The notes beneath the pieces were generated by a model. It saw only the letters and a list, made by a program, of their open reading frames with translations, had not been told where the DNA came from and made no database searches. Below are positions 1 to 64,000 of a stretch of 64,000 bases of DNA, piece by piece; position 1 is the stretch's first letter, and the number at the start of each line of letters is the position of its first letter. This DNA is from an uncultured Gammaproteobacteria bacterium. Its GTDB lineage: Bacteria; Pseudomonadota; Gammaproteobacteria; UBA9214. Both the position numbers and the translations under genes were made by a program. Where the stretch lies: positions 96,001-160,000 of the forward strand of contig CAWHCQ010000012.1 in NCBI GenBank assembly GCA_963827755.1. Reading direction: 5' to 3'.

Positions 1-784
1 CCCTGACAAACCCGTTATGCATCCAGTAGTTTACAAAGGTCTCCCCGGTTGCCGCCTCGGATTGCGCGATTTCGTTCTCATGGTGCGGGAATTTCAGATC
101 CATGCCACCGCCGTGAATGTCGAAGTGCGGCCCGAGACAGCGCGTGGACATGGCCGAACACTCGATATGCCAGCCCGGCCGCCCGTTGCCCCAGGGTGAA
201 GGCCAGCTGGGCTCATCCGGCTTGACGCTCTTCCAGAGGACAAAATCAAGCGGGTCTTTCTTTGACTCATCGACAGCGACACGCGCACCTGCCTGCAGGT
301 CTTCGAGATTCCTTCCCGAGAGTTTCCCGTACGCATCGAATGTGCCAACCGCGTAATAGACATCGCCATTCTCACCCTGGTAGGCGTACCCCTTCTCCAC
401 CAGTGAGCTGATCATGGCGATAATGTCATCCATCGAGGTGGTCGCCATCGGCTCCTCGTCCGGCGGTATCACGCCGAGGGCCGCGGCATCCTCGTTCATG
501 ATATCGATAAAGCGGGTGGTCAACTCGTGAATGCTCTCGCCGTTTTCAATGGCCCGCGCAATGATCTTGTCGTCGACGTCGGTGATATTGCGCACATAGG
601 TGACCTGAAAACCAAGCTCCCTGAGATAACGGACAACCACATCGAATACCACCATGACGCGGGCATGCCCCAGGTGGCAATAGTCATAAACGGTCATGCC
701 ACAGACGTATATACGAATCTTGCCCGGCTCGATCGGGACAAAGACATCCTTGCGATTCGTAAGCGTGTTATAGATCTCCAGCAT
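1..784 (-). CDS. cysS: cysteine--tRNA ligase (5' part; runs off the window edge)
   Basis: Manual translation from ATG at 784: [42 protein letters not shown] (HIGH-type motif). Divergent from ppiB-lpxH as in other gammaproteobacteria. Absent from the ORF track because it is truncated. Confidence 0.95.
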
Positions 785-962
785 CTTCAGTATTCCACTC
801 TATTTTCACATTGCCTGTCAGGAAATAGCCGGTGTGTACCTGGCGCGGCCATGGTAACGGAAAGCGGTTCATGCTACAAAAGCGCATCGTCGGCCAACGG
901 ACTTGTAAAGATGGCCAGAGTTTATATGATTGGGGTTTGGCATAATGAAAATGGAGTATTTT

Positions 963-1562
963 ATGAAACAGTTGCTGGGCACTTTTCTGGTCATGGCAGC
1001 AGGCATGCTGACGACTATCTCCATTTCCCACGGAGACAATTTACATCATAAAGGAGCAGACATGATTACAGTCCTCATGGAAACCACCAAGGGCAACATT
1101 ACACTGGAACTTGACAGCGCAAATGCACCGGAGACAGTTGCCAATTTCGTCGAATACGCCAGATCCGGCCACTATGACGGCACCATTTTTCACCGCGTGA
1201 TTCCCGGCTTCATGATCCAGGGCGGCGGCTTCGATGCGAACATGAGGCAAAAAGAAACAAAGGCGGCGATCAGGAATGAAGCAGACAACGGGCTGAAGAA
1301 TCACAACGGTACGATTGCAATGGCGAGAACCAATGACCCCCATTCAGCGACAGCGCAATTCTTTATCAACGTAAAAGACAATGGTTTCCTCGATCACACC
1401 TCGCAAACATCACGAGGCTGGGGATATACGGTCTTCGGAAAGGTCACCGATGGAATGGACACGGTTTCAGCTATTGAACATGTCAAGACGACCACCACTA
1501 ACGGGCAACAGGATGTTCCGGTGACAGACGTCGTTATCACTAAAGTAACCATCGTCGAATAA
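963..1562 (+). CDS. ppiB: cyclophilin-type peptidyl-prolyl cis-trans isomerase with N-terminal signal-like extension
   Basis: [31 protein letters not shown] and GYTVFGKV motifs; cysS-ppiB-lpxH synteny; GGAG before ATG 963. Confidence 0.93.
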
Positions 1563-1583
1563 GCCTTCGCGGACACTGCGCGT

Positions 1584-2327
1584 ATGTCACGCACCCTGTT
1601 CATCTCTGACCTGCATCTGGATGACGAACGGCCGCAGATCACGCAATTATTTCTCGATTTCCTCAAAAACCGCGCCAGCGGGTCGAATGCGCTGTATATC
1701 CTCGGCGACCTGTTCGAGGCCTGGATCGGGGATGATGATCACTCAACGCTGAACCTGGACGTGTGCCGGGGACTGGGTGAGTGCGCCGCCTCCGGCACTC
1801 CCGTGTTCGTCATGCATGGAAATCGGGACTTTCTGCTCGGTGAGCAATTTGCCAGGCAAGGCAACTGCACCCTGTTAGAGGACCCTGCACGAATCGACCT
1901 CTACGGCACCCCGACCCTGCTGATGCACGGCGACCTGTTATGCACCGATGACACGGAATACCAGGCATTCCGCGAGATGGTACGCAACCCGCAGTGGCAG
2001 GCAGACTTCCTGAAGAAACCACTTGAAGAGCGCCGCAGCATTGCCGATGAAATGCGCACCCTCAGCCGGGAGAAGACCAGCGGCAAGGCGGAGAGCATCA
2101 TGGACGTAAACCAGGCGGCTGTCATCCACGCCATGACTGACAACGGGGTAGCACGCCTGATCCACGGACACACCCACCGGCCGGATGTGCACGAGCTGCT
2201 GCTTGCCGGCGGGCCGGCACAACGCATCGTGCTGGGTGACTGGTATGCGCAGGGCAGTGTGCTGGAATGCACTCCCGCGGGCTGCCAGCTGCACAACATT
2301 GCGCTCAAGACACAGGCGAACCGCTGA
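1584..2327 (+). CDS. lpxH: UDP-2,3-diacylglucosamine diphosphatase
   Basis: Metallophosphoesterase motifs ISDLHL, LGDLFEAW, MHGNRDFL, HGD, IHGHTHRP, LGDW; follows ppiB. Confidence 0.95.
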   Translation: MSRTLFISDLHLDDERPQITQLFLDFLKNRASGSNALYILGDLFEAWIGDDDHSTLNLDVCRGLGECAASGTPVFVMHGNRDFLLGEQFARQGNCTLLEDPARIDLYGTPTLLMHGDLLCTDDTEYQAFREMVRNPQWQADFLKKPLEERRSIADEMRTLSREKTSGKAESIMDVNQAAVIHAMTDNGVARLIHGHTHRPDVHELLLAGGPAQRIVLGDWYAQGSVLECTPAGCQLHNIALKTQANR

Positions 2328-3587
2328 CTACCTGCCAGGAGCACCGGCCAGTTTCAGGCCGATTACCATATCTGTCACATTCGTGCCTGTAGGGCCTGTA
2401 GTCAGCACGTCCCCACTTGCCTGCAGAAACCTTGCTGAATCGGCCCGTCGCAGGCAGGACTGCGGATCGAGCCCGCAAGCTGCGCCCCTGGCCAGGGTGC
2501 CGGGATCGACAATGGCCCCGGCCGCCTGCGTCACGCCATCCGTCCCGTCGGTGCCTGCCGACAATAATAGAAGAGTGTCTCCCTTGACCATGGCAGATGC
2601 CGCCGCAAGCGCCAGGTGCTGGTTACGTCCACCCGCTCCCGGGACGGCGGGCAAGGTAACGGTCGTCTCCCCTCCCCACAGGTACAGACCCGAATGCCGG
2701 CTCCGGAGTTGTGCAACCAGCCGGGTACCCGTATCAAAGGCTTCCCCGCCAAGGCGCTCGTCCACTATGGTAGTGGTGTAGCCGAGCGCATCCCCGGCCA
2801 GCGCGGCCGCCTTCAGGGCCCTGTCAATGTTGGCCACGACGTGGTGCTCGATCCGCTCACGCCTGCTACTGCCCGCGCCCGCCGGACCGGTGGCCGCGGC
2901 CATGTCCGGAATCCAGCGAGGCAGGTGCAGCCCGGACAGGTCAGTGTCGACACTCGGGTATAACAGGCCTGAACCGATAATCGCAGGATCATCCCCGGCC
3001 ACATCCGAGATCAACAATGCCGTTGCCTCGCGCCCGTGCAGGTAATCAAGCAAGCCGCCGCCCTTGATGCGGGATACAGACCGGCGCACCCGGTTGATTG
3101 CACCAATGTCCAGCCCGCTGGCCAGCAGCCACCGGTTCAACTGCTGCAACTGCAGCAGACTGGTTGTCCCGGGGAGCACCTCTACCAGGCTGGAAGCACC
3201 GCCCGAGAGAAGAAACAGGAGAGCTGCATCAGCAGGCACTTCACCGAGAAACCGGCACAGCCTGTCGCCGGCCTGCAGGCTGCGGGCATCGGGAAGCGGA
3301 TGCCCGGCTTCCAGGCAGATAAAACGCGCATCCTGCCTGTGGTGCGGATCAATATGGCCTTCCCTGGTGACCAGCAAACAGCCGAGAAATCGCTCACCCA
3401 GAACCTGCAGCGCACCCGCCGCCATGGCCGAGGCGGCCTTGCCGATGGCAACAACACAGGTGTCGCATTGCGGGGGATGGCTTTCGAGGTATTCGGCGAC
3501 ACAGGGCGTGCCATGAACGGCGGCCAGTCCCGCCCTGAACACGGCTTCCAGGTGCTGTCGCTGTTTCACAAGGGATGGCTGTTTCAC
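2328..3587 (-). CDS. glycerate kinase family protein (DUF4147/MOFRL, TtuD-like)
   Basis: AIGKAA, GHPLPD, LLSGGASSL, ISDVAGDD, GGETTV, GGRNQH, GTDGTDG and TGPTGTNVTD motifs. Start (GTG 3587 or 3569) is approximate. Confidence 0.88.
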   Translation of the reverse strand: MKQPSLVKQRQHLEAVFRAGLAAVHGTPCVAEYLESHPPQCDTCVVAIGKAASAMAAGALQVLGERFLGCLLVTREGHIDPHHRQDARFICLEAGHPLPDARSLQAGDRLCRFLGEVPADAALLFLLSGGASSLVEVLPGTTSLLQLQQLNRWLLASGLDIGAINRVRRSVSRIKGGGLLDYLHGREATALLISDVAGDDPAIIGSGLLYPSVDTDLSGLHLPRWIPDMAAATGPAGAGSSRRERIEHHVVANIDRALKAAALAGDALGYTTTIVDERLGGEAFDTGTRLVAQLRSRHSGLYLWGGETTVTLPAVPGAGGRNQHLALAAASAMVKGDTLLLLSAGTDGTDGVTQAAGAIVDPGTLARGAACGLDPQSCLRRADSARFLQASGDVLTTGPTGTNVTDMVIGLKLAGAPGR

Positions 3588-3636
3588 CCCCGCTGTATTA
3601 CCGGGCGCGCAGCGGCCGGCCGAACAGCATGCTGCA

Positions 3637-4827
3637 CTAGGCGGGCAATCGCGAGAGACCCCGTTCGAGATCCGCCTGCAAATCGGCAACGCTCTCCAGG
3701 CCGACGGCCAGGCGTATCAGGCCATCGGAAATTCCGGCTGCCTCGCGCTGCTCCGGAGTCAACCGGCCGTGGGTTGTGGTTGCCGGATGCGTGACCGTAC
3801 TCTTTGTATCACCCAGGTTAGCGGTTATCGAAAAGACACGGGTCGCATCGATGACTTTCCAGGCATCCTGTATGCCACCTTTCAGTTCGAACGAAACGAT
3901 GCCGCCAAAGTCGTCCTGCTGACGACTTGCCAGCTCATGCCCGGGGTGCGATGCCAGGCCAGGATGATAGACCCGCGTTACCTGTTCATGCTGTTCCAGC
4001 CACCCTGCCAGTGCCAGGGCACTGGCACAAATCGCACGCATGCGTATTGACAGGGTTTCCAGGCCTTTCAAAAAGACCCAGGCATTGAACGGGCTCATCG
4101 TCGGTCCGGCGGTACGCAGAAAACCGTAGACATCCTTGCCGACAACCTCCTCACTGCCGACAACTGCACCGCCGATGCAGCGACCCTGCCCGTCGAGATA
4201 CTTGGTGGCCGAGTGGATAACGATGTCCGCCCCCAGTTCCAGGGGGCGTTGCAGGGCCGGCGTACAAAAACAGTTGTCCACGGCCAGCAGGCAGTTGTTT
4301 TCCCTTGCAACAACGGCAAGTTCGGCGATATCCGCAATCTCCGATAACGGGTTGGAAGGCGTCTCCAGGAACAGCAGCCGGGTTGCCGGCCGAATGGCCT
4401 CGCGCCAGGCCTGTATATCCGATAATGCGACAAATGTTGTCTCAATCCCGAATTTCGCCAGGTAGTTGGTAAACAGAAGACTGGTCGTCCCGAAGATACT
4501 GCGTGACGAGACGATGTGGTCGCCCGCCTTCAGCAGGCCCGCGCAGGTTGCCAGGATGGCAGCCATTCCCGAGGACGTTGCAACACAGCATTCGCCGCCT
4601 TCCAGGGAAGCCAGTCTTTGCTCGAATGTGCGTACGGTGGGGTTGGTAAACCGTGAATAGATATTACCCGGCTGGTCGCCGGAAAAGCGGGCGGCGGCTT
4701 CTGCAGCACTGGCGAATACATAGCTCGAGGTAGGGAATATCGCCTCTGAATGCTCACCTTCCGGGGAACGCTGCTGTCCGGCGCGTACTGCCCTGGTATC
4801 AAAATCGAACTCATCATCTCTAGGCAT
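3637..4827 (-). CDS. metZ: O-succinylhomoserine sulfhydrylase
   Basis: YSRFTNPT, ETPSNP, HSATKY (PLP lysine), ANLGD, HPATTTHGR; purF-metZ synteny. Confidence 0.95.
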   Translation of the reverse strand: MPRDDEFDFDTRAVRAGQQRSPEGEHSEAIFPTSSYVFASAAEAAARFSGDQPGNIYSRFTNPTVRTFEQRLASLEGGECCVATSSGMAAILATCAGLLKAGDHIVSSRSIFGTTSLLFTNYLAKFGIETTFVALSDIQAWREAIRPATRLLFLETPSNPLSEIADIAELAVVARENNCLLAVDNCFCTPALQRPLELGADIVIHSATKYLDGQGRCIGGAVVGSEEVVGKDVYGFLRTAGPTMSPFNAWVFLKGLETLSIRMRAICASALALAGWLEQHEQVTRVYHPGLASHPGHELASRQQDDFGGIVSFELKGGIQDAWKVIDATRVFSITANLGDTKSTVTHPATTTHGRLTPEQREAAGISDGLIRLAVGLESVADLQADLERGLSRLPA

Positions 4828-4845
4828 GGCAACTCCCCGGGGCAT

Positions 4846-4879
4846 AAAAAAACCTGCTGTCAGCCAGGCGAAAGCAGGT
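4846..4879 (-). terminator. intrinsic terminator-like hairpin in the metZ leader
   Basis: Minus strand ACCTGCT-TTCGCCTGGCTGAC-AGCAGGT followed by a T tract, between the riboswitch aptamer and the GGAG RBS of metZ. Confidence 0.75.
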
Positions 4880-4883
4880 GCCG

Positions 4884-4935
4884 TCGCTTTAGCTGTACTT
4901 GTAAAGCGCCCGCAAGCTGAAATCAAATCGGCGCT
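4884..4935 (-). ncRNA. SAM-II class riboswitch aptamer
   Basis: Minus strand GCGCCGATTTGATTTCAGCTTGCGGGCGCTTTACAAGTACAGCTAAAGCG matches the SAM-II pattern (P1 GCGCC/GGCGC, GAUUU, UUGC, GCUAAA) and lies upstream of a methionine biosynthesis gene. Confidence 0.85.
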
Positions 4936-4990
4936 AATGAATTCAAGACTAGATGAGAAACGATCCTGCTGTCAATACAGGCAACTCGAG

Positions 4991-6502
4991 TCACGCGGTA
5001 TTGTGCAGGTCAATGACCTCGTTATCGCCTTCACGTCGATCGTTCTTGCTGGCGTCATTACGCGTATGCTCAAGCTCGCTCAGGTACTTGTTACCGATAT
5101 CACCGGTGATGTATTTACCGGTAAATACCGAGGAATCGAATTGCTTGATCTGCGGATTGCCCTTGTCGACCGCCCTGACCAGATCCTCGAGGTCCTGAAA
5201 GATCAGCCAGTCGGCACCGATTTCCTTGCATATTTCGGCCTCGGTACGTCCATGTGCAATCAGTTCATCACTGACCGGCATGTCGATGCCATAGACATTG
5301 GGATAACGAACCGGCGGGGATGCCGAGGCAAAATAGACCTTGTTTGCGCCCGCATCACGCGCCATTTCAATAATCTGCGATGAAGTGGTACCGCGTACAA
5401 TCGAGTCATCAACCAGCATCACGTTCTTGCCCCTGAATTCCAGGTCGATCACGTTCAGTTTCTGGCGCACCGATTTTTTACGCTGCTGCTGGCCCGGCAT
5501 GATAAAGGTCCGGCCAATATAGCGGTTCTTTATGAAACCCTCGCGATACTTGAGTCCGAGCGTATTGGCAAGCTGCAGGGCAGAGGTACGACTGGTATCG
5601 GGTATCGGTATGACAACATCGATATCATGATCCGGACGGATGCGAAGTATCTTGTTTGCGAGTTTCTCACCCATCCGCAGGCGGGCCTTGTAGACGGACA
5701 CGTTGTCGATAATCGAGTCGGGGCGTGCCAGGTATACGTATTCGAATATGCAGGGTGAAAGCACCGGGTTCTCGGCGCACTGGCGCTTGTGAATCTGGCC
5801 GTCAATCGTGATAAATACTGCCTCACCCGGCGCCACGTCGGCAATCAGTTCATAGCCCAGCACATCGAGCGCAACACTCTCGGAGGCGGTCATGTAATCG
5901 ACCCCCTGCGGCGTTACCCGCTTTCCGTAGACCAGGGGACGGATACCGTAGGGATCGCGGAAAGCGACAATTCCCTGACCGGTAATCATCGCCACTGCAG
6001 CAAAGGCACCGCGACAGCGCCGGTAGACACCGGCGACTGCATTGAACACATCCTCGACATTCATCTTCAGCTTTGCGTACTGCTGGAGTTCGTGTGCAAA
6101 GACGTTCAGCAATACCTCGGAGTCCGAATCGGTATTGATCTGGCGCAGGTCTTCCTGGAACAGTTCCTGCTTGAGCTTGTTTGCATTGGTCAGGTTGCCG
6201 TTATGCGCCAGGCAGATGCCATACGGGGAGTTGACATAAAACGGCTGGGCTTCAGCGGAGCTTTCACTGCCGGCGGTTGGATAGCGGACATGGCCGATTC
6301 CCATGTTGCCGAACATATGTGTCATGTGGCGGTTATGAAAGACATCGCGCACCAGGCCGTTGTCCTTGCGCAGGTGCAGGCGGCCACCTTCACAGGTAAT
6401 AATCCCCGCCGCATCCTGACCACGGTGCTGCAGGACAGTTAGCCCGTCATAGATGGACTGGTTTACCGGTTCATGAGCAACAATCCCTATGATTCCGCAC
6501 AT
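4991..6502 (-). CDS. purF: amidophosphoribosyltransferase
   Basis: N-terminal MCGIIG, QHRGQD, PRPP-binding [15 protein letters not shown]. Confidence 0.98.
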
Positions 6503-6536
6503 ACTTGAACCTCACTCAGCTATCGGCCAGGGAAAA

Positions 6537-7034
6537 TCAGGCATAGTTGATTTTGTCAGCGAACTCGGGAGGCAGAAAGTTGCGTATCCACACGGCAAGC
6601 TCCTCAAAATATCCGAGCAGATGTGAATTCTGCCACCAGGGATCCTGCGGCAGCAGCGTCATTCCCGCCAGCAAGACCAGGATCGCGACAATGACCCCGC
6701 CACGCGCCGCCCCGAATACCACGCCGAGCATCCTGTCCGTACCGGTCAGGCCTGTCTTTGCAACCAGTTTGCCTGCCAGGTAATTCAGCACGGCACCCAG
6801 TATCCATGTACAGATAAACAGCGCGGCAAATGCCGCGGGCTTCTGCGCGGAAGGCAGCGATAGCCACTGCGAAAGCCAGATTGCCAGGTCCTCGTAAAAG
6901 GTCATGGCTACCCAGAAGGCAACCAGCCACGTGGCCAGATCAAGCGCCTCGGTTACAAAACCTCGAAACAGACTTAAAATTGCGGACAGCACAATCAGCG
7001 CGATTATTACAATATCAATCCAGGCCATAGCCAT
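6537..7034 (-). CDS. cvpA: CvpA family membrane protein
   Basis: Hydrophobic 165 aa with RGFV..A and DRMLG.VFG.ARG; directly upstream of purF. Confidence 0.93.
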   Translation of the reverse strand: MAMAWIDIVIIALIVLSAILSLFRGFVTEALDLATWLVAFWVAMTFYEDLAIWLSQWLSLPSAQKPAAFAALFICTWILGAVLNYLAGKLVAKTGLTGTDRMLGVVFGAARGGVIVAILVLLAGMTLLPQDPWWQNSHLLGYFEELAVWIRNFLPPEFADKINYA

Positions 7035-7143
7035 ACTTGTACCCCTGAGATTCCAGACCGGGAAAAACCCGCTCTGCTGACTTTCGAAAATAATTCATAG
7101 CCTGTGCATTTTACCAGATATACAGAGGCCACCGCCATGTCGA

Positions 7144-7726
7144 TCAGCGCGGGTTATTGATGATAATACCCTCGAGCCTGAATTCATCGCCCAGCGTGTC
7201 CCGCAGTTGCTCTGCCACCGCCCGACTCGTTTCAGGGCCCACCATCACCCGGTATATATGGCCCGATTTGGTGCTTGTTTTCTGATGCCTGGCGTCATAA
7301 CCGGATGATATCAAGACGCTTGCTGAGCCCGCTGGCATTTGCCTCGCTGGAGAAACTGCCAACCTGTACATACCAGCCCGGCAAGTATGTTGCCGCCGCT
7401 ATTTCACGCGCCACTGGTTCAGGTTCAGGTTGCAGTTCAGGTTGAGGTTTCGGCTCCGGGATAACCGCTTTCTTCCTGACCGGCTCGGCAAGCCCGTAGA
7501 CGGGTTTCTCCACAACCTTCGGGGTACGATTGACCGGGGCCGGTCTTTTGATATCGCGCGACAGATCCATCCGCGCCTTGTAGTCCAGTTGCGGCGCTTC
7601 GGGAATACCGTGACTCAGCGGGGTCCACTCATTATCCGGCCCCTCCAGGATTACCGGGATAAAAATCACGGCCAGCGATACCAGGACTATGGCCCCCGTC
7701 AGCCGGTGTTTAAGGTTCTGATCCAT
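7144..7726 (-). CDS. dedD: SPOR-domain cell division protein DedD (one frameshift near 7315)
   Basis: N-terminus LKHRLTGAIVLVSLAVIFIP, Pro-rich linker, SPOR domain WYVQVGSFS...YRVMVGP split over two frames by one extra base; folC-dedD-cvpA-purF synteny. Confidence 0.85.
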
Positions 7727-7778
7727 CGATTTTCCACTGCTTGTACCTGTCACCAGGCGGACAAAATAATGCCGAAGA

Positions 7779-9045
7779 CTATACAGGACATGCACGGGCC
7801 TCTGCCACGGTCAAAAAAGATCCACAGACCACGATTCGGTCACCGGCTGCGGAATCCCTGTGCGCCTGCCGCCATGCTGCCGGGACATCCGCGAAATCCC
7901 TGTTTGCACAGCTGGATGCCGGCGTCCGCGACCTGTTGCTGCAATTCCCGCGCCGACAAACCACGTTCACCATCAAGCCCCGCGAGGTACCAGTGGTCAA
8001 CTGCCGGGGCCAGCACGGTTGCAAATTCGCCGGCCTGCTTGTCATTCAGCATACCCAGAACGATCCGCGTGCTGCCTGCACATGACCTGTCCTGGAGCAC
8101 CTCTAACAGGCGGCTTGCGCTGGCGGTATTGTGGGCAACATCGAGGATCTGTTCTACCGGACCGGCAACGATCTGGCAACGACCCGGCAAGCTGACTGAC
8201 TGAAACCCCTGCTCAACAGCCGCTCTTGACACAGGATAACGACCACTCAATAACTCCAGCGCCATTAAAACACCTGCTGCATTATCCAGCTGGTGCCTGC
8301 CGGGCAGCGACGGCCAGGGCAATGCCTCCAGGCGACTGCTGACACCTCGAAAGGTCCACCCGGCCCCCTCCTGTTTACAGGAATACGCCTGCCCCAGGCA
8401 GTACCAGTCGGCACCAATCTCGCGTGCGCGCTTCTCCAGACTGGCGGGTGGCGCCGGGTCCGAGCAGATAGCCGGACGGTCTGAACGAAATATTCCGGCC
8501 TTTTCCCGGCCGATGGATTCCCGGTCCGTACCCAGCCAGGCGCAATGATCAATTGCAATCGATGTGACCAGCGCGACGGCGGGATCGATGATGTTGACGG
8601 CATCGAGTCGTCCGCCCAGGCCAACTTCCAGCACCACGATATCGAGTGGTGCCTGCCTGAACAGCTGCAGCGCCGCCAGTGTTCCGAATTCAAAATAAGA
8701 CAGCGTGGTTGTGCCACGCGCCTCGTCCACCGCGGCAAAGGCTGCACACAACGCTGCATCATCGACTTCAGTACCGTTTATATGAATACGTTCGTTATAG
8801 CGGAACAGGTGGGGAGAGGTATATGCGCCTGTACGATAGCCGGCAGCCAGGAGAATGCTTTCAAGGAATGCGACGCTGGAGCCCTTGCCATTGGTCCCTG
8901 CAACCGTAATAACGGCTGGCTCCGGTTGTATGACACCGAGGCGGCTGGCTACAGCGGCAACCCTTTCAAGACCGAGGTCGATTTTCTTCGGGTGCAAACT
9001 TTCCTGCCAGCTCAGCCAGTCGGCCAGTGTTTGAAAACGCGGCAT
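7779..9045 (-). CDS. folC: bifunctional folylpolyglutamate/dihydrofolate synthase (frameshift near 7910)
   Basis: VAGTNGKGS, YTSPHL, LEVGLGGRLDA, LDVAHN. The conserved C-terminal VVCGSFLTV lies in the next frame (ORF ending at 7779). Confidence 0.93.
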
Positions 9046-9093
9046 AGTGCGGTTACCGGGGAATTATGACAGAGCACCGGCCGGCCGGTGCCG

Positions 9094-9960
9094 CTAGCTG
9101 GCAGTGTCAGCTGTTCCTGTCAGGATTTTCAGCAGGTTTGCGATTGTTGCACGCATTTCCCTGCGATCAACTATCAGATCGATGGCCCCGTGCTCGAGCA
9201 GAAATTCGCTGCGTTGAAATCCATCCGGGAGGGTTTCGCGCACGGTTTGCTCGATGACACGCGGCCCCGCAAAACCGATCAGCGCCCTGGGCTCGGCGAT
9301 ATTGATATCCCCGAGCATGGCAAAACTGGCCGAAACGCCACCCATCGTGGGATCGGTCAGCACGGATATAAAAGGAATCCCGGCAGCCGACAATCGCCCC
9401 AGCACTGCGCTGGTCTTGGCCATTTGCATCAGGGAAAACAGCGCCTCCTGCATGCGTGCTCCACCACTGGCGGAAAAGCAGATCAGCGGCATCTTTTCCT
9501 TGAGGGAAATTTCAGCTGCGCGTACAAAGCGCTCGCCGACCACGGCGCCCATGGATCCCCCCATGAAACTGAATTCAAAGGCCATGGCGACCACAGGCAG
9601 GCCTTCCAGTGTACCCTGCATGGCAATCAGGGCATCCTTTTCACCCGTCGCCTTCTGGGCAGCGAGCAGGCGGTCACGATACTTCCTGCTGTCCTTGAAC
9701 TTGAGCACATCGACCGGCTCCAGGCCTGCCGCGATTTCATTGCCGGATGACGCGTCAAGAAATATCTCGAGTCGACGTCGCCCGCCGATTCTCAGGTGGT
9801 AACTGCATTTCGGACAGACATCAAAATTTCGCTCCAGCTCGGAACGGTAGAGCACCGCACTGCAACCGTTACACTTTATCCACAGGCCTTCCGGCACCGT
9901 GCGCTTGTTACCGCCAGCGGTACGAATTTTTGATGGCATTAACTTACTGAACCAGCTCAT
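9094..9960 (-). CDS. accD: acetyl-CoA carboxylase carboxyltransferase subunit beta
   Basis: Zn finger C-x2-C...C-x2-[24 protein letters not shown]. Confidence 0.97.
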
Positions 9961-10016
9961 GTTATGCATTATACCTGTTTCAACAATAGAGTATAAACCG
10001 ACCCTGGAAGAGACCG

Positions 10017-10829
10017 TCAGGAAACGGCCTGGTCGATTGCCGCGCGCAACTCGGCAACGCTGGAGGCGAGGGTTGCCGGGATTGATTCCGGACTGTCAAC
10101 AAGCCCGGCTATCTTGCTGACCAGGACACTGCCGACAACCACGGCATCTGCAATCTTCGCGACCTGCGCCGCGGTTTCGGGGTCACGAATGCCAAAACCC
10201 ACCCCGAGTGGCAAGTCCGTATATTGCCGCACCTCCCCGAGCTTGCCGGCGACCGCATCGATATCGAGGCGGTTTGCGCCGGTAACACCCTTGAAGGATA
10301 CGTAATAGATAAAGCCGCTGGCTGCAGCGACCACTTTCCGAATGCGCTCCACGCCACTCGTCGGCGCCAGCAGGAAGATGATATCAATACCATTGGCCTG
10401 CAAATGTTCCCCGAGTTCACCCGCTTCTTCCGGTGGCATATCCACGGTTAACATGCCATCGACACCGGCCTCCCCGGCAGCCCTGGAAAATTCCCGGTAA
10501 CCCCAGACTTCTATCGGGTTGAGATAGCCCATTAAAATGACAGGCGTACTGGAATCCTTGCGGCGAAACTCCCTGACCATATCGAGCACCTGGTGCAGGG
10601 TGACGTGATGTGCAAGCGCCCGCTCGCAGGCCGCCTGGATGACCGGCCCGTCGGCCATGGGATCGGAGAACGGTACCCCGATCTCGAGGATGTCGGCACC
10701 GGCCTCCACCATCGCGTGCAATGCCGGCACCGTCACGTCCGGTTGCGGGTCACCCGCCGTCACATAGGGTATCAGCGCCGTGCGCTTGTTTTTTTTCAGT
10801 TCCGCAAATCGTTCGGCGATGCGACTCAT
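10017..10829 (-). CDS. trpA: tryptophan synthase subunit alpha
   Basis: [24 protein letters not shown]. Confidence 0.97.
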
Positions 10830-12055
10830 ATCGTGATTCCTTCCAGGGCGGCAACGGTCTGCACATCCTTGTCACCACGACCGGACAGGTTCACCACGAT
10901 AATCTTGTCCTTGTCCATTCCGGCCGCCAGCTTCGTTGCATAGGCGAGCGCGTGACTGGTCTCCAGCGCCGGCATGATGCCTTCGATCCGGGTAAGTTGA
11001 TGAAAGGCTTTCAGCGCCTCGGTATCCGTTATCGCTGAATAGCTGGCACGACCAGTATCTTTCAACCAGGCATGTTCAGGACCCACACCCGGATAATCCA
11101 GGCCGGCTGAGACCGAATGGGTTTCTATAATCTGGCCATCGCTGTCCTCCATCAGGTAGGTACGATTGCCATGCAGGACGCCTGAGGTGCCTGCACACAG
11201 GGGTGCTGCATGTCGACCTGTCTCGACACCGTCCCCACCTGCCTCGACGCCGTGTAACTCCACCGATGTATCGTTAATGAAGGGATGAAACAGGCCTATT
11301 GCATTTGAACCACCGCCCACACAGGCAACCAGCGCGTCCGGCAACCGCCCGGCCTGTTCCATGATCTGCTCGCGTGTCTCCCGCCCGATAACAGCCTGGA
11401 AATCACGCACCATGGCAGGATAGGGGTGCGGGCCGGCGACCGTACCGATAATGTAGAAGGTATCATCGACGTTGGTTACCCAATCGCGCAGCGCCTCATT
11501 GAGAGCATCCTTGAGCGTCTTTGATCCCGATTCCACAGACACCACCTCGGCACCCAGCAGGCGCATACGAAAGACATTGATCGACTGGCGCTTGATGTCC
11601 TCTGAACCCATGTATACCACGCACGGCATGCCGAGGCGGGCCGCTACAGTCGCCGAGGCAACCCCGTGTTGACCGGCACCGGTTTCCGCAATAATTCGCG
11701 TCTTGCCCATGCGCTTCGCGAGCAGGGCCTGGCCGACGGTATTGTTTATCTTGTGCGCACCGGTGTGGTTCAGGTCTTCACGTTTCAGGTAGATCCGTGC
11801 CCCGCCCGCCTCGCTGGTCAGGCGTTTTGCAAAATAAAGCGGAGACGGGCGGCCGACAAAATTCTTCAGATCATCATCCAGTTCAGCGAGGAATTCCGGG
11901 TCTTGCAGATATTTTTTGTAGGCCTTGTTTAACTCGTCCAGTGGAAACATCAGGGTCTCTGCCACGAATTGCCCGCCAAAGGCACCAAAATGTCCGCGCT
12001 CATCCGGTAATGTCTCACCGGTCATCTTGATATCAGCTGCCTGCGTCTGATCCAC
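10826..12055 (-). CDS. trpB: tryptophan synthase subunit beta
   Basis: [11 protein letters not shown] (PLP lysine), [29 protein letters not shown]. Confidence 0.98.
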
Positions 12056-12668
12056 TTTTCTGTACTCCTGTCATGAATGCCAAAATCTTGTCTGCGGATT
12101 TAATGCCGCCGGCGCTTTCCACGCCGCTGCTGACGTCAACGGCATACGGTCTCACGGTGCTGATGGCCCGGGCAACATTTTCCGCTGTCAGGCCGCCGGC
12201 AAGAATCAGCGGCACCTCGTGCATTACCGGCACCAGCGCCCAGTTGAAGACCTTGCCGCCGCCGCCGTGTGTGTCCGGCTGGTAGGTATCCAGCAGAAAT
12301 CCGCTTGCATCCGGGAATTGTGACATCTCTGATGATAAATCGGTTTCACGCTTCATGGGGATTGATTTTATAAATGGCAGCCCAAATTGATTACAATCTG
12401 CGTTTTTTTCCTGACCATGAAACTGCAACAAGGCAAGGGGTACAGCCGCCGTCACAGCACGAATATCTGCCGGGGCGGCATTTACGAACAGGCCGACCAG
12501 CGAAACAAAGGGCGCAACAGCCCGGGCAATTTTCTGTGCCTGCTCAACGCGGACACAGCGCGGACTCCGTGGATAAAAAACCAGACCGATTGCATCGACC
12601 CCGCTCGCGACGGCGATGCGGGCATCCTGTTCACGGGTAATGCCACAGATTTTTACTCGAGTACGCAT
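12033..12668 (-). CDS. trpF: phosphoribosylanthranilate isomerase
   Basis: [26 protein letters not shown]. Confidence 0.96.
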
Positions 12669-12750
12669 GACCACCCATCAACCCTGTTGTCCACCATCCC
12701 CGTTTAAATGTAACAGAAACCCGGTCGCATGCGGACAATAGCAGCCAGCC

Positions 12751-13530
12751 TTATCCGCAAACCGGCATCCAGCCTCCGGGTGGCACGTTGAACTTGTCAG
12801 GATACTCCACTCTGACGAGGTATAGACCCGCAGCGGGGGCATTTACACCTGCCAGGGTCCGGTCCCGGGCTGCGATCAGTTCCGGTATCCAGTCGCTTGA
12901 GTGCTCGCCACGCCCGATTGCCAGCAGGACGCCGGCTATACAGCGAACCATGTGATGCAAGAAGGCATTGGCGACCACATCTATGTAAACAAAATCCCCG
13001 CTGCGCGTGACCGCAAGCCGGTAGACCGTCCTGACCGGGCTGCTCGCCTGGCAGGCAGCCGCCCTGAAGGACGTGAAGTCATGTTCGCCGAGCAGACAGG
13101 CAGCCGCCTGCTTCATTCGCGCGTCATCCAGTCGTGCATATTCCCGGCAAGTACGCTTCCTCAACAGTGCCGAAGCCGTTGCCTGGTTATGGATGATATA
13201 GCGATAGTGCCGCCGGCGGGCTGAAAAGCGCGCATGAAAATCATCGTCCATTTCCGCAACCCAGTGCACACGAACGTCACCGGATAAATTTGAATTCGTA
13301 CCGTGTATCCAGCCCTTGCTGCTGCGGACTGCGTCCGTGTCAATATGGATAACCTGGCCGGTCGCATGCACGCCGGTATCCGTCCTGCCGGCACAGACCA
13401 CGACAATTTCCTGATTCGCAACCTTCGAAAGCGCCTTTTCAAGACTCCCTTGCACGGTACGCTGACCGACCTGGCGCTGCCAACCGAAGAAATCCGAGCC
13501 ATCATATTCAACGCCGAGAGCAAGACGCAT
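12751..13530 (-). CDS. truA: tRNA pseudouridine(38-40) synthase
   Basis: EYDGS.F.GWQ, AGRTDTGVHA, FHARFSA, HDFTSF, FLHHMVR. Confidence 0.96.
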   Translation of the reverse strand: MRLALGVEYDGSDFFGWQRQVGQRTVQGSLEKALSKVANQEIVVVCAGRTDTGVHATGQVIHIDTDAVRSSKGWIHGTNSNLSGDVRVHWVAEMDDDFHARFSARRRHYRYIIHNQATASALLRKRTCREYARLDDARMKQAAACLLGEHDFTSFRAAACQASSPVRTVYRLAVTRSGDFVYIDVVANAFLHHMVRCIAGVLLAIGRGEHSSDWIPELIAARDRTLAGVNAPAAGLYLVRVEYPDKFNVPPGGWMPVCG

Positions 13531-13637
13531 CTCAGTACCTGCCACTGACTGCACCAGCCAGTCCCGGTTTACATGAAGCGGTGCGCATAGCGAATGATAG
13601 TACCCTTATCGAACAGACAGCGGGCGTGAACCATGGA

Positions 13638-14315
13638 TCAGAACAGCAGGAAGATACCTGTGCCCAGCAGCAAGGGGATGAGCCATTGCCAGAGGGCCGG
13701 CTGTGCTGCTTCCGTTATGCTGATTGAATCGCAGTCAGCCTGCCCGGCCGTGTCGAGAACTGCCGTGTAAATATCAGCGGCTGCAATACCTGCTGCTGAC
13801 AAGTTTCGACTCACCAGGGAACGCCCGGACAGTGTCCCGTGCAACAGCGGCTGTATCCGGCTGACGGCTTCCATGGACAATACAATACGCACGGCCAAAC
13901 GCTCCCTCGATTTGCGCGACAAAAACGGAGTAAACAGCTGCATCAGGGCAGCGAGCAGCTGTTCGCGCGCGGTTCTCTGCAGCAACAGGTGTACAGCCGC
14001 GACAATAATGACCAGTACCAGCATGCGGATGGCACCCAGTTGCAGGCCCTCGACTGTCGGTGACAACGTTGGGGAAGCCGGGAACAGGTGCTCACCGGGC
14101 GTCCACCAGCCATACACCAGCAGGATGGCCAGCATCAGCCAGCGCAATCGGTTCAGCATGGCCAGCAGCTTGCCCATGGCGGGAAACCCGTTTGCGAGGT
14201 AAATTACGGCGAGCAGAACCAGCCCGGCGATGAGCAATGCCGGTCGTGCGAGTGAAGTGCCGGCAGAAAACAGCAGCAAGCTGACGACACGGATCAGGGG
14301 ATGTATTTCAGACAA
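13638..14315 (-). CDS. CbiQ/EcfT-like membrane protein
   Basis: Several hydrophobic helices and RLRWL...YGWWTPG; start TTG 14315 overlaps the fimV stop. Family assignment from overall pattern and position between fimV and truA. Confidence 0.65.
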   Translation of the reverse strand: MSEIHPLIRVVSLLLFSAGTSLARPALLIAGLVLLAVIYLANGFPAMGKLLAMLNRLRWLMLAILLVYGWWTPGEHLFPASPTLSPTVEGLQLGAIRMLVLVIIVAAVHLLLQRTAREQLLAALMQLFTPFLSRKSRERLAVRIVLSMEAVSRIQPLLHGTLSGRSLVSRNLSAAGIAAADIYTAVLDTAGQADCDSISITEAAQPALWQWLIPLLLGTGIFLLF

Positions 14316-16626
14316 TATTGGAAATGAGGGCCTGTGCCTCGCTTTTCTGTTCTGCACTGCCCTCTTCAATCACTTCCTGCAGGATACTGCGGGCACCTTC
14401 CGGGTCTTCCATATCGAGATAGGCTCGCGCCAGGTCCAGTTTGGTGGCTACCTCATCAGCGCCTGCCAGCAGCCCTTCTCCCTGTGCCTCATCCTCGCCG
14501 GCATCGTCCAGGCTGAACTCCAGGCTTTCAGGGATTTCAGCGGCCACGCTGGTCTCTGTATCCACAGTCAGGTCCAGGTCGTCGGCATCCGCGGTCACTT
14601 CGGGCCTGGCGGAGATATCATCCATCCCGGACAGATCCATATCAAAATCGACCGTGTTTTTTGCTTCGCCAGTGAGCTGTTCCGCCGAGCTGTAAAGTTC
14701 ATTACCGGGAGAGAGTTCGTAACCCATTGTGGCAATACCGCTCCAGTGCACGTCATCTTCAGGTGCCAGTTCCCTGTACTCGCTCGCGGCGATATTAAAT
14801 GCCGCGACATTGCCGGCCGCGTGGAACACTTCCAGCAACTTGGCACGGATAGCAATATTATCCGGATCATTCTTCAAGGCCGCTTGCAGCACATCCTCTG
14901 CCTGGTGAACACGCCCGTAAGCCAGGTATACATCAGCTTCGGTCAAGGGATCGTTTGCAACCTCGGACGAGGCCTCATGCAGGACATCCACTGCATCCTC
15001 GGTATACGGACCCGGATCAGTGACAGTGAATGCCGGTTTGTCCGATTTTGATGCATCATCACTTCCCTGTGCGAGCTGGTTATCGAGGGTCGCTTCATCG
15101 TCAAACATACCCCGGCTCCTGCTTTGACGCAGACTGCCCCAGAGAAAACCGCCGAGTAACATGGCAACCAGTACACCAAGCCCGGCAAGCACCGGGTTAT
15201 CCATCAACCGGTTGACGATCCCGCCCGTTTCACTGACTGGCGAATCTTCATCAGCAGCCATGTCGTCAGCGGCCACCTCTTCTTCAGCGACATCCCCGCT
15301 TTCCGCCGCAATACTGCTTTCATCATCGCTGTCAGCTGCGGCTGATTGTTCTGCTTCGCCGGCGGGCTCTTCAACACCGGTATCGAGTGCTGCTGCTTCA
15401 TCGCCGGGCATCGCCCCTGCAGCATCAGCACCTGCGGAATTTTGCAAGCTGGCCAGGGGATCACTCTTCAGCTCCAGCAAGCGTTCCATTCTCTTGATGG
15501 TCGCTTCCAGCTCCATCACACGAGACTGCAATTCTTCGGCCTTGGCCTTGCCGGCTTCGATCTCTTCCGCTGCCAGTGCCAGTTTCTGGCGGATGATCTC
15601 GTCTCCGCTTGCTTTCGTACCGGGGTCACCTGCCTCGCCGCTGGTCGTTGCCGAACCTGCCCCCGGGTCACCTTCAGGTGGTGTTAATTTCAACTGGGAT
15701 TCCGTCGCAACGACAGTCGCGCTTGCCTTGGCGGGCATATCCATGACCGGCTCTTCAACTGCAGCCTTTTGCGTAACTGCAGGTTTCTCCCTTACCGCCG
15801 CCCTGGCGGCATTACGCTTGGCGCGCCATTCATTATATTGCCGGGTGGACTCTGCACGTGCCTGGTTGGCGGTCAGCGCAAGGATAGCCTCCCTGTCCGG
15901 AATCGTCAGGGTACTGCCCGCCTTCAGGTTATTGATATTGTTGTCCGTAAAGGCCTCCGGGTTGGCCCGCAGCAGCGCAATCATCATTTGGTGAATAGTG
16001 ATATCACCGCCAGGGCGCAAACGTTCCGCGATACCCCACAGGGCCTCTTCCCGGCGCACTGCGCCGTAGGTGTTTGCTGTCTTCTTTCCGGCGGGAGCCG
16101 GTCTGTAGGTGGTGGGTGCCGTCTGCGCAGCCGCGGCCGGTCGTATCTGCCTGACCGGTTCAATCCGGGCCGGTACAACAGCCGGTGCCGACACAACCGG
16201 TGCGAGCGGTGCAACGGGTGTTGCCGGCATGGTAACCGGCGGATCAACGAGTACCGTGTACTCCCTCACCATGCGGCCATTCTCCCATACCATTTCCAGT
16301 AAAAATTCGAGATAGGGCTCGCGTACAGGTTCAGAACTGCTGACATTAATGACCGCCATGCCGCGGTCATCCAGGGCAACCTCGAACTTGAAATCACTGA
16401 GGATTTTAGCGCGGATCAAACCAAGGCGCTCATGCTCTTCACGGGATGCCAGGGCGATCTTGACCTGGGATACATCCACGCCCACCGAAGAATTCAGGAT
16501 GATACCGGCTTTCATGGGCTGGTTCAGGGCCGATTGCATTTCAATCTCGCCAAGACCGAGCGCATTCAGACGGATAGACACCGTCAATAACACCAGCGCT
16601 AGCGCAACAGCCGATTTCCTGAACAT
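14308..16626 (-). CDS. fimV: FimV/HubP family polar landmark protein
   Basis: Signal peptide, ALGLGEI...SALNQP, LysM-like region with NPEAF.NNIN.L, coiled coil, TM helix, acidic tail, TPR EADVYLAYGR, C-terminal TKLDLARAY...AR.IL.EV; asd-fimV-truA synteny. Confidence 0.93.
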   Translation of the reverse strand: MFRKSAVALALVLLTVSIRLNALGLGEIEMQSALNQPMKAGIILNSSVGVDVSQVKIALASREEHERLGLIRAKILSDFKFEVALDDRGMAVINVSSSEPVREPYLEFLLEMVWENGRMVREYTVLVDPPVTMPATPVAPLAPVVSAPAVVPARIEPVRQIRPAAAAQTAPTTYRPAPAGKKTANTYGAVRREEALWGIAERLRPGGDITIHQMMIALLRANPEAFTDNNINNLKAGSTLTIPDREAILALTANQARAESTRQYNEWRAKRNAARAAVREKPAVTQKAAVEEPVMDMPAKASATVVATESQLKLTPPEGDPGAGSATTSGEAGDPGTKASGDEIIRQKLALAAEEIEAGKAKAEELQSRVMELEATIKRMERLLELKSDPLASLQNSAGADAAGAMPGDEAAALDTGVEEPAGEAEQSAAADSDDESSIAAESGDVAEEEVAADDMAADEDSPVSETGGIVNRLMDNPVLAGLGVLVAMLLGGFLWGSLRQSRSRGMFDDEATLDNQLAQGSDDASKSDKPAFTVTDPGPYTEDAVDVLHEASSEVANDPLTEADVYLAYGRVHQAEDVLQAALKNDPDNIAIRAKLLEVFHAAGNVAAFNIAASEYRELAPEDDVHWSGIATMGYELSPGNELYSSAEQLTGEAKNTVDFDMDLSGMDDISARPEVTADADDLDLTVDTETSVAAEIPESLEFSLDDAGEDEAQGEGLLAGADEVATKLDLARAYLDMEDPEGARSILQEVIEEGSAEQKSEAQALISNIV

Positions 16627-16701
16627 ACCTGGCTCCCCTGCAGTTGACTCTTCCATTAAACCGTAACTAACACCTGCCCCTGATTCAGCGCAGACTATAA
16701 C

Positions 16702-17724
16702 TCACAAATAGTCTTTGACCAATATTTCAGCAATCTGGATGCTGTTCAGCGCAGCGCCTTTGCGCACATTATCAGACACAACCCATAGATCCAGACCTCT
16801 GGGGTGGGAAATATCCTCGCGGATCCTGCCCACATAAACCGGATCATTGCCGGCACCTTCCGAGACAGCCGTCGGATAACCACCATCCACATGCTCATCG
16901 ATGACCACGACCCCTGGCGCCGCCTTCAGCAGGGCGCGGGCCTGGTCTGCCGTGAGTTTATCCCGTGTCTCGATATGCACGGCTTCGGAATGGCCATAGA
17001 AAACCGGAACGCGGACGGCCGTCGGATTCACCCGGATCGAGTCATCGCCCATGATCTTCCGGGTCTCCCAGACCATCTTCATTTCTTCCCTGGTGTAGCC
17101 ATTTTCCTGAAATACATCAATTTGCGGCAGGACATTAAAAGCGATCTGCCTGGGATAAACCTCGGCAACAATCGAATTGCCATTCAGCAACTGTGCCGTC
17201 TGCCCCGCCAGCTCCTCGATGGCCTCTTTCCCGGTCCCTGAAACCGCCTGGTAGGTGCAGACATTTATGCGTTCAATTCCCGCCGCGTCGTGCAGGGGTT
17301 TCAAGGCCACCAGCATCTGGATGGTCGAACAGTTCGGATTGGCAATAATCCCGTGAGTTGTGTAACCGCTGATCGCCTCCGGGTTCACCTCGGGTACCAC
17401 CAGCGGAATGTCGTCCTCGTATCGAAAACGGGAGGTATTATCGATGACTACACAGCCGGCTGCGGCCGCAATCGGTGCGTATTTTTCGGATATACCCGCA
17501 CCGGCTGAAAACAGGCCGATCTGTACCCTGGAAAAATCAAAACCATCCAGATCCTCGACCGTCAGCCAGGTGTCCTTGAAGCGCATCTTTTTACCGGCCG
17601 AGCGTTTACTCGCCAGTGGATACACCTTGTTTACCGGGAAATTACGCTCCCCCAGTATCTCCAGCATGGCCTCGCCTACAGCACCTGTGGCGCCGACTAC
17701 TGCAACATCGTATTTGCCTGACAT
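16702..17724 (-). CDS. asd: aspartate-semialdehyde dehydrogenase
   Basis: VGATGAVG, ANPNCST, YQAVSG, DNVRKGAA. Confidence 0.97.
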   Translation of the reverse strand: MSGKYDVAVVGATGAVGEAMLEILGERNFPVNKVYPLASKRSAGKKMRFKDTWLTVEDLDGFDFSRVQIGLFSAGAGISEKYAPIAAAAGCVVIDNTSRFRYEDDIPLVVPEVNPEAISGYTTHGIIANPNCSTIQMLVALKPLHDAAGIERINVCTYQAVSGTGKEAIEELAGQTAQLLNGNSIVAEVYPRQIAFNVLPQIDVFQENGYTREEMKMVWETRKIMGDDSIRVNPTAVRVPVFYGHSEAVHIETRDKLTADQARALLKAAPGVVVIDEHVDGGYPTAVSEGAGNDPVYVGRIREDISHPRGLDLWVVSDNVRKGAALNSIQIAEILVKDYL

Positions 17725-17757
17725 CTTGATTGTTACCTTATTTAGGAGAAAATCCGT

Positions 17758-18841
17758 CTAACCCGCCTGTAGTGCGGCCACCACTGCATCGCCCATCTCG
17801 CGGGTACCCACTTCTCGCATTCCAGCTGAATAAATATCCGGGGTCCGCAGGCCCTTGTCCAGCACCCTGCCTACCGCCTTGTCAATGCGTCCGGCCAGCT
17901 CCGCTTCACTCAGGCTGTAGCGCAGCATCATGGCGACCGAAAGTATCGTTGCCAGCGGGTTGGCAACACCCTTACCCGCAATGTCGGGCGCCGAGCCATG
18001 GATCGGTTCGTACATGCCCTTGCCGTTACTGTCGAGCGAGGCGGAGGGCAGCATGCCGATTGACCCGGTCAGCATGGCGGCCGCATCCGAGAGGATGTCG
18101 CCAAACATGTTTCCGGTCACCATGACATCGAACTGCTTCGGTGCACGCACCAGCTGCATGGCTGCGTTATCGACGTACATGTGACTGAGCTCGACATCCG
18201 GATACTCACCTGCCAGGTCGATCATCACGCTGCGCCAGAGCTCGGAAACCTCGAGGACATTGGCCTTGTCAACTGAACACAAACGCCTGCCGCGCTTGCG
18301 TGCGATTTCGAACGCAGAACGGCCAATTCGTTCGATTTCCGATTCACTGTACACCAGGGTATTGAATCCCTGTCTCTGTCCGTTTTCCAGCGTGCGGATG
18401 CCACGCGGCTGACCGAAATAAATACCGCCGGTCAACTCACGCACGATCATGATATCCAGCCCGCTGACAACCTCGGGTTTCAGCGTCGAGGCATCTGCCA
18501 GCTGCGGATAGAGTATGGCCGGGCGAAGATTGGCAAACAGGTCCAGTTCCGCGCGCAGGCCCAGCAACCCCTGTTCCGGCCGCAGGGCACGCTCCAGCCC
18601 GTCCCACTGCAGGGCCACCTACCGAACCCAGCAGGATGGCATCGGCCGAGCGGACACTGTTCAGGGTGACCTCGGGCAGCGGATGTCCATGGGCCTCGTA
18701 CCCGGCACCGCCGACAGGCATGCGCTCGGTTTCAATATCGAGGCCGAAGTCAGCCGCCAGTGCGTCAAGCACCTTTTCAGCCTCGGCGATAATTTCCGGG
18801 CCGATGCCGTCGCCCGGTAATATAGTTATTTTATGTTTCAT
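17758..18841 (-). CDS. leuB: 3-isopropylmalate dehydrogenase (frameshift near 18612)
   Basis: [10 protein letters not shown] in ORF 18437-18841; [16 protein letters not shown] and [10 protein letters not shown] in ORF 17758-18618; joined by removing one base at GGP/QWD. Confidence 0.95.
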
Positions 18842-18857
18842 ATTAGTTGGTTATGAG

Positions 18858-19512
18858 TTATTCCTGATTACGTTTGTCAAATAGCCAGGGCGCTCGCTGT
18901 CGGTGCGCCTGCTCAAAGGCGCGGATCTCGCCGGCATGCTCCAGCGTCAGGCCGATGTCATCCAGTCCGCGAATCAGGCAATCCTTGCGAAAGCCATCCA
19001 CCTCGAAGTGGATGACATCACCCCCGGGAGTGCTGATCACCTGACCGGGCAGATCAACGGTCAAGGCATAGCCCGGCGCCTGTTGCAGCTCGGTGAACAG
19101 GCGATCAACCACGTCGACTGGCCAGCGCAACGGGCAACACGCCGTTCTTGAAACAGTTATCCATAAATATTTCGGCAAAGCTCGGGGCAATGACGACACG
19201 AAAGCCGTAATCGAGCAGGGCCCAGACGGCATGCTCGCGCGAGGAGCCACAGCCGAAATTCTCCCGCGCCAGCAGGATGGCTGCGCCGCGGTAACGCGCG
19301 TTGTTAAGGACGAAGTCAGGATTTGGAATACGTGCAGCATTGTCCATGCCCGGTTCACCCGGATCGCTGTAGCGCCATTCGTCAAACAGGTTCGGGCCAA
19401 AGCCGCTGCGCTTGACCGATTTGAGAAACTGCTTGGGTATGATGGCATCGGTATCGACATTCGCCCGATCCATCGGCGCAACCAGGCCGGTAAAAGTCTC
19501 GAACTTGTCCAT
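18858..19512 (-). CDS. leuD: 3-isopropylmalate dehydratase small subunit (frameshift near 19120)
   Basis: [23 protein letters not shown]; C-terminal GLDDIGLTL is in the next frame. Confidence 0.95.
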
Positions 19513-19514
19513 AC

Positions 19515-20924
19515 TCACCCCGTCTCCTTGCTGACATCGACAAAATGTCCGGTCACTGCCGCGGCAGCCGCCATCGCGGGACTGACGAGATGCGTACGTC
19601 CGCCCTGTCCCTGGCGACCCTCGAAATTACGGTTCGACGTCGAGGCACAGCGATCGCCGGGCGCAAGCCGGTCCGCATTCATGGCAAGACACATGGAGCA
19701 GCCGGGCTCACGCCATTCGAACCCGGCTTCTTTAAAGATGACATCCAGCCCTTCCGCCTCGGCCGCACGTTTGACCAGGCCGGAACCCGGCACCACCAGC
19801 GCCTGGCGGATGCTGCCCGCAACCTTGCGGCCGCGTATCGCTTCGGCCGCTGCACGCAAATCCTCGATCCTTGCATTGGTGCATGAACCGATAAACACGT
19901 GATCCGGACGAATCTCGCTGATCGGCGTGCCCGGCTTCAGGTCCATGTACTTCAGCGCATTGCGCATGCCCTCACGCCTGACACTGTCGCTTTCCCTGTC
20001 AGGGTCCGGCACCACCCCGTCCACGGGTACCACCATTTCCGGCGAGGTGCCCCAGGTCACCTGCGGCTTGAGCCGGTTGGCATCGATTTCAACGGTCCGG
20101 TCATATTCGGCCGACGCGTCACTGTGCAAGTCCTTCCAGCTGTCCAGCGCACGATCCCACAAAGCGCCCCCGGGTGAAAACGGACGCCCGGCCAGGTAAT
20201 TGATGGTCGTATCATCCACGGCAACCATGCCGGCACGTGCCCCGGCCTCGATGGACATATTGCATACCGTCATTCGGCCTTCCATCGAGAGTCCGCGAAT
20301 GGCCGGGCCGGTAAATTCGATGGTATAGCCGGTACCCCCGGCGGTGCCGATCCTGCCGATGATGGCGAGTACCATGTCCTTGGCGGAAACACCGTCTGCC
20401 AGGCGGCCGTCTACGCGCACCTGCAAGGAACGGCTCTTCCTCAAAATGATGCACTGCGTCGCCAGAACGTGCTCGACATCGGATGTCCCCACACCGAATG
20501 CCAGTGCCCCGAAGGCACCATGGGTCGAGGTGTGCGAATCGCCGCACACCAGCGTCATGCCCGGCAGGGTTGCACCCTGTTCCGGCCCGATCACGTGGAC
20601 AATGCCCTGGCGCGGATCATTCATGGAAAATTCCGTAATACCGAACTCGCTGCAGTTGCTGTCGAGTGTTTCAACCTGCAGGCGCGAGACAGGGTCAACA
20701 ATCCCCCCCGCCCGGTCCGTGGTGGGTACATTGTGATCCGGCACGGCAAGAATGGAATCCGTCCGCCACGGCTTGCGCCCGGCCAGCCGCAGGCCTTCGA
20801 ACGCCTGCGGTGAGGTCACCTCGTGGACAAGGTGGCGATCGATATAAATGAGCGCCGTGCCGTCGGCATCCTCGCGAACAAGGTGCGATTCCCAGAGTTT
20901 GTCGTAGAGCGTCTTGCCGGACAT
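19515..20924 (-). CDS. leuC: 3-isopropylmalate dehydratase large subunit
   Basis: [42 protein letters not shown]. Confidence 0.98.
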
Positions 20925-21003
20925 TGATCCTGACCTGTTGTTTGCAGTGCCGCCGAAAAAGCGAAATTATATAGGATGTTGGCTATGAAACCATCATTAC
21001 CCT

Positions 21004-22143
21004 TCAGGCATCGGGCACATTGCGAATGCCGAGATGCGTCAGCAGTACCGCGCACAGTGCAACCCCCGCGGCCGCCAGGTACATTGCCTGTGGCCCGATA
21101 CCGCTCCACAGGTAGCCACTGGCGAGGCTGCCGATTGCCCCGCCCGCACCAAAACTCAGGCTGCTGTAGAGTGCCTGCCCGCGCCCCTGGTGCACACCGG
21201 TGAACAAGCGGTGAATCAGGAATATCACGACAATATGGTAAAGCCCGAAACTGGCGGCATGCAGCAACTGTGAAAAGGCAATAATGGCGATATTGTCTGC
21301 AAAACCGGCAACCAGCAACCAGCGCAGCGTGGTCAATATGACCGCGACCAGTAACAGCGCGCGCGTACCGAAACGGGGCAACAGTACCGGCATCAACAGA
21401 AAAACACCGATCTCTGCCAGCACACCCAGTGCCCACAGTTGACCGATAAGGGCGGTCGAGTAGCCCTGGTTCTCCAGGTAGATACTGAAAAACACGTAAT
21501 AGGGGCCGTGACTCACCTGTACCAGGAAACTCACCAGTAACAGGGAAAACACGACCGGGCGTTTCAAAACATCAAACAGGTGCTCCTGTCCAAGTGGCAG
21601 GTGGCCGGCCGCGGATTCCGGCACCATCAGGCTGCTGAGCCAGATACCGCCAAACAGCACCAGCAGCACCCAGGGAAGCAAGGCGGTTCCATAGGCGCCC
21701 AGTACCGGGCCGAGCGCGGCAACAGCGATAATGAAGCCAACCGATCCCCACAGGCGAATGCCGCTGTAGTGATGCGTGTTGATGCCCAGGTGGTTCATGG
21801 TGGTTGCCTCGAACTGGGGCAGCGAGGCATTCCAGAAAAAACTGTAGACCGTCATCACCAGTGCCAGCCACCAGTAGTTATTACTGACAAACACCCCTGC
21901 AAACGTCACGGCTGCCAGCAGCGAGGCAATCCGCACGATCTGCATACGTGCCCCGGTATGATCGGCGATCCAGCCCCATACATTGGGCGCCACGATCTTG
22001 GTCGCCATCAGAATGGCCACCAGCTCGCCAATCTGGCTGACACTGAAACCGAGCGACTTGAGATACAGGCCCCAGTACGGAACCAGTGCGCCAAGGGTGG
22101 CGAAATAAAACAGGTAAAAACCGGACAGGCGCCAGTAGATCAT
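21004..22143 (-). CDS. MFS transporter (HcaT/MFS_1_like)
   Basis: Multiple TM helices, IRLWGSVGF, QLLHAASFG; usual neighbour of aroC. Confidence 0.88.
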   Translation of the reverse strand: MIYWRLSGFYLFYFATLGALVPYWGLYLKSLGFSVSQIGELVAILMATKIVAPNVWGWIADHTGARMQIVRIASLLAAVTFAGVFVSNNYWWLALVMTVYSFFWNASLPQFEATTMNHLGINTHHYSGIRLWGSVGFIIAVAALGPVLGAYGTALLPWVLLVLFGGIWLSSLMVPESAAGHLPLGQEHLFDVLKRPVVFSLLLVSFLVQVSHGPYYVFFSIYLENQGYSTALIGQLWALGVLAEIGVFLLMPVLLPRFGTRALLLVAVILTTLRWLLVAGFADNIAIIAFSQLLHAASFGLYHIVVIFLIHRLFTGVHQGRGQALYSSLSFGAGGAIGSLASGYLWSGIGPQAMYLAAAGVALCAVLLTHLGIRNVPDA

Positions 22144-22182
22144 GTCACAAAACGCAGGACCGGGGTTTAGACGATGCTGGTG

Positions 22183-23286
22183 CTAGTCCGCAGCACTTGA
22201 GGGAATTACCGGCGTATCGGAGCTGACATCCATGTTCTGTGCCCGGTGCCGCAGCACATGGTCCATCAATACAATGGCCAGCATGGCCTCTGCAATCGGG
22301 GTCGCCCGAATGCCCACGCAGGGGTCATGGCGTCCGGTGGTGACCACCTCTACCGGCTTGCCGTTGACGTCAACGGTTTTCCCGGGGAGCCTGATACTCG
22401 AGGTCGGCTTGAGTGCAATACTGGCGATGATGTCCTGGCCGCTGGAAATACCGCCCAGCACCCCGCCCGCGTGGTTGCTTAAAAAGCCCGCCGGGGTGAT
22501 TTCGTCCCGATGCTCGGTACCCTTTTGTTCGACACTGGCAAACCCGGCGCCGATCTCCACGCCCTTGACTGCATTGATGCTCATCATGGCATGGGCAATA
22601 TCGGCATCCAGCCGGTCAAAAATCGGTTCGCCCAGACCCGGCAGCATGCCGCTGGCGACGACGTTTACCCGTGCACCGATCGAGTTGCCTTCCTTGCGCA
22701 GGGCATCCATGTAGGTCTCCAGCTCTGCCACACGTTCCGGGTCCGGACAAAAGAACGGGTTCTCGCCGACCGCGGACCAGTCCTTCAGCGCCAGCCTGAT
22801 CGGCCCAAGCTGAGCAAGGTAGCCATGGATTTCAATGCCGTAGTGCTGTTGCAGGTAGCGCTTCGCGATTCCCCCGGCGGCAACACGCATGGCTGTCTCC
22901 CGCGCCGATGAGCGGCCACCCCCGCGGTAGTCGCGAAAGCCGTACTTTTGCTTGTAGGTGTAGTCGGCATGGCCCGGGCGGAAACGATCCATGATATTGG
23001 AATAGTCTTTCGATTTCTGGTCCGTATTCAGGATCATCAGCCCGATCGGGGAGCCGGTGGTCCTGCCTTCGAAGACACCGGAAAGAATCTGCACCTCGTC
23101 CGCCTCGCGCCGCTGCGTGGTGTGGCGGGATTTTCCCGGTTTGCGGCGATCGAGATCTTCCTGCAGGTCCGCCGCGCACAGCTCCAGCCCCGGCGGGCAG
23201 CCATCGACGATACAGCCCAGTGCGGGTCCATGGCTCTCGCCAAACCCGGTTACCGTGAATAATTTTCCGAAGCTGTTTCCTGACAT
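22183..23286 (-). CDS. aroC: chorismate synthase
   Basis: [27 protein letters not shown]. Confidence 0.98.
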
Positions 23287-23334
23287 GAAGTTATTGTAAC
23301 GACTCTCGAGAGCACAGTCGCCCCCCGGCTGGAT

Positions 23335-23361
23335 TAAAGCTCGCCGGTCAGCGTCCGATAT
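23335..23361 (+). promoter_or_regulatory. putative sigma28 (FliA) promoter
   Basis: TAAA-N15-TCCGATAT versus consensus TAAA-N15-GCCGATAA, 40 bp upstream of the 66-aa ORF. Confidence 0.6.
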
Positions 23362-23401
23362 GCTTGCTATAGCTATCGATTAACCCCGCGCGGAGAACAT
23401 A

Positions 23402-23602
23402 ATGGCCCAGATACAGGCACTACGGAATACTTTGCTTGGCGACTTCCTCGGACAACCGATCTACCAGACGATCGAATCCCAGAATCTCACCTACGTTTTT
23501 GATCGCATTGCAGACAATATTGACGGCGAATTCCCGCTCGACCAGTTGAACAAGGACGAACTGCTGGTCAAACCCGGCCTGATCTATCGCCTCAAGGCCT
23601 GA
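23402..23602 (+). CDS. small hypothetical protein (66 aa)
   Basis: GGAG RBS before ATG, fills the gap between aroC and the convergent 105-aa gene, protein-like composition. Confidence 0.7.
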   Translation: MAQIQALRNTLLGDFLGQPIYQTIESQNLTYVFDRIADNIDGEFPLDQLNKDELLVKPGLIYRLKA

Positions 23603-23641
23603 CCCGGGCACACCTTACGGCCGGCCCTGCTGCGGGATGAT

Positions 23642-23959
23642 TCAGTCACCCTGCAGGTCCAGGCCTTCCCTGTGTGTCTGGTTGATCATGTAAAGCAGGC
23701 GTATGCAGGGCAGTTGAATATCCGAAAGCTTCTTCACCAGGCGCATGTAGGGCAGGTCAGTCCGGCCGAACTGATAGCTGCCGTCAGCCATCGATGCACG
23801 CAGTTCACGCATATCCTTCATCAGGACATCCACAAACGATAAATCTCCCTGGTCCTCGTCAAAGGCATACCCGGTTACTTCCCTGATATCCTCGAGCTCG
23901 TCGATTACCTGTTCGATCAGCCTGACATACTCCTGTGCGGTCCTGGCACGCAGCCCCAT
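23642..23959 (-). CDS. hypothetical protein (105 aa), translationally coupled to prmB
   Basis: TAATG stop/start overlap with prmB; helical, acidic sequence. Confidence 0.75.
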   Translation of the reverse strand: MGLRARTAQEYVRLIEQVIDELEDIREVTGYAFDEDQGDLSFVDVLMKDMRELRASMADGSYQFGRTDLPYMRLVKKLSDIQLPCIRLLYMINQTHREGLDLQGD

Positions 23960-24924
23960 TATTCTGTAACCTCATGTTGAATTTCGCTTGCCAGGCCCCG
24001 CTCGACTGCAACCTGGCGAAACGTCTGTGCATGTTCCCGCAGGCGGGCTGCCTCCAGCAAAAACACCCCTTCGCCGCCATATTCAAAATCCAGCCACAGG
24101 AACGGGACCCGGGGGTATTGCTCAACCAGCCGCTGCTGCGAATGGCCGACCTCGACAACCAGTATGCCATTATCCTGAAGGCAGGCAGCGGCCTCGTTCA
24201 GGATGATGCTCACGATATCAAGACCATCCGATCCGGCAACCAGGCCCAGCGCAGGCTCATGCCGGAATTCTGCCGGTAACTCGAGTACTTCCTGCCGGGG
24301 CACATAGGGCGGGTTCGATACAATGATGTCATAGCGTGCAGCTGTCAATCCGGCAAACAGGTTCGACTCGATGGCTGTCACCCGGCTTTCGAGGTGATGA
24401 CGGCGGATATTCACGCCGGCGACTTCCAGCGCATCCGCCGAGATGTCTGCCATGTCAACACGAGCATCGGGGAATGCGCAGGCACAGGCAATGCCTATAC
24501 AGCCACTGCCGCAACACAGGTCAAGAATCCTGGTCACGCGCTGCGGATCGATCCACGGGGCGAACCCGGCCTCAACCAGTTCGGCAATTGGCGACCTGGG
24601 TACCAGCACCCGCTCATCCACATAAAATGACAGCCCCGCAAAACGGGCCTCGTTGAGCAGGTAGGCTGCGGGCTTGCGGCTGGCAACGCGTCGTTCGAGC
24701 AGCTCCATCACCCGTAGACAGTCTTTATCGTCCAGCGCAACATCGAGCGCCTCATCGGGCTCATCGTACCCGATATGCAGTTCATGCAGGACCAGCGCCG
24801 CCGCTTCATCCAGCGCATTGTCCGTTCCATGCCCGAAAAAAAGACCGGCCTGCTCAAACAACTCCGCGCCCCGGTGGATCAATAACCTTGGAGTTAGCGG
24901 TGATTCTGTTTCGAATAGCGTCAT
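23959..24924 (-). CDS. prmB: 50S ribosomal protein L3 glutamine methyltransferase
   Basis: GHGTDNALDEA, VLVPRSPIAEL, LDLCCGSGCI, SNPPY; near aroC. Confidence 0.95.
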   Translation of the reverse strand: MTLFETESPLTPRLLIHRGAELFEQAGLFFGHGTDNALDEAAALVLHELHIGYDEPDEALDVALDDKDCLRVMELLERRVASRKPAAYLLNEARFAGLSFYVDERVLVPRSPIAELVEAGFAPWIDPQRVTRILDLCCGSGCIGIACACAFPDARVDMADISADALEVAGVNIRRHHLESRVTAIESNLFAGLTAARYDIIVSNPPYVPRQEVLELPAEFRHEPALGLVAGSDGLDIVSIILNEAAACLQDNGILVVEVGHSQQRLVEQYPRVPFLWLDFEYGGEGVFLLEAARLREHAQTFRQVAVERGLASEIQHEVTE

Positions 24925-24988
24925 GACAGTGCGTTCCAGGTCAATGGACAGGGTGCTTCAGGCAACACTCTGTGAAATAATAACCACA

Positions 24989-25636
24989 ATGTCTACCCCC
25001 GCAAAACATCGAAACATCGCACGCATCCTGTTCCTGATAATTCTGGCCGTGCTGGCTACAGCGACGGGTATATGGTCTGCCACCGTGATACTGGACCGCC
25101 GGGCCGATCTGCAGGATCTGGAGGCAACCCGCTTCCCGGTGGCCCGGTCACTGGCCCCCTTTGAACTGGTAGACCACAACAACCGGGTGTTCAGTGAAGC
25201 AACGCTGCGAAACAGGTGGTCTTTTCTGTTCTTTGGCTACACCCACTGTCCGGATGTATGTCCAACCACGCTCAGCGTCCTGAACACGGTTGCCAACCGC
25301 CTGGAGGACGTCGACGCCGATGTGCGTTTTGTATTTGTCAGTGTTGACCCGGAACGGGATACCCCGGAACAACTTGCCAGGTTCGTGACTTATTTCAACG
25401 GAGAGTTCATCGGCCTGACCGGCTCAACGCAGCAAATCGAACAATTCACCAGGGATCTCGGCGTCATGCACATGCGGGTTGCAGCAGAAAAAAATACACC
25501 GGGCTATCTCGTCGACCATACGGCATCCGTGTTCCTGATCGACCCTGACGGCCGCTACCATGCGGTGTTCAGTCCACCACTGGCAGCGGATAAAATCACT
25601 GCCGATTTCAGAAAAATGCTCAAGGCCTATCACTAG
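24989..25636 (+). CDS. SCO1/SenC family copper chaperone
   Basis: N-terminal TM helix, FGYTHCPDVCP (CxxxC), SVDPERD, YLVDH. Confidence 0.92.
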   Translation: MSTPAKHRNIARILFLIILAVLATATGIWSATVILDRRADLQDLEATRFPVARSLAPFELVDHNNRVFSEATLRNRWSFLFFGYTHCPDVCPTTLSVLNTVANRLEDVDADVRFVFVSVDPERDTPEQLARFVTYFNGEFIGLTGSTQQIEQFTRDLGVMHMRVAAEKNTPGYLVDHTASVFLIDPDGRYHAVFSPPLAADKITADFRKMLKAYH

Positions 25637-25700
25637 ACCCGGTATCACTGCACGCCAGGACAGCAGCACCCGATTCACTACAACACACTCGAACCAGCCA

Positions 25701-26165
25701 ATGAGAACAACACCCCTGTCGCTTTACCTTGTCATGTTGACTGCCCTGTGTCTGTGCAACACTGCACAGGCCGCGACACTTGAAATCTTCCATCCCTGGG
25801 TCAGGGAGGCACCCCCGTCCAGCCGGGTGCTGGCCGCCTACATGACCGTCAAAAACCCGGGAGATGCCGCCATCAGCATCGAAGGGATCTCCAGTCCTGA
25901 TTTTGAATCTGCCGAAGTACACCGCACCGTCGTCCACGAAGGCATGGCGCGCATGCTGCATATCAAACAACTCGAGATACCGGCAATGGGAACGGTCAGG
26001 CTGGAACCCGGCGGGCTGCACCTGATGCTGTTTAACCCGAACCGTTCGCTGGCCACCGGTGACAGCGTCACCCTGACCCTGCACCTTGGCAACGGCATCT
26101 GCCTGACACTGGACATGCCCGTTATACGACAGGCAGCCGATGACCGGGCGCCCCGACACCATTAA
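25701..26165 (+). CDS. periplasmic copper chaperone PCu(A)C
   Basis: Signal peptide; H-x6-M..M and PGGLHLML motif. Confidence 0.9.
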   Translation: MRTTPLSLYLVMLTALCLCNTAQAATLEIFHPWVREAPPSSRVLAAYMTVKNPGDAAISIEGISSPDFESAEVHRTVVHEGMARMLHIKQLEIPAMGTVRLEPGGLHLMLFNPNRSLATGDSVTLTLHLGNGICLTLDMPVIRQAADDRAPRHH

Positions 26166-26183
26166 ATCCCCAGGTTCAGCAGG

Positions 26184-27068
26184 ATGACCCCGACAAACGC
26201 AAGCCTCCCGGACCTGCTAAAGTCCTGGCCCCTGGCCATCCTGCCGCACCAGCTGCTGTCCAGGCTGGTGCGCAGCGCGACACGCTGGAAAACCGCTTTC
26301 TGGAAAAATACCCTCATCGGGCTGTTCATCAGGCACTTCGATGTCGACATGACAGAAGCGGAATTTCCGAATGCAAAAGACTATGCCGATTTCAACAGCT
26401 TTTTTACCCGGGCCCTCAGGGCCGGCGTCCGGCCGGTTGACCGGGACCCGCAGGCCATTCTCTCCCCGGTGGATGGGCGCGTCAGCGAGGCAGGCGCTAT
26501 CAGCAACGGGCGCCTGATCCAGGCAAAAGGCCGTGACTACTCACTCAACACCTTGCTCGGGGGTGATGAAAACCGCGCGCATCCTTTCGAGGCCGGCAGC
26601 TTTGCCACCCTCTACCTGTCACCGCGCGATTATCACCGCATCCATATGCCCTGCAGGGGGCGGCTGCTGGAAACCGCTTACATTCCAGGCAGGTTATTCA
26701 GCGTAGGCCCGCACACGGTCCGCGCCATCCCGAACCTGTTTACCCGCAATGAACGCCTGGTCACCCTGTTTGAGACGGACGCCGGGCCCATGGCGGTCAT
26801 CCTGGTCGGCGCCATTTTCGTGTCCTGCATGGAAACCGCCTGGGGCGGCATCGCCAACCCGGACATGGGCGCTGACTTGCAAACCACATCCTTTGATCAA
26901 CCCGGGAGTACACCGGTCGAGCTCCAGCCGGGTGACGAGATGGGGCGATTCAACATGGGCTCAACCGTGATACTGCTCTATGGCCCCGGCCGGGTTGACT
27001 GGGTCGACAAGCTGCGCAACGGCCAGCAGGTGCGCATGGGAGAGGCGATCGGCCGGCAGTTGCGCTGA
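26184..27068 (+). CDS. psd: phosphatidylserine decarboxylase proenzyme
   Basis: FNSFFTR, SPVDG, YLSPRDYHRIH, MGST autocleavage motif. Confidence 0.95.
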   Translation: MTPTNASLPDLLKSWPLAILPHQLLSRLVRSATRWKTAFWKNTLIGLFIRHFDVDMTEAEFPNAKDYADFNSFFTRALRAGVRPVDRDPQAILSPVDGRVSEAGAISNGRLIQAKGRDYSLNTLLGGDENRAHPFEAGSFATLYLSPRDYHRIHMPCRGRLLETAYIPGRLFSVGPHTVRAIPNLFTRNERLVTLFETDAGPMAVILVGAIFVSCMETAWGGIANPDMGADLQTTSFDQPGSTPVELQPGDEMGRFNMGSTVILLYGPGRVDWVDKLRNGQQVRMGEAIGRQLR

Positions 27069-27085
27069 ATATCGAGTAATCACCT

Positions 27086-27112
27086 GTTAACCAAACGTGC
27101 GCCCCCCCGTTA
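27086..27112 (+). promoter_or_regulatory. putative ECF-sigma promoter
   Basis: GTTAACC...CGTTA with AAC-N16-CGT spacing, upstream of the His-rich gene that precedes an ECF sigma factor. Confidence 0.45.
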
Positions 27113-27147
27113 GCGGCTTATGAGTCAACCAGAAAGGAGCCGCACTC

Positions 27148-27492
27148 ATGAAAATTCGTTCACTGTTCATTCCGACATTCCTTGCAGTGGGCCTGTCGCT
27201 TGGTTTGTCGACCTCTGCCCAGGCAAGAGACACGCATTATTCCGTCATCCTGCACGGTGGCGATCACGGCTATGCTCACACCGGGCACCAGCGTGACTAC
27301 CGACGTCATTTCAAACATCACCGCCGCGCTTGTGATTATCGTGGCCATGGGCATCACAAGCGTCATTACGGCCGCCTTGATCCGTACCATAGTGATCGCT
27401 ACCGGAAACATCACAAGCGCGACAAACAGCACGGATACCGGCGGGACAGAGACCATCATGACGACCATGGCCGCGGCCGCCACAGGGGTTAG
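27148..27492 (+). CDS. secreted His/Arg-rich small protein
   Basis: AAGGAG RBS; signal peptide ending AQA; about 20 His in the mature region of roughly 87 aa. Confidence 0.8.
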   Translation: MKIRSLFIPTFLAVGLSLGLSTSAQARDTHYSVILHGGDHGYAHTGHQRDYRRHFKHHRRACDYRGHGHHKRHYGRLDPYHSDRYRKHHKRDKQHGYRRDRDHHDDHGRGRHRG

Positions 27493-27640
27493 TCCAGGGC
27501 ATGAATCGGTTATACTGCACGGACTGGTGCGGTGTGTCCCGGCAACGGGACACACCGTAAAAGTTATCACCATGGATTGCCCGAAAGCGCTCTGCATCGC
27601 CAGTACCGGGCGCATTCCCGACCATCGCCCTGGAGCTGTT

Positions 27641-28243
27641 TTGCCCCTGGACCAGCAAAAAAACCGGCAACTGGAAAGCTTCTTCACAGACTGGGAAGAA
27701 CGGGCATTTTATATTGCCTATGCCGCCCTCTGGGACAGGGAGTCCTCGCTGGATGCCGTCCAGGAGAGCATGACCCGGTTGATAGAATACTACCGTGACA
27801 AACCGGCTGAGGAATGGCCGGCGCTGTTCCGCACCATTCTGAACAGCAAGATCAACGATATTCGACGCCGGCGAATGCTGGAACAGGGCAAGCACAAACT
27901 GGTGTCATTGACCGGCCTCTTCCAGAAAGACAGGGAAGAGACCGGGGCGAACACGGAATATGAACTGCCGGCCGACGGCCGCGATGACGATATAACCGCT
28001 CCGGAGGCGGAAATTGTCGCCACAGAACTGCGCAGCAAGGTGGCCGATGCCTTGCAATCGCTCTCTGAAAGACAACGTCAGGTATTTATTCTCAGGGAAT
28101 GGCGTGGTATGACTATCAATGAAACAGCGCAGACGCTCGGCTGCTCGAAAAACAGCGTCAAGCAGCACCATTTTCGGGCGCTGCGTACATTACGCGTGGA
28201 ACTAGCGGAGGTGTGGGATCATGCACAGCACACAACATCCTGA
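27641..28243 (+). CDS. ECF-family RNA polymerase sigma factor
   Basis: Region 2 LDAVQE...W..LFRTILNSKIND..RR and region 4 LS.RQRQVFILR...ETAQTLG.S..SVKQH..RA; TTG start after GGAG (start inferred). Confidence 0.9.
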   Translation: MPLDQQKNRQLESFFTDWEERAFYIAYAALWDRESSLDAVQESMTRLIEYYRDKPAEEWPALFRTILNSKINDIRRRRMLEQGKHKLVSLTGLFQKDREETGANTEYELPADGRDDDITAPEAEIVATELRSKVADALQSLSERQRQVFILREWRGMTINETAQTLGCSKNSVKQHHFRALRTLRVELAEVWDHAQHTTS

Positions 28244-28691
28244 CCCGGAACAGCTGGATCGGCTGCGTGCCGGCCTGCTGGATGACAAGGCCGATGAAAA
28301 AAGGTCACTGGAAAAGCATCTCGAAGACTGCCCGTCCTGCCAGTCGCACTACACCAGCTGGCAGCAACTCGGCCCCGCAGCACTGGGGCCGCAGCTGGGC
28401 ACGGCATCACTGGGCAGCTCCCTGCAACAGGCACGCCGGCAGGCCCTGGATAACGCAGATACACGCCATTCGCGCTCATACACCCGTTACGCAACAGCGG
28501 CACTGCTGCTGGTCGCAGTATCGATCGGTTTCTGGGTGGCCCAGCCGGAATTCCAGGAGACACAGCTGGCGACGGCGGAGTCTGGCCAGGAGGTTCCGGA
28601 CCTGTATGAAGATATAGACTTTTACCTCTGGCTTGCCGGGCAGAATGGTAATAGCATCGATAATGAAGACACCAACCCGAACAATACCTGA
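28221..28691 (+). CDS. putative zinc-binding anti-sigma factor, single TM
   Basis: HLEDCPSC (HxxxCxxC ZAS motif), TM helix, DLYEDIDFYLWL motif; overlaps the sigma gene. Confidence 0.8.
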   Translation: MHSTQHPDPEQLDRLRAGLLDDKADEKRSLEKHLEDCPSCQSHYTSWQQLGPAALGPQLGTASLGSSLQQARRQALDNADTRHSRSYTRYATAALLLVAVSIGFWVAQPEFQETQLATAESGQEVPDLYEDIDFYLWLAGQNGNSIDNEDTNPNNT

Positions 28692-28692
28692 C

Positions 28693-29016
28693 ATGAGCCC
28701 TGTGATCGCCATACGGTCCGTGCTGCTGGTGCTGGCTTTGATGGCCAGCTCCCAGGCCGCGCTTGCGGCCAGGGGTATACCCTGGAATTCCCTGGACGAG
28801 ACCGAGCAGTCGGCGTTGCAGCAGTACCGGGGAAACTGGTCGAACATTGCCCCGGAAGAACAGCAAAAACTGCGCCAGGGTGCGCGCAAGTACCTCAAGC
28901 TCAGCCCGCAACAGCGTCAGGCAGTCGAGCGAAAACGCAATCAATATGAAAAAATGCCCCCGCAGCAACGCCAGCAGTTACGCAGGGAATATCGCAAACA
29001 GAAACAGCAAAGATAA
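28693..29016 (+). CDS. DUF3106-like periplasmic helical protein
   Basis: Signal peptide; repeated W..L...EQ/LSPQQR/MPPQQR units; usual third gene of this kind of ECF operon. Confidence 0.7.
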   Translation: MSPVIAIRSVLLVLALMASSQAALAARGIPWNSLDETEQSALQQYRGNWSNIAPEEQQKLRQGARKYLKLSPQQRQAVERKRNQYEKMPPQQRQQLRREYRKQKQQR

Positions 29017-29130
29017 TCCCCCGTCCGGGCGGTACGGCTCATACCACCACGCTTACCACTGACAGCCCTTCTCTGCTATGCTTCGCGCGCCCGCTCACCG
29101 GGTACTTGAACAGAATACAGGCAGGCAATC

Positions 29131-29928
29131 ATGCACCCCACCCTGAATATCGCTGTCCGAGCGGCACGTAGCGCCGGCAACGTCATCATCCGCAATCTTG
29201 GCAAGCTCGACTCGCTGACCGTACACTCGAAGAATCGCAATGATTTCGTCAGCGAAGTGGACACGCAGGCCGAGCAGGAAATCATCCACATCCTGCGCAA
29301 GGCCTTCCCCGACCATGGCATCCTTGCAGAAGAAAGCGGTCATCACGATGGCGATGCCTATCAATGGGTCATCGACCCGCTGGATGGTACGACAAACTTC
29401 CTCCATGGTTTTCCACAGTTCGCCGTATCCATCGCCCTGAGGCACAAGGGCAGACTGGAACAGGGCGTCGTCTATGATCCGTTGCGCCAGGAACTGTTTA
29501 CCGCGACTCGCGGAGCCGGCGCCATGTTGAACGACCGCCGCATTCGGGTAACAAGTCGCAAGTCACTCGACGGTGCCTTGCTGGGTACCGGCTTTCCGTT
29601 TAAATCGCAACAGCATCTGGACGCCTACCTGGATATGTTCCGTGTCCTGTTTCCCCGGTCAGCCGGGATCAGGCGCGCCGGCTCAGCCGCTCTCGACCTC
29701 GCCTATGTCGCCAGCGGCCGCCTCGATGGCTTCTGGGAGATCGGTTTGAGCATATGGGACATGGCTGCAGGCATTCTGCTGATCCAGGAAGCAGGCGGCC
29801 TGTGTGCTGATTTCACCGGCGGGCATGATTATTTGGGCAACGGAAACCTGGTCACCGCCAACCCGAAACTGTTTGCTGAAATCCTGAAAACCATTCGCCC
29901 CTTCGTGACAGACGAACTGCGTACCTGA
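29131..29928 (+). CDS. suhB: inositol monophosphatase / Nus factor SuhB
   Basis: MHPTLNIAVRAAR, WVIDPLDGTTNF, RRAGSAALDL, WDMAAG. Confidence 0.96.
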   Translation: MHPTLNIAVRAARSAGNVIIRNLGKLDSLTVHSKNRNDFVSEVDTQAEQEIIHILRKAFPDHGILAEESGHHDGDAYQWVIDPLDGTTNFLHGFPQFAVSIALRHKGRLEQGVVYDPLRQELFTATRGAGAMLNDRRIRVTSRKSLDGALLGTGFPFKSQQHLDAYLDMFRVLFPRSAGIRRAGSAALDLAYVASGRLDGFWEIGLSIWDMAAGILLIQEAGGLCADFTGGHDYLGNGNLVTANPKLFAEILKTIRPFVTDELRT

Positions 29929-30015
29929 TTACTCCCGCCGGGCGTCCACCGGGCTGGCTGCGCAATCGCCGCTGCCGGGAAAGGATTTCACGCCCGCGAA
30001 CACCCCCGGCCGGGT

Positions 30016-30042
30016 TCAAGTTTGATGTCCGGGTGCCGATTA
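30016..30042 (+). promoter_or_regulatory. putative sigma28 (FliA) promoter
   Basis: TCAAG-N14-GCCGATTA, close to the Pseudomonas-type FliA consensus TCAAG-N14-GCCGATAA, 60 bp upstream of the 75-aa ORF. Confidence 0.68.
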
Positions 30043-30102
30043 TTGAGCCATATAGATGCTGCATCCCGGGCCCCACCGGGTTGATAAACAGGATAAATAG
30101 AT

Positions 30103-30330
30103 ATGGCTAACTCATTAAAAGGGAAGAAGATTAATAATAGCGCCATGGAGGTTATCATGCGCGATGTCCTGCATGGGATGGCAGAGTTCACTCGGGACAA
30201 CAGCTGCGGCAGCCAGCTCGGCAACCTGGAAATCATCGCCGTTGAGAGTCCGCGCCGTCATCTGCCGACGAGCGCCAGGATACTGCCCTTTCCTTTAGCC
30301 GGAACGACTTCCACAAAAAAACAGCCGTAA
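30103..30330 (+). CDS. small hypothetical protein (75 aa; alternative starts 30145 or 30157)
   Basis: Fills the suhB-secF gap, preceded by a sigma28-like promoter; GGAGG precedes the internal ATG 30157; ends with an ARILPFP motif. Confidence 0.55.
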   Translation: MANSLKGKKINNSAMEVIMRDVLHGMAEFTRDNSCGSQLGNLEIIAVESPRRHLPTSARILPFPLAGTTSTKKQP

Positions 30331-30357
30331 CGGCATCCGCCAGTGTCACACGGCAGT

Positions 30358-31296
30358 TTAAATACTGCTGCCTTCCTGTCCTTCCTCTTCTTTTTTCGCC
30401 GGCATTAAATCGGCCTTGGTGACACCCAGCGCCAGTGTGGCGGTACTTGCCACGTAGATCGATGAATAGGTGCCAACCACAACACCGAGAATCAGGGCCA
30501 GGGAGAACCCGTGAATCACTTCCCCGCCAAAAACAAACAGGGACGTCAGCACAATCAATGTGGTCAGCGAGGTCATCAAGGTTCGTGACAGGGTCTGGTT
30601 GATAGAGGCATTTATTACCTGTATCGAAGTCCGCTTGCGCATTTTACGGAAGTTTTCGCGGATCCGGTCAAACACCACGATGGTATCGTTGAGCGAGTAG
30701 CCGATAACCGCGAGCAGGGCCGCGACCACTGTGAGATCAAAATCGCTCTGGGTCAACGAAAAGAAGCCGACAATAATGAGCACATCGTGAATGAGAGCGG
30801 CGACAGCCCCGGGCGCAAAGCGCCACTGGAAACGGACAATAATATAGAGAAGAATCCCGATCAGCGCGTAGATCATCGCCAGGGCACCCTGCTCAGTCAG
30901 TTCCTTGCCAACCTGCGGACCAACAAATTCAACACGACGCATCTCGACGCTTGCATCCTGCTTACGCAAGGCTGCGAGCACATCCTCGCTAAGCTGGGCA
31001 CTTTTTTTGCCTTCACGGGGCGCGATCCGTATGAGGACATCACGCGAGGTGCCGAAATGCTGTGCCTGCGCCAGGTCGAAACCTGCATCGGACAGCACTG
31101 CACGAATCGTTTCCAGCTCCGCGGGTTGCGGGTAGCCAACCTCGATCAATGTGCCACCGGTAAAATCAATGCCCAGGTTCAACCCCTTGTACAGCAGTGA
31201 ACCCGCAGCAATAACAAGCATCAATGAAGATACTATGACGGCAAAACGCCGCTTGCCCATAAAATCAATATTCAGTTTGCCTTTTAAAAGTCGCAT
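30358..31296 (-). CDS. secF: protein translocase subunit SecF
   Basis: GIDFTGG, VGPQVG, IGYSLNDTIVVFDRIREN, GTYSSI. Confidence 0.97.
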   Translation of the reverse strand: MRLLKGKLNIDFMGKRRFAVIVSSLMLVIAAGSLLYKGLNLGIDFTGGTLIEVGYPQPAELETIRAVLSDAGFDLAQAQHFGTSRDVLIRIAPREGKKSAQLSEDVLAALRKQDASVEMRRVEFVGPQVGKELTEQGALAMIYALIGILLYIIVRFQWRFAPGAVAALIHDVLIIVGFFSLTQSDFDLTVVAALLAVIGYSLNDTIVVFDRIRENFRKMRKRTSIQVINASINQTLSRTLMTSLTTLIVLTSLFVFGGEVIHGFSLALILGVVVGTYSSIYVASTATLALGVTKADLMPAKKEEEGQEGSSI

Positions 31297-31315
31297 GCTT
31301 ATCCGCCTTCAGCCA

Positions 31316-33172
31316 TCAAATCGACAGCCGGGAAACACGCCGGCCACCATAGACAAGGTTTATCACTGCACGGGTACCCATAATGGCAGTGAACATCGAG
31401 GTTAATATCCCGATCGACAGGGTCACTGCAAAGCCCTTGACAGGACCCGTTCCATAACTCAACAGGACAACGGCAGCAATCAGGGTGGTGATATTTGCGT
31501 CGGCGATCGTGGAAAACGCCTTCTCGTATCCGGCCTGTATACTCGCCTGCGGACTGTTGCCGTTACGCAGTTCTTCCCTTATACGTTCGAAAATCAACAC
31601 ATTCGCATCCACTGCCATACCCACTGTCAGCACGATACCGGCGATACCAGGCAAGGTCAGCGTCGCCTGCAACATCGAGAGGATAGCGATGATCAGTACG
31701 AGGTTCACTGTCAGCGCAATATCCGCAACCAGCCCGAACAAGCGGTAGTAAAGCACCATAAAAACCAGCACTGCACAAAACCCGATCAGCACCGAGTTAA
31801 AACCCTGGTCGATATTATCCTTACCCATGCTCGGACCGATGGTGCGCTCCTCGACAATCTCGATCGGCGCTGCCAGCGCACCGGAGCGTAACAGGAGCGC
31901 CAGTTCGTGCGCTTCTCCGGGACTGTCCAGGCCGGTAGTCTGGAAGCGCTTGCTGAAGACGCCCTGTATGGTGGCGACACTCACCACGTCCTCAACCTTT
32001 TTCCTGGTCTTCACAGGTTTGCCGTCCACGAGGCGTGTTTCCGTCTTGTTCTCGATAAATACCACGGCCATTGGCTTGCCGACACTTACCTTGGTGAACT
32101 TCAACATGCTGCGCGCACCTTTTGCATCGAGCATGACAGTCACATTAGGTGAGCCTGATTGCTGGTCAAAACCGGAATTGGCATTGATGATCTGGTCACC
32201 GGTCACGATAACCGATTTCTTCAACAGGACCGGGGTGCCATCGCGGCTGTAATACAGCCTGGAACCGGCAGGAACCTTGCCCGCAACGGCAGCTTCCAGG
32301 TCATGCTCAACGTCGACCGCGCGGTATTCAAGCGTTGCTGTTGCCCCGAGTATTTTCTTCGCCTGCGCCGTGTCCTGCACACCCGGCAACTGCACAACAA
32401 TACGCTCGGTTCCCTGTTGCTGGATAATGGGTTCCGCCACCCCCAGTTCGTTGACACGATTACGCAGGGTGAGAATATTCTGCTGCAGGGCCAGCTGCTG
32501 AATTTCCTTTATCTCGTTCTCGTCAGGCCTGGCAAACAGGGAAGGCTTGTCCGCATCATCCCCTGTCTCGAGCTGCAGCCTCGGGCTGTCTTTTCTGATA
32601 AGGGCATAGGCCCGCTCGCGGTCTTCGCTGTTGCGGAAAATAATCTGCACGCCCTGTTTCTGGGAACGTACGCTGGAGTAGCGTATTTTCGCTTCCCGCA
32701 ACAGTGTGCGCAGGCCCGCGTTGTAGCTGTCGATAGACTTCTGGGTTGCAGCATCAATATCCACCTCCATGAGGAAGTGAACACCACCACGCAGATCAAG
32801 GCCCAGGTACATGGGCAAGGCATTAAAAGTGTCCAGCCACGCCGGTGTGGCGGGCGCCAGGTTCAGTGCAATGATGTAATCCGTCCCGAGTGCAGCCTGG
32901 GCATACTCAACGGCCTTCAGCTGCTCTTCGGTATCATCAAAACGGATCAACAGCTTGCCGGCGCCGGATTCAACGGACTTCCTGGTGATGCCGGCCTCAT
33001 CAAGCGTTTGCAGCAGCCTGTCCGTTACGCTGTCATCGAGAACGGCATTACGCGTACCGGATATCTGCAGCGCCGGATCCTCGCCATAAAGGTTCGGTAG
33101 CGCGTAGATTGCGCCAATCACCAGCACAAAGACAATGAGAAGGTACTTCCAAACCGGGTACTGGTTAGTCAT
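31316..33172 (-). CDS. secD: protein translocase subunit SecD
   Basis: LGLDLRGG, RVNELGVAEP, GMAVDANVLIFERIREE. Confidence 0.97.
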   Translation of the reverse strand: MTNQYPVWKYLLIVFVLVIGAIYALPNLYGEDPALQISGTRNAVLDDSVTDRLLQTLDEAGITRKSVESGAGKLLIRFDDTEEQLKAVEYAQAALGTDYIIALNLAPATPAWLDTFNALPMYLGLDLRGGVHFLMEVDIDAATQKSIDSYNAGLRTLLREAKIRYSSVRSQKQGVQIIFRNSEDRERAYALIRKDSPRLQLETGDDADKPSLFARPDENEIKEIQQLALQQNILTLRNRVNELGVAEPIIQQQGTERIVVQLPGVQDTAQAKKILGATATLEYRAVDVEHDLEAAVAGKVPAGSRLYYSRDGTPVLLKKSVIVTGDQIINANSGFDQQSGSPNVTVMLDAKGARSMLKFTKVSVGKPMAVVFIENKTETRLVDGKPVKTRKKVEDVVSVATIQGVFSKRFQTTGLDSPGEAHELALLLRSGALAAPIEIVEERTIGPSMGKDNIDQGFNSVLIGFCAVLVFMVLYYRLFGLVADIALTVNLVLIIAILSMLQATLTLPGIAGIVLTVGMAVDANVLIFERIREELRNGNSPQASIQAGYEKAFSTIADANITTLIAAVVLLSYGTGPVKGFAVTLSIGILTSMFTAIMGTRAVINLVYGGRRVSRLSI

Positions 33173-33192
33173 TACGGGCCGTCCTTTTGGCG

Positions 33193-33516
33193 TTACAGCT
33201 CTTTGATCGTTCCCTTCGGCATGAGCATGGAAACTGCATGGCGCTGAACTTTCAGGTTCACACCGTCGGCAACCTCAAGCTCTATAAAATTGTCCCCGAG
33301 CTTTACAATCTTTCCCAGCACACCGCCGTTGGTAACAATCTCGTCGCCCTTGGCCAGCGCCCCGATCATCAGTTTCTGTTCCTTGGCCTTTTTACTTTGC
33401 GGGCGAATCAACAAAAAATAGAAGATGACGAAAATGACAATCAACGGTAAAAAACTTGTCAGCGCATCACCCTGTGCCTGGGGCGCTGCCATCGCATCTG
33501 AGATAAAGAAATTCAT
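33193..33516 (-). CDS. yajC: preprotein translocase subunit YajC
   Basis: FYFLLIRPQ, GDEIVTNGG. Confidence 0.96.
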   Translation of the reverse strand: MNFFISDAMAAPQAQGDALTSFLPLIVIFVIFYFLLIRPQSKKAKEQKLMIGALAKGDEIVTNGGVLGKIVKLGDNFIELEVADGVNLKVQRHAVSMLMPKGTIKEL

Positions 33517-33618
33517 GCCTGCTGTTCACTCCTTAAATAGGTTTGTATCCCGGTTCATCGAACGGCTGATCCGCCCGTACTGCCCGTACCGGCCGGACTG
33601 CCCCGGCCAAAGCGGGCA

Positions 33619-34749
<1,131 letters not shown>

Positions 34750-35786
34750 CTAATCAGCCGCACGGCGGTTGATAAACATCGCATCGCCATAACTGTAAAA
34801 ACGGTATCCGGCCTCAATGGCGTGCCGGTAGGCCGACATTGTCGTTTCATAGCCTGCAAAGGCCGACACCAGCATCAGCAAGGTCGACTCCGGCAGATGA
34901 AAATTGGTTAACAGCGCATCAACACACTGAAATTGATAGCCGGGGGTGATAAACAGATTGGTTTCTCCCCGGCCGGCTTTCACTACCCCGTCTTGTGACC
35001 GCAGACTCGAGACTGCGAACCACGGTCGTGCCAACGGCAACCACGCGCCCGCCATTTCTGCGGGTTTCTTCAATCCTGCTACTGGTCGCTTCACTTACCT
35101 CATAGTATTCGTAATGCATGACATGGTCGGCCAGGTCCTCAACCCGCACCGGCTGAAAGGTTCCCGCGCCGACATGCAGGGTAACGAAGGCCGTATCGAT
35201 GTCACGCGCAGCGAGTTGCTGCATTATGTCCGGCATCAAAATGCAGGCCGGCAGTCGGCGCCGCGACCGCCCCGGGTACCCGGGCATAAATGGTCTGATA
35301 ACGTTCATGGTCGACGGGTTCATCCGCCCGCTTTATGTACGGGGGCAACGGCACATGGCCATACGCCTGCAACTGCTCCATGACCGTTTGCCCCGGCGGA
35401 AATTCAAGCCGGAACAGGTCGGCATCACGGCCTTTGACCTCGACCGTGAGGGCGTCTTCAAGTATCAGGCGGGTACCCGGCCCCGGTGATTTGCTGGCTC
35501 GTACCTGCGCGAGCACCTCATGCCTGCCGGTAATACGCTCTACCAGCACCTCTATCCTGCCGCCGGATTCCTTGATCCCCTGCAGGCGCGCCGGTATCAC
35601 ACGCGTGTCATTGAAGACCAGCAAATCCCCGGGCATCAGCATGCCGGGGAAATCCTGAAAAAGGGCATCGCGGAGTTCGTCACGACCAGGATCAATATAC
35701 AAAAGGCGGCTGGCGCTGCGCTGCCTGCCCGGACGGGATGCAATCTGTGTTTCCGGGAGATGGTACTGAAAATCACTGCGCTGCAT
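34750..35786 (-). CDS. queA: S-adenosylmethionine:tRNA ribosyltransferase-isomerase (two frameshifts, near 35235 and 35000)
   Basis: [25 protein letters not shown] | [18 protein letters not shown] | [16 protein letters not shown] across three frames, each joined by removing one base. Confidence 0.93.
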
Positions 35787-35876
35787 GGCGCGCGATGGTA
35801 GCACAGGGCCCGGAAAAACCTCAGTGAGACTGCTTGCCCGGTAGCCGGGAATCTTTATACTAGGCAGGCTCTGATT

Positions 35877-35962
35877 GCCGGGGTGGCGGAATTGGTAGAC
35901 GCGCCTGACTCAAAATCAGGTGGCCTTTGGTCGTGCGAGTTCGATTCTCGCCCTCGGCACCA
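35877..35962 (+). tRNA. tRNA-Leu(CAA)
   Basis: GCCGGGG/CCTCGGC acceptor stem, anticodon arm CCTGA-CTCAAAA-TCAGG, long variable arm, GTTCGA T-loop, encoded CCA. Confidence 0.96.
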
Positions 35963-36056
35963 TCAGGAATATGATTTATCGAAAAGCAAGCGGCCGAAAC
36001 TGAAGGCCCGCACGATGCGTGAACACCCTACCCCTAACTGCTAGAAAGGTTTGTAC

Positions 36057-38616
36057 ATGCCAGGCACCCGTTTTGTACTTGAAGTCCAGCCCATTATCCC
36101 CGCAGCGCTGAAACGCCTCGAGGAACTTGCCAGCGATCTTTTATACAGCTGGGACCGGCAAGTCAGGCGGCTGTTCACGCGGCTTGACAAAGACCTGTGG
36201 GGAAGCTGCGGCCACAATCCGAAAACGTTTTTACGGCGGATCTCGCAACAGCGTCTCGAAGCAGCCGTCGAAGACCGGGTCTTCATGGAAGACTTTCAGC
36301 GCGTGCTGTCCGCCTACGACACCTATCAGGAACAGAGCATGCACCCGGGGCTTGAGGAACACATCAGCGCCGATTCTGACCTGATCGCCTATTTCTGTGC
36401 CGAATTCGGCTTTCATGAAAGCCTGCCGATTTATTCCGGTGGGCTGGGAATTCTTGCCGGCGACCATTGCAAGGCTGCCAGCGACCTGTGCATCCCGTTC
36501 ATTGCCGTGGGCATTCTCTACCGCCAGGGTTACTTCATCCAGAGAATCGATGAGCACGGCAACCAGATTTCACACTACACCCCGTCTGACTTTCACCAGT
36601 TACCGGTAAGCCAGAGCGTCGACAAGGATGGCAAGCCGCTGGTTATTTCGATTGATTTTCCGGGCCGGAAGGTTTTTCTGCACGTCTGGGAAGCACGTGC
36701 CGGCCACATAAAACTGTACTTGCTCGACAGTGACCTGAAAGAAAACCAGGAACATGATCGCATTATTACCCACCAGCTTTACGGTGGCGACAAGACCACA
36801 CGCATCCAGCAGGAAATCGTGCTTGGAATCGGCGGGGTACGGGCATTACGCACCCTGGGCATCGAACCAACCGTGTGGCATATCAACGAAGGCCATTCCG
36901 CCTTCCAGATTCTGGAACGCTGCCGGGAATATGTACAAAAAGGCCGGAATTTTTCACAGGCGCTGGAACTCATCGCCTCCGGTACGGTGTTCACCACGCA
37001 CACACCCGTCGCGGCCGGCCATGACATCTTTGAGCACGGCCTGATCTCCAGCTACTTCCGCGACTATATCAATGAACTGGGCATTGATATGCAGCAATTT
37101 CTGGCCCTCGGCACCACACCGGATTCCCATGGCGGGTTCAACCAGACGGCATTCGCACTGCGCGGATCACGTTTTCATAATGGCGTCAGCCGCATCCATG
37201 GCGGCGTGGCCTCGGAAATGGAACACTACATCTGGCCCGAGGTGCCGCACAGGGAAAACCCCATCAGCTATGTCACCAATGGCGTACACCTGCAGACGTT
37301 CCTCGCGCGTGAGTGGTCAAACCTTTATGACATGCGCTTTGGCCGTGCCTGGCGTGATGAATTGCTGAACCGGGAATACTGGGAACGAATAGACGAAATA
37401 CCCGATCACAGCTACTGGAGTCTGCGCCAGTCAGCTGAAAACCGAGCTGTTTGAAAATGTACTGCACCGTGCCCTGCTGCAGTATCGCCGTAACGGCTGC
37501 AGCGAAGCGCTGATGGACAAGTTAACAACGAACCTGGCACCCGGTAACAGCGACATTCTGACGGTTGGCTTTGCCCGCAGGTTTGCCACCTATAAACGTG
37601 CAACCCTGCTGTTCTCCGATCCGCAACGACTCAGCCGCCTGCTGACGAACCCGGAACGGCCGGTACTATTGATCTTTGCAGGCAAGGCACACCCCAGTGA
37701 TTTACCGGGGCAGGAACTGATCCGCACCATTCACGAGTTCTCCCTGAAACCTGAGTTCATCGGGCATATCCTGTTGCTTGAAGGCTATGACCTGGCACTG
37801 GGACGCAAGCTGGTTACCGGCGTGGATGTCTGGCTGAACACCCCGGAATATCCACTCGAGGCCAGCGGCACATCCGGACAAAAGGCCGCAATGAACGGCG
37901 TCATAAACCTCAGCGTCCTCGATGGCTGGTGGGCTGAAGGATATAATGGCGAAAACGGCTGGGCCATCACCCCGCATGAACCCCACTTCGACGCGGGCTA
38001 CCGCAATCATGAAGAAGCCACCGAATTACTGGACTTGCTGGAAAACAAGGTAATCCCGCAATACTACAACCGCGATGGCCAGGGTTATTCTGAAGACTGG
38101 GTGAGGATGTCAAAAGCATCCATGAAATCAAGCATCCCTGACTTCAATGCCCAAAGGATGGTCAGGGACTACGTTACCAACTGCTATGGTCCGGCAAGCC
38201 GTCAAAACAAACGCCTGCGTGAAAACAATTCAAGCGGTGCACAGAAACTGGCTGAATGGAAGGCCAGAATAAACCGCTCCTGGGACTCGGTAAAACTGCG
38301 CCGCATAGACAAATCAGGCAATTCCCTGACAGCCGGACAAAGCCTCAAATTGGGAGTGGCGGCAAGCCTCGGGGAATTAACGGCATCTGATGTAGTCCTG
38401 GAATGCCTGGTCGGCACAGAATCCGCACACGAAAAGTTCATCGTGCACAATAAAATACAACTGCAAAGCAGTGGTGCCAATAAAGAAGGCGAGGCCTTGT
38501 TCGAGCTGGACCTGGAACCGCCACTGACCGGCCTGCAATTCTACAAACTGCGTCTCTACCCGAGCCACCCGTTGTTGAGTCACCCTTTCGAGACAGGTCG
38601 CATCATCTGGCTATAG
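36057..38616 (+). CDS. glgP: alpha-glucan phosphorylase (frameshift near 37435)
   Basis: YSGGLGILAGDH, HINEGH, FTTHTPV | ARRFATYKR, EASGTSGQK (PLP site), DGWW; halves joined by removing one base. Confidence 0.93.
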
Positions 38617-38624
38617 ACTGGTGC

Positions 38625-40082
38625 TCAGCTACACCGGCCAGCTTGTTTAACCAGCGCTCGCAAGCGTTCGGGCAGCGTCTCCGGGACCTGGCTCCAGTCG
38701 AACCGCCAGCGCCAGTTGCCGCCGAGACTGCCCGGTGTATTCATACGGTGTTCGCTGCCCAGTGCAAGCAAGTCCTGCAAGGGGATGATTGCAAGCACGG
38801 CTTTTGATTCCAGCGCCGCCCTGATTAACGGCCACGGCATGTCATCTTCCGTGGTTCCCAGGTATTCATGCACGAGCCGCTGCAGTTCGCTGCTGGCGCT
38901 TGCATACCATCCGAGTGTCGTATCGTTGTCATGCGTGCCCGTGTAGACCACGGACAGGGGCTCGTGATTTTTCGGCAGGTATGGATTATCCGGCCCGCTT
39001 TCAAATGCAAATTGCAGAATCTTCATTCCGGGAAATCCGTACTGCAGGCGCAATGCATCCACCTCCGGGGTGATAACACCAAGATCTTCCGCCACCAGCG
39101 GCAGCTCGCCGAATTCCTGCACAAGCGCATTGAGCAGGTCTTCACCGGGACCGTCCACCCAGCGCCCGTTAACCGCCGTCTCTGACGCTGCCGGGATCTC
39201 CCAGTATTTTTCAAAACCCCGGAAATGATCCAGGCGGATAATATCGAACAGGTCCAGCTGGGTACGAAACCGGTCCACCCACCAGCCATAATTACGCTGC
39301 TTGAGCACATCCCACCTGTACAGGGGATTGCCCCAGCGCTGACCGGTCACCGAGAAATAATCCGGTGGCACACCGGCAACCACATCGCTCGCGCCGGCCT
39401 CGTCTATCGTAAACAGGTCACGGTTGGCCCAGACATCAGCACTGTCGTGGGCCACGTATATCGGCATATCCCCGAACAGCAGGACACCGCGTTCATTCGC
39501 GTAGGCCCGCAAGGCATACCATTGTGAAAAAAACAGGTATTGTTCAAAACAGGCCTGCTCGATCAGGCCGGCGTGGCGCTCGCTGAATTCGCCCAACGCC
39601 CGTGGTTCCCGGTCGCGCAGCGCCGGCTCCCACTCAAACCAGGATCTGTGCTGGTGTGTCTGCCGGATTGCCTGGTAAGCGGCATAGTCAGACAACCAGT
39701 AGCCGTGGGTCTGCTTGAATTCAAGATAATCTTTTTTTTCAGAAGCTTGCGCAGCATTCACAAATTCTGCATGAGCTTCGATCAGGCAGTCCTGCAGGGA
39801 CAAGGTGTGGCGCAGCGAGGGCTTCAGCCAGCCACGCACGACCAGCTCATCCAGGTTGATGAAGCTGGTGTTGCCGGCGTGTACAGACAGGCACTGGTAG
39901 GGAGAATGATCGGCGTGGGTCGGACCCAGCGGCAGTGTCTGCCAGACGCTGAATCCCGAATCCTGTAAAAAATCGATGAAGCGACGCGCTTCATTTCCCG
40001 AACCGCCCGTGTCATGCGCCCCCGGCAGGGATGACGGATGCAACAACACCCCGGCGCGACGCTCTGTCAGATATTTATGCAA
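38625..40082 (-). CDS. malQ: 4-alpha-glucanotransferase (GH77)
   Basis: GVLLHPSSLP, GVPPDYFS.TGQRWGNP, RLDHFRG, AEDLG, YTGTHDNDT. Confidence 0.95.
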   Translation of the reverse strand: MHKYLTERRAGVLLHPSSLPGAHDTGGSGNEARRFIDFLQDSGFSVWQTLPLGPTHADHSPYQCLSVHAGNTSFINLDELVVRGWLKPSLRHTLSLQDCLIEAHAEFVNAAQASEKKDYLEFKQTHGYWLSDYAAYQAIRQTHQHRSWFEWEPALRDREPRALGEFSERHAGLIEQACFEQYLFFSQWYALRAYANERGVLLFGDMPIYVAHDSADVWANRDLFTIDEAGASDVVAGVPPDYFSVTGQRWGNPLYRWDVLKQRNYGWWVDRFRTQLDLFDIIRLDHFRGFEKYWEIPAASETAVNGRWVDGPGEDLLNALVQEFGELPLVAEDLGVITPEVDALRLQYGFPGMKILQFAFESGPDNPYLPKNHEPLSVVYTGTHDNDTTLGWYASASSELQRLVHEYLGTTEDDMPWPLIRAALESKAVLAIIPLQDLLALGSEHRMNTPGSLGGNWRWRFDWSQVPETLPERLRALVKQAGRCS

Positions 40083-40106
40083 GTGGGATGTGCCGGGCTG
40101 TCCGTA

Positions 40107-41813
40107 TCAACCTGTAAACTTTCCCTTGCGCATTGCGCCACCATCGACCGGTGCGCCGCTGCCGTGGGCAAAGACATGGCTCAGATATTCCGGGGGCTCC
40201 CTGCCGAGCATGCTGTAGAGGTTGGACAGGTGCACGCGAAAGAGTCGCTCGAAGTCACTCACCGTGTCCGCAGAGTTGTAGTCGCCAAACCACCAGAACC
40301 AGTCGGAGCCTTCACAAATGGATAACTGGTGCTGGGCAGCAAGCATCTGTTCGCTATCCAGACTGCCTGCGGACATGACCTGGTCAAAGACCTGCTTCGC
40401 GTCGCCCAGCATCTCCCAGCCACGGTTTTTGTCCGGGTCACCGATCCAGGTAGAGAACGTACCGTATACCCAGCTGCCGCTGACCAGTTTTTTGATAGCA
40501 GGCAGCTTTTTATGATTCTCGAGGTATTCAGAGTAGGTGGTCATATTCAGATCAGGATGCTCGGAGAGTCTTTTGTAGAGCGTATTCAGAAAGTGGAACC
40601 CGTTTTCCGGAAAATGTTCCCAGGCATTTTCACCATCGAGGATTATCGAAACCAGCGGATGCGTCTGCCCGCGGCAAGCCTCGGCAATATTATCAAGATG
40701 CTGGATCAGGTTGGCGACGGCATCATCGGCATGCCAGTCGGAATAGGTAAACCCGATAAGATCGGAGAGGCCGTCATCGCGGAAAAAACAGGCCGTTTTT
40801 CCGCCTTCTACCCTGAATGGCTGGTACAGGCTGGCCTCCTTCAGGGACACATTCGCCGGGTTGGCCATACTGTGGCGAAATACCGATTCGCCACTGGCTG
40901 CCCATGTAAAGCCGTATTCCTCCAGCAGGGCCAGGGTCGCCTTGCTGACACTGCCTTCCGAGGGCCAGCAGCCGGCCGGTCGGGCCCCGAAGTACTCCTC
41001 GAACGTGGCAATACCCTCTTCAATATGCCAGCGGGCGCGTTCCTCACCACCGGGATAGGCCTGCAGGCGGGGCATGGTTATATCCGGCATGGCATCCCGC
41101 GCGGTCTCGAGATCCAGCATCAGGGGAATGATCGGATGGGCATAAGGTGACATGGACAGCTCCACCTGGCCACGTTCAAGCAGCGTCCGGTAGCCGTCGA
41201 TCACGCTGGAGAGCAGTTCGCCGATGAGTTTCAGCAGCTGGCGGCGATCATGGATGGTGAAGCCATTGCCCTTCTCCATCAATGTTTCCACCAGGGCGTT
41301 ATTGCGGCGAACCGTTTCCCCCATCCAGGCCAGGTGGTACCAGACCAGCAAATCAATAATGAACTGGTCACCGACATAGAGCATGCCGGTGGGATGCCGG
41401 CTGAACCAGCCGGCCATTTCCGCCAGGCTCTGGTAGGCTGAAAAACGCTTGATGGAACGCAGTTCATTTGCCTTCAGGCAGGCACTGATCAGGCCCATCC
41501 TGTGATTTTTTCCGCTAGGTAATACCGGGCATGCCAGCGCACTCAGCAACGGATCGCGAATGGCCTTGTTTTCAGAGAGAAAGCCGTTGATCTGGCCGGC
41601 ATAGTCTGACAGCTGCTCCAGCAATATGGGTGCAAAATTAACCACCGCCCGGGCACCCGGTACGGCTTCAAGATGTGCCGCCATATCGATGTAATCCTTG
41701 GTGGCATGCAGGTAGGACCACGGCAGCTGATAAATGCCGCTGATCTGGTCACAATATTGTGGCTGGTGCATATGCCAGCAAATGACAACATTCAGCGACT
41801 GCTTACCTGACAT
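40107..41813 (-). CDS. glycoside hydrolase family 57 protein
   Basis: [37 protein letters not shown]. Confidence 0.92.
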
Positions 41814-43071
41814 GGTGAAGTTCCTGGTCCAGCATCTCGGGCGTCACCAGTACAACCCCGCCCGGGCTGACATAAAACCGCTCTGCATCGGACTCGGGAT
41901 CCTCGCCGATGACGGTACCGGCAGGCAGCACGCAGCCCTTGTCGATGATTGCCCGGGTAATATGGCAGTCACGCCCGATGCGCACATTCGGCAAGGCAAC
42001 CACATCCTCCAGTTCCGAGTAGGAATTTACCCTGACATTGGAAAACAACAGGGAATGTCGAACCGTGGCGCCGGAGATGACGCAACCGCCAGAGACCATT
42101 GAATCCAGTGCCATGCCGCGCCGCTTTTCATCGTCGAAAATAAACTTGGCAGGAGGCAATTGTTCCTGGTAGGTCCAGATTGGCCAGTTTTCATCGTACA
42201 GGTTCAGTTCCGGGAGAACCCCGATCAGCTCGAGGTTGGCAGCCCAGAAGGAGTCGATGGTTCCCACATCACGCCAGTAGGCAGATTGCGTATCATGGGT
42301 ATCCCTGAAGAAGTAAGTCATCACCCGGTACTTCTCTACAAGGCGCGGAATGATGTCTTTGCCGAAGTCATGGGTTGAATAGGATTCATCTGCATCCCTG
42401 ATCAACTGCTCGTAGAGGAAGGCCGTGTTGAAGACATAAATGCCCATCGAGGCCAGCGCCGTGCCCGGCTGACCGGGTATTGGATCAGGCTGCTCCGGTT
42501 TCTCCTTGAAACTTAATACCCGCCCCTCCTCGTCGACAGACATGACACCGAATGCCCTGGCAGTTTCCAGTGGCACCTCGATGCAACTGACTGTCAGGTC
42601 CGCTTTCGATTCCACATGCTTGGCAATCATGGTCCCGTAGTCCATCTTGTAGACATGATCACCTGCCAGTATCAGCACATAGTCCGGCTTGTGGGTGCGG
42701 ATGATATCGAGGTTCTGGTAGACCGCATCGGCCGTTCCGGCATACCAGGAATCCTGAATGCGTTGTTGTGCCGGCAGCAGCTCGATGAATTCCTTGAATT
42801 CTCCGCGCAGAAAACTCCAGCCGTGCTGGATGTGCTGGATCAGTGAATGCGCCTTGTACTGTGTCAATACCCCGATCATGCGAATACCGGAATTCAGGCA
42901 GTTGGATAAGGGAAAATCAATAATCCGGAATTTCCCGCCGAAGGGGACCGCGGGCTTGGCCCGCCACAGCGTTAATTGCTGCAGGCGCGAACCGCGCCCG
43001 CCAGCGAGAATCAGCGCCAGCGTATTGCGGGTAATACGGCTGACAAAGCGCATATCTTGAGTGAGTGGCAT
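41803..43071 (-). CDS. glgC: glucose-1-phosphate adenylyltransferase
   Basis: [43 protein letters not shown]. Confidence 0.97.
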
Positions 43072-43201
43072 CAAAACATCCTGTTCAATGGGTTCGGGCA
43101 AGGACGTTATTGTATGGGCAAGTCCATTGACTGTATAGTTACCTCGCGATACCGGCTGATTGCCCGAATACCCGACAGCGACACTCAGGAAATATTGATT
43201 C

Positions 43202-45403
43202 ATGCAGGATTCTGATACAGCCAATTCTCCATCATCCGGACACTCCCCGGAGATAATCCGGCTGCTCGAAGCACGCCACCATGACCCGTTTACCCTGCTC
43301 GGAAAACACGGCTATGCTGAAAAGGACCTGGTGCGGGTTTTTATCCCCGGCGCCGCCTGGGTGCGAATCGCAGAAAACGGGGCCTCTCTGAAACGTGTCG
43401 GCAATACCGATCTGTTTGAGTGGCATGGCCCCGCCGGGCAGGTGCCGAACCATTACCGGCTGATCTGGTGTGACCGCTACGGGGCCGAGCACGTGGCCTA
43501 TGACCCTTACTGTTTCCCGGCGCAACTCTCGGAATTCGACCTGCACCTGTTTGGAGAAGGACGGCACTGGCATATTTACCGCGTGCTTGGCGCGCACAAG
43601 GAGCAGATTGACGGCATCAACGGTGTCCGCTTCAGCGTCTGGGCGCCCTCGGCGGAACGTGTCAGCGTGGTCGGTGATTTCAATAGCTGGGATGGCCGCT
43701 GTCACCCGATGCGGGTCAGTGGCGGAGGCGGTGTCTGGCAACTTTTCATTCCCGGGCTGGGTGCCGGTCAACCCTATAAATACGAGATTCGTACCCGCCC
43801 GCATGGCAGGATTCTGCTGAAAACCGATCCCTATGGCCAACACTTCGAGCTGCGCCCTGCCAATGCTGCACGCATCCCGGAAAACAGGCCTTATCACTGG
43901 AAAGACAGCAGCTGGATGCAACAACGTCCCGATTCGGACTGGCAGCACATACCGATTTCTATTTACGAGGTGCATCTCGGCTCATGGAAACGTGATCAGC
44001 ATGGCGACTTCCTCGATTACCGCACCCTTGCGATCGAGCTGGTCGAGCATGTGAAACAGACCGGCTTCACTCACATCGAATTGTTGCCGGTTACCGAGCA
44101 TCCGCTCGATGCTTCCTGGGGCTACCAGACGACCGGCTACTTTGCAGCGACCAGCCGTTTCGGCAACCCGGATGATTTCCGTTTCTTCGTTGATTACTGC
44201 CATCAAAACAACATCGGTGTCCTGCTGGACTGGGCACCGGCGCACTTTCCAAGAGACGCACATGCGCTGGCCAGCTTCGATGGCACGGCATTGTATGAAC
44301 ATGCCGACCCGCGTCGCGGTGAACACCTGGACTGGGGCACACTGATCTACAACTACGGCCGCAACGAGGTCAGGAATTTCCTGCTTTCCAGTGCGATTTA
44401 CTGGCTGGAGGAGTTTCATATCGATGGCCTGCGCGTCGACGCGGTTGCCTCCATGCTCTATCATGACTATTCACGCAAGTCCGGTGAGTGGCTTCCCAAC
44501 ATCCATGGTGGTCGCGAAAACCTTGAAGCCGTTCACTTTCTGCGCGAGCTCAATACCGTCACCCATGCCGAGTATCCCGGGACCCTGATCATCGCGGAAG
44601 AATCCACCGCCTGGCCCGGCGTCAGCCGGCCGGTTGATCATGGCGGTCTGGGCTTCAGCATGAAATGGAACATGGGCTGGATGCATGATTCCATACGCTA
44701 CATGCAACATGAACCCGTACACCGGAAATACCATCACAATGACCTGACATTCGGCCTGCTGTATGCATATACAGAAAATTTTGTACTGCCTTTTTCACAT
44801 GACGAAGTCGTACACGGGAAAGGTTCCATGCTCTACAAGCAGACCGGGGATGACTGGCAGCGCTTTGCCAACCTGCGACTTTTGTATACCTACATGTTTA
44901 CCTTCCCGGGCAAGAAACTGCTGTTCATGGGGGACGAGATTGCCCAGGGAAACGAATGGAATTTCGATGCCAGCGTGGAATGGCACCTGCTGGAATATGA
45001 AGGCCACCGGGGCGTGCAGAAACTCGTCAGCGACCTGAACCGCATCTATCGCGATTATTCAGCGCTGCACCGGTTTGATTTCACCCCGGAAGGTTTTGAA
45101 TGGATCGACGGCAATGCCTCCGAGCTTTCGATTCTTTCTTACCTGCGCCGCGACGGCGACAATATTGTCATCGTGGTACTCAACTATACACCGGTACCAC
45201 GCCATGCCTACCGGGTCGGGGTACCTGTGGCAGGCCAGTATACTGAACTGCTCAATTCGGACTCCGATTTTTACGGCGGCTCCGATGTCGGCAATATCGG
45301 CCAGGTAAGCACCGAGGACGTGCCCTGGAACAACAAACCCTGCTCGCTGTCACTCTCCTTGCCGCCACTGGGTGGTCTCGTATTGCAATTGCAGACCGGC
45401 TGA
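43202..45403 (+). CDS. glgB: 1,4-alpha-glucan branching enzyme
   Basis: [43 protein letters not shown]. Confidence 0.97.
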
Positions 45404-45507
45404 CGGACCCCGGGCGGGTGGCTGCGCTTTACAGGCCTTGCAAATACCGGCTGTAGCGCCTATCTGTTAAACAGGACTGTCGTGAAATCACTGCCGGAGA
45501 TGCCATC

Positions 45508-46296
45508 ATGGAAACTATCAGGGAGCCTGCGGTAGCTGGCAGCTTTTATCCAGCCAACCCGCTGGAGTTAAGGTCAATGCTGCAAGGCTACCTGGCGCAG
45601 GCCGCTGCAGGCGGGCCTGCCCCGAAGGCAATGATCGTACCGCATGCCGGTTATATTTACTCAGGCCCGGTAGCAGCCAGTGGTTACGCCCGCCTGCTGC
45701 AGGCAGCCGATCGCATCAACCGGGTAATCCTGCTCGGACCCGCTCACCGGCTCGCATTCAGGGGGCTGGCAGTGCCCGACGCCGACGGCTTCAGAACCCC
45801 GCTGGGCATCATATCCCTGGACAAGCCCGCGATCCGGGAGCTGCTCGCCCTGCCGCAGGTCCATCTCAGTGAGGAGGCACACCGCCAGGAACACAGCCTG
45901 GAAGTACACCTCCCCTTCCTGCAGGCCACCCTGCATGATTTCACCCTGGTACCGCTGGTGGTCGGGGACGCCTCACCCGCGGAGGTGAGCGAGATTATCG
46001 GGCATTTCTGGGACAGCCCCGGGACACTGATCATTATCAGTTCTGACCTGAGCCATTACCATGACTACGACACAGCGGTAAAACTCGACAAAATGACAGC
46101 ACATGCCATCGAAAACCTGGCGCTGGAAAATATCGGCTATGACCATGCCTGCGGCCGTAATCCCGTCAATGGCCTGCTGCTCTATGCCAGGGAGCATGGA
46201 CTTGCTGCGCAGACAATCGACCTGCGCAATTCGGGCGACACCGCCGGCCCGCGCGACCAGGTGGTCGGTTACGGCACCTGGGTAATCAACCAGTAG
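45508..46296 (+). CDS. amrB: AmmeMemoRadiSam system protein B (MEMO1 family)
   Basis: REPAVAGSFYP, PHAGYIYSG, EHSLEVHLPFL, SSDLSHY, ACG, NSGD...VVGY. Confidence 0.92.
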   Translation: METIREPAVAGSFYPANPLELRSMLQGYLAQAAAGGPAPKAMIVPHAGYIYSGPVAASGYARLLQAADRINRVILLGPAHRLAFRGLAVPDADGFRTPLGIISLDKPAIRELLALPQVHLSEEAHRQEHSLEVHLPFLQATLHDFTLVPLVVGDASPAEVSEIIGHFWDSPGTLIIISSDLSHYHDYDTAVKLDKMTAHAIENLALENIGYDHACGRNPVNGLLLYAREHGLAAQTIDLRNSGDTAGPRDQVVGYGTWVINQ

Positions 46297-46297
46297 C

Positions 46298-46891
46298 ATG
46301 ACCTGCACACCTGAAGAACAAATGGGCCTGCTGCAGGTGGCGTTGGAATCAATTGAATCCGGCCTGGGATCAGGCAAACCGGCAAGCGGCGACAGCCGTG
46401 CAAGCATCGGGGCTCTCGATAAACCAGGTGCCAGCTTCGTTACCCTGAAAAAACAAGGTGCGCTGCGTGGCTGTATCGGCACGCTTGAGGCACACAGGCG
46501 CCTGGTTGACGATGTTGCCGCCAATGCCTTTGCAGCGGCATTCCGCGATCCGCGTTTTGATAAACTGGCAAGCGAGGAACTGGACTCCCTGGAAATCGGA
46601 ATTTCCATACTCGGACCCAGGGAAGCGCTCGTATTTGATTCACAGCAGGCATTGCTTGACATGCTGCGCCCCGGCGTGGACGGCCTGGTTCTGCATGACG
46701 GCAATGCCAGGGCAACGTTTTTGCCTGCTGTCTGGGAGTCACTACCGCAACCTGCGGCGTTTCTTGGGCAACTCAAGCAAAAAGCCGGGTTACCGGCCGA
46801 CTACTGGTCGGATACGCTGGAGGTCTGGCGCTACACGACCGAATCGTTTGCTGGCGCCGTTGCGGAAATAAGAAATTCGAAGGACAGTTGA
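46298..46891 (+). CDS. amrA: AmmeMemoRadiSam system protein A (AMMECR1 family)
   Basis: FVTL, LRGCIG, AAFRDPRF, TFLPAVW, L..KAGL. Confidence 0.92.
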   Translation: MTCTPEEQMGLLQVALESIESGLGSGKPASGDSRASIGALDKPGASFVTLKKQGALRGCIGTLEAHRRLVDDVAANAFAAAFRDPRFDKLASEELDSLEIGISILGPREALVFDSQQALLDMLRPGVDGLVLHDGNARATFLPAVWESLPQPAAFLGQLKQKAGLPADYWSDTLEVWRYTTESFAGAVAEIRNSKDS

Positions 46892-46892
46892 T

Positions 46893-47402
46893 TTATTGCT
46901 GAGCAGGACTCAGCCAGGCAAACATAACGCTTGCCAGCAACATCATCAACAACAGGACCCGCAAGCGTCTTGAATCCGGTCGCTTGCTTTCGGATGACAT
47001 GGCACCGGCAAACAGGTAGTGGCTTAACAGGGTATTGGCATCTTTACCACGACGGTTCGGTGTTGTTCTGCGTTCTCCATGGGATTTCAGGTGATGCTTG
47101 TCATTAGTACTGCGACGGTCATTGCGGCGCTCATCCGCCTTCATATGAGCAATCACCAGCCGCTCATAGTCATCCCGGCCGGATTGACCTGCCAGTTCGG
47201 CCGGCAGCAGGCTGGCAAGACGCCGTGCAACAGACCAGTTCTCACGGTCCTGGCTGAGCTCGTCATCCAGGCGTATACGCCCGAGTAATAGATAGCTGGA
47301 GATATTTTCAGCCGTAAATGGCCCGCGCATTACTCCGTCACGCCGCGTATACCAGCACCTTCCAGGATGCTCGTCATGCTTGACGGGAGATATCAGGCTC
47401 AT
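46893..47402 (-). CDS. hypothetical tail-anchored protein (GYF_2-like N-terminus, Arg-rich ERR/DRR motifs)
   Basis: WY..R.G..RGPF...I...L..GRI...D..S.D...W; ERRNDRR and ERRTTPNRR; C-terminal hydrophobic helix; starts 13 bp after the fliA stop. Confidence 0.75.
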   Translation of the reverse strand: MSLISPVKHDEHPGRCWYTRRDGVMRGPFTAENISSYLLLGRIRLDDELSQDRENWSVARRLASLLPAELAGQSGRDDYERLVIAHMKADERRNDRRSTNDKHHLKSHGERRTTPNRRGKDANTLLSHYLFAGAMSSESKRPDSRRLRVLLLMMLLASVMFAWLSPAQQ

Positions 47403-47415
47403 CGTTTTTCGCTCG

Positions 47416-48144
47416 TTATTCGACCAGCCAGTTCTCCATGCGTGCACGCAAACGAATCAATGCCTGGCCGTGAATCTGGCACACCCTTGATTCGCTCACA
47501 CCGAGTATGTCACCGATCTCACGCAGGTTGAGTTCTTCGTCATAGTAGAGGGCCATTACCAGGCGCTCACGCTCAGGCAAACCCTTGATGGCCTCGGCCA
47601 GACCCTCCTTGAAATCTTCATTCTGCAGGGTATCCAGCGGCTGGTTCAGCTCGCGGCTGTTGCTGGCATAACCTTCCTCGCCGGCGTTCCCGGGATCTTC
47701 AAAACTGAATATCCGGCATCCTGTCGCATCCTGCAGGATCTTGTGATAATCCTCCAGTTCAAGGCCCATGGCTTCAGCAACCTCCACGTCTCGCGCATCG
47801 CGACCCTTCTCGTTCTCGATCTTGCGTACAGCCTCTGCAACCTCGCGCGCCTTGCGATGCACGGAACGCGGCGTCCAGTCGGTGCGCCGTATTTCGTCAA
47901 GCATGGCACCGCGAATCCTGATTCCGGCATAGGTCTGGAAACTTGCCCCCTGTTCCGGATCAAACTTTCTCGATGCCTCTATCAGGCCGATCATGCCAGC
48001 CTGGATCAGGTCATCTACCTGCACGCTGGCCGGCAAACGGCTCATCAAGTGATAGGCAATACGCTTGACAAGTGTTGCATGGCTTTCGACAAGGTCGTTA
48101 TTCGCTCTAAATTCACCAGCCTGTTTCGCTGTATTGGATTTCAT
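47416..48144 (-). CDS. fliA: RNA polymerase sigma factor 28 (FliA)
   Basis: LVKRIAYHL..RLPASV..DDLIQAGMIGL, YAGIRIRGAMLDE.RR.DW.PRSV, LYYDEELNLREIG..LGVSESRVCQIH. Confidence 0.96.
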   Translation of the reverse strand: MKSNTAKQAGEFRANNDLVESHATLVKRIAYHLMSRLPASVQVDDLIQAGMIGLIEASRKFDPEQGASFQTYAGIRIRGAMLDEIRRTDWTPRSVHRKAREVAEAVRKIENEKGRDARDVEVAEAMGLELEDYHKILQDATGCRIFSFEDPGNAGEEGYASNSRELNQPLDTLQNEDFKEGLAEAIKGLPERERLVMALYYDEELNLREIGDILGVSESRVCQIHGQALIRLRARMENWLVE

Positions 48145-49028
48145 GACAACACCTCCACGTTTATATCTTCATTTTGAATAAGACGTTCTACAAAAAATTC
48201 CAGGTGTCCGCCTGCACGGTCAGGCCGTGGCCATGCAAGTACCCGCCTGGCCAGACTCTTGAGTGCCATTGCAGCGCGGCTGCGCGGAAAGGCAGCAACA
48301 ACTGCCTGATGCTGCGAAACAGCATTGCGGAGATTCTCATCGAAAGGAATAAAACCGGTATAGGAACAAATGATATTGTGATTTGTCGAAGTCAGGCGCT
48401 GCAATGACCTGAATGTTTCTTCGCCTTCGGCGGCGGTCCTGACCATGCTGGCCAGTATCCGGAAACGCGAAATTCCGAACTCCGATGACAACATATGGAT
48501 CTGTGCCGCGCTATCCCTGAGCGAAGCCGGCTCATTGCAGACGACCACCAGGACTTCGGTCGCAGCACTGCAAAAACTGGTGACGACATCGGAAATTCCG
48601 GTAGCCGTATCGATCACCAGGGTATCAACAGGCTCTCTCAGATCACTGAATGCGCGAACAAGTCCGGCACATTCATTGATGCCGACATTCGCCAGTTGCC
48701 TGATACCCGATGCCGCTGGAATAATCATCAGGTTATCCGTGCCATCAAGAATGACATCTTCCAGCAGGCATTCGCCGCTAAGGACATCGAGCAGGGTTAT
48801 GTGCGCATCCAGGCCAAGCAACACGTCAACGTTTGCCATGCCAAGATCGGCATCCAGCAACATGGTGCGATGCCCTTCAGCCGCCAGCGCCAATGCAAGG
48901 TTGACGGCAATGTTGGTCTTGCCGATGCCGCCCTTGCCGCCGGTCACGGCAATTACCTGCACCGGCCGCTTGTCCGTGGCTTGTGTTGCTGCCTCGCAGC
49001 CACCCAGCTTGACTTCAGACTGTGGCAT
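48141..49028 (-). CDS. flhG: MinD-like ATPase FleN/FlhG
   Basis: VIAVTGGKGGIGKT, LDADLGMANVD, C-terminal GHLEFFVERL typical of FleN; ATGA overlap with fliA. Confidence 0.9.
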   Translation of the reverse strand: MPQSEVKLGGCEAATQATDKRPVQVIAVTGGKGGIGKTNIAVNLALALAAEGHRTMLLDADLGMANVDVLLGLDAHITLLDVLSGECLLEDVILDGTDNLMIIPAASGIRQLANVGINECAGLVRAFSDLREPVDTLVIDTATGISDVVTSFCSAATEVLVVVCNEPASLRDSAAQIHMLSSEFGISRFRILASMVRTAAEGEETFRSLQRLTSTNHNIICSYTGFIPFDENLRNAVSQHQAVVAAFPRSRAAMALKSLARRVLAWPRPDRAGGHLEFFVERLIQNEDINVEVLS

Positions 49029-49119
49029 GTGAATGTTCCCCGGTTGTTTGCAGTGCGCGACGTTTGCTCATGACTTTTCCTGTTTATGTGGTTACGTATT
49101 TGTGCGTACCTACCTATCA

Positions 49120-49136
49120 AGCAAATTGCATACCAG
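49120..49136 (-). promoter_or_regulatory. sigma54 (-24/-12) promoter of flhG-fliA
   Basis: Minus strand CTGGTATGCAATTTGCT (GG-N10-GC), about 90 bp upstream of the flhG start. Confidence 0.72.
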
Positions 49137-49235
49137 ATTTTTTCAGCCATGAAAAAAGTCCGAAAAAAATCGCCAAGTAATTGTATTTAAATAATATATT
49201 AGAAATTGATCAGCAGGCGGGGTAAGGTGATAGTG

Positions 49236-49251
49236 CGTCATATACTTGACG
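49236..49251. promoter_or_regulatory. putative FleQ-binding enhancer
   Basis: Palindrome CGTCA-TATACT-TGACG matching the 14-bp FleQ box pattern GTCA-N6-TGAC, 100 bp upstream of the sigma54 site with an AT-rich tract in between. Confidence 0.65.
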
Positions 49252-49379
49252 AACCGGAATGAATGCCAGGGATCCGGCGCTTTTATGCAGGAGGTTGGCG
49301 GACGGAATGCCGGGGCAACAGACAGCAGGGTCAGCCGCCCCGGGCGATGCTGAAGTGACACTTCAGCGGGGCGGGTACT

Positions 49380-51624
49380 TCAGCCGGAAGCGCGGGCAGC
49401 GGCTAACCAGCTTGAGAAATGCTCGTCCGGCAAGGGTTTGCACATATGAAATCCCTGGGCTGCATCACAGCCGAGACTGTCGAGCATATCCCAGGAGGAA
49501 CTGTTTTCCACGCCTTCTGCTATGACCTTGAAGCCGAGGTTATGTCCCAGGTCGATAATTGAACGCACAACGGCGACATCCTGCTGACCGGAGGCAGGGT
49601 CCGTTATGAATGACTGGTCAATCTTCAGTGCGTGTATCGGCAGATGCTTCAAGACGGGAAAGCGAGGAATAACCGGTGCCAAAATCGTCAATCGCAACCG
49701 ATACGCCGCAATCACTCAACTGCATCAATACCTCCGCTGCATGATCAATATCCCGCATCAGTGTCGCTTCGGTTATTTCTATTTCCAGACAGTCTCCATC
49801 AACGCCTGCCTCGTTTATTGCTTTGCGTATTCTGTCAAGCAAGCGTGGATCGTGAAAGGTTTGCGCAGAAAGATTTACGGATACCGGCACGGGTGTGCCC
49901 TCGAACGACCATTGCCTGCACTGCAGCAACGCCGTGAGCAGCACCCAGTCAGTTAACTGCGTTATCAATCCCAGTTGTTCTGCAAGAGGAATGATCCTTT
50001 GCGGCATTAGCACGCCTTCCAGGGGGTGAATCCAGCGCAACAGGGCCTCGGCAGCGTTGATACGCGAGGTCTGCATATCAAGCTGCGGCTGGTAATACAG
50101 TTCAAACTCGTCGTTTTCCAGCGCAGCAGGCAGTTGTCCGGAAAAACGCAACTGTTCGACCGGACTGACATCAGTCAACGGGGCAAAATACTGATAAGGC
50201 AAACCATCCCGCCTGGCACGCTTCAGGGCATTTTCTGCATTCTCGAGCAGGGATTCCTCATTCATGCCATTTTCAGGAAAACAGCTGATTCCAAGCGTGA
50301 CGCCAACACACAACTGTTTGTCCCGTACGAGAAAAGGTATGTTCATTGCATCCAGAATCCGGGTGATGACACGATCCGCCGCAGCCCTTGCATGACTCGC
50401 AGGCTGCAACATGATACCGAAGCAATCAGCCCCCAGACGTGCCAGCAAATCTGACTCGCGCACAAGCGCATGCAGGCGCCTGGCAACATCATGCAGAAGG
50501 ATGTCGCCAACATCATCTCCAAGGGTATCGCTGTACATCCTGAATTGATTGATATCCAGCACTATCACAACAAGCTGTGAACCGGGTACGCGCCTGGACA
50601 CTGCCAGTGCCATGCTCAAATGACTCATCCAGAGTGCACGGTTCGGTAATTGCGTGAGCTTATCGGTCGTCGCGAGGCGTTCAGATTCGCTGCGCTCAGC
50701 AGTCAGCTGGTGGATGTCCTCTACAACGCAATGAATCTTTGCAGTTCGACCCAGACGGTTGCATACCGGATAAAACGCAACCCGGTACCAGTGTAATTCT
50801 CCACCGGCAAGCGACATGCGCACGTCGACATGACCGGTACTTCCATCGACAGCGTTCGTCCAGCCCGTAAGCAGCTTCTGCCGATCTTCCTCGCAGGTGT
50901 CAGACAAGCAGGGTAATGGCGCCTCCAGGCCTTCCCCGTACAGGCCCTGCGAGGACCGGTTTGCGAAAACCACGTTATTTTTCCTGACGTCCACGCTCCA
51001 GAACAGGCCGGGCAAACTGTCGAGCAACTCTTCAGCCCTGCCCCGGTCCTTTTCAAGACGGGCCAGTTCGCTGCCGACAGACTCCCCGGCTGCCTGCCAA
51101 TAACCCTCCATGACCAGGCCAAGGTTTCGAAGCAACAACCTGTTCAGCACAGATTCAAGTTTCCGGCTGTCATCCGGCGCGAGGTTCAGACCGGGTAACA
51201 GCCCTTTAAGATGATCGATAAACAGATGATAGGTAGCGATAATCCAGACCGGCTTGAAACCCTGCTCGAAGTGTTGCGCACCCGCTCCTGCCAGTGTGTT
51301 TTCATGGCCAGAATCTTTTTCCGGCACAAACACATCAAACAGGCAGGCCAGCTGCGCACGAACCCATTGGCCGATATCGCCCCCCTTTCTTTCGCAGGAA
51401 TACAATATGTTGGCAATATCGGGGTTTCCGAACAGGTATTCATAATATATCTCTGCAAACCCGGTGGCTGCACGGGCAATACGATCCCGATATCTGTTGA
51501 AAATCCGGTTATCTTCAGCCGATAACCGAAACACATAGTAATATTCTTTTGCGTAAACACCCTGCCGGTTTATCGCATCAACTGATGCAGGACTGGCATT
51601 ACGATTGTTCTTTTTTTCTGTCAT
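49380..51624 (-). CDS. globin-coupled sensor / PAS / degenerate GGDEF / EAL protein (frameshift near 49650)
   Basis: Sensor globin features (IYYEYL, GAQHFEQG..PVW...Y), PAS-like segment, RESD-x5-GADCF, EAL domain with EALLRW, DDFGTGYSSL | KIDQSF, AEGVE, QGF. Confidence 0.88.
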
Positions 51625-51974
51625 GACCTGAATCGGGTTATGATTTTCATTAAACGATTGCGCAAGCACCGGGACATCAATCGGAGCTGCACTCGAACAC
51701 ACACAATGACCCGGTCGCCTGTATGTCAGTACGACGGATCAGGGTAATCAGCAAATGAAATAATTATTATTCCCGGAAAGCCCCCTCCCGGTCATATTTT
51801 GCGAATGAATCTACCACAGCAACGATTCGGGAGAAAGTCTGTTTATCGACAACAGTTCATCTGTTATCGCGCCAGCATGCGAATGCTATGCTATTAATCG
51901 CTTTCTTTATGACATTAACCGGAACCGGTTAACGTTGTCCGACACAAAAGTTTACAAAATAGTTGTCGTCAGGG

Positions 51975-53405
51975 TTATGACGCTTGCGAGTTTCTCTGCA
52001 GACCATACTTGCGAAGTTTTTCTACCAGCGTTGTTCTGCGCATACCCAGCCGTTTGGCCGCATGCGCCACCACACCACCTGATTCCGACAAGGCCTGCTT
52101 GATGTAACTGATTTCCAGGGATCCAAGGTGCTCCTTCAGATTCAAGCCATCCCTGGGAAGACGCGGATCAAGATCCTCCGAGGTAACCGGGGAACCGATC
52201 AAGGCATCGAGCATTTGCTCGGAAACCTCGCCATCGTCGCTGCGGAATTTTTCCGGAAGATCGGCCGCGTCAACAACGGCATACGGATGCAGGATTGCGA
52301 GACGCTCGATCAGGTTGGCCAGCTCCCTGACGTTGCCGGGCCAGCTATACTGGCAGAGCGCGTAAATAGCGGCCGGTGAAAACCTCACCGAGCCGCGCTT
52401 CTCGTGCTCGATCCGGCGCACCAGTTCGTTGGTCAGCAGGGGAATATCCTCGAGCCGCTGACGCAACGGCGGCATCTCGATCGGGAACACGTTCAGCCGG
52501 TAAAAAAGGTCCTCGCGAAATTCGCCCGCGGCGATCGCCTCCTCCAGGTTTTTGTGCGTCGCTGCAATAATCCGCACGTCTGTGGTAATGGTTTGATTCG
52601 ACCCGATGCGTTCAAAAGTACGCTCCTGCAGGACGCGCAATATCTTGACCTGCATCTGCAAGGTCATGTCGCCGATTTCATCGAGAAACAGGGTGCCCCC
52701 GTTGGCCATTTCGAAGCGGCCCTCACGATCCGAAATCGCCCCGGTAAACGCGCCCTTGGTGTGGCCGAAGAGTTCAGACTCAAGCAAGTCACCCGGAATT
52801 GCGCCGCAGTTGACCGGCACGAAAGGCCCGTTGCGACGGGCAGAATAATAATGGAGGTTCCTGGCTACGACTTCCTTGCCGGTTCCGGACTCGCCCAGAA
52901 TAAGCACGTTGGCATCGCTTTCAGCAACCTGCTTGATCATTTTCCTGACATCCTGAACCGCGCGGCTGCTGCCAACCAGGCTTCTGAACAACTCAACCGG
53001 GCGATGGGGCACGGCCTCGGACTGCTGCGACTCCACGTAGACCTCGGCCTGGTGCAGGGCACTCGTCAACTGGGCGTAATTCGGGGGAACGTCCAGACGT
53101 CCGAGAATGCAGGAGCCCGGGTCGATGGTAATCGTTGGTTCCTTGCCCTTCTCGGAGAGTAAATATATCGGCAGATTTTCATCAACATCATGAATTTCGC
53201 CGACGATCTTCGACAACCTCGCGTCTGTTTCGCACGAGCCGATCATGACCGTCAAAAAATCGGAACAGTCGCCGGCCCGTTCTTTCCAGCGGTCACAATC
53301 ACTGACCAGCAACGGGGCACAATTGACGAACTTGAGGACGGCCTGCAGTTCTTTTCCCTTCTCCGGATCTGAATCGATTATCAAGACCTTGGGTTCGCTT
53401 TGCAT
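51975..53405 (-). CDS. fleQ: sigma54-dependent regulator FleQ/FlrA
   Basis: REC-like N-terminal domain, [48 protein letters not shown]-terminal [15 protein letters not shown]. Confidence 0.93.
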
Positions 53406-53834
53406 GTGAATTCCTGAAGGTGTGGTTATTTTGACTGATTATTATAAAAACCGGAGAATTATTAAAGTTATTTATGAACGATCTCTGTACTCGCCTATCC
53501 CGCTGAAGTTAACCACCCCGAAGCAAGGTTGTCAAAACATCACTGCTGGCAAACAAATACGTAATGTCGGGACTTTACATCGACCCTGCGGGTCTTTCTA
53601 TCTCATTGTAAAAAGTTAACAATCCGGGCTGACGGAAAATACACCCCTTCGGGCAGGCCTGCTCGTCCGTGCCCCCGCCTTATCGCTTCCCGCCAGGGGT
53701 TTTATACCGCTCGACAGAACCCTGCAGCTGAATAACCGGCATCAGCATCACCCTGCCGGTGTCTGTCAATCTGAATGATAGACCAGGTTTCGCCATTTTT
53801 TCGCCGCTTTGTGATCGACACCCCAAAATCACCC

Positions 53835-53861
53835 TAAACTCACCCCCGGCGGTGACGATAC
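53835..53861 (+). promoter_or_regulatory. putative sigma28 promoter of flgM
   Basis: TAAA-N15-GACGATAC immediately upstream of the FlgM-like ORF. Confidence 0.68.
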
Positions 53862-53877
53862 CTTTACTAGATCAATT

Positions 53878-54114
53878 GTGATCAGTACCAACAACAATCA
53901 CCGACAAACAAGCCGCAAAATTTACCAAAAACGGTACAAGCATCCTATGATTATTCAACCGCCAGATATCCCGGAAATCAGTACAAGCCGGATTGATACC
54001 ATCCGTAACCGGCTGGATGAGGATAACTACATTGTCGACATTCAACAGATAACCAGCAAATTCATTGACCTGGAAATAGCCCTGACGGGGCCAGGCAACG
54101 CACGGGTCGCCTGA
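53878..54114 (+). CDS. flgM: FlgM-like anti-sigma28 factor (start GTG 53878 or ATG 53947)
   Basis: PEISTSRIDTIRNRLDEDNYIVDIQQITSKFIDLE fits the FlgM C-terminal pattern (RV..IK..I..G.Y.VD...IA.K.I); sigma28 promoter upstream; fliA nearby. Confidence 0.7.
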   Translation: MISTNNNHRQTSRKIYQKRYKHPMIIQPPDIPEISTSRIDTIRNRLDEDNYIVDIQQITSKFIDLEIALTGPGNARVA

Positions 54115-54223
54115 GCAGACTCTCTTCCCGAAATCCGGATTCATCCTTCATATAGAATGCTCTTTGTACAGGGTGTTAGAATGCCGTCTGGTTTTTCAGG
54201 AATAAACCTATTAAACCTGTAAC

Positions 54224-54299
<76 letters not shown>

Positions 54300-54351
54300 C
54301 TTTTCATTGGACAGGCTCGTGTCTGGCCTCTTTTCGATTATCCGCACCAGG

Positions 54352-54428
54352 GTCCCGGTAGCTCAGCTGGATAGAGCAAGCGCCTCCTAAGCGCTAGGTC
54401 GGAGGTTCAAATCCTCTCCGGGACGCCA
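54352..54428 (+). tRNA. tRNA-Arg(CCT)
   Basis: GTCCCGG/CCGGGAC acceptor, anticodon arm AGCGC-CTCCTAA-GCGCT, GTTCAA, CCA end; 77 nt. Confidence 0.96.
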
Positions 54429-54452
54429 TTTTAAAAACAGGCGCGCTGCCCC

Positions 54453-56625
54453 TTACACCACCCGGCGCGCCTCGACCACGTTCGGCAACTGGCCGATCAG
54501 GGTAAGCACACGACTCAGTTGCCCGATGTCGGAAATCTCCAGCGTCAGCCGCATGCGGGCAATCCCGTCGCGCTTGTCGGTTGCCGTATTGACGCCGCCC
54601 AGGTTTATTTTTTCATTGGCCAGCAAGGCCGTGATATCGCTGAGCAGGCCGGAGCGGTCATAGGCCTGCACCGATATCTCCACCGGGTACGTGTCTTCGA
54701 AAGACTCCCCCCACTCCACCTCGATCAGGCGGTCCCGGTCATCGCCCTGCAACCTCAGCACATTGCCGCAATCCTGGCGGTGAATACTGACACCACGCCC
54801 GCGCGTGATATAGCCGACAATCGGGTCATTCGGAACCGGGCGGCAGCACCGCGCGATGGTTGTCAACAGGTTGCCGACACCAAGAATCTTTATTCCGCCG
54901 GGTGAGCTGGGCTGCTTCTTTTTCCTCGCTGCGTTTCTTTTCCGGCTGCACAGGGGCGCTGCGCGGCACCAGTTCGCTGGCGGCATTGGCAAGCTGGCCG
55001 GTGGTGATATCACCCCGCCCGATCGTTGCCAGCCATTCATCCACCTGCTTGAAATTGAACCGGCCTGCCATTTTCTCGATGGGCAAGCCGCTGATACCAA
55101 GGCGATGGTATTCCCGGTCAAGAATCGCGCGGCCGGCACTGACATTGAGCTCGTAGTCCTGGTGCTTGAACCAGGCACGGACACGCGAGCGCGCGCGGGA
55201 GGTCTTCAGGTAGCCCAGGTGGGTATTGAGCCAGTCCCGGCTCGGCCCGCCGTGGCGGGCGGTCAGGACCTCGACCTGCTCGCCGTTTTGCAATTCCCGG
55301 GTCAAGGGCACGATGCGGCCATTCACCTTTGCACCGCGACAGCGATGTCCAACCTCGGTATGGACCGCATAGGCAAAATCCAGAGGCGTTGCACCCTGCG
55401 GCAAATCGATAATCCTGCCCTGCGGGGTCAGGACATAGATACGCTCGAGGAAGGCCTCGGATTTGAAACCGGTCGACAAAATCACCGGCACTGTGCTCCT
55501 CGTCCTTCCATTCAAGCAACTGCCTCAGCCAGGCAATCTTTTCCTCGTAGCCGGGATCAAAACCGCTGCCTTCCTTGTAGCGCCAGTGGGCCGCGACGCC
55601 CAGCTCGGCATGCCGGTGCATTTCCTCGGTGCGAATCTGTATCTCCAGGGTGGCGTTTTCCGGCCCGACGACGGCCGTATGCAGGGAGCGGTAGAGGTTG
55701 TCCTTCGGGTTGGCGATGTAGTCGTCGAACTCCTTCGGGATGTGGCGCCACAGGCCATGCACGATACCCAGTGCGGCATAACAGTCCTTTTCCTCCTTTA
55801 CCAGTATACGTACCGCGCGCATGTCGAAGATCTGGTCAAAATCCAGGTGCTTGCGCTGCATCTTTCTCCAGATGCTGTTGATGTGCTTGGGGCGGCCGCT
55901 GATCACCGCCCGAATACCCTCCTTTTTCAGGGCCGCTGTCGAGAATATCGATGACCTTGTTGATGTAACGTTCACGCTCTTCCCGGCTTTCATGCAGCTG
56001 GTCCACCAGGTTCTGGTAGGCATCCGGTTCCAGGTAACGCAACGCCAGGTCCTCCAGCTCCCACTTGATCTGCCAGATACCGAGACGGTTGGCCAGCGGC
56101 GCGTAGATCTCCATGGTCTCCCGGGCAATGCGCTGCTGCCGTTCCTTGTCCAGGTGCTCCAGGGTGCGCATGTTGTGCAGCCGGTCGGCCAGCTTGATCA
56201 GCACCACGCGGACATCTTCCGCCATGGCCAGCAGCAGCTTGCGCAGGCTCTCGGCCTGCCCGCCTTCATAGAGGCCGGCCTTGCCGGCGTCCTGGAATTC
56301 ACCGATGCGGTCCATTTTGGTGACGCCGTCCACCAGGCGGGCAATCACCGGGCCAAAACCGTCCTCGATCTCCTTCAGGGTAAGCGTCGTATCCTCGACG
56401 ACATCATGCAAAATCGCAGCCGCGATTGTTTCATGGTCGAGTTTCAGCCCGTTGAGGATCGCGGCCACCGCCAGCGCATGCAGGTAGTAGGGCTCCCCCG
56501 AGGCGCGCTGCTGGTGCTGGTGGGCCTCGACGGCCGTGTTGACGGCCCTCGTGAGGATCGCCCGGGCGTCGTCGGGACGATCGGCGAGCAGCGATCTCGA
56601 CGCTCTGCCGGGCTGCCTCCTTCAC
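54453..56625 (-). CDS. relA: RelA-type long (p)ppGpp synthetase/hydrolase (several frameshifts; start approximate)
   Basis: RASGEPY, LHDVVED, IKLADRLHNMRTL, APLANRLGI, GRPKHINSIWRKM, EFDDYI, YRSLHT, TGS domain (TPLDFAY.VH..VGHRC), CC zinc domain and ACT domain spread over five ORF fragments. Confidence 0.9.
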
Positions 56626-56816
56626 GCCTGATTCTGCCTGCAAAGGCCTGATCCTGAATGACATCGGCCCAGGCGCACGGAGTACATACGCCCGTTTAAC
56701 CGGCAGGATTTCCTGTTTTCCATTCGCATCAGCGTCCTCTGTATATCTCCTTGTTTACAATGAGAATAGTATCTTATAATGAATGCGGACGCGAAACCTG
56801 TAGTGGCCACCGATAT

Positions 56817-56938
56817 TGTAAAGTAATCCAGACAATCCTGTGGGCGAGGCCGAATACCGCTAAGCCCTTGTTATGAATATAAGTTGCATGAAGTCATGGT
56901 ATTAGACAAGCTATATAGCTGTGTCAGGATATCTTACA
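56817..56938. promoter_or_regulatory. two TGT-N11/12-ACA enhancer-like boxes (PrsR/PEP-CTERM-box type)
   Basis: TGTAAAGTAATCCAGACA (56817-56834) and TGTCAGGATATCTTACA (56922-56938) upstream of a sigma54 site and a PEP-CTERM-type gene. Confidence 0.55.
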
Positions 56939-57010
56939 AAGCGGCTGGCAGTTACTCGAGTAACTGCTCCCAACGATGGTATATCGCTTTAAAATCAATG
57001 ATATATAAAG

Positions 57011-57027
57011 TTGGCACTGATTGTGCT
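57011..57027 (+). promoter_or_regulatory. sigma54 (-24/-12) promoter
   Basis: TTGGCACTGATTGTGCT (GG-N10-GC), about 90 bp upstream of the start codon. Confidence 0.72.
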
Positions 57028-57115
57028 TTTATTTAACCGTGCAAAGGCAGACTTCGCTATGATCTGTCTTCACACATTCACCAACAATCACACAGAGATC
57101 TAGAGAGGAAGTAAA

Positions 57116-57795
57116 ATGTTAAAAATCATAATTAAACCAATGATCACCATGTTTGCCCTGTTCGCACTGGCTGGTACTGCAACCGCAGCCCCATCAGATA
57201 TTCCAGACTGGACCCAGATCGGCGGTGCAAACCCGGTTACGCCAACCAATATCCTCAGCACTGGCGGCGATTTCAAGTACAAGGTGGGCAGCAAGGGCAG
57301 TGTCAAGATGAGCTACAAGGCCAAGGGCAGCAAGGGTGCGGTCACCCTCAATGACGTCTCACTTGGTGGCGGTACACAGTTAGGCAACAGCATCACTATC
57401 CAGAAGTCAAAAGTTGATGTCAAAAAAGGTAAAATTAAAATAACCGGCATCGACCCCCTGGGGACTTCCAATAAAAAGGTGACCCTCGTGACGGCTGAGT
57501 ACGATGAATCGGCGTTCTTCTTTGACTACTCCGGCACGCTGCCCGGTCTTCGGGTCATGACCTGTTCGGTGTGAGCACATTCAACATCGATTGCCCCGTG
57601 TGGAGCTTCTGCACCACAGCTGAGAGCTTCTACGTTGCCGGCGACTTCGGAAACGACCCCAACAAGATCAAGCTTAAAGGTTCCAAGGGTGGCGCAACGG
57701 CTGTGACGACCATTCCGGTTCCTGCGGCAGTCTGGCTGTTCGGCTCCGGTCTTCTCGGCCTGGTCGGTGTTGCACGACGCAGGAAACATAGCTGA
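57116..57795 (+). CDS. PEP-CTERM (VPLPA-CTERM variant) exosortase-target protein (frameshift between 57526 and 57570)
   Basis: GAGGA RBS, signal peptide ending ATA; C-terminal IPVPAAVWLFGSGLLGLVGVARRRK sorting signal in a second frame. Confidence 0.85.
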
Positions 57796-57824
57796 ATCAC
57801 TAAAAATACGTCTCTGTGAATTCA

Positions 57825-57858
57825 CCCTGGTTGCAGGTTTCTGCAACCAGGGTTTTTC
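57825..57858 (+). terminator. rho-independent terminator
   Basis: CCCTGGTTGCAG-GTTT-CTGCAACCAGGG followed by TTTTT, 30 bp after the stop codon. Confidence 0.88.
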
Positions 57859-58174
57859 TGTGTCCGTGCACCTGTTAATTCCCCGCCTCTTCATTGGTCT
57901 GACCGGGTTGAAAATACCCTCATCGACCTGCCGCTGTATCCCCCGATAAGACTGACCAGGGCTGACTTGCCAATCGGTAGCGCGCCCTCAATAGTTGCAC
58001 TTCCCGCGCAGCTTTGTACAACCTGCAGTTCCAGGACCCGCTGGTAATGGCGCACCTCCACCCCCACGGGCGTTAAGAATCGCCGCGGATCGTCGTTGCA
58101 CGACGGCCACAAACAAGCATGTAAGTGTGCAACAGGGAAGGTAAGTGCCAGTGGCTGCCCGGGAGCAGAGAAAT

Positions 58175-59707
58175 TCAGTCAGGCGACGATTCGTTAACAG
58201 CCGATTTACTCGCTTCGCGGCCGGCATTCATGTCCCGGGGCGGCTTGCCTGTTTCAAGTGGCGCAAGTTCACCGGACGGGTCCGTGAAGCCGTCATTCAA
58301 TTTCTGCACAAAGCGGTTGGCCTCTGCAATTACCCGGTGCAGCCGTTTACGGGCACGATTATTCCAGCCCACCGGGGCCTTCCTGAAGACACTGTGCCAG
58401 GCGCGGGTGTTATGCAGGAAAGCCTGGCGCAGGCGGCCGCGTTCGGTACCCGGGACGATGTGTTTATCGATCTGTTTCAGGATCCGCCCGGCAGCAAAGC
58501 GGCGCATCCTGGAATGCAGGTAGGCAAACAGGACAACAGCGGCCAGGCCTGTGGCCACGGCCAAGGCGATATCACTCGTTGAGCCCTGCCACCACGCCGG
58601 GCTGACCAGCTGCCAACCGTCCCTGAGACCCGCCAGGCTGGCAAGCACGCTGCCCGCCACCAGGTAGCCGGCGGCAATGACACCATCGCCCCAGAGGACC
58701 AGCTTGCGCCAGCAGGCCCGGTAGGCGCGCAGACGCGGTACCGTCTTCTCTTCAATGTGGCGCGCCTGTTTTTCCAGCGCACCGGTGATCCGGTAGGCCC
58801 TTTCCACACCGACGCCCTGAATGCGTTTGTGTATCTCGCCGAGGTCGCGATCGCGCTTGGACTCGAAGCGGCTGCGTACGGCGTCGTCCTCGATGGTCAC
58901 CGCGACATTCGGGTTGTAGATGCAGTAAAAACGGCCGGCCGTGAGGCCCTCCTGTGCCAGTGCCCGCTGCCAGGCGCCCACCACCTCTTCCGGGTTGTCT
59001 TCCCGTGCCGTGGTATCCATCTGGTTGAGGATATAGACGAACTTGGTGGCATCCGGCCTGTGGATGGTGTCGCCGACCAGGTGCGCCAGGGTATCGCGCA
59101 TGGCGCCGGGCTCGGGGTGGCGCGCATCGAAGAACACCAGCACCAGGTCCGAGATATCGATAATGTGGTCGGTGAGCCGCAGGGTTGCATTGCGCTGCGA
59201 ATCCGCATCGAATCCGGGAGAGTCGATAATGATCCGCCCGCGCACCTTCTCGCTGGGCACCGTCTTCAATTGCAGGTAGCTGTCGACCCGCCGCCCTTCT
59301 CCGCCGGCCACCTTCTCGAGTTCGTTGCTGATCTGGTAGAACGGGAAGCGCGGGTCCGCGTCAAGTGCCGACCCGGGCAGGGCCTGTGAGCCCTGCTCGC
59401 CGCCAAAGCAGATCACCGTGAACTTGTCATCCACCGCCTGGTTGCCGGTACTTTGGATCGACTCGCCCAGGTAATGATTGATAAAGGTGGATTTACCGGC
59501 AGAAAAGGTCCCCAGCACCGAGATCATCGGCCACCAGGAAATTTGTGTTGCGAAAGATTGTTCCGAATTCAGCAGGCCCAGTGAACGGCCGACCTGGTCA
59601 AGCTGGCGGTAGGTCTGGACGGCACTCACCAGCACCGGGTTTTCTTTTTTCAGATGCGACTCAAGACTTTTCAGCCGCTGTTTGATGGTTTTTGCTTCGC
59701 CAGACAT
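58175..59707 (-). CDS. dynamin-superfamily (EHD-like) NTPase with two C-terminal TM helices
   Basis: G1 GTFSAGKST, G3 DSPG, DLVLVFFDA, G4 LNQMD, helical stalk, two hydrophobic segments. Confidence 0.85.
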   Translation of the reverse strand: MSGEAKTIKQRLKSLESHLKKENPVLVSAVQTYRQLDQVGRSLGLLNSEQSFATQISWWPMISVLGTFSAGKSTFINHYLGESIQSTGNQAVDDKFTVICFGGEQGSQALPGSALDADPRFPFYQISNELEKVAGGEGRRVDSYLQLKTVPSEKVRGRIIIDSPGFDADSQRNATLRLTDHIIDISDLVLVFFDARHPEPGAMRDTLAHLVGDTIHRPDATKFVYILNQMDTTAREDNPEEVVGAWQRALAQEGLTAGRFYCIYNPNVAVTIEDDAVRSRFESKRDRDLGEIHKRIQGVGVERAYRITGALEKQARHIEEKTVPRLRAYRACWRKLVLWGDGVIAAGYLVAGSVLASLAGLRDGWQLVSPAWWQGSTSDIALAVATGLAAVVLFAYLHSRMRRFAAGRILKQIDKHIVPGTERGRLRQAFLHNTRAWHSVFRKAPVGWNNRARKRLHRVIAEANRFVQKLNDGFTDPSGELAPLETGKPPRDMNAGREASKSAVNESSPD

Positions 59708-60031
59708 CAATGATTCCTGCGGGTTGGAAGTCGCGTAATAAACCCGTTAAAACGGGAATACCCCGGACATATCAATGCTGTCTCCATCGCACTGCAACTC
59801 TTTATTGTTTTCTTCAGAATCAGTCATTCAGGGACCTCCGGGGGGATTCTCTGGTGTGGGATCGGGACAGTATAACCAAGTCGCTGACGAATTTCGCCAC
59901 CGACATCCTGATCGAGGCCCAGGCCGGGGTGTGAATAAAAACCAGGAAACACACCGCCCGGCACCCCGGAACTGCGGCTTCTCAGCCACTTTTAGTCCCG
60001 GTGCGCCATGCGGCTGCTTTTCAGGATCCTG

Positions 60032-60642
60032 CTAGAAATCTCCCGAGGCACCGCGATTCATAATATCCAGAATCGTATCCTTGACCTTGTTCGCCTCTTC
60101 AAACAGGTCTGGAGAAAGCGTGCTGCCGCCGTGGATCATCATGTCCATATTCAATGAATAGATCCAGAGTTTTCCGCTCTTGTCCTCGACGACCGAGACG
60201 CGGCACGGCAGGTAGGCTGAATATGCACCTGAATATTCCAGCATCTTTGCAGCTATTAAAGGATCACAAAACATGTAGATCTTCCAGAAGCGTTGCTTTC
60301 TCACCCGTCATGGCCTCGACCTGGGCAGAGAGCGGCAACTCGCCGACATTTTTAATATTGTGTTCGTTGGCAACAAAACGCATCGTTTGCTCAACGTCTT
60401 CCGCACTCAGGTCGTCCGCAACCGGGATCTTCCAGACCGTGGCCTCGGCCGCATTGCCCGAGGCAAGCAAACGCTTGGACATCTCCATGTAGACTTCGGC
60501 CGGCCTTGCCATCAAATTCCGACAGGTTTTTAAGGTCCTTGATATTCTGCAGGCCGAAATCATGACTGACCGCCAGCCAGATCACACCCGCCAATAACGC
60601 CAGACCCAGCAAGGCCAGCAAGTTCCAGATCAGTTTAAACAT
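60032..60642 (-). CDS. DUF302-domain protein with N-terminal membrane anchor (two frameshifts, near 60500 and 60297)
   Basis: GAGGAG RBS; TM helix; IYMFCDP...AYLPCRVSVVED...W in the last frame; three overlapping ORFs joined by removing single bases. Confidence 0.78.
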
Positions 60643-60675
60643 ATCGCTCTCCTCGTTACTGTATGTTTGTAATGA

Positions 60676-62180
60676 CTATTCTGAGTCAGACCGGGCCATC
60701 TCGATCTCGTGTTCGAGGGCATCTGCCTGGGGGCCGTTCAGCCCGCGAATCACGTCAACCAGCCCACTGGCCGGTGCCAGCAAACCGGACTCGACAAGAC
60801 GCAAGCCGGCCTCGTAATAGGCCGAAGCGGCCGCTTCCCAATCACCCTGGCTGAAATACATATTCGCAAGCTCTCCATAACCATCGGGATTATTCGGGTC
60901 CTGCAGGATCATCTGCTGGTAGTAGTCCCCGGCCGCCTGGTAATCACGCATCCAGTAGGCTTCCCGTGCCAGTGCCAGCAGCTGGTGGGCAGAAAGCGTT
61001 GCATCGACAGGCGTTGCCGGCACGGGTGCCCGCATTGTCGCTTCGGCCTGTGCGGGAATCGCGTCAATGACATACGCATCATCAAGGCTCGCCACAGGTG
61101 CATGGGACAGGCCTGAATCCGGCGCGCCGTTTTCACTGGCCACGGTGGCTGGAGCCGTTCCGCTCGCAGCCGCTGCGGCAGCCGCACCCGACTCCGCTGT
61201 CACGGGCGCGATAGCTTTTTTGGCTGCCGTGTCCCGGGCAAGCCCTGCGGCGGCCTCTTCGATTTCTTCAGTGTCATGCGGATATGCCGTCACGACATCA
61301 GCACCTGGAAGCCCGGGGCGCGTGCCGACATCCGGAATCGCTGTCGCCGAATCCATAGCAGCGGCTTGCATCGGTCGCGGCCTCTGCGGCGTCTTCCGCC
61401 ACTGCTGCACGTCCCGTATCCGTTGCCTTTGTCAACGCAACCGCCGCACCCGGGGCCGTGATGGCTGCTTGCTCGACAGGTGCCTGCAGACTTTCTGCAA
61501 CGGGCGTTTTGGCTGTTTCCATCGCTGCTGACATCCCGGCGCTGGCTGATTCTGCAGTGGACGGCATCGCTGCAGCGCCGGTCCCTGAAGCAGGTATCTC
61601 TGTCTCGACTTCCTTGACAGATTCAGCTGCCTTAATCACAGCGGGCTCGCTGGTTGCAATCGCATCAGCACCGGCAGGCTCGCTTGTGTCTGTTTCATCA
61701 GCACCGGCAGGCTCGCTTGCATGGCCTGTCTGCTTCAGCGCCGGCAGGCTCGCTCATGGCCGCTGCTTCAGGGGCAGCAGCTTCGCTTTCATCGGCTTCA
61801 TCAGCATCATCCGTTTCATCAACTCCGCTCCCGGCAGTCGCAGCGGCAATCGCCGGCCTGCTGTCGGCGGGCAAACCGGCATCGGGTACGCTCACCCTGT
61901 CGACAGGCGGTACCGTGGCGGAAACATCGCCAGTGCGGACAGTCGGGGCATCCCGGCTGCCTGTAGCCAGTGCCGGTCGCATGCCGTCAAGCTGTACCGG
62001 TGCGGGCTCAATTTTTCCTGCCAGCCGGCCATCGCCGGTATCTTTTGCTGAATCAAACACCAGGAATTCCGGGAGTTCCCAGTCGGGAAACAATTCACCC
62101 CGGTATATAAATCCGATGGCCAGCAACAGCACCAGTGCAATTGCAAAACCGTGACTCATTAAACGTGCTATAAATTTCAT
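60676..62180 (-). CDS. membrane-anchored Ala/acidic low-complexity protein with C-terminal TPR (two frameshifts, near 61722 and 61370)
   Basis: N-terminal TM helix, long A/E/D/P-rich linker, TPR-like AREAYW...A..YY......P.NPDGYGELANMY..QG.W..AA.AY. Confidence 0.72.
61640..61755 (-). repeat. imperfect intragenic repeat encoding SEPA(GA[DE]) four times
   Basis: TCAGC(A/G)CCGGCAGGCTCGCT occurs three times at 33-40 bp spacing, plus one degenerate copy. Confidence 0.75.
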
Positions 62181-62204
62181 AACCACTGCTCCATCATTAA
62201 TATA

Positions 62205-62864
62205 TTACGAATTTCCGGGCGCATCAGGGTAAAGTGCGCTTGCCAGTGAACGAAATTCCTCAGCCGCCTTGCTGCGCGGCCACATTTCGAAAACGGCAAG
62301 CCCTTCACTCAATGAGCGCCTGAAACTGGTCCTCATGGAAAGGCGTTGCGGCAACACGTCATCGATCGCCGGTAACATCTGCAAGGCCTCCTCTGTCTCT
62401 GCTGTCTCCCGAATTGAATGATTGGTATCGGCCCGGTTTATAAAGGCAATTGTCCTCTGACCCCCGCTCATTTTCACTGCGTCCAGATCCGATCCTATAA
62501 TGTGGAGAAAACGCTGCGTGGCCCAAACATCCGGCTGGCTGGGTGGCACCGGGATCAGGATTCGGTCTGCTGCTGTCATCGCCTCTTTCATGGCAGCCAT
62601 ATTGGCGGCTCCAACATCGACAATGACCTCCACCCCTTCATGTGCAAGCAACTGGTTTTTCAGCACGGCGCGCACCGAGTGGATCGTCAGATCCGGTGAG
62701 GTTCCCACTTCCTTTCGCAGCATGGCAAGGTCGCTGAAGGTACATTGCGGATCAAGATCATAACCGACTACCGGGACGGCGTTCTTCTCCAGCCATACAG
62801 CCAGGTTGAAAGCGACGGTACTTTTCCCGGAACCACCCTTGAGATTGGCAATAACAGTAATCAT
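62205..62864 (-). CDS. orphan ParA-family ATPase (short, no N-terminal HTH)
   Basis: Deviant Walker A NLKGGSGKST, DLDPQ, VIVDVG, ADRILIPV, FRRS..EG; no parB adjacent. Confidence 0.88.
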   Translation of the reverse strand: MITVIANLKGGSGKSTVAFNLAVWLEKNAVPVVGYDLDPQCTFSDLAMLRKEVGTSPDLTIHSVRAVLKNQLLAHEGVEVIVDVGAANMAAMKEAMTAADRILIPVPPSQPDVWATQRFLHIIGSDLDAVKMSGGQRTIAFINRADTNHSIRETAETEEALQMLPAIDDVLPQRLSMRTSFRRSLSEGLAVFEMWPRSKAAEEFRSLASALYPDAPGNS

Positions 62865-63051
62865 ACAATCCTTCTACATCCCGGTAAAAAATTCACAATG
62901 TATAAAACGAGCCATAACGCATGACTGCGCCAGGCGCGTTCGCTTGCTGGCTGATTTTTATCGAGCGGCCGGTATTACCGGCACCGATGCCGGAGCGATC
63001 TCGCGCGAACCAGACCCGCCATGATTGATAACGCGCAGTATAAACCGATTC

Positions 63052-63708
63052 CTACCAAACATATCCAGGATATCCCGCACCCGGCATAACGCCATCAGGT
63101 GCCGCCCCCCAGCCGTAATATCCGCCGCCGGTCGGTGTCCCCCACTGGTATGGATTCGGTGGCTGCCGGGTCGCCTGTTTGGCGGAATTTGACTGACGGC
63201 CTCGAGAAGCACCTGCCTGCTGTCCCCAGGGCCGCTGGTCGTACTGGAACTGCTGTGTTGTTTGCGGGTCCTGCTCTGGAAACGTCCAGATCTTCTCAGC
63301 CATATTTCGCTGAGTTTGGGAAGTACCATACCTCGGGGCCTCGTATGTCTGCTGCGGTGCCTTGTATATCTGCTGTGCCCCCCAGGCCGGCTCTGACTGA
63401 AACGAAGTTTGACCCTGCGAGCCCCATTCCTGCTGTGGTGGCGCCGGAGGATATGTCTGTGCCGGCATCCTGTTCACCTGTTTCGGTGCACTAACCGCCC
63501 CCGCGGCGGGCCGTTGATAAACCCGGCCCGGTGCCTGATATTGCGCAGCAGGAGAAGTCACGGATTCGGGAGGCGGGCAATTGCAGGCTGCAGCCTTTTT
63601 ATCCGGCTCGTCATCACCGCATGCACTTGCCAGGAGCGAGACACAAAGCAGGACTATCCGGCAAGTTGGATGCGTTGTAAATGATTCAGTCCCCGCGACC
63701 ATGCTCAT
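63052..63708 (-). CDS. putative lipoprotein, Gln/Pro/Gly/Tyr/Trp-rich low complexity
   Basis: Hydrophobic stretch ending LLASA-C, then CNC and Q/P-rich disordered sequence with recurring WG (QEWG, PAWG, RPWG, YQWG, YGWG). Confidence 0.7.
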   Translation of the reverse strand: MSMVAGTESFTTHPTCRIVLLCVSLLASACGDDEPDKKAAACNCPPPESVTSPAAQYQAPGRVYQRPAAGAVSAPKQVNRMPAQTYPPAPPQQEWGSQGQTSFQSEPAWGAQQIYKAPQQTYEAPRYGTSQTQRNMAEKIWTFPEQDPQTTQQFQYDQRPWGQQAGASRGRQSNSAKQATRQPPNPYQWGTPTGGGYYGWGAAPDGVMPGAGYPGYVW

Positions 63709-63744
63709 TAATCAGGTAAGGTGAATGCCAACACGGGGTTGTCA

Positions 63745-64000
63745 TTAGCGCCCTGCACCACTCTGATATGCGCCGGGTGGTGCCTGCATCATGGCATCGT
63801 ACACCGCTGGTGGCGGTACTTCCTCTTCAGCCTGATAAGGCTGTGAAGGATAATACCCGCGTGGTGGCGGTACTTCCTCTTCAGCCTGATAAGGCTGTGA
63901 AGGATAATACCCGCGTGGTGGCGGCCGGCTCCCGAAATCCTGTCCGTCCATTTGTCCCATGTATCCCGAAGGCCGGGGCCAGGCCTTCACAGGCAACTCC
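63745..64000 (-). CDS. Pro/Tyr/Gly/Gln-rich protein with tandem repeat (3' end only)
   Basis: Open frame to the window edge: PPPRGYYPSQPYQAEEEV twice, then PPPAVYDAMMQAPPGAYQSGAGR. Confidence 0.65.
   Translation of the reverse strand, partial: ELPVKAWPRPSGYMGQMDGQDFGSRPPPRGYYPSQPYQAEEEVPPPRGYYPSQPYQAEEEVPPPAVYDAMMQAPPGAYQSGAGR
63808..63924. repeat. perfect 54-bp tandem repeat (2 full copies plus 9 bp)
   Basis: TGGTGGCGGTACTTCCTCTTCAGCCTGATAAGGCTGTGAAGGATAATACCCGCG at 63808 and 63862; in frame (18 codons). Confidence 0.95.

Follow-up and report, generated by a model that had tools for sequence, protein, structure and literature searches.

The window analysed here is a 64,000-nucleotide stretch of the draft genome of an uncultured gammaproteobacterium (G000; 2.85 Mb in 52 contigs, 91.8% complete, 5.4% contamination). 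At positions 46893-54114, the minus strand carries genes for a GYF-like membrane protein, FliA, FleN, a globin-PAS-GGDEF-EAL protein with a degenerate GGDEF domain, and FleQ, and a short flgM diverges from fleQ. The locus is flanked by convergent amrB (Memo) and amrA (AMMECR1) genes (45508-46891, plus strand) and by tRNA-Ala(CGC) at 54224 and tRNA-Arg(CCT) at 54352 (54224-54428, plus strand). In one half of the genus, these two amr genes make up the conserved neighbourhood on the right-hand side together with glgB and glgC. The original prediction, made from the sequence alone, had placed fleQ, fleN, fliA and a flgM-like gene together in one locus with no flagellar genes; our analysis agrees, and it found no flagellar structural gene in the assembly either.

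fleQ (51975-53405, minus strand) encodes a sigma54-dependent enhancer-binding protein (Pfam FleQ, Sigma54_activat, AAA_lid_14 and HTH_8) that matches Pseudomonas aeruginosa FleQ (8p53_C) over residues 4-472 (E 4e-167). As predicted, the aligned columns show no difference from P. aeruginosa FleQ at GAFTGA or at the c-di-GMP contact motifs (LFRS, RN within GKEVVARN, and E-x3-R); RpoN is encoded in the genome. The product of the MinD/ParA-type ATPase gene fleN (48141-49028, minus strand) aligns over its full length with P. aeruginosa FleN (5j1j, E 1e-88; 8p53_A, E 6e-88). It is the fleQ-linked paralogue, with 49% identity to the flhF-linked copy of the flagellated relative G002, and aflagellate genomes carry this paralogue alone, with no second copy. 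Co-oriented with fleN and overlapping it by 4 bases, fliA (47416-48144, minus strand) encodes the sigma28 factor (NCBIfam NF005413 FliA, 315 bits against a cut-off of 201; TIGR02479, 274 bits). Its identity is 82-96% across the 35 of 37 genus genomes that have it; mean FliA column identity is 90% over 32 sequences, with regions 2 and 4 invariant in the 32 genomes. The last gene of the fleN-fliA operon (46893-47447, minus strand) overlaps the end of fliA and had been predicted to encode a membrane protein. It reads as a GYF_2-like N-terminal domain, a basic linker and a single C-terminal hydrophobic helix. The protein has 184 aa (probably 169 aa, from M16); the 184-aa form has no match in Pfam or NCBIfam, and its atlas neighbours are hypothetical proteins of ~160 aa, with GYF_2 on about 20% of members. 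The gene comes after fliA in 35/35 stretches examined (dN/dS 0.16-0.34).

The globin-PAS-GGDEF-EAL gene (49380-51702, minus strand; Pfam Protoglobin, PAS_4, GGDEF, EAL) contains the predicted domains, but in this assembly a single additional base at 49653 splits it by frameshift into two ORFs (49618-51702 and 49380-49715), so that the EAL C-terminus carries on in the other frame. This base is absent from the contigs of all three independent public runs covering the site, one of which has two other differences in 568 bases. As read from the sequence, the EAL catalytic motifs are intact and the GGDEF motif is degenerate (GADCF), which suggests a phosphodiesterase output rather than a cyclase, kinase or MCP. 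The N-terminal domain alone matches Pfam Protoglobin (E 4e-5), and its model (pLDDT 85.6) superposes on the sensor globins 8h17, 5ohf, 1or6 and 2w31 (TM 0.70-0.84). A putative proximal histidine stands at the aligned position in the window's protein and in only 13 of 26 orthologues; a histidine lies three residues on in 7/26, and 6/26 have neither. The modelled fold and the aligned histidine are shared with globin-coupled sensors such as HemAT, AfGcHK, GsGCS, BpeGReg and DosC, whereas the PAS, degenerate GGDEF and EAL output differs, the histidine is not genus-wide and heme binding is only putative. An HD-GYP-type globin-coupled phosphodiesterase was reported in 2024 as newly identified (PMC10882959). 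The globin-EAL protein may lower c-di-GMP on a gas or redox signal, and an input running from O2/redox through c-di-GMP to FleQ is putative.

For the flgM-like gene (53947-54114, plus strand), the predicted family holds for the C-terminal part; the ORF is open from GTG 53878 (53878-54114), but the start is most likely ATG 53947, giving only 55 aa that comprise the sigma28-binding part alone. Orthologues of 50-58 aa diverge from fleQ in 27/27 relatives where the flank is present. Pfam FlgM matches 28/28 members at E<=1 (best 7.6e-9), including the window's copy at E 0.0056 and 17.3 bits, under the cut-off of 25. The family profile matches PDB FlgM 9wsf_B (E 4e-5), and many of the 120 relatives listed (of 145 with E<=0.001) carry the name FlgM at JGI or NCBI. 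A model of the FliA-short FlgM complex scored 0.74 (best control 0.06). Of solved complexes, 116 of 157 attain that mark, as do 2 of 215 mismatched pairs. Runs share at least 60% of contacts, partner pLDDT is at least 68 and the interface spans sigma regions 2 and 4; this result may stem from a resemblance to solved complexes and not from binding by the present copy. As in other FlgM anti-sigma28 factors, there are C-terminal helices, a predicted interface with sigma regions 2 and 4, and an upstream sigma28 promoter, flgM being classically sigma28-dependent. In contrast, this form is about half the usual length (105 aa in the cluster-borne FlgM of G002), is without the N-terminal half and persists in genomes without a flagellar export apparatus for secretion. 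The FlgM of Helicobacter pylori is short and largely cytoplasmic.

Promoters and predicted targets

The sigma54 site, FleQ-type box and sigma28 site of the original prediction were confirmed at their positions and recur at fixed positions in relatives. The sigma54 promoter TGGTATGCAATTTGCT (49135-49120, minus strand) lies 91 nt upstream of the fleN start and is kept 93-128 nt upstream in 29 of 30 genus loci. A palindrome, GTCAAGTATATGAC (GTCA-N6-TGAC, 49237-49250), is located 115 nt upstream of the sigma54 site and is a candidate FleQ site, which we take to resemble the P. aeruginosa FleQ box. The box occurs at the same distance in 27/30 loci; its strict form was not found in the nearest relatives, G012 and G019. 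Among the genome's 35 sigma54-like sites, only that of fleN-fliA has such a box within 260 nt, and the motif has 71 occurrences genome-wide. Upstream of the short flgM is the sigma28 promoter TAAACTCACCCCCGGCGGTGACGATA (TAAA-N15-GACGATA; 53835-53860, plus strand), and TAAA-N15-GnCGATA, with a variable spacer, is found 94-113 nt ahead of the start in 22 of 28 loci. The predicted wiring, from box and sigma54 to fleN-fliA and from sigma28 to the flgM-like gene, is thus conserved in the genus loci; activity of these promoters is predicted, and the runs listed for the stretch include no RNA run. The full-length FleQ and FleN homologues and FliA-type promoters are shared with P. aeruginosa and polar flagellates, but the fliS-fleQ-fleSR, flhA-flhF-fleN and flgA-flgM-flgN contexts are absent here. 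The genome has no flagellar targets, and its fleN-fliA genes stand under a predicted sigma54 promoter accompanied by a palindromic box, whereas in Pseudomonas fleN-fliA is FleQ-independent.

Sigma28 sites were also found away from the locus. The motif TAAAGTTTG..GnCGATA lies ahead of a chemosensory operon in 25/30 loci (GACGATA in 22, GTCGATA in 3), including those of aflagellate G012, G048, G020, G004, G010, G014, G023, G051 and G003. The operon is of a response-regulator-CheW-MCP-ChpA type, and the only CheA found is its 1669-aa CheA-receiver hybrid. Flagellated kin carry the operon with the same promoter too; in G050 no CheA other than its ChpA-type kinase was detected, and in G007 none at all. 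Rather than a pilus system, then, this may be an old operon for flagellar chemotaxis. A sigma28 site also precedes the MSHA-type pilin gene of this genome, and one is found in 10 of 12 orthologous loci. The two closest aflagellate relatives lack this gene, which is absent from 25 of 37 genomes, and the 11 other genomes with it are all FlhA-positive; thus, it cannot explain genus-wide retention of fliA. The pilus ATPase has an MshE-type c-di-GMP domain (MshEN; 59 bits against a cut-off of 38), and PilO is present in the genome. These conserved sites support the view that sigma28 has non-flagellar targets, in keeping with the non-flagellar programme raised by the original prediction.

It is conceivable, though we regard it as unlikely, that the locus is kept only for a flagellum-independent, c-di-GMP-linked role of FleQ in exopolysaccharide or adhesin control, as in Pseudomonas, with FliA a passenger of the fleN operon. 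The retained FleQ contact motifs, the phosphodiesterase gene within the locus and the many genomic copies of the box would fit such a role. However, no other gene of the locus is as constrained as fliA, FliA-type promoters are conserved at three gene sets, the cognate anti-sigma factor is retained, and no exopolysaccharide target was identified in this analysis.

Flagellar gene content and conservation of the locus

Flagellated relatives carry a flagellar cluster of ~52 kb. A check of the whole 2.85-Mb G000 assembly found no flagellar structural gene: Flagellin_N, FHIPEP and Flg_bb_rod had 0 matches, and tblastn of 102 ORFs from the G002 cluster region returned no flagellar gene among its matches. 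Contig C31 runs colinear with what flanks the G002-type and G015-type cluster sites, and neither site holds the cluster. In the other 17 FlhA-negative genomes examined there the junction is likewise empty; 3 flagellated genomes also show this empty junction, so that by itself it does not exclude a cluster elsewhere. The rod family is absent from G019 and from the other nine FlhA-lacking genomes at least 90% complete. A flagellated organism whose flagellar contigs went unbinned, or a locus contig (C12) from another organism, appears very unlikely. The assembly is a contaminated, incomplete draft in which a single island could occupy one missing contig, but C31 runs unbroken through both cluster sites, the empty junction and the lack of rod genes recur in the genomes above, and the window's amrAB and glgBC flanks recur in congeners from other studies. 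The window species has lost the flagellar island and kept the regulatory locus, and at least nine further congeneric species with good assemblies have done the same.

The order fleQ, globin-EAL gene, fleN, fliA and membrane-protein gene recurs in 28 of 35 stretches; the other seven end at a contig end inside the block. flhA is intact in 12 of the 28 genomes with complete blocks, fragmented in 3 (G008, G017, G018) and absent from 13. That the compact locus is special to the flagellum-less state, as the original prediction may be read, was not supported; because flagellated and aflagellate species share the block, it is not a by-product of flagellar loss. Flagellated relatives have no other fliA, so that there the block evidently acts as the flagellar master locus. 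Outside the genus, fleQ lies in the usual fliD-fleQ-fleR-fliE context. The block in flagellated kin indicates that the regulators left the flagellar cluster in an ancestor and that the structural island was lost afterwards; flagellar state shows at least four changes on the locus tree.

The aflagellate genomes G000, G012 and G019 group together with full support, and their clade has kept the genes through a divergence of dS 0.4-1.0. Pairwise dN/dS values (Nei-Gojobori at dS 0.4-1.2, not branch models) for the aflagellate pair G000-G012 were 0.05 for fleQ, 0.03 for fliA, 0.22 for fleN, 0.21 for globin-EAL and 0.22 for the short FlgM, with 0.09 and 0.11 for the neighbours glgB and glgC. The flagellated pair G013-G015 gave 0.07, 0.05, 0.10, 0.13 and 0.11 for the same five locus genes. 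Over the pairs compared, fleQ ranged from 0.05 to 0.09 and fliA from 0.03 to 0.07; in the aflagellate clade, neither was higher than in flagellated pairs or than glgB/glgC. The original prediction had named dN/dS near 1 as the mark of decay, and these values support regulators that are conserved rather than decaying. Functionless leftovers of recent flagellar loss, en route to pseudogenes, are largely refuted and highly improbable: the EAL frameshift and the fragmented flhA of three congeners, which indicates flagellar decay under way in the genus, would suit such a remnant, but six aflagellate pairs (fliA 0.03-0.07, fleQ 0.05-0.07) equal five flagellated pairs, FliA regions 2 and 4 do not vary, every open frame except the EAL gene is intact, the promoters are conserved, the frameshift base is missing from all three independent contigs, and the aflagellate clade has kept the genes despite its divergence.

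Proposed history and role of the locus

We consider it likely that this is a genus-wide polar-flagellum master locus whose regulators were kept after island loss and redirected to pilus and chemosensory genes. The retained or repurposed hierarchy of the original prediction is partly supported. Judging from the sequence comparisons, the regulators would have moved out of the flagellar cluster into their own locus in the ancestor of the genus. The structural genes would have stayed on the ~52-kb island, which encodes a FleN/FlhG paralogue of its own that is linked to flhF, a FlgM of full length and a sigma54 activator that has no receiver. The window species would then have lost the island, the regulatory locus being kept under strong purifying selection.

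In the proposed circuit, FleQ and sigma54 would drive fleN, fliA and the membrane-protein gene from the promoter with the upstream GTCA-N6-TGAC box; FleQ may bind this candidate box, and c-di-GMP and FleN may modulate FleQ. One target of FliA would be the gene for the short FlgM, whose binding to FliA would complete a negative loop. Further targets would be the chemosensory operon and, for this genome, the pilin gene of the MSHA-type pilus; the ATPase of that pilus has the c-di-GMP-binding MshEN domain. The output of the locus may be a pilus-based surface behaviour.

Some non-flagellated Legionella species keep flagellar regulators, and the L. longbeachae subclade has kept fliA, fleN and fleSR, with chemotaxis genes present and flagella absent, as a review describes (PMC5655016). 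The same four regulators outlive the apparatus in both cases, and the review also credits FliA with non-flagellar targets (PMC5655016). Relative to what it describes, our case differs in that the four genes are gathered in one compact locus, where a globin-coupled EAL gene separates fleQ from fleN, in FleN and the flhF-linked FlhG being separate paralogues, and in an FlgM of 50-58 aa alongside the 105-aa FlgM of flagellated kin. It also differs in its free-living sediment lineage, known only from metagenomes, and in conserved sigma28 targets that are chemosensory and pilin genes. Retention of regulators after flagellar loss has thus already been described in some Legionella species (PMC5655016), and in the present lineage the regulators are retained and functional, probably redirected to pilus and chemosensory genes.

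Regulatory genes of the locus

The genome that carries the window is a 2.85-Mb assembly in 52 contigs (91.8% complete, 5.4% contamination). Records related to the window were all metagenome bins labelled Gammaproteobacteria, and the public runs that hold this stretch were sediment metagenomes, with no RNA run among those listed for window positions 49000–50200. On the minus strand, and in order of coordinates, lie a 184-aa ORF (46893–47447), fliA (47416–48144; NF005413, 315 bits with the cut-off at 201), fleN (48141–49028; P. aeruginosa FleN 5j1j, E = 1e-88 over residues 16–286), a globin-PAS-GGDEF-EAL gene (49380–51702), and fleQ (51975–53405; P. aeruginosa FleQ 8p53_C, E = 4e-167 over residues 4–472). 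A FlgM-like ORF (53878–54114) diverges from fleQ, with tRNA-Ala and then tRNA-Arg beyond it, and the amrB and amrA genes have their convergent end at 46891. The 184-aa protein had no family match and appears to carry a GYF_2-like domain and a C-terminal hydrophobic helix; the gene listed in the original prediction as encoding a membrane protein is present, with its description corrected in this way. An Rfam search of window positions 46000–55000 (E ≤ 0.1) returned two tRNAs only, and no riboswitch turned up in the long stretches between genes. Scans for sigma70 promoters and for terminators found no more sites than in shuffled sequences (8 vs. 6.2 and 10 vs. 7.9, respectively) and were therefore not used to define operons.

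The FleQ protein matched PF06490 (FleQ N-terminal domain; E = 1e-15), PF00158 (Sigma54_activat; E = 2e-75), and PF02954 (HTH_8; E = 2e-12). Its GAFTGA, LFRS, RN (post-Walker A), and ExxxR motifs are identical to P. aeruginosa FleQ (8p53_C, 5exx_A) in the aligned columns, as had been proposed; the last three are the c-di-GMP contact motifs known from P. aeruginosa FleQ. In FleN, the deviant Walker A motif GGKGGIGKT is aligned with that of 5j1j, and the gene is linked to fleQ and fliA, with no linkage to flhF.

The globin-PAS-GGDEF-EAL gene has the domains originally described, but its open frame is split in the window: a 694-aa ORF stops midway through the EAL domain, whose remainder lies in an ORF at 49380–49715. 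Alignment with four relatives placed a single extra base at 49653, outside long homopolymers, and in relatives both parts lie in one frame. The base is missing from the contigs of 3/3 public runs covering the site, one of which showed just 2 other differences in 568 positions. Because neither these contigs nor the relatives carry the extra base, we regard the population as having an intact gene, and take the frameshift for an assembly error or a very recent variant. Across the broken frame, all EAL catalytic motifs were found (EAL, N, ExE, DDFGTG, KxD, EGVE, and QG), and the GGDEF site is degenerate (GADCF).

The model of the N-terminal domain (pLDDT 85.6) predicts a sensor-globin fold, with PAS, GGDEF, and EAL as output domains. 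The top matches in a fold search were 8h17, 5ohf_C (AfGcHK), 1or6_B (HemAT), and 2w31_A (GsGCS), at TM 0.70–0.84 and E 2e-4 to 6e-4. With phmmer, the globin region alone gave no match in the PDB at E ≤ 1, and a profile of the region reached E = 0.027 at best, so that the sensor-globin identity was settled by the fold search and not by these sequence comparisons. A putative proximal histidine (residue 114 of the 180-aa globin fragment) is found in the window, in the congeners G012 and G019, and in 13/26 orthologues overall. The other 13 have Leu or Tyr at this column; seven of them have a His three residues on, and the six with neither histidine belong mostly to the G003/G010/G023/G051 group. 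From the domain content, the gene position, and what is known of Pseudomonas FleQ, we infer that the globin could act on EAL activity and, through c-di-GMP, on the input to FleQ and FleN.

Flagellar genes and the compact locus across the genus

The central observation, regulators without flagellar genes, was borne out. Flagellin_N, FHIPEP, and Flg_bb_rod each had 0 matches in the window's genome, with controls responding. The flagellated congener G002 has one ~52-kb cluster (the island) that runs from flgL to flgA, followed by flgM (105 aa), flgN, motAB, and flhFAB, with fliM, fliK to fliE, a receiver-less sigma54 activator, fliD, flaG, and fliC. When 102 ORFs of the 100-kb region around this cluster were searched by tblastn against the window's genome, the flagellar genes were not found, and neither was an export apparatus for FlgM by this search or with FHIPEP. 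Structural flagellar genes are absent from this genome and fleQ, fleN, fliA, and flgM are kept intact, which is the pattern described for Legionella.

The same search recovered the genes flanking the island in order on contig C31, where the pair that brackets the cluster in G002 is 300 bp apart. This empty junction, an antitoxin-like gene beside a DUF3301 gene, occurs in 18 genomes without the flagellar marker FlhA, the window's genome among them. A clean deletion at this point would fit such an arrangement, but the reading is weakened by G013, G015, and G043, which are flagellated, with their cluster at a distance of some kb, and yet have the empty junction; the junction is therefore an empty site and not a datable deletion. 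In G015, the cluster lies directly beside the position that corresponds to C31:93.4 kb, only some kb from the empty junction, and C31 is unbroken over both the G002-type and the G015-type sites, with neither cluster form there.

FlhA was detected in 17/37 genomes, in three of them (G008, G017, and G018) in fragments, and rod genes were absent from all ten FlhA-negative genomes that are ≥90% complete, including that of the window. The fliA gene is present in 35/37 genomes and in 19/19 of the high-quality ones, at 82–96% identity and nearly always in single copy. The block of fleQ, globin-EAL gene, fleN, fliA, and membrane-protein gene, five of the six genes proposed for a synteny check, was complete and colinear in 28/35 stretches, the other 7 being cut by a contig end. 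Among the 28 complete blocks, flhA was intact in 12, fragmented in 3, and missing in 13. Since the block occurs together with an intact flhA in 12 genomes, the compact locus is the master locus in flagellated members too, and the tie originally drawn between this arrangement and the non-flagellar state does not hold. As judged from the genome sequences, the compact locus predates the flagellar losses.

Outside the genus, loci whose FleQ is 54–70% identical have the order fliC-flaG-fliD-fleQ-(kinase)-fleR-like-fliE...fliK. With fleQ lying inside the flagellar cluster in these outgroups, the relocation of the regulators out of it can be placed in the ancestor of the genus. In both of the outgroup loci that are nearest, fliK is followed by a globin-domain gene (L031:21172–21435 and L033:20891–21253), which suggests that the globin-EAL gene was linked to the flagellum already before the regulators were relocated. 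In another Gammaproteobacteria bin (L050:10001–11887), a sigma54 activator matching FleQ residues 143–472 only is directly followed by a fliA homologue (51% identity), a different compact pairing.

Each FlhA-positive genome has a pair of FleN paralogues, linked to flhF and to fleQ, respectively, with a mutual identity of about 45–49% (e.g., the flhF-linked FleN/FlhG at G002:C6:303400–304224 and, as the fleQ-linked counterpart, the window's fleN), and aflagellate genomes have only the fleQ-linked one. Identity to the flhF-linked FleN of G002 was 68–100% for flhF-linked copies vs. 39–49% for fleQ-linked copies. In G008, G017, and G018, flhA is broken into 2–5 pieces with internal stops and the cluster is retained (G008:C1:176113–178091, G017:C6:387335–389300, and G018:C10:186582–188547); flagellar decay may be under way in these genomes, the alternative being indel errors in few-contig assemblies. 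Nearly all genes of the block are fragmented in G022 (L120; a 10-contig assembly, 83% complete), which looks like assembly indel errors rather than biology. Second, partial copies of fliA (and fleN) on small contigs (G015:C263, G016:C20, and G019:C325) may stem from mixed strains or from contamination and not from true duplication.

In a tree of FleQ, globin-EAL protein, FleN, and FliA (33 rows, midpoint root, with gain and loss indistinguishable), the window's genome, G012, and G019 grouped with full support in a clade of aflagellate members only. The flagellar state changes at least 5 times on this tree, or 4 times when only high-quality absences are counted, and cluster-site occupancy requires 3 changes. 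Pairwise Nei-Gojobori dN/dS, calculated for six aflagellate and five flagellated pairs, was 0.03–0.07 for fliA in both sets; for fleQ it was 0.05–0.07 in aflagellate vs. 0.05–0.09 in flagellated pairs. Between the window's genome and G012, the values were 0.22 for fleN, 0.21 for the globin-EAL gene, 0.22 for the short flgM, and 0.32 for the membrane-protein gene, with 0.09 for glgB, 0.11 for glgC, 0.13 for amrB, and 0.25 for amrA. The original prediction had named a decaying remnant, with dN/dS near 1, as the reading opposed to its own; the low values of the locus genes in aflagellate pairs largely rule it out.

Promoters, short FlgM, and candidate sigma28 targets

The three regulatory sites originally read from the sequence were all found: a sigma54 site (TGGTATGCAATTTGCT, 49135–49120) and a palindromic box (GTCAAGTATATGAC, 49250–49237) ahead of fleN, and a sigma28 site (TAAA-N15-GACGATA, 53835–53860) ahead of the short flgM. 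The sigma54 site is kept in 29/30 loci, and the box lies 115 nt upstream of it in 27/30; the strict box is missing from G012 and G019. Among 35 sigma54-like sites in the window's genome, which encodes RpoN, the fleN promoter is the only one that has a box of this kind at a distance of up to 260 nt. Ahead of the short flgM, the sigma28 site is kept in 22/28 loci, with a spacer that varies.

The divergent flgM-like gene is present, but corrected to a short form that likely starts at ATG 53947. A 50–58-aa orthologue lies 350–530 bp from the fleQ start in 27/27 relatives for which the flank is available. All 28 members, the window's included, matched Pfam FlgM at E ≤ 1 (best 7.6e-9); the window protein scored 17.3 bits (E = 0.0056), below the gathering cut-off of 25, and the alignment covers solely positions 22–54 of the 55 in the profile. 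The N-terminal export part of FlgM is missing from the short protein. A profile of the short family matched FlgM 9wsf_B in the PDB (E = 4e-5), and the family comprises 145 database proteins of 50–69 aa, many of those among the matches listed being named FlgM. BLASTP gave no alignment between the window's short FlgM and the canonical FlgM of G002, so that their kinship is visible at the profile level only. The modelled complex of FliA with short FlgM scored 0.74 vs. 0.06 for the best control, a mark reached by 116/157 solved complexes and by 2/215 mismatched pairs. At least 60% of contacts agreed between runs, partner pLDDT was ≥68, and the predicted interface lay on sigma regions 2 and 4. The model supports binding of short FlgM to FliA; since structures of FliA-FlgM complexes already exist, this result may come merely from likeness to them or from memorization by the predictor.

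The genome scan for sigma28 motifs that had been proposed gave 26 strict sites (TAAA-N15-GCCGATAA-type) vs. 10 in a reversed-sequence control, and three promoter sets were conserved in the genus. Besides that of short flgM, a site of the form TAAAGTTTG-N10-GACGATA precedes a response-regulator-CheW-MCP operon on contig C40, kept in 25/30 loci from aflagellate and flagellated genomes. Further along this operon lies a CheA-receiver hybrid of 1669 aa, and no other CheA was detected in the window's genome. No equivalog-level name was found in NCBIfam for the chemosensory proteins, and the description as Pil-Chp-like is therefore based on the order of the genes and the 1669-aa hybrid CheA. The ChpA-type kinase of this operon is also the only CheA detected in the flagellated G050, and in the flagellated G007 no CheA match was obtained, so that the operon may not serve pili.

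The remaining set (TAAAG-N15-GCCGATA) lies ahead of the pilin gene of an MSHA-type pilus cluster on contig C21, whose ATPase has an MshE-type c-di-GMP domain, and is kept in 10/12 orthologous loci. The pilin gene occurs in only 12/37 genomes (eleven FlhA-positive ones and that of the window), and was for this reason rejected as a general cause of fliA retention. PilO is present in the window's genome. At the contig end, C21:158000–169427 (L136) holds an MSHA-like pilus cluster with a histidine kinase, a receiver, a GGDEF-EAL protein, an MshE-type ATPase (STAS, MshEN, and T2SSE), T2SSF, two pilins, and a CBM96 protein; its homologue in G002 is ~24 kb from the flagellar cluster. In G002, which has a single fliA, a near-consensus TAAAG-N14-GACGCTAA lies upstream of fliC. 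Of two further strict sigma28-type sites in the window's genome, one (C12:73578, at 22 kb ahead of the window) precedes a gene for a FimT/GspH-like minor pilin, and the other (C13:5203) a 151-aa ORF without a family.

Regulators that outlive the flagellum

The best-supported reading is that the regulators are retained and working in the window's genome. FleQ with sigma54 would drive fleN-fliA, and FliA would in turn drive its own short anti-sigma factor FlgM and the ChpA-type chemosensory operon, as well as the MSHA-type pilin in the window's genome. The interpretation first given, a self-contained switch that may control a non-flagellar programme, is supported in part, and the observation behind it is confirmed.

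A more far-reaching joint reading can be offered tentatively, and we consider it rather unlikely to hold as a whole. Here the FleQ-FleN-FliA-short FlgM cascade, with its globin-coupled c-di-GMP phosphodiesterase, would be a core-genome switch for surface behaviour, which the ~52-kb island, bringing its own FlhG, exportable FlgM, and sigma54 activator, would repeatedly join and leave. As an anti-sigma28 factor that does not depend on export, short FlgM would allow the sigma28 checkpoint to work without a hook-basal body. The division between FleN as anti-activator and FlhG for placement would have made the apparatus dispensable, with the regulators kept.

In a review of the Legionella flagellar regulon (PMC5655016), L. 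israelensis is reported to lack most flagellar genes and to retain fleQ, fliA, fleN, and flgM; fliA and flgM persist in L. oakridgensis and its relatives, and the L. longbeachae subclade retains fliA, fleN, fleSR, and chemotaxis genes. As in Legionella, regulators outlive the flagellum in the window's genome, and this kind of case is therefore already known. What is new in comparison is one dedicated locus that includes a globin-coupled EAL gene, the FleN/FlhG split, and a genus-wide series of state changes with regulator constraint unchanged, together with two features predicted from sequence, namely an export-incompetent short FlgM beside a canonical FlgM and a conserved sigma28 control of the ChpA-type operon. 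Keyword searches of the open-access literature returned no report of a sigma28-dependent pilG-chpA operon or of a globin-coupled EAL enzyme beside fleQ, which is not proof of absence, and such searches returned none of the FleN/FlhG split, of short and canonical FlgM, or of the state-change series. Lysobacter was rejected as a precedent, given that this genus lost fleQ according to the abstract of PMC9927559; the accessible part of the preprint 10.1101/2025.11.22.689265 is silent on regulators retained after loss.

Retention in Legionella concerns few species and is entangled with virulence, and the window's genus offers a cleaner comparison, with 37 species genomes (all of them metagenome bins) that share one regulatory locus, at least 4 state changes on the locus tree, and equal selection with or without a flagellum. 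This equality argues for a standing non-flagellar job of sigma28 and FleQ, for which the ChpA-type chemosensory operon and the type IV pilin genes are candidates. The genus also illustrates how a structure can become expendable once its regulators have left the structural cluster. Three features, the non-exportable short FlgM, the separate FleN and FlhG, and the globin-coupled EAL enzyme between fleQ and fleN, provide hypotheses on how c-di-GMP may control the choice of motility.
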